Made by a program: the position numbers and the translations under genes. Of a stretch of DNA of 64,000 nt, positions 1 to 64,000 are shown one piece after another. Below the pieces are notes generated by a model. That model had not been told where the DNA came from. It ran no database searches and worked only from the letters and a program-made list of their open reading frames with translations. The stretch comes from the human T2T-CHM13v2.0 reference genome, Homo sapiens. Positions within the stretch are counted from its first letter, which is position 1; each line of letters opens with the position of its first letter. The DNA lies in the NCBI RefSeq assembly GCF_009914755.1, contig NC_060929.1; one strand, written 5' to 3'.

Positions 1-187
1 CCTTGACTTCCAAGACAGAATTAGGTGACCTTCCTCTTGTTCCTGTGGCCCTATGCCCTCTATGGTGTGCCATGCTATTTTGTGACTGACTCTGCAACCT
101 AACTAGCAGATAAACTACTTGAATACAGGCACTATTTTATTCATTTTATACCTAGTGACTGCCTTGTTGGTGCATATTTGTTGAATA
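1..187 (+). mobile_element. L2 LINE 3'-end remnant
   Basis: Degenerate L2 3' motifs ending ...catatttgttgaataaa. Confidence 0.45.
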
Positions 188-377
188 AAAGTGCTAATTT
201 CACAATAAATACTAAGCATATGTGTTATGAGATCACCACTACCTTCACAGAACTTGCAATTTCAACCACAGCAGAATTCCAAACTTTTTTCAGAGGAAAA
301 TTTTTTAATGCTGAGATCAGTGTTAATTATACAACTTGTTATATAAACAGGGATATGAAACTCTAACTTATAACTAG

Positions 378-888
<511 letters not shown>

Positions 889-1397
889 CAGGTTTCTTCT
901 TTACTTGAAAACCAAAACAAAACCCATCCAGTTCTTCCTTGAGGTTTTTTTTTTCCCACCACCCCCCGCTTGAAGATCTGTAATAAAACACAGATCTCCA
1001 AGTAAAAGGTATGCTTTTAAAAGGCAAACAGAAAAATGGACATGTAAATATGTCTGATACAGAAACATTTCCAACCCTAGGGAATAGTTTTGAGGCTGAA
1101 AAAAGGAGTAAGAATAATAAAGTTGCTGCATGTTGTGTAAGTTTCATTATTACATAATTTCCTTTCTTTGTATATAGTCTGGCTGTACTGAATTCAGTGT
1201 GTGTAAGAAGAACTGGTGGATAAACAAACAATATGACATATTCATGAAAAAAATTTCCCATTTTTATTGGGCAGTAACATTATGCTAGTCAAGCATATAT
1301 ATACTGAACTGACTACATTAATTACATCTGCTTACGTGTATCTTCAAAAGTAAAATGATAAATTTTTATAAGCTACAGAGACAAACAATTGCTTTCA

Positions 1398-1547
<150 letters not shown>

Positions 1548-1754
1548 CTATTAAAGTTTCACAGGTCTTCAAACATATTTTATAAGGACAGCCTCTGTCT
1601 TTGTTTCCGGTGGAATATAACCAAGACACCCACAGGTATTGCCTTGAGGGAATGTTCTTGCCTACATTGCCATTATGAGGTCGAGAGGTCAAAAACAACA
1701 AAAAGAGTCTCCCTTTTTCTGTTCAACAAACTGAAAACAGTGCAATAAAAAACC

Positions 1755-1930
1755 TTATTGCAGTATTCACATATAAAAAAAGTACACAAATCAGTGAACC
1801 ATTTAATAAATTTTTACAAACCAAGAACCTTTATGTAATCAGCTCTCAGATCAAGAAACAGAACAGTACCCCAACAGGCCCCCTTTCTGCCCAATTCCAG
1901 CCAGTACCCACCAAGGGTAACTACTTTTTT
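1755..1930 (-). mobile_element. Old L1 (L1ME-like) 3'-end fragment
   Basis: Antisense L1M 3' motifs such as cagatcaagaaacagaaca and ccaagggtaactact. Confidence 0.4.
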
Positions 1931-1965
1931 GATAAACTGTGTTTTACACAGTTTGATAGATTATG

Positions 1966-2270
1966 TTTTTTTATTTTTATTTTTTTGAGATGGAGTCTCG
2001 CTCTGTCGCCCAGGCTGGGAGTGTAGTAGTGTAGTGGCATGACCTCACTGCAACCTCTGCCTCCCAGGTTCAAGCAATTCTCCTGGCTCAGACTCCCGAG
2101 TAGCTGGGATTACAGGTGCACGCCACCACGCCTGGCTAATTTTTATATTTTTAGTAGAGACAGGGTTTCACCATGTTGGCTAGGATTGTCTCGATCTCAG
2201 GACCTCGTGATCCACCCGCCTCGGCCTCCCGATGTGCTGGGATTACAGGCATGAGCCACCACGCCCAGCC
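1966..2270 (-). mobile_element. Alu (AluS)
   Basis: Full antisense Alu; flanking atagattatgtttt / atagattgtgtttt TSD. Confidence 0.95.
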
Positions 2271-2963
2271 AATAGATTGTGTTTTAAACAAATAATAGTT
2301 TGGGGTAGATGGTTAACTGTATCAGGTTCAATTCTTTGTAAAGAATAGGCCACAAAATTGACCACTAGACTATAATTCACCTTTGTTCAGAGCTGCTCTC
2401 CAATGCCAAATATCTGTACCAGCTGTTTCAATTTCTTTTTGTACTCTATAAATATCCTAGCTTCTTTACTTGGACAGAAAATGGAAGCACTAACCCAATT
2501 CTATCCCCTATAAATCAAAAGTACGATCAACAGATACATCTATTGATGAAGTGGTTATAATACAAAAAAGTTATACCCTATAAGGAATCTCTAAATCACT
2601 GTCCTACAGTTACTGGAAGAAAAAAAGAAAAAAAATCACCCACTGCTAAAAATGAAAAATTCCAAAGTTTTGTTTATATCCAACTGAAATGTCAGGATGT
2701 GCACATTACGCCAATCTTGATTTCTTTATCCCAGGTATGTCTTGTGCACAGCTAAGACTCTGAGCTATAGGATCAGAGGCAATGTACCTTCATAAGTTAA
2801 AAATAGCCCTTTGTGGTTATTAGCATGAAGTTGGACAAGTCTATCTATCTGTTCCTTATCTATAAAATGAGGAGTTTTAACTAGTATTCACTATTTCATA
2901 ACACATGGCCACGTACAACTAATAGTCATTTCCTGTCAATCCATTCATTCATTCCTTGACTCA

Positions 2964-3360
<397 letters not shown>

Positions 3361-3487
3361 TAACTAATAGAAAGATGAGTCTTCAAGTCAGCTGAAATTT
3401 TGTGACTTTGTTTTGTTTATATGGTATTCATTTTTGTGGTTAAAGTCTATTTTTGGCAAATAATTCTGGTTTTCTATTTATGGTGGG

Positions 3488-3703
3488 TGTGGTAGCCAGC
3501 CTCCCAAGATGGCCCCCAGTGATCTCTGCCTCCTTGAATGCATGGTCTTGTGCAGTCCCTTTCCGTCCTTTACCAAGATTGGTCTGTGTGGCCAATAAAA
3601 TATGGCAGAAGTGATGGCATGTTACATGTGAAATCAGATAATAAAAGACAATAGTTCTGCTGCATTGATCACATACTCTCTTGGATCATTTGTTATGGGG
3701 GAT
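3488..3703 (+). mobile_element. MLT1F-like MaLR LTR, 5' part only
   Basis: Starts tgtggtagccagcctcccaagatggcccccagtgatc and contains tatggcagaagtgatggcatg, as in MLT1F-family LTRs. Confidence 0.7.
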
Positions 3704-4308
3704 GTAAATTATAATGCTACTCACGTTACTCCACAGAGACCACAAGGATGCCAGCTTTGGCTAGTGTAGTAGTCCCACCTATTGATTAGAGTCAAAAGTA
3801 AAGCCCACCCCTGCCTAGTGTAAAGCTCTGAATAAAGTGCAACAACTTGCTGATACCCATATTATACTATGCCAATTTTGAGGGATAATCTATAATTCTA
3901 GCAGGTATTAAGAATGGAGTGCTAAGTGTAAGATATTTTCAATTCACAATGGGTTTATCTGGAGGCAACCCCATTGTAAGTCGAGGAGCCATACTGAATG
4001 CGTATCACTTTCCCACCATCATAAAAGTTGAAAAATCGTTAAGTCAGGGACTGTCCGTATTATTATTATCACTGCATTTATATCGTGGAAATACTTAAGC
4101 AGTTAAGAAAGTGAGGAGTAAAGTGAGGACACGAAGACGCTTCTGTCTTCTGCGTATGTGTTAAGTAACATCCACTTTATTAGGAGCAATGCACAAAGCA
4201 GGGCTGGGCTTTACTTTTGACTCTAATCAATAGGTGGGACTACTACACTGGCCAAAGCTGCCATCCTTGTAATCTTTGTGGTGTAATATGAGTAATTTTA
4301 TAATTTGC
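3704..4308. repeat. Long inverted repeat: arms 3704-3839 and 4173-4308 (136 bp each), 333-bp spacer
   Basis: By-eye alignment is ungapped with about 20 mismatches; 3763-3807 is the exact reverse complement of 4205-4249 (45 bp). Confidence 0.95.
3929..4057. mobile_element. MER47/Tigger5-type MITE fragment
   Basis: gatattttcaa...atgggtttatc...aaccccattgtaagtcgaggagc and tactgaatgcgtatcactttc...aagtcagggactgtccg followed by TA. Confidence 0.7.
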
Positions 4309-4679
4309 TAATGTATTAAAAAGTAAAACAAAAGAAAATGACTCATCTAACTCTCATGGATATGCAAACACAACATGAGACAAATAATAATAATCCTCAT
4401 ACAGTGAATGAATAATTGTTTCTTTAAAAAATTAATATAATCAGAGCTTTAGGCCAAGCTACTTTCAAACTGCTTTAGAAATAACTAAATTATATGACAA
4501 TTTTTTTCCTAGAGGAGTCACTGGTAGTATTAGGACATTTTAGACTCTCTTCTAATAAATTTGCTATGGAATGAATTTCTCATTCTTTAGGGAGATAATG
4601 CTGTTGCCCTGTCAGCAGTCTGAATCCATAACAAAGTAAGATTTGTGTTAATACAACATTTATATAGTGAAATCAGTTT

Positions 4680-4892
4680 CTCTAAAATACCTTTCCTGAC
4701 CTCCTCAGGCCGAGTTTCTCTCTCCCTCATCTATATTATAATCTCTGTACCTTGTCATTGTTAACTCATCTTTCACTTCAGTGGAGTGTGACTTCCCAGA
4801 GGGTAAGGATCAGGTCTTATTGGTATTTATACCACTTAGCACAGTGCCCTGGCTTAATAGAAAAAAAAAATGAATAAGAAATGAAATGAATA
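4680..4892 (+). mobile_element. L2 3'-end fragment
   Basis: ...gagggtaaggatcaggtcttatt...cttagcacagtgccctggc...aatgaataagaaatgaaatgaat. Confidence 0.6.
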
Positions 4893-5313
4893 TCTTTTTT
4901 TTTTCCTGTCACAGTTCTCACTGTGACTCATTTTTGCCAGGCCAGTAAAGTTGGTGACTTTGAAACCTATTAGCTTATGGAAGTTAAAGCCCATGTTTCT
5001 AATACAATGAACATTATGTTATGCCCAAACTTAACACCATCATTTCATATGATAGCACTTTCTTATAGTGTTACCTTATGCTCCCTGACCAAACTCCCAG
5101 ACATCAACTTGTACTTTTCTATTTTATTCTAGATCTTTTTGTATTGTTGTTTTAAATACTTTCCTGCCCATTAGAGGACCTAGGAGCCACCCTCCTCTCC
5201 CCTCTTAACTGATATTTAGCCTTTCATGGGCTTTGCATATAATGGAAATTTCAAAATCCACCCTGAGAAATGAAAACCAAGTAGAGGAAAAATAAACTCT
5301 TCAAAACACACAC

Positions 5314-5316
5314 TAC
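5314..5316 (-). other. NR3C1: Tandem 5' splice site (GTAGT); use of the distal GT retains GTA and gives the GR-gamma isoform (+Arg)
   Basis: Minus strand GAAG|GTA|GTGTGT; joining GTA to exon 4 GACAG gives GGT AGA CAG = Gly-Arg-Gln, the known GR-gamma insertion. Confidence 0.9.
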
Positions 5317-5483
5317 CTTCCACTGCTCTTTTGAAGAAAACTTTACAGCTTCCACAAGTTAAGACTCCATAATGACATCCTGAAGCTTCATCAGAGCACA
5401 CCAGGCAGAGTTTGGGAGGTGGTCCTGTTGTTGCTGTTGAGGAGCTGGATGGAGGAGAGCTTACATCTGGTCTCATGCTGGGG
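5317..5483 (-). CDS. NR3C1: Glucocorticoid receptor exon 3 (first zinc finger, P-box), 167 bp
   Basis: ORF 5216..5476 gives [54 protein letters not shown], the GR sequence; acceptor TTCTTTAG|CCCCAGC at 5484/5483 and donor GTGGAAG|GTAGTG at 5317/5316. Confidence 0.98.
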
Positions 5484-7884
5484 CTAAAGAAGGGGAAGAA
5501 CAGTGTTATGATTTAACTGTCAAAGGAATATCAAAATACAGTTCTCTTAGCTTCTCACTTCATAGTCAGAATGCTCACAGTGAACTCTGGCTTCAGGTGC
5601 TAGCAGGCACTAAAATATCCTAGCTAAATATATTCAAATCATGTTATATTCTTCTTTAAACAAAATTAAGAATGAGGTCATTTCTTTTGAAGTGTCTCCA
5701 AAATAGAATGGTGTGGTTCTGGTTCACTTCTTCTTCTTTTTTTTTTTTTTTTTAGATGCTTAGGATTTATTTTTATAATCACGTTTATTAAGGTGTCACA
5801 TACAGTAACATTTACTGTTTTCTAAGTCTATAATTTATGGTTTTTGTTAAATGAATATTCATGTAACTACTATCACAATCAGGAGAGAGGATATTTCCAT
5901 CATCCCAAAAAGATGCCTCCTATGCCTTTAATTGCTTAGGCCATAATTTTTTTCCTAATTTTAAGATCTTATACAGGCATCTTTTAAAATTCAATCAAGT
6001 GTCATTACAATTCTACCCATGTTTCCTACTAGAGTCAAAATTTTTTTACAATCTTAAAGTTTTTGTCCCATGTCTCTAATTCCTAATGTCATCTTGGCTG
6101 AAACCACAATTTCATATGACTCAGAGAAGACTGATCCAGAAACATTTTCTATAACCTTCCTGTCTGGCTTGCAGTAAGATTGGACAAAGCACTAGGCTTT
6201 CAAAAGTGAGTTCCATTCTGCCCACTCCACTCTATGACTGTTTGGCTTGAAGAAGAAGACAGAAATGTGAATCTGCTTCTCTTACTAGGTCTCTAACATT
6301 TTTCATAGTCTCACCACAAAGAGTGCAGGTCTAGTGATTATTAGCTGTTTAAAAGATAATTTGTTGTTTTAAAAATTTTCAATCTCAAAAAAAATTGGAA
6401 AGAATTGTACAATGGATATATACTTTTCACCAATATTCACCAAGTCTTAACATTTTGCCACATTTAATGATAAAGATATATTTTTATAAACCAATGAAAC
6501 AGTGATCTTTCTATTACTGGAGGAAAAATTAATTATTGCATTTCATATTACATGACACAATGGTTTTCAATGTTGTATTTTCCTAAGGAATTTTCCTCTT
6601 ACGTGCTGACTTTAGAACCAAAACTGTATTATGCAGCTAAAATGATTTTGTAGCCTTCTGCTTGTAATTAGAGACTGCCCATTCCATTTTTGGTTGTGTT
6701 CTTAAGCAAATCTTCAAAAACATGGATGCTGGCAACCTGTTGATTCTGGAATTCTACATATTAAAGTCCGTTTTGCTTATCATCTATACAAGTTCATAAA
6801 TATACTAGTACCTCTCTCTAAACTTTTCTTAATTTGCCTTTTCTCTAAAAAAGATGGAACTTAGAAATAAACTTAAATTGGGTGTTCGTTGTCTCTGTTA
6901 TTCTTTATTATCTCTTGCTTTTATTTATTTCAGCCAATAACAGTAGTAAGTCTCAATTACAAATATGTTTAAACTAATTCACAGAGCAAAGTAACTTAAA
7001 ATTTTTTTCTAGTTATCAATCTGGTTAGAAATTACATTTATCAAGTAATGTAGTTTGTTGCTAATGTTCCGTTTAGGAATAAAAGTTAAAAGGTAATAAT
7101 AATGGAATGACAATTTCTTTTATAAATGTTACCTTAAGTAATTAAGCCAGTAAATCCAAACGATCGCCCTAAATTCTATCTTCAAATGAAGCTTCCTGAA
7201 TCTTGCCAACTGCCTGCTTACCTAACAGGCTTAGTCAATAGGACAGCATTCCCACCACCCTAATTCTGGGAAAAGGCCCCAGGGTTTCACATTGTTCTCT
7301 GAACACTGTTAAGAAGAATTTGTAGATGCTTCCGTATTACAAGGCATTCATTCCCTGCTAGATTTGGGCGAGTGGACTGACTACACGTCGAAAGCCTGTA
7401 ACAGAATAACCTGAAATGACTCTGCTGTAGGTCCGGCACAGGCCACCCCTGATTAATGGAAACTTGTGACTAATGTAGAGGAGCTGCTTTGGGCCAGAGT
7501 TTTCCAGAGAAGTAGGAAGGTCCTGGAACAGTGAATGGTGCGACAATGTGTTGGGGAAGCAAAAACTCCTCTGGCTTCTATTCTGAAGATACTCCTATTC
7601 TTGCTCAGCCAGTCTCTGTCACCTGACATCTATTTTTAGGGACCAAACAGTTGTTTGTATATTAGTTTACAGAAAACGAGTGCATTGTTTAAAGGTTAGG
7701 ACAGTATTCTGTAATGTTTACCCCATTAATTATATATACACACATATGCATATATAGTATGTATTTATATTTTAAATAATAGTTTGTAGTACTTCGTAGT
7801 TTTAGCTCTCAATAACCCTGTGAAAATGACATCATCACCCCTGGATGCGGTCATACGGGCCGTGGCAGGTGGTTCATCAGGGAG

Positions 7885-8092
7885 CCTATCTACGGTGAAG
7901 CTGACATATTTTAGATCCCAGCTGTACCACTTCACAGCTTCTGTTACCTTGGGTAGGTATCTACTACTTTGACCCCTGAGTTTCCTCATCAGTAAACTGG
8001 GAAGGATATCACCTGTGTGTGTGTTGTGAAAATAAGGTAACACATAGAAAATCTACTACAAGTTCCTGCTTCTAGCAGGCACTCAATACATG
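7885..8092 (+). mobile_element. MIR SINE
   Basis: MIR core: atcccagctgtaccacttc...accttgggtagg...ctgagtttcctcatcagtaaactggga. Confidence 0.75.
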
Positions 8093-9264
8093 TTCCTTTT
8101 TCTTTTTCAGGAACACTGAAGATTTTATGAGTAAGTATTATATAAATGGAAGGTAGTATTAAGTCTAAATCCTAGGACCGTATTCCCAAATTCTTAGATA
8201 TTACAATGTATGCAAAACATGTTCAGGCCACTCAACTGTAAGCTACAGATGACAAGGGAAAGTAAAAATGAACAAATGGATTGATAGTACAGTAGCTGAA
8301 AATTTGGAACCTCAATCAGGCTTTTGGCATCCCTTCAGGCAGTCGTTCTGGGCTACATCAGATAAGAACTGAGTACATGGAAAGCTGCCAGATGTACCAT
8401 AGACATCGGTGAAAAAAGCCAATTTTTGTCATACAAATAGGAGGAGTAAGATAGCCTATAATGAACACCATTGGAAAAAATGGATGAATGCTAAATGGTA
8501 TTCAGTTGCAAGTTTGATATTGTTAAAAGGGCTAGGGTACAACAAAATGGTTAGAACTCAAGAGAAAACCATATGGAATTGACATCTTTTATTAAGGATA
8601 CATGGCAGAAGGAACCAAAAGTATACCATAGTAAGAGTGCATATTTCACCCCCTTTGAATGGGAAAGCTAAAATATCCTGGTCTTAAGGGCATCATTATC
8701 TGTAATAGTTATTGATTGCTCAATGTGTGTTCACTCACAGCTGTGCCAAACATTCTGAGAATGTTAAGAAGTTCCATTATGAACTATTGCTAGGGTGCTT
8801 GCTTTTAAGTGAGGAACCCTTGGAACAAAATGCCTTGTTCCAGGTGAATACCTGAATGCTGGTGGTTCCCAATCAGAATGGCAAATGTAGTAGAAACCGA
8901 ATAATTCCTGAGGCTGAGTTTATGTTAGAGTTCAGAGAGAGAAAACCATGCATAAAGCTAGATATGTCTACTTAGTTTTGTTGCAAGCAAAGCAATTGCT
9001 ACAAGGAGGATTATGGGTGAAAGTCATGGATGGATTATGAGTTAATCACACACCTAGAGAAGCATGTAAAATGTGCAGGTAAATTACACCCATTCATTCA
9101 GGCAGACGTTTCCTGGCACCTGAATGAAAGGCAAGCACTGTGAGGATCCAGTATCATGCTACAAATGATAACGAACCTTGAAACTCTGGTCTAGGATGGA
9201 GTACCAGAATATTTTGTAGCCGCCTCTTGTGTCTCAGTACTATTACGAAGAGAATCAGCTTTAC

Positions 9265-9430
9265 ATACAGACAAATCTGGGTTCAAATCCTAGTTCCAGT
9301 GCTCTAATAGCTGTGACAGTGGCTAGCTGACTTAACTTCTTTGAGTCCATTCCCTTATTAGTGCCATTTTAGGGGGTTTGTGTGGATTATATATATTAGA
9401 GTTATATAAAGCATTGTTACATACTTGGTG
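9265..9430 (+). mobile_element. MIR SINE
   Basis: cagacaaatctgggttcaaatcctagttcc...gacttaacttctttgag. Confidence 0.65.
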
Positions 9431-9599
9431 ATCATCACACAATAGGTCTCTACCCTACCCCCAAGGATTACCTTCTTCCTTTCTGGAGGATCTTAGGGAA
9501 AGAGAAGTGCTACAGTCTTCCCCATGAGCCTGTAGAAGGTTAATGGTCCTCCAGAAACTTAAGTTCAGGTAATTATAGATTGCCTTTTCTGATTACTAC

Positions 9600-10417
9600 A
9601 CCAAAATTGGACAATTTCGTTTTTTAAAGGTTTTAGTATTGCAATGTGGAATCCAAAACTGTTATCAATGAACTTTTGATTGTTACATTGAAATATGTCA
9701 GTCTATCTTGCACTTTGAATGTATCTTTTACCCATGCATGATTTTGTATTATCATGCATTAGTCATCTGGAAAATACTGGTTCACTGAGTTATGCAGATC
9801 TTTCAAATGTTGACATAGTTCATTATGTAATATAAAAGAGTCACATTTGTCAAGCTCACAGTGGCAGATACAAGTCTTCAAAAATTCTGATTTTTGCTTG
9901 AAACCTATATTTTATCAATTGGCAACAAATACTTTAAGTTGTTTTCCTTAAAGTGCTAAGTTTACTTCAGTCATTTTTGGGAAAACATCGCCAAATACCC
10001 AAGGCTGAAAACCAGAGTTTATCTCTCATGGTACTCCATGAAAAAAAGTAGGTTAACTCACAGTTTAATCTTATACACTTTTCTTTGAGACAACTATCAA
10101 ATGCTATATGCGATATAAGTGGATTATGCACCTTCTCATTTTGTCACACTGACATGAGAAAGACCACATGTATTTAAGGGTTGAAATTTAATGTAATTAA
10201 TAATTTTTTTGCTTCTTCAAAGATTTTAAGTGCATGACAGTGAATACAGTAACTACTGTATACTAAGATGCCAACAGTTTTACTCATCTTTGCTTTTGTA
10301 CCATTATTGCAAATGCTGACATAATGAAATGGCAAATAAAGTACGTGTTACTGTGAAAATAGTCTGCCCTTTAAGGGGAGACTCCCAGGGCCCCATGGAC
10401 CACACTGGAAGAATTGT
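9600..10417. mobile_element. Charlie1-family hAT DNA transposon remnant
   Basis: catgcattagtcatctggaaaatactggttcactgagttatgcagatc..., tgtcaagctcacagtggcagatacaag, terminal ...ccatggaccacactggaagaattg. Confidence 0.75.
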
Positions 10418-10871
10418 TGTTATGGAGACTAGTAAGGTAAAGATTCTAAACCAGATAGGCTACAATTCATAACCTAATTCTACAATGTAATAGCTTGGTG
10501 ACCTTTTAATCTTTCTCAATCTCAATTGCCCTATTGCTAATAGGAATGGTAATGTACCTGACAAAAGGATACAGTATCGCTTACTAAATTAGAGGCTTCC
10601 CTGACAGAGAAAGGGGCAGAGTTGGTAAACTATTACCCAAATGACATGATTGGCTTAGTCTTCAATTTAAGTGAATTAATCAGCAATTTTTCAGTGTAAT
10701 GCAAGAAATCTATTTGGGAGAAAAAAAACAAAGATATTATCACCTCAGAAAGCAAGTGTTAATATGGAAAAAAATTCCAGAAATACAGCTGCTATAACTG
10801 GATTAATTTTTTACAACTACCAATAGAATATTCCCATTGGCTTGTCAGTTTTTGTCCAAACACCGTAACAC

Positions 10872-11084
10872 AGTAGTTCTCAACAGAGAGCAATTTTGCT
10901 CTCTAGGAGACATTTGGCAGTGTCTGAAAACACTTTTGGTTATCACGGTTGGGGAAATGCTATTGGCATCTAAGTGAGAAGAGGCGAGGGATGCTGCTAA
11001 CCAGCCTACAAGGCACAGGACAGCCCCCACCACAAAGAAGTATCCAGCTTCAAATGTCAATAATGCTGAGGATGAGAAAACCTG
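10872..11084 (+). mobile_element. MER20 (hAT-Charlie MITE), near complete
   Basis: cagtagttctcaac...gacatttggcagtgtctg...gggatgctgctaa...aaatgtcaataatgctgaggatgagaaaacctg. Confidence 0.9.
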
Positions 11085-12699
11085 GCCATAAAGCTTTAAG
11101 CAACATAAAGTGGAAAAGAAAAAAAAAAAGGGACCAGAAACATTTTAAAACCTAAACTATGCTTAAAAATGCAACAACTGCACTACTGAAGCAGCCCTAA
11201 ACAGTCCATTCAAGACAAGTCCAAAAAGAGATTCAAAACAGAACTGAAGCCAAGCCATGGACTATACGGCTTAGTTATCAAGTACAGGATTGGCTTGAGC
11301 CAGTAATTTCTTTTTCCCTCTAGCGCTAGCACTAAAAGGTAGTTTTTACACATTAAAGTCACCTGCACTTTTCTTATCTTTGTTCATTAGGAAAAATGTA
11401 AATACTCAGCTGCACACACCAGGTGATTATATTTTCTGACTGCCCATTTATCTCTGCATTAGCTAAAGGATTACTGATTTGTTTGATAATAAGCTATGGA
11501 ATAGTTTTCAAATCAAATAGAAAAATGCTTTAGGGGAAACCTTTCACAATATTTCTGTTAAATGGTTTTAGCAGAACACATTTTATCTTATTTAACAAGC
11601 CAAAGAAAGACTGATTATTCTCTTTGCTTTGCATTTATTGAGAGAGGTTTGCATTGGTTTCAACTTTAGGTTCTTATTAAGATAGTTCATCCAAACTCTG
11701 CATCATTTATATTCACTCCTCTTGGGGAGAGGGTTACAGCAACAAAACCTATACATTAATAGATCAAGAGAATGTTCAGTAAAGGATTTTTCAGACCTCT
11801 AAGACACCAGTGGCCTACTACTCAGTGTCTCTGGGCTTGGTTTCCCTGTCTGTAAAACGAAGGTCTTGATTTAATTAACTCCAAATAAGCTGGCCATATC
11901 TTGCAAGATGGGTTTGGGGATGGAAAAGTGGAGAGGAAAACACTTGGATCTGTAAAGGGTTTCTTAGGTCCTGTGTATTTATTTGTAGAGAGAATATAAT
12001 CATGTTATCTATGCTACTTAAAGTCTAATCTGTCTCACAGAAATAATGTATTTCTTTCTCATTGGAAGAATTAATCCAGTTTGGTCACTGTGTTTGGGTA
12101 ACTTACTTCCTAACAGCTGTATCCTTCTTTGCTCTTCAAACCAAGTGTCAAAGATGGAGAAAAACAGAATAAGTCTTGAGACCCCAAGCACTCCCTTCTC
12201 AGGCTGTGTGTTATCAGTTCTGTTTGCTCAGGCTTGCATTAGGGGATGCGAGTTTTAAGCAGAAGCAATAATAGTACATTGAATGGTAAACAGAATACCA
12301 AGAACCAGTATGGTAAGAAGAAAGACTAAAAACTTTTTGATCGCATAGTTATTTCTAGAATGAAGACCGGATTTTGTTCCCACCTTATGGTTCCTCACAC
12401 ATAAGAGCATACAAGGATAATAGATGGTTCATAATTCAGAATTAGGAACATGATGTCTTCAGAGAAGGCAAGAACATGTTGGAGACAATAGTGCAGTTAT
12501 TGACTTTTTCCAACAAGGTATCTCGAGCATCTTTGAAATGCCATTTGTGTTCACCTCAAATACAACAGTAACTTATTTCTAAATATTTTATTCGATTCTT
12601 AAAGAGAGATTTGAATTTCTCTCACTATATTTAGTAACCCAGACTTACATGCAGAGATTTTGCCAATTCTAACCCATCTTCCACATCCTATTTATTACT

Positions 12700-13300
12700 C
12701 CCTGTAACACTATGTCAGGACCTATTCCTTCCCATCCACTCTGACCGCTGCCATTCTAATGCATGCCTTCTCTCACCTCTTGCTTTAACCACTGCAATGG
12801 TTGATACTAAGTAGTCCTTCTGGCACTGGCTTCTCTTTCCATTCTATCCCCCACACACTGCTAAAACTCTTTTCTCAACATGATTAAAAATCTGAAGGGC
12901 TCCTCCACTGTTTATAGTACAAGCTCAGTATGGTCCATAATTTGGTCTTTTTATTTTTCCAGTCATATGTCTTATCACTCCCCTACATAATCCATGTAGT
13001 TTCTTTATCACTACAGGGATCCTGGATTCTACAAATATTTATCAAGTACCTATGATAGGAGTAGCTTTTGCTAAGATCTGTTTTCCCTGCCTGAAGTGTC
13101 CACCATGGTATTCCTGATCCATGACAGCTTCTAGACTTCCTAAAACACTGCCATATAGCACTTTGCACAGATGATCCTATGTTACCTTTTGATGTATATG
13201 TATCCTGTTTCTATCAATAATCTCTTTTAGGTAGGGCCCATGTCTTGGGTCTCTCCATATCGCCAGCATCTTGTACAAAGTTCAGTATATGTTCACTTAT
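12700..13300 (+). mobile_element. Degenerate L2 LINE fragment
   Basis: Pyrimidine-rich L2 3' region motifs (ccattctatcccccacac, gggtagggcccatgtctt-like, ccagcatcttgtacaaag). Confidence 0.45.
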
Positions 13301-13399
13301 TTTTCTTATTTATACTTTCTATCTTTATCTGTTTTGCAAAAGAACTCTGAGACAGCTAACATGGTAAATATTTATGAGATTATAATCAGAATACAGGTA

Positions 13400-13620
13400 T
13401 AACCTCACCATTACTTGGCACTATTATGCAAGCTCTTTCTTTGTATAGATTATCTCATTTAATCCTCTCCACAGACCTAAGAGGTGGGTACTATTTTCAG
13501 CATTTACAGATGAAGAAACAAGATTTAGAAAAGTTGAGTTGCCTAAAGTGATCTAAGTAACTAGTAAAGTCAGGGTTCAAACCCAGGTCTTTCTGACACC
13601 AACATCAGTGTTCTTAAGCA
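13400..13620 (-). mobile_element. MIR SINE
   Basis: ttatctcatttaatcctc...catttacagatgaagaaac...gggttcaaacccaggtct. Confidence 0.8.
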
Positions 13621-14289
13621 ATCTTCTTCATTTTCCACTATGATAAAGTGTCAGAACTGAGAAGCTGAGGTATATCCAGGCCTTCAACTTGAGAAATAAC
13701 ACTTTCTACTTTGTAGGCTGAAGTTTGATGTCTTGATGACATAATGCAAAAAAGGTGGCAATTTTTTTTCTGTGCCTGCCTCCAATCATGACCTGCAAAT
13801 GAAGATTTTTGCCCAAATAGGGATTGCCAGACTAGGTCAAATAGGTAAAAACATTTGTCTTAAAACTGTGTGACGATCTGTGTCATTTGACCAAATTTTC
13901 AAATGTTCCTCAAACTAACAGATATCTCATATTGCATAATTAGCAGTTCCTAAATCCTAAAAAGACATTTATAAAAACAAATGGAAATGCAGAACAGTTG
14001 TGTCTATATTCATATCAATATAAAGGAAGGAAAAGGAACCCTCAGAACCAATCTCAACCTGATTTAAAGCCACATTACCCCTTTCCTTCCCTCAAAGGCA
14101 AAGGCTTAATTCTTTAATTCTTAGATTCTCACATTAACTTGAGAACTTTTTGGTTTCTCTGTCATGCCAGTATACTAGACAAGTTTCTTTTGCTATCTGG
14201 ATTTCCCTCAGGTTTTGATGCTGCTGCTCTCACTTCACACTCAGGTCCCTACATATCCACTGAAACAATTTAAAGGAATAATCTTAGGT

Positions 14290-17117
14290 ACAGGACTCCC
14301 CACTTATCTGTGGTTTCACTTTTGACAGTTTCAGGTACCTGCAGTCAACCACAGTTTGAAAACATTAAGTGGAAAATTCCAGAAATAATTAATAAGTTTT
14401 AAATTCTGTGCAATTCTGAGTAATGAAATCTTATGCCCTGGAACGTGAATCATCCCTTTGTCCAGCATATCCACACTGGAGACGCTCCCTGCCGGTTAGT
14501 CCCTTACTAGCCATCTGTATTAGTTGTTTTCACACTGCTGATAAAGATATACCTAAAACTGGGAAGAAAAAGAGGTTTAATTGGACTTACAGTTCCACAT
14601 GGCTGGGGAAGCCTCAGAATCATGGCAGGAGGTGAAAGGTACTTCTTACATGGTGGTGGCAAGAGAAAAATGAGGAAGAGGCAAAAGTTTTGGAAACCCC
14701 TGATAAACCCATGAGATCTCGTCAGTCTTATTCACTATCATGAGAATAGCACAGGAAAGACCAGCCCCCATGATTCAATTACTGCACCCCCACCCCCGGG
14801 TCCCTCCCACAACACATGGGAATTCTGGGACATACAATTCAAGTTGAGATTAGGGTGGGGACACAGCCAAACCATATCATTCCACCCCTGGCCCCTCCAA
14901 ATCTCATGTCCTCACATTTCAAAACCAATCATGCCTTCCCAATAGTCCCCCAAAGTCTTAGCTTATTTCAGTATTAACCCAGAAGTCCACAGTCCAAAGT
15001 CTCATCTGAGACAAGGCTAGTAAGTCTCTTCTGCCTATGAGCCTATAAAATCAAAAGCAAGCTAGTTACTTCCAGATACAAGGGCCGGAGGGATGGGGGG
15101 CAGGGGGTAGGGGGGTGTCACAGGTTAAATACAGCTGTTCCAAATGGGAGAAATTGGCCAAAACAAAGGGGTTACGGGGCCCATGCAAGTCTGAAATCCA
15201 GTGAGTTAGTCAAATTTTAAAGCCCCAAAATGATCTCCTTTGACTCCAGGTCTCATATCCAGGTCATGCTGATGCAAAAGATGGATTCCCATGGTCTTGG
15301 GCAGCTCCGCCCCTGTGACTTTGCAGCCTACCTCCCGGCTGCTTTCACAGGCTGGCATTGAGTGTCTGTGGCTTTTCCAGGTACATGGTGCAAGTTGTTG
15401 GTGGATCTACCATTCTGGGGTCTGGAGGATGACGGCTCTCTTCCCACAGCTCCACTGGGCAGTGCCCCAGTAGGGATTCTGTGTGAGGGCTCCAATCCCA
15501 CATTTCCCTTCTGCACTGCCCTAGCAAAGGTTCTCCATGACAGCCCTGCCCTGCAGTAATACTTCTGCCTGGGCATCTAGGTGTTTCCATACGTCTTCTA
15601 AAATCTAGGCAGAGGTTCCCAAACCTCAATTCTTGACTTCTGTGTACCCACAGGCTCAGCACCATGTGGAAGCTGCCAAGGCTTGGGGCCTCCACCCTCT
15701 GAAGTCACAGCCTGAGCTCTATATTGGCTCCTTTCAGCCACAGCTGGAGCAGCTGGGACACAGGGCACAAAGTCCCTAGCCTACACATAGCATGAGGACC
15801 GTGGGCCTGGCCCACGAAACCACTTTTTCCTCCTGGGTCTCTGGGCCTGTGATGGGAAGGGCTGCTGTGAAGGTCTCTGACATGGCCATGGAGACATTTT
15901 CCCCATGGTCTTGGGGATTAACATTAGGCTCCTTGCTACTTATGCAAATATCTGCAGCCAGCTTTAATTTCTTCTCAAAAAATGGGTTTCTCTTTTCAAC
16001 TGCATTGTCAGGCTGCAAATTTTCTGAAGTTTTATGCTGTTTCCCTTTTAAAACAGAATGCTTTTAACAGCACCGAAGTCACCTTTTGAGTGCTTTGCTG
16101 CTTAGAAATTTCTTCCACCAGATACCCTAAATCATCTCTCTCAAGTTCAAAGTTCCACAAATCTCTAGGGCAGAGGCAAAATGCTGCCAGTCTTTTTGCT
16201 AAAACATAACATAGTAACCTTTGCTCCAGTTCCCAAAAAGTTCCTAATATCCATCTGAGACCACCTCAGCCTGGATCTTATTGTTCATATCACTATCAGC
16301 ATGTTGGTCAAAGCCATTCAACATGTCTCTAGGAGGTTCCTAACTTTCCCACATTTTCCCGTCTTCTTCTGAGTCCTCCAAAGTTCCAAAGTCGCTTCCA
16401 CATTTTTGGGTATCTTTTCAGCAACACCCACTCTACTGGTACCAATTTACTGTATTAGTCCATTTTCATGCTTGTGATAAAGACACACCCAAAACTGGGA
16501 ACAAAAAGAGGTTTAATTGGACTTAGAGTTCCACAGGGCTGGGGAGGCCTCAGAATCATGGCGGGAGGCAAAAGGTACTTCTTACATGGTGGTGGCAAAA
16601 GAAAAATGAGGAAGAGGCAAAAGGGGAAACCCCTGATAAACCCATCAGATCATGTGAGACTTATTAACTATCACGAGAATAGCAAGGGAAAGACCAGACC
16701 CTGTGATTCAATTAGCTCCCCCTGGGTCCCTCCCACAACACATAGGAATTCTGGGAGATACAATTCACGTTGAGATTCTGGTGAGGACACAGCCAAACCG
16801 CATCACTATCTCTGTTACCAGTTGGACTGCCACAGTATCACAGTGCTTGTGTTCAAGTAACCCTTATTTTACTTAATGGTGGCCCTAAAGCACAAGAATA
16901 GTGATGCTGGAATATTGTTACAATTGTTTTATTTTATTATTAGTTACTATTACTCTTTTACTCTTCCTAATTAGTAGGTTAAACATTAACCATAGGTATG
17001 TATGTATAGGAAAAACAATATACATATAGGATTTGGGATTATCTGTGGTCTGTGGTTTCAAGCATACACTAGGGGTTTTGGAACCTATCCTCCATGAATA
17101 AGGGGTGGGGGCTGCTA
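14290..17117 (+). mobile_element. MER44 (Tigger7-derived) element split by a THE1A provirus
   Basis: Left part 14290-14515 (ccccacttatctgtggtttc...tagccatc) resumes at 16806 (ctgttaccag...gtgttcaagtaacccttattttacttaat...ggaacctatcctccatgaataagggg). Confidence 0.85.
14516..16805 (-). mobile_element. THE1A MaLR provirus (LTRs 14516-14879 and 16451-16805 plus internal region)
   Basis: Two direct LTRs tgtattag...catatca/catca, THE1-int between them, 5-bp TSD ccatc (14511-14515) / ctatc (16806-16810); gaaacccctgataaacccat motif fits THE1A. Confidence 0.9.
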
Positions 17118-18369
17118 TATTTAGTAAATAATGAAAACATTGGTAACCTTACCCCTAGAAGATCAAGGAGGAAAGAAATAGTTTTTAAAATTATATAAAA
17201 GTTATATAGCAGACATCTGCAATACAGCCAGTTAGATAAAAAATTTAAGACTGAAAAAAGTTTTCAGTAGGTGAAACAAAATATCTCTTTCACAATAATA
17301 ATCATACTGGAAACTACTGACTTGTAATTCTGTGTGTCAAGCTGCATGCCTAGGTACAGTACACAAATAAATTATCTCAAATAATTTTTACTGAGTCCAT
17401 TTTACAGATAAGAATACAAAAATTGGGCCTTTTATTTGCCCAAAGTCGCATTATAAGGCAACACCTGGATCTGAATTCAGCTCTGCCTAATTCCAAAATC
17501 TATGCACCTCATAACCTTGTGACTGTTGCCTGGCAGGGGCCTGCAGAGTAGCATCCATTAAGCTTGACAGAGTTTTTTAAGATTATGTGGGTCACTTAAC
17601 AGACAGTCTTAAGGTAAGGTTAAACATCAAAGTTAATTTCTGTTGTCTATCTATCCTGCCCCTTCTATCCTTCATATCACAATGGAGCACAAATTATAAT
17701 TAAGAGATACAAAAGCATTCAGTCACTTCCATTTTTTTCTTTAGATACTTACTATATTAAGTCTTAAATGAACATATTGGCATTCCAAATTATTAAGATA
17801 ATGTCATGCTGGTCATTGAAATGCTAAATTAACATGAAGACTACATTTCAAAAATACAAAAGTATAAATAGGAGTGTTTTGTATATTCATACCACGATTT
17901 TTGCCCTTAGAGGAACTCTGAAGTACATTGTTATATGTCTGACTAATGTATTCAACCCTGGAATTTTTGGGGAAGCATTTGTTTTTTTCTGAAATATACT
18001 GTCCCACTAAAGTATCAAATTGGGCATACATGATGACATGAAAAGCATTTCCCAAACCATAGTTAATTTAAGTAAAATGAACTTAATATTATACAGCCTT
18101 AACTAGAAATGAGATGTCTTGCCACACTACCAGTTCTGTCAATAGAAGTTGAGTGAATAGATTTATATCTATTAACTAGAAAAAAGTATAGGCATAAATT
18201 AACATGTCATCTGATGTGAGCAGATTGAGAAAGCCAACAAATTTCTAGTTATTCAATTTAAAGGACACTGAAGTACCACAATGTATACATTCAATTTGAC
18301 TACATAATAATAGCTGCTATTTACTTAGCACTTCTTCATCTACATATTCTGTAATCTTCATTACTATCC

Positions 18370-20724
18370 TGTATTAGTCCATTCTGACACTGCTATAAAG
18401 ATACTATCTGAGACTGGGTAATTTATACGGAAAGGAGGTTTAATTGACTCACAGTTCTGCATGGCTGGGGAGGCCTCAGGAAACTTATGATCATGGTGGA
18501 AGGGGCAGGGGAAGCAAGACACGTCTCACCTGGCAGCAGGAGAGAGAAAGAGCACAAGGGAAACTGCCACATTTAAACCATCAACTCTCCTGAGAACTCC
18601 CTATCACAAGAACAGCATGGAAAAAACCCCCCCATGATCCAACTGCCTCCCACCAGGTCCCTCCCCCAAAACATGCGGGTTACAATTCAAGATTAGATTT
18701 GGGTGGGGACACAGAGCCAAACCATATTATTTTGCACTTGCTCCCTCTCAAATCCCATGTCTTTTTACATTTTAAAACCAATTATGCCTTCACAACAGTC
18801 CCCCAAAGTCTTATTACAGCATTAACTCAAAAGTCCAAGACCAAAGTCTCATCTGAGACATGGCAAGTCCCTTCCACGTATGAGCCTATAAAATCAAAAG
18901 CAAGTTAGTTACTTCCAAGATACAATGAGGGAACAGGCATTGGGTAAATGTTCCTGTTCCAAATGGGAGAAACTGGTCAAACCAAGGGCCACAGGCCCCA
19001 TGAAATCTGAAACCCAGCTGGGCAGCCCTTAAATCTAAAAGCTCCAAAATCTCCTTTGACTCCATGTCTCACATTCAGGGCACACTGAAGTAAGGGGTGG
19101 GCTTTCATACCCTTGGGCAGCTCCGCCCCTGTGGCTCAGCAGGGTACCCCTGTGGCTTTCACAGGCTGGCATTCTGTGGCTTTTCCAGACGTATACTGCA
19201 AACTGTCGGTGAATCTACCTTTCTGGGGCCTGGAGGACAGAGGCCCTCTTCTCACAGCTCCACTAGGTAGTGCCCCAGTGGGGACTCTGTATGAGGGATC
19301 CAACCCCATATTTCCCTTCCGCATTGCCCTAGCAGAGGTTCTCCATGAAGGCTCTGCCTCCATGGCAGACTTCTGCCTGGACATCCAGGCGTTTCTATAC
19401 ATCCTCTTAAATATAGGCACAGGTTCCCAAACCTCAACTCTTGTCTTCTGCGCACCTGCAGGCCCAACACCACGTGAAAGCTGTCAAAGCTTGGGGCTTG
19501 CACCCTCTGAAGCAATGGTGCGAGCTGTAACTTGGCCCCTTACAGCCACAGCTGGAGCTGGAGCATCAGGGATGCAGGGCACCATGTCGTGAGGCTGTAC
19601 AGAGCAGCAAGGCCCTGAGCAGGAAACCATTTTTCCCTCCTAGTTCTCAGGCCTGTGATGGGAGGGGCTGCCCCGAAGATCTCTGCCATGCCCTGGAGAC
19701 ATTTTCTCCATTGTCTTGGTTATTAACATTTGGCTCCTTGTTACTTATTACTTATTACTTTTTACTTATTATTACTTATTACTCCTTGTTACTTATTCAG
19801 ATTTCTGCAGCTGGCTTGAATTCCTCCCCAGAAAATGGGGTTTTCTTTTCTACTACATGGTCAGGCTGCAAATTTTCCAAACCTTTATGTTCTGCTTCAC
19901 TTCTAAACCTAAGTTCCAATTTCAGACCATATCTTCGTGAATGCACATGACTGAACGCTTTCAGAATCAGCCAAGTCACCACTAGGATGCTTTGCTGCTT
20001 AGAAATTTTCTTCTGCCAAATACCCTAAATCATCTCAAAGTTCATCAGTTCTCTAGGGCAGGGGTAAAATGCTGCCAGTCTTTTTGCTAAAGCATAGCAA
20101 AAATAACCTTTGCTCCAGTTCCCAATAAGTTCCTCATCTCTGGGACCATTTCAGCCTGGACTTCATTGTCCACGTCACTATCAGCATTTTGGTCAAAAGT
20201 ATTCAAAACAAGTCTCTAGGACGTTCCAAACTTTCCTATATCTTCCAGTTTTCTTCTGAGCCCTCCAAACTGTTCTAACCACTGCCTGTTACCCAGTTCC
20301 AAAGTCACTTCCGCATTTTCAGATTATCTTTATAGCAGTACCCAACCCTGCCAGTACCAATTCTCTGTATTAGTCAGTTTTTACACTACTATAAAGAATA
20401 TCTGAGACTGGGTAATTTATAAGGGAGGTTTAATTTACTCATAGTTCTGCATAGCTGGGGAGGCCTCAAGAAACATACAATCATGGCAGAAGGCAAAGAG
20501 GAAGCAAGGAAAGTCTTACATGGTGGCAGGAGAGAGAGAAAGCACAGGGGAAACTGCCATATTTAAACCATCAGATGTTTTGCGATCTCCCACACTATCA
20601 CGAGAACAGCATGGAGGAAATCACTTCCATGATCCAAACACCTCACACCAGGTCCCTCCCTCAATATATGGGGATTACAATTCAAGATAAGATTTGGGTG
20701 GGGACACAGAGCCAAACCATATCA
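18370..20724 (-). mobile_element. THE1D-like MaLR provirus (LTRs 18370-18729 and 20366-20724), inserted in a MIR
   Basis: Two direct LTRs, THE1/MST internal region, TSD tatcc (18365-18369) / catcc (20725-20729); MIR core continues at 20730-20860 (cccatttgacagatgcagaaact). Confidence 0.88.
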
Positions 20725-22155
20725 CATCCTGAAAGTAGGTATCTCTAATCCCATTTGACAGATGCAGAAACTAGGACTCAGAAATGTTAGAGAATTGGTC
20801 CCAGAACACTATATTATACATTTATTAAGAGGCAAAATCTAAATTTGCATTCAAGATTCCAAGTCTACTGCTGCTTTATTTTTTTGCACATGCCAATAGT
20901 AAAAGCTTGGTTTTCAAACTGTATCACAGATTAAGATAGATTAAATTAGAACAATATTATAATAATTAGAGGATGTTAGAACTCCTCTATTTCACAGAAA
21001 TAAAGGTTAAATGATACCCAAAGTAACAGGTATCATAGGTAAGAAATTAACACCTTTTTTTAAATACCAATACTCATGTATTATTCCTTTACCCTGCATT
21101 CTCCAGATACAGATAAAAGGGCTGACTACATTTTTTTTAAATATGTGAATTGTTCTAAAATTCAATACTTTTCTACATTCTGGTGAGATCCTCTTGGTAA
21201 ATTATATAATTAAATATCAGTCAAAACATACTAAAAAATGTATTGTGGTGCTGCATATAATGTATATGTACTCTGATTTTCACATATTTGTCTACATATA
21301 CATTTGTCAATTCACAATAACAGAGTGATGTGCCAAGTAAACTATCGTGTAGTTTCACTTTTGAAAATTTAACAATAGAATATAAGTTTTGTTTTTCACA
21401 GTCTAAGTAAGTATAGGTTACTGTGGTTCATTTTAGAACATTCATTAGAAAAGTAACGTGTCTCTTCTAAAACGCTATTTGCTAACATTTTAGAAACTGT
21501 ATGTTAAATAAAGAAGAAACATTTAAAGCAAGTGATGATGTAATTTTTGTTTTAAAATTTTAGGGATATTCTGCACAATGTAAAAATTTCAAGGGCACAC
21601 TTAGCACTTTTTTTGAGAAAGAATAAATGGTAGCTACTGTTGTAGTGGGAGATGTGCAATGTGGAAGCTTTAAAATTGATAAACATTTATAAGCAAAATA
21701 ATAGTAAATAATATTTTCCTTTTTTCTAAAATAATCGTCAGATTTACAAGTGAAATCAATACTGTATTCTCTCAAACTTGTTTTAAAAGCTTTGTCAGAG
21801 TTTGTATCTTCATAAAAGTATTGCAAAAATTAATTTTAACAAACCAAATCCCTCTTGAAAAGAATCAAAAGGAATAAGAATGTGAATGTCAGCCATAAGA
21901 AAGCATTTTTAAAACTGTGTTTTCATATAAGCAGTTCTGCATGCAGGAAACAGAAACTGCTGAGTACCACTGCAGATTGGACACTGCTGTTAACAGCTCC
22001 AAAGTCTAAGAGAAGTGGAATCTCTGAAAATAAAAGTCATTACTTAAAATTTTAATTACCAACATAATTTTTAGAGTTGTCACTTTCAACAAAATCATCC
22101 CTGAAAAAACTTCACAAGTAAAAATAGTTAAATACAACAACAAAGAATTGCAGGG

Positions 22156-23259
22156 GATAGAAAGAATCGATATTGTTAAAATCGCCATACTGCCCAAAGC
22201 AATTAGCGGGTTCAGTGCTATTGCTCTCAAAATACCAATGACATTCATCACAGAATTAGAAAAAAACTATTTTAAAATTCATATAGAATCAAAAAAGGGC
22301 ACAAATAGCCAAAGCAATCCTAAGCCAAAAGAACAAAGCTGGAGGCACCGTATTACCCGACTTCAAACTACTACAAGGCTAAAGTAACCAAAACAGCATG
22401 GTATTGGTACAAAACAGACACATAGACCAATGCAACAGAATAGAGCCCAGAAATAAGACCACACACTTAAAACCATCCAATCTTCAACAAAGTCAACAAA
22501 AACAAGTAATGGGGAAAGGACTCCCTATTCAATAAATGGTGCTGGGATACCATCTCACACCAGTCAGAACAGCTATTATTAAAAAGTCAGAAAATAATAG
22601 ATCCTGGTGAGGTTGCAGAGAAAGGGAAATGCTTATACACTCCTGGTGGAAGTGTAAATTAATCCAGCCATTGTGGAAAGCAGTTTGATGATTTCTCAAA
22701 GAACTTAAAACAGAACTACCATTCGACCCAGCAATCCCATCACTGGGTATATACCCAGAGGAATATAAATGATTCTACCATAAAGACGCATGCATGTGTA
22801 TGTTCACTGCAGTACTACTCACAATAGCAAAGACATAGAATCAACCTAAAAGCCCATCAACAGAAGACTGCATAAAGAAAATGTGGTACATATACACCAT
22901 GGAATTCTACACAGCGATAAAAAGAATGAAATCATGTCCTTTGCGGCAACATGGATGGAGCTGGCAGCCATTATCCTAAGCAAACTAACACAGGAATAGA
23001 AAACCAAATACCACATGTTCTTCTCAGTTATAACTAGGAACTAAACATTGAGTACACAGGGACACAAAGAAGGGAAGGACAGACACTGGGGCCTACTTGA
23101 GGGTGGGAAGAGAATGAAGACTAAAAACCTATCCATCAAGTACTGTGTTTATTTCCTGGGTGATGAAATAATCTGTACAGCAAACCCCTGTGGCACAAAA
23201 TTTGCCTATATAACAAACCTGCACATGTACCTCTGAACCTAAAATAAAAGTTTAACAAA
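22156..23259 (+). mobile_element. 5'-truncated L1 (old L1PA/L1PB) with internal deletion
   Basis: ORF2 C-terminal remnant ([14 protein letters not shown]...[10 protein letters not shown]), L1 3' UTR and A tail; TSD aaagaattgcaggg at 22142-22155 and 23260-23273. Confidence 0.92.
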
Positions 23260-23707
23260 AAAGAATTGCAGGGTTTTTTGGGGAGTGGGCAGGGGAGAAA
23301 AGGAACCAATAAAACAATGATTATGACAAAACCTTTATCCATAGTTTAAAATTAGAACACAAAACATCTAACCACCTGCCAAAACATGAATCACAAAATT
23401 GATATTTTAAGGACAAGTCATTAATTTGTAGCATAAATAGCTGACAACCTTAGACTAAATGTGTCATTGCTGATAAATGATTCACATCTTCAATACTGAA
23501 AGCTGACAAGCATTCAGAACATTAAAACAATATATCACAACACAGACTGTTAAATATTAGGTGGACAGTCAGTGCATGAGTTTAGCTGTACCAGGATTAT
23601 TTTAAGAAAGTTCGGGCACTTTGAGTGTTTTTTTTTTTTTTTAATCCATAACTTTCTGTAAGAACCACACTGTGGATCATAACATCTGAGCTATAAGGAT
23701 TAAGAGT

Positions 23708-23891
23708 GTAACTGGGGCCCGTTGGGTGGGGGGGCGGGACAGCATTAGGAAAAATAGCTAACGCATGCCGGGCTTAATACCTGATGAGTTGATAGGTACA
23801 GCAAACCACCATGGCCACATGTTTACCTATGTAACCTGCACATCCTGCACATGTACCCTGGAACTTAAAATAAAAATTATAATTAAAAAAA
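23708..23891 (+). mobile_element. Short L1PA 3'-end fragment
   Basis: gcattaggaaaaatagctaa...gcaaaccaccatgg...ctgcacatgtaccctggaacttaaaataaaa. Confidence 0.9.
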
Positions 23892-24763
23892 GAATTGAGT
23901 AGCTGCACCACTAGAAAGATGGCAGTAGCAAGACAGAAGAAAGGAAAAGGGCTCAGGTTTAAGCGACTGGAATCATTCCTACATGATTCCTGGCGGCAGA
24001 AACGTGACAAGGTGCGTCTCAGACGACTAGAAGTGAAACCTCATGCCTTGGAATTGCCAGATAAACATTCCTTGGCCTTTGTTGTACGCATCGAAAGGAT
24101 TGATGGCGTGAGTTTACGGGTGCAGAGAACCACTGCAAGACTTCGCCTAAAGAAAATTTTTAGTGGTATCTTTGTAAAAGTTACCCCCTAGAATCTAAAA
24201 ATGCTGCATATAGTGGAACCTTATGTGACCTGGGGATTTCCAAATCTGAAGTCTGTCCGAGAACTCATTTTGAAACGTGGACAAGCCAAGGTCAAGAATA
24301 AGACCATCCCTCTGACAGACAACACAGTGATTGAGGAGCACCTGGGGAAGTTTGGCTTCATTTGCTTGGAAGACCTCATTCATGAAATTGCCTTCCCAGG
24401 GAAGCATTTCCAGGAGATCTCATGGTTCTTGCGCCCTTTCCACCTCTCAGTGGCCCATCATGCTACCAAAAATAGAGTGGGCTTCCTCAAGGAGATGGGC
24501 ACACCTGGCTATCGGGGTGAACGCATCAATCAGCTCATCCGTCAGCTGAACTAGACCCAGGTGAGGCAGGGCTGAAAACTGCCCTTGGGCTGACTTTTGA
24601 TAGGCCATGCCTTGCCACTTTACAAGTTCTTTTTGCATTTACTAGTATTTAAGAGTAACCTTGAGATTGGGAGGAAAGAGGAGGCTGGTACAAATAGATG
24701 GAGACCTGCTGGGATCAGTGAATGCCTGATTAGGACATGGGGCTATGCATAGCCTAAGAGTTA

Positions 24764-25174
<411 letters not shown>

Positions 25175-25348
25175 TCAAAAAGGACTTGAAGATGTGAATC
25201 ATCTATTTTGCTGAAGAAATCTTAACTTTTTGAAATTACTTTTTATTGCTGTTGTCATACTCTTAGGTGACAAACTGCGGTAAATTTTTTATCAGTGAAG
25301 TGGAAGCATGCGTTTTGTTGTTTTGGGAATTTTTATCAAGTATCTTCA

Positions 25349-25740
<392 letters not shown>

Positions 25741-28005
25741 TCATCACAGTCTAGTTCCAAGGAAAAATTCCAGCGTTTTCTACATTGGGTGCTGTGTCAT
25801 CTGAAATCGGCACATTCCATGGAGGAAGGAGTCCTGCTTTGTTGCATGTATCCTAGGGTTTAATGTTGGTAAATGAGTCACTCTAGCATTTGTAGAAGGC
25901 TCCCTGAGACTCCTACAGCAGTCGACCAAGCCCAAGGACATAATTGAATCTGGAGAGTCCTGGGGCCTTGTTTTGATAAAGACTTGAAATACACATAGGA
26001 AGAAAGGCATAAAAATAAATGTTCACTTGTCTCTGCTGTGAAAAAAAAAAAAAAAGAATTAAGAGTACAGAGAGCAATAGAAAGAGGGAGATCTTTTAAA
26101 TTACATTGGAAGCAGTAAGTTTTCTTAGTTAGCCTGAGGAGGAACTCTGTCCCTGTCCCTGCCTCCCAAAAGGGAGCAAAAGGGTATAAATAGTTTATAA
26201 GAAGCATCCACTTGAAAGTTTAATTTTTCTCACAGTGCGAAAAAGAATAAAATAATACCAGAAAAGGTTATTATGATTTCTGAAATGTAGCATAAAGCCA
26301 AAACCTGAAAAGAAGAAGAAACACTGAATTAGACAAGGGTATGCAATAGAGAACATGAGGGGTTCACACCTTCTTGACACTGCAGGGAGTAGCTGAAATG
26401 ACTGGTTGACGCTATTTGTGGGTCTTGGTTTGAATAGGAGGCAATTTGATTCTCTCCCTACTAGCATCAAGAAATCACATCATACACAGTACAGTGGTAC
26501 ATGCCGAGGCCCTTCCAGTTGTAGGCTGGCCCCATTTTTCATTCATGTGGGAAAGGAAAACTGAATAAACTCAATACAGCTATGATCCCCACACTGAGGA
26601 AAACTCTCTGTAACCATAAAGCCCAACTCATGTTTTTACATCTAATCCGTAGTCTACTCTAAGATTATTGTTGTAAATTCATCTGCTCTAAGATTACTGC
26701 TGTAAATTCATTTAGAATTACATAGCTAGATAGAATGAAAAGGTAATTTGTCAAATGAAGCTAAATTGGAAGATACTTTTACATTATAAAAACTATAACT
26801 ATTTAGACAATTTAGAAAACAGCAAAAAGTTTAAATTAGAAAATAAAGTCGCCATTCTTTTGACAGAAAACCAGCAAACACTTCCATATATAGCCTGCAT
26901 CTTTTAAAAAAACTGCATCTATTTATTTTGGGGATAACAATATAAATGGCTAATTTGCACCTTGCTTTTTATGTGTGGTACTATTCATCTGTATACTTCA
27001 CATTTTGATAAAACTCCTATGTCAATAGATATTTTACATGATTCTTTAGTAGTTGTAAAGTATTTGGCTGTAACTTCCATTCTCCCGTTATTGGTCATTC
27101 TTTGGTTTTTCACTATTATAAATACCACTGTACACACCTTTGCAAATGTCTGATTATTTCCCTAAGTTAAATTCCTAGAAGGGACTGGAAAGCCGATGGA
27201 CAACTTTAGGGTTTATCACATGGATCCTTAAACTGCCTCTCCTTACCTGCTCCAGGAAAAGTAGGCAAAACATGGACACATGTATTTCCCCATATTCGCT
27301 TCTAACAGAAAACAAATCTGGTGAACTGGCTATTGATAAAATTTGCCTATTTCTCTGTTGGGGTGTTTGTCTTCTCTTGATTAGTAAGAATGTTTTGGAT
27401 GTTAAGTACTTAAACACTTAGTCCATTGAGGACATAGCTATAAAGCTCTCATTTTGAATCAAAATTTCAAATATTTCAAGTATGATGATATAATCTGTGA
27501 TGTTCAGAGCCCTGGCTGTTGTTCACATGATAATTCCTTTAGCCATATCTCTGTTTGAAGTGTATGTGAGCTTGAAAATAAAATGACCAGTCAAATGTAG
27601 TTCTGGTTAAAGATGGTATATTTAACACATGCTTTTATTTCAGCTCCCTCTCAAACCCAGTATATGTTTTTAAAAGCATACACCTCTAAGAATAAAGAGA
27701 AGAGACAATACCAGCAACAGTTCACAAGACAGAAAGCAGATGGACAAGGATTGTTGGCTTCCTAAGATCTGTTAAGTCACCAGTGGGGAAAGCTAAGAAG
27801 CAACCTAATTATTATGAAAAAAAATTCTGAAAGGCTCAAAAACTGGGGGTAAAGGTAGGGGTTCAAAATCAGGAAGACTGGTTCAAAGTCTGTTTAAGAA
27901 CATTTACAGGTTTCTTTTTATAGAAATGGTAGGTCAGACTATGAGTGCCAACCTGCCTGCCAAAAACCAAAGTGCTAGATAAAAAATATTTTTAAAAAAT
28001 ATCCA

Positions 28006-28299
28006 GGCCAGGCGCGGTAGCTCATGCCTGTAATCCCAGCACTTTGGGAGGCTAAAGCAGGCAGATCACTTGACGTGAGGAGTTCAAGTGAGGAGTTCAA
28101 GTCCAGCTTGTCAACATGGCGAAACCCTGTTTCTATTAAATACAAAAATTAGCGGGTATGGTGGCATACCTGTAATCCTAGCTACTCGGGTTGCTGAGAC
28201 AGGGAAAAGCTTGAACCCAGGAGGTGGAGGCTGCAGTGAGCCAAGACTGTGCCGCTGCACTCCAGCCTGGGTGACAGAGTGAGACCCTGTCTCAAAAAA
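28006..28299 (+). mobile_element. Alu with an internal 13-bp tandem duplication
   Basis: Full Alu containing gtgaggagttcaa twice. Confidence 0.92.
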
Positions 28300-28367
28300 T
28301 ACATACATACATATACATATATATATATACACACACGCACATGTGTGCGCACACACACATATATATC
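28300..28367. repeat. Compound (TACA)/(TA)/(CA) microsatellite at the Alu tail
   Basis: acatacatacatatacatatatatatatacacacacgcac... Confidence 0.85.
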
Positions 28368-28439
28368 TCCTTAAAAGCACCATCAAGCTGACAAAATGAT
28401 AAAGAATTAGGCTAAATCTAAAGGAAAGCATCCCAAGTT

Positions 28440-29348
28440 ACTTGTGCTCAGAGAATAACAGATTTAGGCAAATTTGGATTTCAACTAAAAGGACAGAAAA
28501 CTAGAAAAATGGACAAAAAAACTTATACTTTACAATACAGGAACTCCAAATGGCCAATAAACATATGAAAAGTTACTCAGCTTAATTAGTAATCAGGGAA
28601 ATGCAAATTAAAACGACAATAAAATAACTTACATACCCATCAGACTGACAAAAATTAAACATTTGACAATAAGATGTGTCCTGAGTTTAAGGATGTAATC
28701 ATTTTGGAAGACAGTTTGGTATTATCCAGTAAAGTCAAAGACAAGAATGTCCTATGATGTAGCAACTCCATCAATAGATATGTATTCAAAAAGAAATTTA
28801 TACTTGTAAATAAATTAATGTGCATATACAGTAAAATGTGTAAGAATGTTGGCAGCAGCATTTTTTTGGTTAAATAAAAACTACAAACTAGTCAAATGTT
28901 CATAATAGTGGAATGATTTATAAACATCCATATATCTTATCTCTGAGGATATAATTCTATACAGCAATGAATAAACGACAGCTGTACACTACAACATGAA
29001 TGAATCCTACAATGTTGAATGAAAAAAGCAAGATGCAAAATGACATATATAATATTCTATTCACATAAAATTCATATACATATGATATTCTATTAACATG
29101 GAATTCAAAATATACAAACTGAGTTATATTGTTTAAGGATGTTTATATAGGTAGTAAGAAAAACAAGAAAACAACGATCACATTTGTCAGGGCAGTGGTT
29201 ACCTCTGGGGAGGAGGAACAAAATAGGATTTGTAAACTTATATGGTCATACTGGAGGCCTCCAAGGTATTGGCAATATTCTATTTCTTGCCCTGGTTGGT
29301 AATTACACACTGCTAGCTTTATTATTATTATTTTTCATTAAATTGTAT
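28440..29348 (+). mobile_element. Old L1 (L1ME-like) ORF2 end and 3' region
   Basis: aaatggccaataaacatatgaaaag...taatcagggaaatgcaaattaaaac...gcagtggttacctctgggg. Confidence 0.75.
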
Positions 29349-29350
29349 GT

Positions 29351-30511
29351 ATGGTCATGCACGACATAAATTTCAGTCAATGATGGACAGCATTTATAGT
29401 GATGGTCCCATAAAATTATAATGGAGCTGAAAAAGTCCTATCACTTAGCTGCAGCTGTGCATTGTAATACAACACCATGCTTATGTTTGTGGTGATGCTG
29501 GTATAAACAAACCTACCGTGCTACCAGTTATAGAAAAGTACAGCAAATACAACTGTGTACAGTACATAATACTCGATAATGATAATAAATGACTATGTTG
29601 GTGGTTTATGTATTTACTGTATTATACTTTTTTCATTATTTTAGAGTGTACTTCTTGTCCTTTTTTTTTTTTGTTAACTGTCAAACACTCTCAGCCAGGT
29701 CTTTCAGTAGGTATATCAGAAAAAGGCACTGTTATCACAGAAAACGACAGCTCTGTGTTTGTTATTGCCCCTGAAGGCCTTCCAGTGGGATAACATGTGA
29801 AGGTTGAACACTGATGACACTGACTTTGTATAGGCCTAGGTTAATGTGTGTGTTTGTGTATTAGTTTTTAGTAACAGTTTTAAAAATAAAAACATCTTAA
29901 AAATGGAAAAAAGCTTACAGAAGAAGGACATAAAATTTTCTTTACAGCTGTACAATGTGTGTGTTTTAAGCTAAGTGTTACTAAAAAGGAGTCAAAATGT
30001 TAAAAAAATTAAAAGTTTACAAAGTAAAAAAGTTACAGTACGCTAAGGTTAATTTATTATTGAAGAAAATTTTTCTATAAATTTAGTGTAGCCTAAGTCT
30101 ACAGAGTTTACACTACAGTAGACTTCATATAATAAATGTCCTAGGCCTTCACATTCACTCACTACTCAATGACTCACAGCAACTTCCAATCCTGGAAGCC
30201 CTATTCACAGTAAGCACCTATACAGGTGTACTATTTTTTTCCTCTTTTATATTGTATTTTTATTGTACCTTTTCTATGTTTAGATACATAAATACTTACC
30301 GATGTATTAGAGGTGCCTGCAGTGTTCAGTACAGTAACATGCTGTAAGTTTGTGGCCTGGAAGCAACAGCTATACCATATGGTCCAGGTGTACTGTAGGA
30401 CATACCATTCAGATTTGTGTAAGTTCACTCTATGATGTCTGCACAATGATGACATCGCCTAATGATGCATTTCTCAGAACCTATCTCTGTTGTTAAGCAA
30501 TACATGACTGC
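29351..30511. mobile_element. Tigger3b/MER7-type DNA transposon
   Basis: Ends ggtcatgcac...gtcaatgatggac...ggtcccataaaattataatggagctgaaaa and gatgcatttctcagaac...gttaagcaatacatgactg. Confidence 0.85.
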
Positions 30512-31139
30512 ATATTTGTTTTGTTCATTCTCATGTACATATGCTTGTTTCACAGTAAAAAAAAATGTAACTCAAAATAAAAAATAGAAAAAGAAACAGA
30601 TAGCATGACCTCCCCTACTCCAGTCTTTGATGATTTCTTACCTTTTGTTGTCTACATTTTCTCTTTCTAGAACTCCTAAGCTGGTTCTCTAATTCTCTTA
30701 TCTTCTCCCCTATTTTACATTGCTGTCTTTTTGCTCTTATTTCTGGGATATTTTCTTACTTTTATCTTTCAATCCTTCAACTGAGCTTTTCATTTATGTT
30801 ATCATCCTTTTAACTTTCAAGAGTTTAGTTTTATTCTCTGAATGTTCCCTTTTTCAAAATCCTTTAATTTGATAAATGCATTATTTTTCTTATTTCTGAG
30901 GATATAAGTAATAGGTTTGAGGGAAGTTTCCTTATCCAAGATGACTGCTCTGTTGTTTGTTCTGATCTCTGTCCTGAAGCTAGAAGCTCTCCCCTTCCTT
31001 TCACCCTATCCTTCTCCTCCTTCCTTCTAGGCTGAGGGTTGGTGGGGCTCCGGACTAAAGGATTCCAGACACAGCTGAGAGTAGAAATATCTTAAAAACA
31101 AAAGGAAGTTTAAGTGAGCCATTACATACCAAATTATTA

Positions 31140-31740
31140 ATGGCATTCATTCAGTTGAAGAACACAGAGAAAAAGAAGAATGAAGAAAAATTAACAGAAC
31201 TTCATGGACCTGAGAGACAGTATCAAATGGCCTTACATATGAATGGAGTCCCAGAAGGGGAAGACAATGAAAATTCAAGAGAAAGATAATGAAGACATAA
31301 TGACTAGAATTAGTTAATTTAGCATGGTCACAGGACACAATATTTTTAAAACATTCTATATATGCGACAAACAATTGGAAAATAAAATTTATATTAATAT
31401 AATTTAATAACTAGCAAAACACATATACACAATAGATATGGGACAAAAGATGTGCAAGAGCTTTACAGGAAAAATGAGAAAATATTGCTGAAAGGAACTA
31501 AAGATCTGAAAATATTGTTGAAATAAACTAAATATCTGACTAAATGGAGAGATATACAGTGTTCCTGGATTGGAAGACTCAATATAGACTCAATCCCCAA
31601 ATTGAAGTCTCTTATACCCAAATTGATTTAATTTCAATGCAATACCAATCATAATCCCAGCAGGCTTTTTTTGTGTGTGTATAGAAATTGACAGGCTGAC
31701 TCTAAAATTTATAGGGAATACAAAGGACCTGGAAGAACCT
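31140..31740 (+). mobile_element. Old L1M fragments (ORF1 and ORF2 pieces)
   Basis: ttcatggacctgagagacagtatcaa...ggagtcccagaagg; taaatggagagatatac...ggattggaagactcaatat...aatcccagcaggcttttt. Confidence 0.7.
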
Positions 31741-31792
31741 TAGACTTTGGCCCTGCCTTCTGGGGAAGGGTTAGTTATCTCTTTAAAGATGA

Positions 31793-32096
<304 letters not shown>

Positions 32097-32139
32097 AAAA
32101 GGCGATATTTTTTAAAACACATCAATTGATTTACCAAAT

Positions 32140-32301
32140 ATATATTTTTAAACTTTTAGGCTTGGGGATACATGTGAGGGTTCGTTAAATAGGTAAACAC
32201 ATGTCACGGGGGCTTGTTGTACATATTATTTCATCACCCAGATATTAGGCCCAGTACCCAATAGTTGTATCTTTTCTGCTCCTCTCCCTCCTCCCACCCT
32301 C
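32140..32301 (-). mobile_element. Short L1PA 3'-end fragment
   Basis: gatacatgtg...taggtaaac...tatttcatcacccag...ctccctcctcccaccctc. Confidence 0.8.
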
Positions 32302-33544
32302 AGTACCAGGAATTAAATATGAATAATGAAGGTAGCTCAGCCAATAAAACTGAATCAGTTCTTCAGTCTGTGGGCAAACACAAAATTCTTCTTTCAGAGG
32401 TTTGATAAGCTGTTGTAGTTTCGAAATGATCCAAATAATAACTTACATGACTTGATTTATTAAGAAGCCTGAAATATATTAAACAAATCACAGCTCCAAA
32501 GAATGAACAATAGGATAATGGAATGTTAAAGGAAAACAAACCAATTTAAAGGAAATTTCCATCTGCAAAAGGCTTAGTAGGATCTGCTAACTCAGAATCA
32601 GGAGTGTTCTTTAATTTATGAGGTTCTCATTTCAGTACTTTAAAAAATTAACGGTAAATGGCCCCATGGCTTATAGCAAAAGGAGACATTCTATTTAAGC
32701 AAAGTTATTAGAACAATGGTGATTGTGAGAAGAGCTGAAAACAAAAGTCAGTCACTCAGCAACTAGAATGCCAGAAAGAAAAAAGAAAAGACAAAAATAG
32801 AAATACATCTACCACTGGTCCTTTCAGGACATCTGGATACATGGCTCATAACTACCCCAAGTAACATCCCTTTCAAACACAAGAAGAGAAGTCTTCTAAC
32901 TGCCAAAACTGTTCTAACAGAACATGTGTATCATATCCTAATTAGTATTAGCATATTTTTTGACCACCAGAAAGTTGAAAGTGAAATGATGTTATTTAAT
33001 ATAAACCTGTTCTTAAATAATACTTCTCCTAAGAATATTTTTTAGTTATTAAAATAGAATTTTGGGGAAAGAAAAGACCCACTTCAAATACTCTGTGGTC
33101 AAATATAAAATTATAATTTACAACAGATAATATATTCAAATGCCCTCAAATTTTATTATGAATTGAACTGAAATATTAGTACTATGGGCTTAACATCAAT
33201 AATTTTATAGCAAAGAAAATACAGAGAGGGAGGAGGGGCAAAATGAATGTCTTTTTATCACATGTCCTGACTCACTTCTACTGGTGCTTGTCCAGGATGA
33301 TGCAATTATTGAATCATAAGCTGTTCCACTGATGCCATGTTCAAAATGACAAGTCTCAGTCTCTCAGACTTTCAACAAGAATCTACGACAGCCACAGTCA
33401 AAACAGTATGAATAACAAAAAGGTGCCATGCAGGTGTTTCACAGAAAAAAAAAAACCAAGAAACTATTACATTTTAAGAATTAAAATTTCTTTCCTTCTG
33501 GTTACTTCGTTTAGTCTGTTCATTTTTTATGATCATACTATAAT

Positions 33545-33760
33545 GACGGAGGCTAACTCTTGCTTAGTACGTGGCAGGCACTATGCCAAATCATCTACAG
33601 GAATTATCTTGGTTATTTTAATCTTGGCAACATCTCTGAGAATGGGTTCTATTAATATCCCCACTTAAGGGATAAGGAAACTGAGGCTTAGAAGGTCTAC
33701 TGTCCAAGGTCACCAAGGTGGTGGCTCTGTGAGAACTGGAATCTAGATTCTCAGACCTCC
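33545..33760 (-). mobile_element. MIR SINE
   Basis: gcaggcactatgcc...gataaggaaactgaggcttaga...tccaaggtcac. Confidence 0.75.
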
Positions 33761-34789
33761 AGGGGAGGAGTTTACTCAATGCATTCTGTTGTTGCTCTCC
33801 ATATTGATGACATATCAATGACATTTATTATGGAAAAACATTTGCTGAATCAATTTAAGAGAAGTTGGAAATGTCAGTAAAAACCTTCATAGCAGTATGA
33901 GAATATGTTTCCAAAAACCAGGAGAAGGAGATGCCCCAAAATGTTTTAAGAAGGAATCAGAAAGTCCTGAGCAAGGAAGCATCGAAAAATGATCGAGTTC
34001 CTAGCCAGGAGCCAGGAAATGTGCTTTGTAATTGGAATTATAACTGCCCTGAGTAAAACAGATTGTGTTTTCATGAAGCTTCAACAGCTCATTGTAGGAG
34101 ACATACAAGGAAAAGGCCAGTTAAAATACACTGTGATTCATGCCGCCATGTGAGAATATCAAAGGACCTTTAGACATAGAGAGGTGTCAGAGAAGTCTTC
34201 TGATTTGCTACGAGCTGGAAAGGTAAGTAGAGAGGGAAGTCGAGGAAGAGAAGACAGTCATGTGTGAAGTTTCCTGGCACCCAGAGTATAGCTCTTTTAG
34301 GGGAACCCAAAGACAACAGAAGATGACAAAAAAATATACTAAATAACACTAGAAAACACTGTCCAACCAAGGTTCTAAGTGATCTGAAAGTCACAGGTTA
34401 AATTTCATAACGACAAATATAAGATAGCATCTAGGGAATGGAAAGTGACAAGCACAATGGTCATACTGCCTTTTCATATTTAGAATGGCACAGTATTCTA
34501 GTGCAATGCAGAGCCCAGAACTAGGAAATGGGCAACTACTGGGATTCCAGATATCTTTCTATCACCAACTCACAGGGTGACAATCAACAGCTCTTTCAGC
34601 TTCCCTGGGTTTCGGCTCCCTCTTTGGTAACTCATGGATAAAGCTAATTGTCTAGCAGGAGGCAGGTTGCTTGACCTGATAGTCTCCTCGGGACTTTCTA
34701 AAATCAATGACTCTCTAACTCAGATACATGATGGCTAACAACCAGGGATGAACAACAATACTATCTTAATGAGAACCACTAATAGAAAT

Positions 34790-34955
34790 TAACACTATGT
34801 GTGAGGTAGGTACTATTATTATCCCCATTATATAGACAAAGAAAAATGCAAACTCAGAGAAGTTAAATTATCTGCACAATTTCATATAACTAGCCATTAG
34901 TGGAGTCAGAGTTCTCTTTCAGGCATCCCAGCTACAGAGTCCATATCCCTAACCA
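34790..34955 (-). mobile_element. MIR SINE
   Basis: tgaggtaggtactattattatccccatt...ctcagagaagttaaatta. Confidence 0.7.
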
Positions 34956-35878
34956 TCAGAATATGCCATATGCTTCCTCTTTCTTACAAGTTGCAATATT
35001 CCCAGTATTGTTACTCTGTGTGTATTTATGATACGTAACTTTTTAATCTTCATAATATTCTTGGAAGGTGTTATTCCCATTCAGAGATGAAATCAAAACC
35101 TTGAGAGTTCCTACAGGGATTTAGTTGTGGCACTGGGCCTAGATTTTATCATGACCTCTATCACTATGCTCTTTCAAATACAGCAAATTATAGAGATTAA
35201 ATAAACCAGCATCATAGATAAATGAACTGCAAATCTCATTCACTCAATTTTTTGTCATCAATTAATTTATAAAAAGAATATTAGTATTAACAAAAGATAT
35301 TTTACTTTTATAAATCAGTCACTGTCAGCTATTTTTTTTTCTAAATTGTAGAATTTTACTAATTATGTTCCTTTTGGACTGTATAAGATGTAGCACCTTT
35401 AAGTTATTTAACTATGACATAGTGCTTAGAATTTAAACATTTTTAAACATTATATTTTGCTATGGCTCATTTGGAAAATCTAAGCTTTAAAAAGACTAAG
35501 ACAAATTAGGTAAGAGAGAAAAAGTAGACTCCCAACAATTTTTCATACCCATATCGTACAAAAGTTTGCTTTTCTAATATTATAAAGCCAATTCTTAAAT
35601 TTTATTTCAGCATGTCCTGATAGTACACAGGTGAAACCAAACAACCACCACATCAAAATAATAGCAAAGACAACAACTAATACTAATTAGTTATTATGGT
35701 CTAAGTACTTTATTAATTCTAATTCTTACAAAAACCTTATGCATTATTACTAGCCCCATTTTATGAATGAGGACATTTAAGCTCAGAAAGGGTTGCTAAC
35801 TTTCCCAAAGAAAGTCACACAACTAGAAAATAGCCATACGGCAGGTCTTTGAATAATGTTTTGTTCAACATTGTTTTA

Positions 35879-36410
<532 letters not shown>

Positions 36411-36499
36411 CTACAATGGGGTGGCGTCCTGTCTATAGGGTCAGTTGCTCTGAGCTATGAGTATAAGCTGCAGGCCCCCTGGACCCTGAACTGGAATGA

Positions 36500-36832
<333 letters not shown>

Positions 36833-39652
36833 TAATATAAAATGAAAATTCATAAAGTCTGCGATAATCATTCAAATGCATGACAATAAACAGTGCAGTT
36901 TAAAAATGCTCAGCAAGCCTGCCCTAATTATTATTTCTGAGCTATGTGGTGACAGGGGGTGCTTCTTACAATTTTCACTTTGCAAATATTTATTCCTTGA
37001 TTTCATCCACCATCACTATGATCACTATCACTCACTGGTTCACCAAAAATTGGGTAAATAATTATTTTTTGTTTTTATTATTCTTAAATGTATATATATA
37101 GCTCACATTTATTTCAGTGGTTAATATTATAAGTGTTTTGGGTCTTTATTTAGAAGTTTAGTGATGTTTTTGTGACCAGAAATATGCCACAGGAACTTAA
37201 CTCTTGTTTATATCAATTAGCCTGTGGTAAAATTGGTTTCATTAGAGGTTGTTTTGCTTAAGGTCACAGTTTCCAAGAACCTACTGATGATGTTAAGTGA
37301 GAGCTTACTGTATGTGGATCCCAAATAAGTAGACCATTCCAGATGGCAGGCTCTTCACCATTATGCTAAACATACAATGTTATGACTTTCATAAACAGCA
37401 GATTATTATGAGGCATACACTGCATGCTGTCAGACTCCTAAATCTAGGTTATCAAAGTAAGTTACTGACAAGTTAGAGATAATCAGCAAGCAATTGAGAT
37501 GATATCTACTTGCTCAAGTGAGATATCTGCTGTGGTCAACCCAGGGGCTGTGTCAGGGTCATTGTGCCTCTTCTTCTCCTCCTTCGTAACAGGCTTAGAA
37601 TTCCATGGTATCTGCCACTTAACATACAGCACAATCTCCTAATCTGTTCTAGCCTAGGTCCTAGGATCTCAAACCTTCAGTCCACACAGAGTGGTCTCCA
37701 GAAGAGGAGATGTAACAGAAGAGGAAAACAGATTTCTATCTAGCCTTTTAACAAAGTCAGTATCAGTTTGGCCTGAACATAGTTTATGATTTTTTCATTT
37801 TTCATTGATACTTTATTTTGACAAAGGTATAGGGGCCTTGAAAATATATAGGAAATTAGACTTTTGTGTTACTGTAAAATTTATAAATCTAACAAATCAA
37901 AATTTCCCAAATTTGGTTGACGTCGTGATTACAAGGAGATCGCCACCAAAATAATGTTTATATCCTAGTTGTGACTAAAATGAAATATTCCTAAAATATG
38001 TTAACAAAGTATAGCAGCAAAATTGAAACAACTGTAAACTTCAAAAACTTAACACAACTATACTTTAAATGTCTTTTTACACATTAGCTGTCTTAAAAAC
38101 TAAAAACGTAGCATGCCATTGTTCAATTTAGGATATTTTCTTTATGAGCAGAAAACAAGAGAATCACAAAATCAAATAAGATTCTTTTATAATTTAAGAT
38201 TGCTTGGCAGAAATAGTGAATGGTATAAGGCTAATGAAAATCGACTTCTGATGCTACCAAAGCAGCAACATGTGTGCTCAGTGCTTTCTGATTTACAACA
38301 CAGGCTTTAGTACACAGCACTGTAAAGGAAATCCCTTTTCAGAGAGGGTGAAGCTCTTTTTAATGAGCACTTTCCTCCCTGCCTGTCTCTCTTTTCTAGA
38401 ATGTTTATATAGTACAAGAAATGTATATTTGACATAGAAAATGTCAAATGTTCAAATATTCAGAATTCTTTTGCAATTATTGCAGTTTATTCAAATTGTC
38501 TTACCAAACTAAAAAGTAGAGACTAAATTTCAAAATCTTCTCATCTGTTACAAAAGGGAAGAATATAGTCTGTAACATTTTTATAAGTTGCAGTCATTAA
38601 TATTTGTAAGAACTGAAATTGGCATTTCCTCCTTCTATGTGAAACACACACAGACACACACACACACGAATAAAAAGAAAAACTTGCACTTGAAAACAGA
38701 CTTTAACCCAGTGCTGCTATTTCTAGGCCTCAACTCTAATGTTAGTTATTTTTTTACAGGGCATCACACTAGTAAAGAATTAAAGGCCCCCTTCCTCTGT
38801 AAATCCCACTTAAAGTACATGTTATTTCTAATGTCTATTCAAAGGGATAGAGAGTGACTTTCTGGGAAATCCATTTTACCATTATAGAACTGGAGATTGC
38901 CAAGGGCTAACTTAAGTGTTAATTTTTGCTACACAAGAATTTCGGCCTGAAAAACCTACTTCCTTCCCCAGTAAAGACTATAAAATCACATTCTCATTGT
39001 AGAAATTTAGATCAAACACCAAGGGATAAGTATCATTTGTGTGAAATGACATTGATGTTTTCAGGCAGGTAACAGCTCTACCAAAATATATGCTGCTAAA
39101 ATGCAGCTTTTATGCAACCTTCAAAAACCAATAGCTTTGTTTTGTAGAGGATAAAGTCTAAATTTCTTCAGTTAGCAAATATAGCTCTCCACATTCTGTG
39201 CCCAGTCTGCCTTTCCAAAACGGGCTCTCATTTTTTTAAGTACACATTCCAGTGTCAGCTTTCAATCTCTGTTCCCCAGTGAGGCCATCTGAGTTTGTTC
39301 ATTTGGTGTCTTTTTGGTTTGAGGACTACACCCTCAAAATACAGGCAGCTTGACAGAGTAAACCTGCCTATGATTCTTCAGTATTCATCTCAGCTCTCTG
39401 GGCCTCCAAGGTTTCTTGAGCATTCTAGCCCACAGTTGTGATGGTGGATTACCTGTTGATTTTGTCTCACAGCATCAGCTCGTGTTTCCGGTAGCATACT
39501 TTGGAGCTTCAATTACAAAATTTGAAATGTGACTTCAGATAAAACTACTGAAAATGCCCAATGAAACTATAAACTACAACACTCAGTGAATGGGGCAGGT
39601 TATAAGGTGTTACAATAGTACTTTAAAAAACTGATTTAATGATCAGACTAAC

Positions 39653-40145
39653 ATAGTTGATTCTAACTACTTGTAGATTCCACATCTGCAAGTTTACACA
39701 TTTGCTACATTTTATTTGTAACCCCCAAATCCACACTTGCTTTCCTATCGATTCGTGGATAAGCACAGAATAGCAAAAAATTTGAGTCGACTGATATGCA
39801 TGTTCCCAGCTGAAGTCAAACGAAGTGACACGCCACCTTCTTGTTTTAGCTCTCAAACTGTAAACAAGTGTCCTTTTCATGGTAAATTTAGTGGCACATT
39901 TTTTGAGTTTTGTGCTTTTTGTTGGGAATTTTGCTGTTTAAAATGGCCTCTATGCATAGTCCTGAAGTACTACCTAGAGTTCCCATGTACGAGAAGACTA
40001 TGATGTACCTTACGAAGAAAGTACATGTATCATAAGTTTTGATCAGACATGATTTATAGTGCTGTTAGCCATGAGTTCAATGTTAATGAATCAACAATAT
40101 ATATTAAGTATGGTATCTTTAAATAGAAACACACATGAAACAAGG
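39653..40145 (+). mobile_element. MER82 (TcMar-Tigger) fragment
   Basis: tttatttgtaacccc...aaaaaatttgagtcg...ttcccagctga...gagttcaatgttaatgaatcaacaatatatatt. Confidence 0.8.
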
Positions 40146-40994
40146 GCACAACTTAAAATTTTCCCATAAATATAGAAAGAGAATAGGTCTTACTGTATTT
40201 GTAAATATTTTTCCCTACAAATGCTCCTTGTATTATTGACAAAGGAAAACATCTGAATAATTTTTCTCTCCATGCATGCCAACCTGGTGAAATTTTACAC
40301 AAATTCTTAATTATTGTTGCATTACATGTGGTAAAACTGAAGTGGAGGGAGGATCAGAGAGAGAAGCCTCTTCTACAGATTTCTCTCTTCTTAGTCCTCC
40401 AAGTTCCTGAGAAAGGATGAGGGGGGTCAAAGATGATCCTACTGTCTTTTTGTGGCGATTGTTAAACAGTGGTAGTATATTCTTTCTTAGTTGCTTTGCT
40501 TTACCAAAATGCAGGTTTCCCCAAGGATATCATTTTCCTTACAACACTATCTGATGATGGCTGTTCCTTCTCTAACTGCTTCTACCTGAGAGATTCAAGG
40601 TTAAGAAGGGTTAGCATCCCCTTCTTCACTGGACAATTGCCTACTCTCTTCATGATGACTCATCATTTCATGTTTGAGATCTATGAGTGGAACAGGCTCA
40701 TATTTCTATCCCCTAATCCTTCTTACTATAATCTATCTTCTTAGAAGACTTTACCCCTTCTGTTTTGGAATCTGGCTCTCTTCCTCTCCAACTCTGCCAT
40801 GCATCAGTATCCACTGTTATCAGATAGTGGACTCTATCCACACCCAGGCCTTGGGTTTTTGCTTCAGTTATAGTGGTTTAAAACACAGTATTTCCTAAAA
40901 CAAACTCTTCTTCTAGGTTTTAACCTGCTGCTTTCCTGCAGCTTTCATAGCCTTGTTTCCTAGTCTTGAAACTTACCCTCTTCCTGTTCTCTTT

Positions 40995-42320
40995 CTCATT
41001 TCTTCATACATCTAACAAATATTTTGAGAGCTTATCATATACTAGGCACTGGGGTATACCACAGTGAAAAACACAAACATGAACCTTTGCTCTCCCAAAA
41101 CTTTTAGACTAGCAGGAGCTGTAGAGACGAGTACACAGTAGTTGTAATACAATGAGGCAAATGCTAGGATAGGGGACACACCTGGTGCGGTGATGGTACT
41201 GAAGAGGGATATCTAACCCAAACGTGGGAGATCAAGAATGGGCCTGCATGACAATGTGATATTCAGCTGGATTTTGGAGGAAGAGGAGAAGTGAAAAGGA
41301 GATGAAGGTTAGACGTGAGGTGAAGTATAGGGAACAGCATTATGCAAAGACACAGAGCCAAGAAAGAGGGAAGTAAAGGCAGTTTAGAAAGGTTATACAA
41401 TAAAAAGCTCACCAAATCATAAAAGACCCTGTAAGCCATGGTAAACCCTTAGACTGTACTCAGGACAGTGAGAACCCTAGGGTGTTCTAAAGAGGGGACT
41501 AATCTGATCACATGTTTATGTTTGAAAGCTCTAGCTGCAGTATAGAATATAGATTGAAGATGACAAGGGAGCCAGTCAAGATGATGATGCAGTCATCCAG
41601 CTACAAAATTATGGTAGCCTGGCTTAAGGTAGGAGCAGTTAAGAATATAAGTAGAAGGGTTTGCGAGGTATTTATTTAGTCCAATCTATGAGGCCTAATG
41701 ACTGAAATTATGTGCACAGAGAGGGGAAAAGGGTAGTTAGGGATTATGTCCAGATTTCTGCTTTGGGGTTGATAGCACCATATATTTCCTGAGATAGGGA
41801 CTACAGGAGAAAGAGGAAGCAGGCCTTAGAATAAGTCAATGAATTATTCTGGACATGTTGTGTTTGAGAGACCTATAACTCATCCAAGAAAAGATACCCA
41901 GTTAGATAGTTGGAAATATGGGTCAGGAGGCAAAGAGATACATCTGAGCTGGAGATACAGTAGATATGGCTGTCCTTTGCATAAGGACAAATGGTAACTG
42001 AAGCAACAGAAAAGGATGGGATCACTTAGAGAAGGAGAAAATGAGAAGAGGGCCTAGCACAAAGCTCTGAGAAACTCTGAAAGAAGAACTTGCCAAGAGG
42101 CTAGAGAAGTAGAAGGAGGAAAACTAGAAACAGAATTGTGTCACAGAAACCACTGGCAGATGCCTTTACAAACAGGATCCTGGTGTCTAGCACAGGGCTG
42201 GTGCCAACAGTAGGTTACTGGAAAGTGCCCACTGAATTTAAGGACAAGCAGGTCACTGATAACCTTGGAAAGGTCAATGTGAATGGAGTGGAAGCAGAAA
42301 ACCAGTGATTCTGTAAGGTC
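40995..42320 (-). mobile_element. L2 LINE, 3' about 1.3 kb
   Basis: Antisense L2 3' end (aacaaatattttgagagc...ctaggcactgggg) followed by purine-rich L2 body motifs (ggacatgttg...tttgag, ggtcactgataaccttg). Confidence 0.75.
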
Positions 42321-42329
42321 AATGAATTG

Positions 42330-42690
42330 CCTCATACTTTCCAAATGACTCCCACATCTATCCTTTTATTTCCTTCCCTACTGCTACCACTCCAGTTAAT
42401 GCTTTTACTACTTCTTGCCAGACCTTTAGTAATGACTCATATAACTGCCTTCGTATGTAGTCTCTCTTCGAGAACTGTCTCCCCAAACAAAACAAAGCAA
42501 CATACAGCTCATCCTATGTACAACTGCCAGAGTAATATTTCTAAGGTACAGCTTAGAACAAGTCAATCCTGGCTTAAAAACATAATGGTTCTCTACTGCC
42601 TTCAGAGTAAAACCCAAACCTCTTAGCATGATGTTCAAAGCCTTCCATTATTTGGTCCCAATCTAACTGTCCAGCCATATCGCCCACATT
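42330..42690 (+). mobile_element. L2 LINE fragment in the opposite orientation
   Basis: tgccagagtaatatttcta...gcttaaaaac...aatggttctctactgccttcagagtaaaacccaaacctcttagcatg. Confidence 0.65.
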
Positions 42691-43866
42691 CCAAACACCT
42701 ATCTTTATAAAAAAATGCTGACTTTAAAAAAATTAAAGCCATTCAAAGAGTCAGGATTATAGACATACAGACAAGAATAATTTTCCTCTTTTGTTGAGGA
42801 AAAAAAGATGTGTCCAGGGCTCTCTTCATTTATTCACCAAAATGAACAAACAGCATCTGACAGAACAGAACTGTCATAAAACACAGACAATTGTCCCTTT
42901 TGTGTTGTGGCATGAAACACATGGCTTACAGAGAAAAAAAATGGTGTTTTAGCATTTAATAACACATTTGATCAATATTAATCTGTTACAGAAAACATTT
43001 CTACTCTATTATTAGCTAACTTATTTTATATTCTCAGCTAAGTAAAATGACAAAAAATTTATAAAGATATAACTTTCTTTATAAAGGTTCTCCCCAGCAA
43101 TCCTGTAGAAGCTATCCGATGGTTCCTAATTGAAAGATGGTAGTTTTTACATACTTCACTAACCTAGCAAGTGTGATAGCTTTGCACCTATACTACAAGC
43201 TAGTTGGGAAATAATTATATAGGTAAAAAGCCATTTTAGGCTTTCAGACCAATTTTAATCCAAACAGATGAGAGAGACCTATAACAAATTTAAGAGAAGA
43301 TGTTCTAAAGATGACCTAATAATAGATGAAGAGAGTTTTGTTATATAATTTTAGGGGTAGCTTAATCCCTTCACAACATTCCTAGTCATTTAACTTTTCT
43401 GGGGTGGCTTTCTAATATTTTATACAATCACACACATGCACAAACACACACATGCATGCACACACAATGCGGTATGCTGATGACAAAATATGCTTAGCAA
43501 AAACTTTGTCCTTCTATAATTTGGTCTGCTTGTCTTGGTACTACATTGTAATATGGGGTAAGTGGTTGTAAAGTGATCCTAGGATTGATCATAAGAAGAT
43601 TACTGTGTACTTTATAAATTCTATATCCCAAAGAAATAACAGCTATTAAAAGTATTCTTACTGAGATTGGTATAATGAGTTTTCATATTATGAACTGCAA
43701 GAATTGGCTATCTCAGACATATTTTCTTGGTTTATATCCTTCCCTAATTATAATTTATCATGTTCTTCAGTTAGAGAAAAACATTTTCATCCATATTACT
43801 GAACTCTCAACATATTCTACGTTTTTTTTATATGCTGGGTTTTTTACTTGCAAAATAATATTAATA

Positions 43867-46495
<2,629 letters not shown>

Positions 46496-46679
46496 TATCT
46501 AAATATGACAGAATACCCCTATAATGGCCACAGCTATTATGTTATCAATTGTTCTTAGAAGCAATACCAGAAACATTTGGAGGGCTTTACTAAAATTCAG
46601 ATACCCAACCCCAAAATTCTAATTTAGGAAATCTGGTATACAGCCTTGGAATTTGCCAGGTGATTCTTACTTGATACTT

Positions 46680-46818
46680 AGCCACTTGGGCTGAGGTGGG
46701 AGGACAGTCTGAGCCCAGGAGTTCAAGAATACAGTGAGCTAGGATCATGCCACTGTGCTCCAGCCTGGGTGACAGAGCAAGACCCTGTCTTTAAAAAATA
46801 ATAAATAAATAAATAAAT
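46680..46818 (+). mobile_element. Alu right-arm/FRAM-like monomer next to a MER5-like remnant
   Basis: gctgaggtgggaggac...tgagcccaggagttcaag...gcaagaccctgtct then (TAAA)n. Confidence 0.8.
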
Positions 46819-49800
46819 ACATCTAATGGGGGAAAAACTCCAAAACTCTTGGTTTCTAAATATCATATAACATTTTCCCCCCAAATAGTGATGGTCAGTA
46901 AATTAAATACATTGAAAGTAGGGCAGAGAAACTCCCAAATGTGATCCTAAATAAATCAACATAAGGAGCAAGCCAATTTGAGAAATTCCGTTTAACTATA
47001 AAACCACCCTTTAAAAACTTCTCATTATCATGTTAAAGGTATTCAGATTCAATGAAACAGTACTAATAACTTCCAGGCCATTCCTAAAAGATCTTATAAG
47101 CCCTAAAAGACCTTATGAAATACTTAATAATTAGTACAGTTGTGCCTTTAATGTTTAAAAGAGGCAGAGACAAACAAGTTAAAAGGCATTTTCCTAACCC
47201 TGACTGTGAGTCACAAGCTTGATGCTGCCTGAAGCCAACTGGCATGGTGCCCATTTACAGTAAGTTGTTTACTCCCTGTCTACCAATCACACCACAGAGA
47301 AGGAATGCCTAGAGACATAGAGTGTCTTTTCAAGATAGATCAACAGAGAAAGAGGAATTTATAAGTTTATTAAATTGTTACAGATACTGTTTTTAATATT
47401 GCTCCAAAATATTCCAATCCACTTTCCATAATCTCAGCATTTTTAAACCAAATAACTAGCCCTCAATAGACAAACTTACAGTAATAGTTTATCAGTGGAA
47501 TGGGTAGTATCCTCTCATCAGTTTAAATATCTTTTAAATAAAATTTTTAAAGGACACAATATCGATCTTAAAATGGATTTGAACTTAAGCCAATTAGACT
47601 GAAGTTGATTTAAATTGTTTTAAATAACCAATTTTTAGCATAAAGACTGAGAGCTTAATATTAATATTAATATTAAGAAATGGAGCATCCAGAGAAATAG
47701 AAAATAGAAAAAATGAACCCTGATTATCAAGAGAAAAATGGGTGGGAAGTATCTGTCTAGTATATCAACAATTTCACTTAATTCCCAAGCCCAAATAGCA
47801 GAGCAAATCACTCCAGTAACAATATTTAATACTTTCTTTGGACCCTCAGAGCTAGTCTGGACTGTCCCTTTCCTCCACTGCCCTGTTTTTAGTACATTAT
47901 GCCCAATAATTTTGGAGTTTTGGTTCCTGCAATCTTTTGATCCTATAGTGATATTTCTGCTGCTGCTTCTTTTACTTTTCTGTTTCTCACAATTTGTATT
48001 TCTCAAAAAAAAAAACACACGCAAATGTTGTCACATTATTAAATTACTAAATTATCCTATACTTCTTTATAAACATATACTTTTTGCTGAAAAAGCTCAG
48101 TGCTAATGATCATCAGATGTACGTTACTTTTCCTTTTAAGAGCCCAAATGAGAAAGAATATACACACAGAATACTAGGATTAGTTTACAGGTCAGAGTAC
48201 ACACGTTATTTCTAAGATCTTACTAGGTGCAAGATTTAAGTTAGACTTCAGTCAATAGGTAAATAAATAAAATCAAATTCTATCTTTGTCCCAATAGTTA
48301 GTACCTGGAAAGGTGCTGGATTCATGACCTTGGAAATTGTATAGTTTATAAACAGAATTTCGAAATAATGCTGAGGCAGCAGTGGTACTTCCTCACCTCT
48401 TCAGTGCTTGTATTTTAAATCCAAAGGGCTAAAAAAGCATCAACTGTAAATAGGTTGAAAGTTACATATTTATAACGTATTGCTAGTGTATTTGCCACAG
48501 GAAAGCAAGTTTGTCAACATGGTAAATAGCTTGAAAAAAGATTATGCACAAAGAAAATTCAAATTTAGATTGATACTTTAATAATTACAGGGAAAGTTAC
48601 ATTTTTTAGATAAATTTCTAGCTTCCACTTTCTCTTTAAATTTTAACCAATGGGAAAAAGAAGAACAAAAAACACCACTTTGTCAATTTAACAAAACTAT
48701 ATATGGTATACAAAATTGAGCATAGCAACATGAGAAAGCTGAAATTGGAGAAAATCAAAAAATACACGTTTTACCTAATAAGTGAAAAATAATTCTACAA
48801 ACATTTAAAAAGAATTCTGTAATCCTCAGTGTGCAGCTGCATTGGCAAAAGGCAATTTAAACCCACCTCATGAACTACAAACAGGGGAATGCCATGCTCC
48901 CTTTCTCTTGCTCTCCTTCAGTTTCCACACTTAAAAAATTTCCTAGAGCCACGTAGATTCCTAGATTCCACACTCACTTTTTCTTTTTATGTTGTGCAAG
49001 GTAGTATCTCCAAAATAGAATTTCTAACACTCAATAAAAAAGAAAATTCTGTGCAAACATTTTAGTTGTCTTCACTGAAAAATACATATCTTCATAACTG
49101 CATTGTAATTTGTCTATTTTAAGGTGGTATAGTTACTAGAAGTTCATAGGCCATTCCGAAAGTCTCCCTTCATCTTCTCTTATTACTCCTCACCTTCTCT
49201 TATATATTTTAGACTTCCAGAACTAAAACTAGTTCTTTTGGTTAATAACTAACGTAAAACCCTGAGATAACAAAAAAACGTAAGCACTTGAGTGAACGAA
49301 TAAATACTAAATACTTGATCAAGCCAAACGATAGTTCTTTCATCTGAAAACAGAAAAGTTAAGATGCCTTGATCGTTAAGTTATTGTGTACTACTGAATA
49401 GGAAGTTTATGTTCTGTAAAGCGGGTAAGGATTTGGGTAGATTTCTCTTCCCATCCTCTCTTGCCAGCAGCACTTCCCGTTCACCACCCCAATAAATTAA
49501 ACATTTACTATATACAGAACTCCCCACCTAAGATGTTTTTTCTTAATCATTCAGTGAGACCCATGTTAGCTCAGCAGTGGACATAAGAGGACATGAGAAA
49601 GGAAGAAAGGCTCTGGGACAACTTCTACATTAAAAGCAAGTTTTCCACAGGAGTAACGTATTTAATTCTGAAGAGGGATAGCCTTATAATGTTCATTTTG
49701 ATCATGAATCATGAATATGATAGCATCCTTTGAACACTTTTGCCATTATAACCATCTAATATCTGGTACCATTAAATATTTGTGGAGAGAATTATATTGT

Positions 49801-49935
49801 GTAAATATTAGCAAAGAATTCCAAACATAAGAGCCTCCTCTTTGCCTTTAGTTTTAATCAGTCTTAATCCATTCTTGCTAAAACAAGAGTTTCCAAACCC
49901 TTAGCAAAATATTTTCTTTTAAAAAATTAAATCTT

Positions 49936-50230
<295 letters not shown>

Positions 50231-50902
50231 TTAAATCTTATGCAGAACCTCCAATACGTAAGACAGATAAAAGTTGCTATTTTACTGCTAAAGCTTCCTT
50301 TGTACATTCAAATTTATAATATTAATCTGCATAGGAAGCAATCAGTAAGATCAATGAAGATGTTTTGATAAAACCAATACAACTGAAATGGAAGTTATAA
50401 ACAATAGTTATGTCAGGGTTATCATCAAAGTTTGGATTTAAACAGTTTGAAAGCCACTACCCTAAAACCTCACTGTGTCCCCATTAACAGCTCCAAGCCT
50501 CATTTCCAAACCCCTGTGAAACTTTCTCCCCGTATAAAAATAAAGCCCAAACTTTAACAAGGCTCACCAAAATCTAGACTGTAACATATGTCTCACCAGT
50601 TTCTTGTAGGAACTATCTTCCAGTCAGTATGGCTTTCTCAGTGTTCCTCAATATACCAAGTTCAGCCATTCATTCTAACAAATACATACTTGAGTGCCTA
50701 CAATGAGTCTCTAGATTTTTGCTTATTCTGCCTATTATTGTCTTGGACTCTTCCTCAACCATCCTCAACAAAAGTTCTCTCTTATTTCCCAAAGTACTCA
50801 GTCCTTCTGCCACTCATGAATCCTGAAGTGTTTGCTTTTACAAGCTGTTTAAATGATAAACAGCCATATGGTATAGCGTCAAGGCTGCTAATAAATGTAC
50901 TA

Positions 50903-51343
<441 letters not shown>

Positions 51344-53641
51344 TTATAGGAAATGCATGTGCAAATGTGTACAGTTTAAGTGGTATTTGTGGTTTGTTTA
51401 CTCTGTTGAGTACTTTAAAATTTTAAAGTCACAGTTTGGCACACAGAAAAGCTACTTGGTTGTCAAAAAAAGCCACATTTTACACACACATGATTAAAGA
51501 ATAATTATCTAAAATGTTTTTCATAGCACAGTATTTGATCAAAAGTTTCAAACATATTAAATGCATGAGTTCCACTCTACTAATATTTGTAAACTTAATA
51601 AAAGTACTTCTAGTGGCTTGTATACAATTCAGTTTTAAACTATGTTTACATTTTTCTGTGACTTTCTGTGCTATCAAGCTTTTCTAAATTTATAAATGAC
51701 TGCCTTTTTTTAGAGAGGACTTGAGACAGCTTTAAAAAACAGGTAAAATTCAAGATGGCAATTTAAAAGAGAGTGAAAAGTTTATCAATTACATTTCTAC
51801 AGGAGTAGCTAATTGGATCACTGTTAAATTATTTAGAAACACAAAATATTTAGGATAGTATCAGACTTTTATCTTTGTTTGCTGATTAACTTAAGCCTAA
51901 TCTAAAATTTTCTATTGCTACATCAAGGGAACAATTTCAACATGACAATAGAAGAATACAGGTCTTTAAACACCTAACCTTGATGCCACAAATAGTACTA
52001 GGCTTTGTCTTACCTATAACACTTAATAAAGCATTAAGGACACTGTTCCACCTAATGATGTTTCCGGGGTTTCTGGTATCTCATTAGGGACTCATCTAAT
52101 ATGACTGATATATCAACAGTAAGCAGAGTGACCTCCAAGTTAGATACATGTAAATACACAGCCAAGTTCTAATGTAAATTTCCTCTGCTATAAACTGATA
52201 GCTACACTGCAGGGTACCAGGTTTTATCTTGAGTCTATCCAGTGAAAAATAGAAACAAGCACACAAAAATCACAACATATTAAATACAATTTCAAACAAA
52301 TAAGCTATCCTATAGAAGAACAGGAATGAGATAAAATGATCTACTGCAGGACAATTCTGAATTAAGCATTCTCCTGTCAACAACTAGAGAGTCTACTGGG
52401 TATTTAGTTTGAAAACAGTTCAAACTGTTTTTCTTAACTTAGGCAACAGCTTTCTTTTTTGATTGTTAGATTAAGCTAGCTTATTCAGTATAAGTAGGAA
52501 GCATGGCTGAATGACTAAAGACAAAATAGGTAGCAGCAACACTGGCATTAACTTCATTAGATTGAAACCTTGGTCTGGATTACAGCATAAACTGAAAATT
52601 GTTAAATTTTAATAAAATTAAAAAAGGAAATAAAAAATTAATTGCCAGAAGCTTTAACCAACATTCTTAACACTAGTATCAGTGCCTTAATTTTTCTACT
52701 TTCCATTGATTTCTCTAAAATAAAATTAAAATGCAATATAAGTGGCATTCAAGGTAATTTTTTAAACCTTAGAACTCCTTCTTCAAAGGAAAGCTTCTCT
52801 AGAAATAAGATGTGTAATGCAAGCCGGGTGGATTTCTCTACTTGCACCCAACTCTCTGAGCTACCTCTATAACCCCTGATAGTTCTTCTGAGTAGTTAGG
52901 AAAACACTAATAAACAATTGCTCAAACACTGCCTTATAGATAAAGATCGCTCTACTACTGAAGCTGTTGCCTGGTGGACAGTACTACCAGGCACTGACTT
53001 GAAATATTTGTCAGCTGCTGTAAGAAATTCCTAGATGTCCCACGAATAACAGTTTGATGGAGGGGGCATCAATGTAATTTCCAAACAATTGGAAACTTGC
53101 ACACAAAAAGTTCATTTGTTCCAAAGTTGAACTTATGACAATTGAGGACCACCAGTATGCTAGACAATGTACAGGAATCATTAGATTCTAAAGTTTAGAT
53201 AAATGGTAAAACAGCTTGAAAGACCTCTAGTATTGAATTTTGGTCAATACGAATTCATTTCCAAAATCAAAGGGGAGTAACAGTATTTTTAATTATTGGC
53301 TAGCCTTGAGAGAGACAACATTTGGGTTTTACAAAAAGTGCTTTTAAAACAATGTCAGCAAAACTGGTGGAAAAAAGAACTCAAGTTCTACATATCCATA
53401 AAAGCAAATAAAAAGGGCAAAAACTGTCAAACTGAACTTTTTCGGAACCTGAAAATTAATCAACGGCTTGAAGCAGCCCAGGGAATTTTTACTGAAAAAC
53501 AAAAACAACCCTCTTCCCCAGCTTATTCTTGGTAAGAACAGCAAACTCTGTGGTGTTTTACCCAGTCCCCATCTATCCCTTGATTCCTAGCTTAGCAGTA
53601 GCCATGAAAATAACAGTCCACATTCCACATTCCTGGTATGA

Positions 53642-53976
<335 letters not shown>

Positions 53977-54802
53977 AAAGACTTGTAATTAATTATTTGG
54001 TTTACCTGTCTGGTGACTCCATGGAAGACCACCTCAAAAGGATTGTCTTTATTTTGCCTAACTTAGAACTGGCTTAGTGCTTCCCTGGGGCACATGACGG
54101 GTGGAGGAGTTGAAAACATTTATGCTAATCTCTTAATTTGCTGCTGCCTGACAGATAACTGTTGAAGAAAACAACACACTAGTCTAAAGATTGAGAGGAA
54201 AAGCTGGGGAGTCTGTAAGGGCTTTGAAAGGGTCCAACATACTCCTGGAAATCTAGAGGGCCACATGCATGAGTAGGGCTGTGTATATGCTCAGGAAAGA
54301 TGGAGTAGGCTCCAAACTCTCACCACCTGTTGACCTTAATGCTCTGCAGAAGCTGGTAGTAAAGGCTAAGGCAGGGTTGTAAACTCCCTGGGTAAGAGTT
54401 CAAGGCCTGCCCTAATGCATACACAGAGGCCATGGGCAAAGACTGGAAGATATTTTGCTTCTAGGCATTTAATGAAATCTCTGTTAATTATTAGGTGACC
54501 ACTAAACTAACAAACAGAGACTTCAGGGTGCCCACAATCTTCAAAGAATATAAAATTTACAGAATTAGCCATGAAAAGTCACTAAACAAACATCTACAAT
54601 ACTCACCAACAACAAATACTGGGGAGGGGAGACAGTCTGACTGCCAGAGTTGTTACACTATAATATTCAAAATGTCCAGTTAACAACAACAATTACAAGG
54701 TATACAAAGAAACGAAGTACACAGGAAAAGAAAGAAAGAAAACAGAAACTATGCCTGAGGAAGCCCAGATACTAGACTTCATAGACAAAGACTTAAAATC
54801 AT

Positions 54803-54908
54803 TGCGTGAACCCAGGAGGTGGAGCTTGCAGTGAGCTGAGATCGTGCCACTGCACTCCAGCCTGGGTGACAGAGCGAGACTCCATCTCCAAAAAAATAAA
54901 AAAAAAAA
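54803..54908 (+). mobile_element. 5'-truncated AluY
   Basis: gcgtgaacccaggaggtggagcttgcagtgag...poly-A; TSD aaagacttaaaatca at 54787-54801 and 54906-54920. Confidence 0.92.
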
Positions 54909-56007
54909 GACTTAAAATCAGCTATTTTAAATATATTCAGTGACATAAACTATGTCTAAAGAACTAAAGGAAAGTATAAAACAGTATCTCATTAAACTGA
55001 GAATAATATAAAGATAGCAATGATAAAACTGAACCAAAGAGAAATTTTGAAGTAGAATAACTGAAATGAAAAATTCTCTAGAAAAAAATTCATCTCACAG
55101 ATGTCACTTGGAGAAGAGAAAATCCATGAACTCGAAGATAGGTCAAATTGAGATCATCCAGTCTGAGGAAGTGAAAGAAAAAAGAATGGGGAGGAAAAAA
55201 CTGGACAGAGTCTCAGAGACTTCTGGGACACCACCAAACAAAGCAACACACAAATAATCAGAGTGACAGAAGGAGCGGAAAGGGGCAAAAAGATTATTTA
55301 AAAAAAAAATAGTGGCAAAAGAACTTGACACATCTGATGAAATACATCTACAAAGCTCAACAAACTCCAAGTAGAACAGACTAATAAAGTACACACCTAA
55401 ATGCATCACAATCAAACTACCAAAAGCTAAAGGCAAAGAATGAATCTTGAAAGCAGCACGACAAGCAAGTCATTACAAACAAGTGATCCTCAATAAGATT
55501 AACAGTTGATTCCTTATCAGAAACCATGGAGGTCAGAAGACAGTACGATGACATATTCATAATGCTGAAAGAATTACATGTCAACCAAGAATTCTGTATC
55601 CTGCCAACACTATCCTTCAAAAATGAAGGATAAATTAACACATTCCCAGATAACAAAAACTGTGAGAGTCCATCATTAGCATATCTCCAACACATGCTAA
55701 AAGGAGTCTTTCAGGTTGAAACAAAAGGACACTCACAATAACCCTACTTTGCCTTTAGAAATACAACATCAGGAAAGGGAATTACATAAGTAAACATACA
55801 AGACAGTAAAAATGCATCTTTTGTTTATATCTCCTTTTCTCCGTATCGGATTCTAAAGACAACTACTAAGCAATATTTTTAAATCTACATTGATAAACAC
55901 ACAGTGTAGAAAGATGAAAATCTATGACAATAACAGCACAGAGTGGAAGCAGAAGAGGTATACAGAGGCAAAGTTTTTATACACTGTTGAAGTTGAGTTG
56001 ATATTAA

Positions 56008-56322
<315 letters not shown>

Positions 56323-57542
56323 TAGGCTGTTAAAATGACAATAAAATCTCCGTGGCAACCACTAAGAAAATAACTAAAAACATACAACAAAAGAAATGAC
56401 AAAGAAATTAAAATCGTTACACTAGAAAATATGTAATACAAAAGAAAGAAGGTAGTAATGGAAGAATTTAAGAACAAGAGACACAAAATAAAGGAAACAA
56501 ATGGCAAAATATCAGAAGTAATCTTCCTCATCAATAATTACATTAAATGTCAATGGTTTAAACTCCCCAAATAAAAAGCAAAGATTGGCAGATCCAATTG
56601 CTATCTACAGAGATTCACCTTAGACTCAAGAACACAAATAGAAAGTAAAAGAAGAAAATATTCCATGCAAACAGTAAACAAAAGAAAGCTGAAGTGGCTA
56701 TACTAATATAGACAAATAGACTTAAGATAAAAATTGTTCTTATAGGGCACTGTATAATGATAAAAGAATCAATCTATCAAGAAGATATAATAATCATAAA
56801 CTTACTTGTACCTAACAATAGAATTTCAAAATATATAAAGCAAAAAGTGACAGAACTGAAGAAAACAATAAACAATTCAGCAATATTAGTTGGAGATTTC
56901 AATATCCTACTTCCAATAGACAGAACAACTAGATAGAAATCTGCAAGGAAACAGATTTGAACAGAACTATGTACCAACACACCTGTCAAACACTCTACCC
57001 AACAAAAGCAGAATACACATTCTTCTCAAGTGTACATGAAACATCCTCCAGGATAGACAATGTATTAGGTCATAAGACAAGCCAAATAAATTTTAAAAGA
57101 TAGAAATCATACAAAGTATGTTCTCGGACCAGAATGGAATGACACTGAGAATTAACAAAGAAGGAAATCTGGAAAGTTCACAGGTATGTGGAAATCAACA
57201 AGTTCCTAAATAATAAACGGGTTAGAGGGGGAAGAAATCACAATGGAAATCAGAAGACTATACCTTGAGACAAATGAAAACAAAAATACAACATACCAAA
57301 TCTTAAGGGATGCAGTGAAAGCATATACATTTCTGAGAAGGAAATTCATAGCAGTACATGACCACCTTACAAAGAAGTAAGAATTCAAATCAGGAACTTA
57401 ATTATCCACCTTAAGAGACTAGAAAAAGAAGAACTAAGTCCAAAGCAAGCATAAGGAAGAAAATAATAAAGACCAGTGTAGAAATAAGTGAAATAGAGAA
57501 GAGAAAAACAATAGAGTAGGTCAACAAAAATAACCAAAGCTG

Positions 57543-57873
<331 letters not shown>

Positions 57874-59848
57874 TTAGCTAGACTGACCAAGAAAAAAAAG
57901 GAGAGAAGACTCTTAAATTACCAGAATCCGAAATGAAAGAGTGAACATTATGACTGACCTTACAGCAAAAAAATAAGATTATAAAGGAATACTATGAATA
58001 ATTATACACTAACCAATTAGATAACTACATGAAATGAACAAATTCCTCAACCAACTGTCAAAAATGACTCAAGGAGAAAAAAATCTGAATGGACTTATAA
58101 CAAACAAGTAAAGACATTAAGTTAGTAATCAAAAAACTTCCAAAGAAGACCCCAGATGGCTTCACTAGTGAATTTTACCAAATGTTTAAAGAACAATTAC
58201 CAACAATCCTTCTTCTCAAAGTCTCCCCCAAAACAGAGGGAACACTTAGTAAACTATACAGCTTACTATACTTACTGGTCAGCTACAACAGACCAATATC
58301 CCTTATAAATATAAATGCAAGCATCCTCAACAAAATACTGGCAAACTGAATCTACAAGTATATAAAAAGGATTATAAACCATAACCAAGTGAGATGAAAC
58401 CCAAGAACACAGGGTTTGTTTGACATATGAAAATCAATTAATGTGATAAACCATAAAAGACCAGAAAAACACACAAAAATCTCAATAGCTGCAGAAAAAG
58501 CATTTGACAAAATCTAATGCCCTTTCCTGATTAAAACAATCAAAAAGAAAACACTCAACAAACTAGGAACAGAAAGGAACATTCTCAATCTGATAAAGGA
58601 CAACTATGAAAACCCCACAACAACACACTTAAACTGAAAGGTTTCCCCACAAGATGAAGACCAACACAAAGATGCTCATTCTCACCACTGCTATTCAACA
58701 CTGCACTGGAGGTTCTAGCTAGGGCAACTAGGCAAGAAAAAGAAGTAAAAAATGTCCAGATTGAAAGGGAAGAAGTAAAATTATCTCTAATTGCAGATGA
58801 CATGATCTTATATATAGAAATCCTAAATCTATTAAATACTCTATTATGCTAATCAATGATTTCAGCTAGGTTGCAGGATACAAAAATCAACACACAAAAA
58901 TCAGTTGCATTACTAATCAGTAGCAATGAACAATCTTAAAGTGAAATTAAGAAAACAAATTCATAAAAGCATCAAAACCCAAAATATTCAAGAATAAATT
59001 TAATCGAAGTACAAGACTTTTATATTGAAAACTACAAAATATTAATGAAAGAAACTAAATATCTACAGAAATGGAAAGAAGTCTTGTATTCATGGGTTGG
59101 AAGACCTACTAATTGTTATGATGGCAATATTCCCCAAACTGATCTACAGGTTCAATGCAATCCCTATCTGAACTTCAATTGCCTCTTTTTTTCTTCCAGA
59201 AATGGAGAGTTGATTTAAAATTCATATGAGTTTGCAACGAACACGGAATATAGGCAAAGTAATCTTAAAAAAGAACAAAGTTGGAAGACTCACATTTCCC
59301 AATTTCAAAACTTTGTACAAAGATGTAATAATCAAAACAGTGTGGTACTGGCATAAGATTAGACATACAGACTCATAGAATTGTGAGTCCAGGAATAAGC
59401 CTATATATTTATGGTCAGTTGATTTCAACAAGGTATCAAGACCATTCAATGGGGAAAGAATAATCTTTTCAACAAATGGTGCTGGGACAACTAGGTATCA
59501 TTACACAAAAGAATAAGTTAGAGCCCTACTTCACACCATATACACAAATTAATTCAAAATGGATCAAAGGCCTAAATGTAAGAGCTAAAACTATAATTCT
59601 TAGATGAAAACATAGGTGAAAATCAGTTTGACCTTAGATCAGGCAACTTTTTAAAGATACAGTGCCAAAAACAAAGAATTAAAAAATAAATTGGACTTCA
59701 TAAAAATTAAAAACTTGTGAGTCAAATGACACTATCAAGAAGTGAAAAGATGGCCTTTTAAATGGGAGAAATTGTCCTCAAATTATATATTTCATAAGGG
59801 TCTAGTGTTTAGAATATATCTGCATATATACATACACATATATTCTAG

Positions 59849-59850
<2 letters not shown>

Positions 59851-59884
<34 letters not shown>
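59851..59884. repeat. (AC)17 microsatellite
   Basis: Uninterrupted AC run. Confidence 0.95.
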
Positions 59885-59885
<1 letters not shown>

Positions 59886-60062
59886 GACAACTCAACAATA
59901 AAAAGACAACCTAATTTTAAAATGGGCAAAGAATGTTAAAGACATTTCTTCAAAGAAAATACACAAATGTCCAAAAAGCAGATGAAAAGATGTTCAACAT
60001 CGTTAGTCATTTGGGAGACACAAATAAAAAACACAATGAGATACCCATACCCAATAGGATGG

Positions 60063-60485
60063 TGTCTTAGTCTGTGTTCTGTTGGTATAACTGAATACGT
60101 GAGACTGTGTAATTTATTAAAAAAAAGAAATGGATTTCTTACATTTCTGGAGGCTGGGAAGTCCAAGGTCAAGGGGCCACAGCTGATGAAGAACTTCTTG
60201 CTGCTGGAGGACTCTCTGCAGAGTCCCAAGGTGACACAGGGCAGCAATCACATAGTGAGAAGGCTGAGCTTACTAGATTAGTTCTCTTCCTCTTCTTATA
60301 AAGCCACTAGTCCCAATCCAGTGATAACCCATTAGTACATTAACTCATGAATGGATTAGCCTATTCATGAGGGCAGACCTCTGATGACCCAAGCACTTCT
60401 TAAAGGCCTCACATCTCAATACTGCCACATTGGGGATTATGTTCCAACATGAGTTTTGGAGGGGACAAACATTCGAACCACAGCA
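60063..60485 (-). mobile_element. MST-family (MSTC/D-like) solo LTR inserted in L1
   Basis: tgtcttagtc...ttctggaggctgggaagtccaaggtc...aacattcgaaccacagca; 5-bp TSD gatgg / gttgg. Confidence 0.85.
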
Positions 60486-60989
60486 GTTGGCTAATAAGAA
60501 AAGACAGTTAATAAATATAGGCAAGGACAGAGAAATTGGAATTCTTATACATTGCTGATGGGAGTGTAAAATGATACAGCCACTGTAGAAAAATGTTTGG
60601 CAGTTCCTCAAAAGGTAACACATAGAGTTATCATATGATCCAGTAATTCTACTCCTAGGTATCCACACAAGAGAAATAAAGATATATGTCTACACAGAAA
60701 CTTGTATATGAATGTTCTTAACAGCATTATTTATAATAGCCAAAGAATGGACACAACCTAAAAGACCATCAGCTAAGGAGTGGATAGACAAAATATGGTA
60801 GTATATCCACATAACAGAATATTACTCAGCCATAAAAAGAAAATGAAGTGCTGTTACATGCTACAATATGGATGAACCTTGAAAACATGTTAAGTGAAAT
60901 AAGCCAGGTACAAGAAGCCACATATATATGATTCTATTTATACGAAATGTCCAGAATAGGCAAATCCATAGAGACAGAAAGTAACATTT

Positions 60990-61096
60990 GTGATTGTCAG
61001 GGATGTTGCTAACTATCCTGCAACACACAGAACAGCCCTGACAGCAAAGAATTATCCAATCAAAAATGTCAATAGTCCAGAGGTTGAGAAACTGTT
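60990..61096 (+). mobile_element. MER20 3' half
   Basis: cagggatgttgctaac...aaatgtcaatagtccagaggttgagaaact. Confidence 0.8.
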
Positions 61097-62899
61097 CTAC
61101 GGTGAAGTTTAATCTATTAAAAAGCAAAAAAGAATCAATCATGAGAAAATAAATTAATATCATTCTGTTCCAAACTTACTAGAGCACTAAGTCCTCATTC
61201 ATTTTGACAATATCAGATCAAAAGGTGAAGGAGTATTCAGTTATCAGTCTCAAGTTTAAAGTGCACCTTGGAGTTCACCTATTTTAAGATGTCTTCAAAA
61301 TCTTGCAATCTTCAAGTTTTTTCTTTTTAAATGAACCCAGCTAAGAATTCATAGAAGAGCAGATTAAATTGGAATCTGGCTCTTTCCAGTCCTTTAGTTT
61401 AAGATATTATGATACTGAAGCAGTTCAGTGGATCTTTATAATAATAGTCCCTCCAATCCCTTTGCCCATGCTGCCCTGCAAAGATGGTTTCCTGCTACCT
61501 ATTCAAAAATAAGATTCTCAAGTAGCTCAGAAACACATTGAGGGATGCTATCAATGTATTATGATTGCTCTCTTTAGCTGACTTTATAGCACCTTGGAAT
61601 AGCAGCCAGGAACCAAGGACAAGATGGTACCCCTTGCATACACTCCAGACAGAAGTAACCTACTTTTTGTTTATTTAGGACCTGAAAAATGTTAACTTCA
61701 AAGAATAATGCATATCGTCAGCATTCTTCTCAAATTCATTAATTATAAATATGTCCTTATTGTTTAGCCAACTTTACTTAGAGGGGATACATCAATTTTG
61801 CAAATGTATCTTCTACAGCAGAATAACTTGTATTTTTTAAACTGCATATTTACAGAAGAGAGTCATGAGACATGAAGCCAACATATTAAGGGCACCGGCT
61901 ACAGACTTGTACATTGTAGAATACCACACCGGTCCTCCCAGACTTTAGCAAGGTCGGCATTTAGCTGAAGCTGTATTGGTCTGGCTTCAGCCTATTACTG
62001 TTTCTACTCCTATTCAAACACCTACTTATTTGAGCAGCTTCATGATAGATGCAGAAACACAAAAATTCCCACTTGGAAATTTTTAATGACTCAATATTTC
62101 AATCAAATAGCAACTGAGGAAAAGAAAGTTTAAAGGAAGAGAAATTAGGTCTGTATAAAAGCAAGATATCAGGAACCTATAAGTGGTTGGAAGCTTCGCG
62201 TCTGAGAGTGATGGCAATCTGATCCTAGAGATCTATCAATTTAGCATAAAGTTGTTAAAATCTGTCCTTTAAATTTTCATGGATTATCTAGACCATAGCC
62301 AAGTCAAGTATCTGTGTAAGGTATGGAGGACATTAATAAAAGTATAGAAATATACTAAATGTTTTCTATGTGTCTTTCTTTGATATTTAAATAAGTCCTT
62401 AATTAACCAAAGACCAGAAAAGGGGGAAATTTTGTTTTAGATTAGATTGTGGTCCTTAAAAATAAAATGTTTGCTTTTGTCATTATATGTACATCTTCTA
62501 TAATATTAGGTGGCTCCCTGAAGGTTATCAAATTAGTAATACCATAATTACCAAAATAAAACATGTTTATCTTGAAAAAAATTCACAACTTTGAAAATTC
62601 CTTTAATTCCAACATTTCTATTCCATTCTGAAAAGACTGCTCTTGCTTTTGACTTACAGCTAAAGCAGATTTTTACTACATAGTCTAGCACCTTATTATA
62701 AATCATTTTGGTCTCTTCATATTTCATATCATTCTTTTCTGTTGCTCCAGCAGACTGTAAACTCCTGGCTTTTTCTTTCCAGTCCTTGCTAAGACGTAAG
62801 AGTGCTGAAGGCAGGGGATCAATGCTTGCTGACAGACATTGTCCACAGTAGAAACTGCAGCCATGGTGATCAGGAGGCAAAAAAGTATAAAGCAAAAAA

Positions 62900-63090
62900 A
62901 CCGTGGGCTTGGCGAGAAGAGCCTTGGGGTCCCACCCCATCCCTGTCTCTTACCAGATGGGTATCATTGGCCAATATGTTTCATCTCTCTTACCTTTTAT
63001 ATCTTTATCAATAAAGCAGTGGTAGATGATACCTTTCTTTCAGAGTTATTGTTAAATGGGATCACAAATGTGAACGTTCTGTAAATACTA
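62900..63090 (+). mobile_element. MIR SINE
   Basis: gtgggcttgg...cttggggtccc...tatctttatcaataaag...gagttattgt. Confidence 0.5.
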
Positions 63091-63262
63091 AGAGTTCTGT
63101 GTGACTATAATTTATCATTATCTATGCCACTATTGCTAAGGTAAAATACTAATCACATTTTTCTTCTTTCTCAAACAACTGTTTACCTATACTCAAACTG
63201 CTGAACTAATCTTCTCCAACCTCTTCCCCATCTCTGTTCCTTAGTGTTCATTTAACACTAAA

Positions 63263-63917
63263 AGAGTAGTCTCCCCTTATACTCAGGAGACCCCCAATGG
63301 ATGCCTGAAATCACAGGTAGTACCAAACACTATATATACTTACCTTAAATGCCTTTTTCCTTTTAACTAAGCACTTATCATACACATTGGCTGCAAACTT
63401 TTGCAGTCTGAGATATGACAGCAAAACCAGCACGCATTTCTTTTTCATTCTTCACAATTTCATGTATAAAAGATTCATTCTTATCATAGATCTTAGCAGT
63501 CTCAGCATATGATTTCTTTTCTTTATATATAAGTCTAGAATTTTCATCTTTCACTTAAGGGAAGCAATTTACAGCTTCTCTTTGACATATCTGAATTGCC
63601 AGGATCACCACTCCTGCACTTTGGGGCCACTATGAAGTAAAATAAGGATTACTTGAAGCCAAGTGTTGTAATACTAGAAGAGTCAATCTGATAACCTGGA
63701 TGGCTACCAAGTGACTAAGGGGCAGGCAGCACCTACAGCATGGAGATGCTGAACAAAGGAATGATTCACATCCCAGGTGGGATGGGTGGGAAGCATAAAA
63801 TTTAAAACTCTTCGATTCTTTATTTCTGTAATTTTTCACTTAATATTTTCAGAACACAGTTGACTGCGGGTAACTGAAACCTTGGAAAGCAAAACTGCAG
63901 ATAAGGCGGACTACTGC
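63263..63917 (-). mobile_element. MER44 (Tigger7-derived) element
   Basis: TIR-like agtagtctccccttat...ggatgcctgaaa and ...gcgggtaactgaaacc...gataaggcggactactg. Confidence 0.85.
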
Positions 63918-64000
63918 ATAAATTTTGAAATCCTTTGCAAGGGTTCCCTGTGTTTTATCACAGCTGGTCACCATCTGGCCTATCAAACATAAGCCCTTAA

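What the first reader, a model, noticed from the sequence alone, without database searches (positions are those of the whole stretch)
3704..4308. 136-bp inverted repeat with a 45-bp perfect core between the two zinc-finger exons
Seen: 3704-3839 and 4173-4308 align as reverse complements with no gaps and about 20 mismatches, but all mismatches lie outside a perfect 45-bp block (3763-3807 / 4205-4249), while the flanks are about 22% diverged. I do not recognise the arms as Alu, L1 or another common repeat. Inference: an old inverted duplication whose centre has been homogenised by arm-to-arm gene conversion, or kept paired by selection. In pre-mRNA it would form a long stem with a 333-nt loop about 1 kb downstream of the exon 3 tandem donor, a plausible non-Alu ADAR substrate or splicing structure; in DNA it is a candidate recurrent micro-inversion site. 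The mismatches show no G-U bias toward the transcribed strand, which fits conversion better than RNA-level selection.
Basis: partly seen in the sequence, partly recalled or inferred. Interest (0 to 1): 0.72.

Follow-up and report, generated by a model that had tools for sequence, protein, structure and literature searches.

The report
Old fold-back duplication in glucocorticoid receptor
An intron of the human glucocorticoid receptor gene holds a 136-base stretch copied back-to-front 333 bases away, likely left by an ancient replication slip and likely re-matched in its middle by later copying between the two copies; it is predicted to form an RNA hairpin but is probably an ordinary, functionless scar.

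Summary
The clustering exceeds chance (permutation p 0.003-0.014; 5 of 960 repeat-pair windows), though p is 0.036 if clustered mismatches count as single events. The arms match nothing else in the genome search.

New here: the left arm starts exactly where a 500-600-nt LTR-like repeat breaks off after about 215 nt, and the missing tail was not found nearby. The spacer holds the right part of a TA-flanked Tigger-type MITE. This anatomy fits a template switch that copied the right arm backwards and deleted the LTR tail, tens of millions of years ago. Later arm-to-arm copying likely homogenised the centre; a chr19 inverted Alu pair shows similar copying.

The predicted pre-mRNA stem is strong (z -21), but nothing supports a function: no G-U bias, more than 1 kb from splice sites, no entry in four variant or switch lists. 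No other species was available, so concerted evolution is untested. Verdict: real, explained, probably neutral.

The parts
3488..3703 (+). First ~215 nt of an LTR-like interspersed repeat (MLT1F-like MaLR LTR; name recalled, not tested), broken off at the outer edge of the left arm
   Evidence: 39 other genomic matches among 40 scored of 176 candidates; 7 of 24 fetched copies align up to 3700-3705 and none beyond; 18 of 24 still match 5 or more other copies 425 nt from their start
3704..3839 (+). Left arm; inferred derived (inserted) copy
   Evidence: only two genomic matches; abuts the LTR-like break
3763..3807 (+). Perfect 45-nt core of the left arm, inside a wider homogenised zone 3742-3814 (3 of 73 differ)
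   Evidence: pattern search with up to 3 mismatches finds only the two arms
3840..3923 (.). Unique spacer segment X
   Evidence: no other genomic match; none at E<0.1 in the window or the 30 kb before it; no similarity to segment Y in either orientation
3924..4059 (+). Right ~135 nt of a ~230-nt TA-flanked Tigger-type MITE with an internal palindrome (MER47/Tigger5-like; name recalled); left end missing
   Evidence: 46 other matches, 40 scored of 379 candidates; alignment of 25 of 29 fetched copies; profile positions 78-235 of 236 matched, E 9e-34
4060..4172 (.). Unique spacer segment Y
   Evidence: no other genomic match; none at E<0.1 nearby
4173..4308 (-). Right arm; inferred donor copy; 5' arm of the predicted pre-mRNA stem
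   Evidence: lies in unique sequence on both sides
4205..4249 (-). Perfect 45-nt core of the right arm
1529..5316 (-). NR3C1 intron between exon 5317-5483 (tandem donor; 5314 in other transcripts) and exon 1412-1528; host of the repeat
   Evidence: RefSeq table supplied with the finding; splice contexts and distances 1008 nt and 2175 nt

Best explanation
This is a single-locus inverted duplication in an NR3C1 intron, likely made by a replication template switch that copied 136 nt backwards and likely deleted the tail of an LTR-like repeat, with its middle likely re-matched later by arm-to-arm copying and likely without function. Shown: the arms, their uniqueness in the genome search, the LTR-like break at the left arm's edge, and the MITE piece in the spacer. 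Inferred step 1: the polymerase left its template inside the LTR-like repeat, copied 4308 to 4173 from the opposite strand, and resumed at about 3840 (four-point type 1-4-3-2 or its mirror 3-2-1-4, where the nascent strand folds back over a 333-nt loop). Inferred step 2: the arms diverged neutrally to 22-27%, about as far as copies of the LTR-like family differ from the window's copy (median 25%). At an assumed 1-2e-9 substitutions per site per year that is 65-130 million years. Inferred step 3: one or a few short non-allelic conversion or template-switch events reset 45-73 nt in the middle, within roughly the last 17-33 million years at the same assumed rates. The stem predicted in the pre-mRNA would be a by-product that ADAR may edit at a low level.
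For: The LTR-like match ends at 3700-3705 in 7 of 24 copies and never beyond, while 18 of 24 copies run on to at least 425 nt. The tail was not found in the window or the 30 kb before it: one 99-nt, 68% hit at 6377-6466 from 1 of 24 copies, in a part of that copy few others share; the other hits near the site were Alu inserts. A 2-3-nt microhomology is possible at the junction (weak). The arms are unique. Mismatch density falls towards the centre from both sides: 0 of 45 against 20 of 91, p 0.006; 5 of 960 in the empirical control. A comparator turned up among 57 other close inverted alignments in 260 kb: a chr19 inverted Alu pair with a 75-nt perfect run extending into unique flank. Type 1-4-3-2/3-2-1-4 events are the majority pattern and give single inverted repeats (PMC7954356, passages). 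Conversion rises with proximity, under 10 kb (PMC6598467, passage); it occurs between short paralogs, and rodent tract estimates are around 100 bp (PMC3924818, passages). No G-U bias.
Against: No outgroup sequence, so ancestral state, direction and dates are inferred only. The arms are shorter than the ~200-bp minimal efficient segment and near 80% identity, where conversion is reported to be much reduced (PMC3924818). Clustering is only p 0.036 if mismatch clusters are single events and up to 0.11 under strong block-wise rate variation, and the locus was picked by eye for its perfect core. Truncated LTR-like copies occur without inverted repeats (2 of 24 end by about 175-225 nt), so truncation itself is common and only its position is telling. 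17 of 24 copies stop aligning earlier (3612-3683). The MITE's missing left end need not belong to the event; several other copies lack it too.
Confidence: 0.67

Rival explanations
1. Same duplication, but no later copying: the perfect core is a chance gap in mismatches or a locally slow-mutating patch.
Against: Empirical control 5 of 960; 3 of 73 against 17 of 63 (post hoc borders); only 2 of 20 mismatches are CpG-related.
Confidence: 0.12
2. The homogenised tract marks a crossover between the arms that inverted the 333-nt spacer once or repeatedly (micro-inversion site).
For: Geometry allows it. All 59 human-chimpanzee micro-inversions of one study (17-33 nt) are flanked by inverted repeats (PMC8755829, first fifth of text). 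A central tract is what a crossover with conversion would leave (inference).
Against: No entry in the T2T inversion table of PMC10150506, the human-chimpanzee list of PMC1270012 (recalled hg17 place), the event table of PMC7954356 (recalled GRCh38 place) or the held part of PMC12350169's supplement (file cut). These lists are weak for inversions of 0.3-0.6 kb.
Confidence: 0.1
3. The core is kept paired by selection as an RNA duplex in NR3C1 pre-mRNA (ADAR substrate, control of the GR-alpha/GR-gamma donor choice, or masking of an intronic AAUAAA).
For: Predicted stem -261 kcal/mol, z -20.9; the only long inverted pair in this intron. 45 contiguous pairs exceeds the median of edited dsRNAs (31; unedited 17) in a genome-wide survey (10.1101/2025.01.24.634786, passages). 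One AATAAA on the transcribed strand (4181-4176) lies inside the stem.
Against: No G-U excess (5 against 7) and equal duplex energy on both strands (-193 against -195). 1008 and 2175 nt from the splice sites. GR-gamma is described as constitutive, about 10% of transcripts in all tissues and conserved through mammals (PMC4881047, passages). In the same survey conserved dsRNAs are short and weak, and 4,597 of about half a million non-repetitive predictions are edited on both arms. AATAAA occurs 6 times in the intron. No Rfam match but a chance-level one (E 0.49). No paper held all five editing terms with NR3C1.
Confidence: 0.07
4. The arms are the long terminal inverted repeats of an unrecognised, very old DNA transposon, or two insertions of one old repeat.
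For: The genome search is a loose first look that misses copies much below 70% identity, and Dfam was not available.
Against: Only two matches genome-wide; no target-site duplication visible at the outer edges (sequence); the LTR-like element does not resume after 4308 as it would around an insertion.
Confidence: 0.04

Closest known systems
Short-range template switch, four-point types 1-4-3-2 / 3-2-1-4 (Walker et al. 2021, PMC7954356)
   Same: One reverse-complement copy of nearby sequence replaces a deleted stretch and leaves a single inverted repeat with a spacer.
   Different: Larger (136 nt copied, probably 300 nt or more lost) and far older than events modelled among great apes, so closer to FoSTeS/MMBIR (recalled); not in that paper's event table.
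Non-allelic gene conversion between nearby repeats (neighbouring Alus; Y-palindrome arms; PMC6598467, PMC3924818, PMC3723533 listing only)
   Same: Close copies made locally identical; short tract; inverted geometry.
   Different: Arms are unique sequence, only 136 nt long and 85% identical, below the usual efficiency thresholds; palindrome arms are kilobases long and over 99.9% identical.
Non-repetitive intronic long dsRNA, ADAR substrate class (dsRNAscan, 10.1101/2025.01.24.634786)
   Same: Predicted stem of about 136 pairs with 45 contiguous pairs in an intron.
   Different: No editing or duplex data seen; far more stable than the conserved dsRNA class of that survey.
Micro-inversions flanked by inverted repeats (PMC8755829, PMC1270012)
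   Same: Spacer flanked by inverted repeats.
   Different: No inverted allele or species difference found in the lists searched.

Membership tests
Template-switch inverted duplication | Reverse-complement copy of nearby unique sequence | tested here: met
Template-switch inverted duplication | Copy inserted at a break with loss of the original sequence | tested here: met
   LTR-like match ends at 3700-3705 and the tail was not found nearby
Template-switch inverted duplication | Microhomology at the junctions | tested here: inconclusive
   2-3 nt possible at the outer junction, chance level; inner junction cannot be judged
Template-switch inverted duplication | Ancestral state shown by an outgroup | not testable with these tools
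   the genome has no relatives held
Non-allelic gene conversion tract | Run of identity longer than random scatter of mismatches gives | tested here: met
   p 0.003-0.014, 0.006, 5 of 960; weakest case 0.04-0.11
Non-allelic gene conversion tract | Lineage-specific changes shared by both arms (concerted evolution) | not testable with these tools
   needs primate and mammal orthologues
DNA transposon with long TIRs | Further copies of the arms in the genome | tested here: not met
   2 matches only; sensitivity limited
DNA transposon with long TIRs | Target-site duplication, and host element resuming beyond the far end | tested here: not met
Selected RNA duplex / ADAR substrate | Stable long stem on the transcribed strand | tested here: met
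   prediction only
Selected RNA duplex / ADAR substrate | G-U or energy bias towards the transcribed strand | tested here: not met
   5 against 7; -193 against -195 kcal/mol; low power
Selected RNA duplex / ADAR substrate | Editing sites, duplex reads, covariation | not testable with these tools
   no REDIportal, PARIS or alignments; literature search empty
Polymorphic or fixed micro-inversion | Inverted allele in humans or apes | tested here: inconclusive
   no entry in four supplements; lists weak at this size, two searched by recalled coordinates
MLT1F-type LTR and MER47/Tigger5-type MITE (names of the two neighbouring repeats) | Match to the library consensus | not testable with these tools
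   names recalled; PMC5753468 lists the names only; multi-copy status and MITE ends shown

The most novel reading that the evidence does not exclude
An accidental fold-back duplication was co-opted as a long non-Alu RNA stem between the two zinc-finger exons of the glucocorticoid receptor. Kept paired by arm-to-arm conversion, it is edited by ADAR and tunes GR-alpha/GR-gamma donor choice or hides an intronic polyadenylation signal in the lineages that carry it.
Probability: 0.06. Interest if true: 0.7.

Novelty: new member of a known kind. Interest (0 to 1): 0.27.

Why it matters
As most likely true, it is a neat small case: a break in an old repeat shows which arm is the copy, and a 136-nt, 85%-identical pair appears to have exchanged sequence below the usual length and identity thresholds, which primate alignments could date. 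It sits in a major drug-target gene and is predicted to be the only long duplex in that intron, so a look-up in editing and long-read data is cheap. It would matter much more if it altered GR isoform output or flipped in people; nothing found suggests either.

Tried and rejected
Rfam scan of 3300-4800: one chance-level GcvB match, E 0.49. Searches for further copies of the arms, the core and segments X and Y: none. A sequence-only model of the two arms was never run on the genome, so very distant relatives are untested. Extension of the repeat into the spacer or outer flanks: no similarity, shuffle p 0.31-0.95. CpG decay as cause of the mismatch pattern: 2 of 20. Partner for the arms in another intron (circRNA-type pairing): none in the window or the 30 kb before it; the gene beyond the window's end was covered only by the genome search. 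Insertion of the whole 605-nt unit into the LTR-like element: rejected, the element does not resume. Variant and switch lists: no entry. Literature searches for this repeat listed no paper that describes it by title or abstract start; subscription papers are not covered. Rivers et al. 2009 on intronic motifs for GR-gamma splicing was seen only as a reference and could not be read. The base rate for such repeats rests only on the 260 kb already held, which is not a random sample.

Full report
Observation. The repeat is there as described: 3704-3839 against the reverse complement of 4173-4308, 136 nt without gaps, 20 mismatches, a perfect run of 45 nt at 3763-3807 / 4205-4249, and a 333-nt spacer. 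Similarity drops to background outside these limits, and neither the spacer halves nor the outer flanks align. It is the only long inverted pair in this intron. Mismatches per 20 nt fall from 8 at the outer end to 0 in the middle and rise to 5-6 at the inner end.

Is the core more than chance? Random placement gives a run of 45 or more with p 0.003-0.014 over five boundary choices, and a change-point scan gives p 0.006. Among 960 windows of 136 columns with 17-23 differences between unlinked repeat copies (mostly Alu, not independent), 5 had such a run. Against this, merging neighbouring mismatches into 12 events gives p 0.036, simulated block-wise rate variation gives 0.01-0.11, and the locus was chosen by eye. 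CpG decay explains only 2 of 20 mismatches. I take the core as probably real homogenisation, not proven.

What the arms are. Genome searches with the left arm, with 4050-4600 and with the core as a pattern (up to 3 mismatches) return only the two arms. The tool warns that its first look is loose, so a very old, highly diverged family is not excluded. Rfam gives nothing.

What surrounds them. First, 3488-3703 matches a dispersed LTR-like family (40 scored of 176 candidates; MLT1F-like by recall). Of 24 fetched copies, 18 still match five or more others 425 nt from their start, whereas the window's copy ends after about 215 nt: 7 of 24 align to 3700-3705, none beyond, and 17 stop earlier at 3612-3683. 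The break coincides with the first base of the left arm. The tail was not found in the window or the 30 kb before it; one weak hit from 1 of 24 copies at 6377-6466 comes from a part of that copy few others share. A 2-3-nt microhomology between the element's continuation and the donor side of the right arm is possible but at chance level (13 of 24 copies inspected). Second, 3924-4059 is the right part of a ~230-nt TA-flanked Tigger-type MITE (profile positions 78-235 of 236; MER47/Tigger5-like by recall). Its missing left end is not diagnostic, since other copies lack it too.

Mechanism. The simplest reading is one replication accident: synthesis left the template inside the LTR-like element, copied the 136 nt of the right arm from the opposite strand, and resumed at about 3840, losing the element's tail. 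In the four-point scheme this is 1-4-3-2 or its mirror 3-2-1-4, the majority pattern among great-ape events, which yields single inverted repeats (PMC7954356, passages). A version in which the spacer was inverted in the same event cannot be told apart without an outgroup. The flanks differ by 22-27%; the window's LTR-like and MITE copies differ from their best genomic relatives by a median 25% (24 copies) and 19% (29 copies), figures biased low because these are top hits. So the duplication is about as old as these repeats: 65-130 million years at an assumed 1-2e-9 per site per year. At those rates a 45-nt block identical in both arms was last reset within about 17-33 million years (95% bound). 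Holding 90 positions unchanged by selection for the whole period would need extreme constraint; one or a few short conversion or template-switch events suffice. Conversion is favoured by proximity (PMC6598467, passage) and occurs, at low rate, between short or ~80% identical paralogs, with rodent tract estimates around 100 bp; the same review puts the efficient minimum near 200 bp, which counts against frequent events here (PMC3924818, passages). A comparator turned up in the 260 kb held: of 58 close inverted alignments, 57 involve multi-copy repeats and only the NR3C1 pair is unique; one of the 57, an inverted Alu pair on chr19 with a 153-nt gap, has a 75-nt perfect run reaching into unique flank. 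Arm-to-arm copying at close inverted repeats is therefore not peculiar to this gene. That sample is small and chosen for repeats, and includes overlapping alignments.

RNA reading. On the transcribed (minus) strand the stem is predicted at -261 kcal/mol, z -20.9, which follows from the repeat and says nothing on function. With 45 contiguous pairs it resembles edited dsRNAs (median 31, unedited 17), so low-level ADAR editing is plausible; but 4,597 of about half a million non-repetitive predictions are edited on both arms, conserved dsRNAs are short and weak, and NR3C1 is not named in the text (10.1101/2025.01.24.634786, passages; its supplements are closed and may list this site). There is no G-U or energy bias to the transcribed strand. 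The stem lies 1008 nt from the donor and 2175 nt from the acceptor. GR-gamma is described as a constitutive ~10% variant conserved through mammals (PMC4881047, passages), which does not call for a lineage-limited distant hairpin. The paper on its intronic motifs could not be read.

Inversion reading. No entry lies at this place in the T2T inversion table of PMC10150506 (3 supplements searched, Table S1 of 375 rows), in the 4,016-row event file of PMC7954356 (no chr5 row beginning 1433; one large file unreadable), in the human-chimpanzee list of PMC1270012 (8 supplements) or in the held part of PMC12350169's supplement (file cut when stored, one file unread). The GRCh38 and hg17 places rest on recalled coordinates, and these lists are weak for events of a few hundred bases. 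PMC8755829 (first fifth read) deals with 17-33-nt events.

Comparison and novelty. It works like a template-switch inverted duplication followed by non-allelic conversion; the tests possible here are met and the decisive cross-species test is open. It is not a transposon's TIR pair by the tests run. Searches listed no paper describing this repeat (listings only; subscription journals not covered). PMC5753468 and PMC1914374 (passages) give family names and place most Tigger activity after most MER1 activity, but do not identify these copies. PMC3723533 was seen as a listing only.

Verdict. Real, probably undescribed at this locus, of a known kind, likely neutral. Interest 0.27; a functional RNA stem has about 6% probability and would deserve 0.7.

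Noticed in passing
L051:2029-2406 and 2560-2942 (G000:C19:47094271-47095184): Inverted Alu pair with a 153-nt gap. The Alu bodies differ at many positions, but about 90 nt of unique flank beyond the Alu ends is nearly identical (75-nt perfect run), which looks like a recent template switch or conversion that extended the repeat; candidate polymorphic site.
   Followed up: partly
window 3227-3282: Tandem duplication of 28 nt (27 of 28 identical) at the end of an Alu-like piece, about 200 nt before the LTR-like fragment.
   Followed up: no
window 4176-4181 (minus strand), partner 3831-3836: An AATAAA on the transcribed strand lies in the 9-nt perfect block at the inner end of the stem, with U/GU-rich sequence downstream; one of 6 such hexamers in the intron.
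   Followed up: partly
window 3924-4059 and loci L004-L032: The ~230-nt MITE family carries an internal palindrome of about 60 nt per arm; many copies, the window's included, have lost part of it or a subterminal repeat.
   Followed up: partly
window 6377-6466: 99-nt, 68% match to a part of locus L046; probably another old repeat, not the missing LTR-like tail.
   Followed up: no
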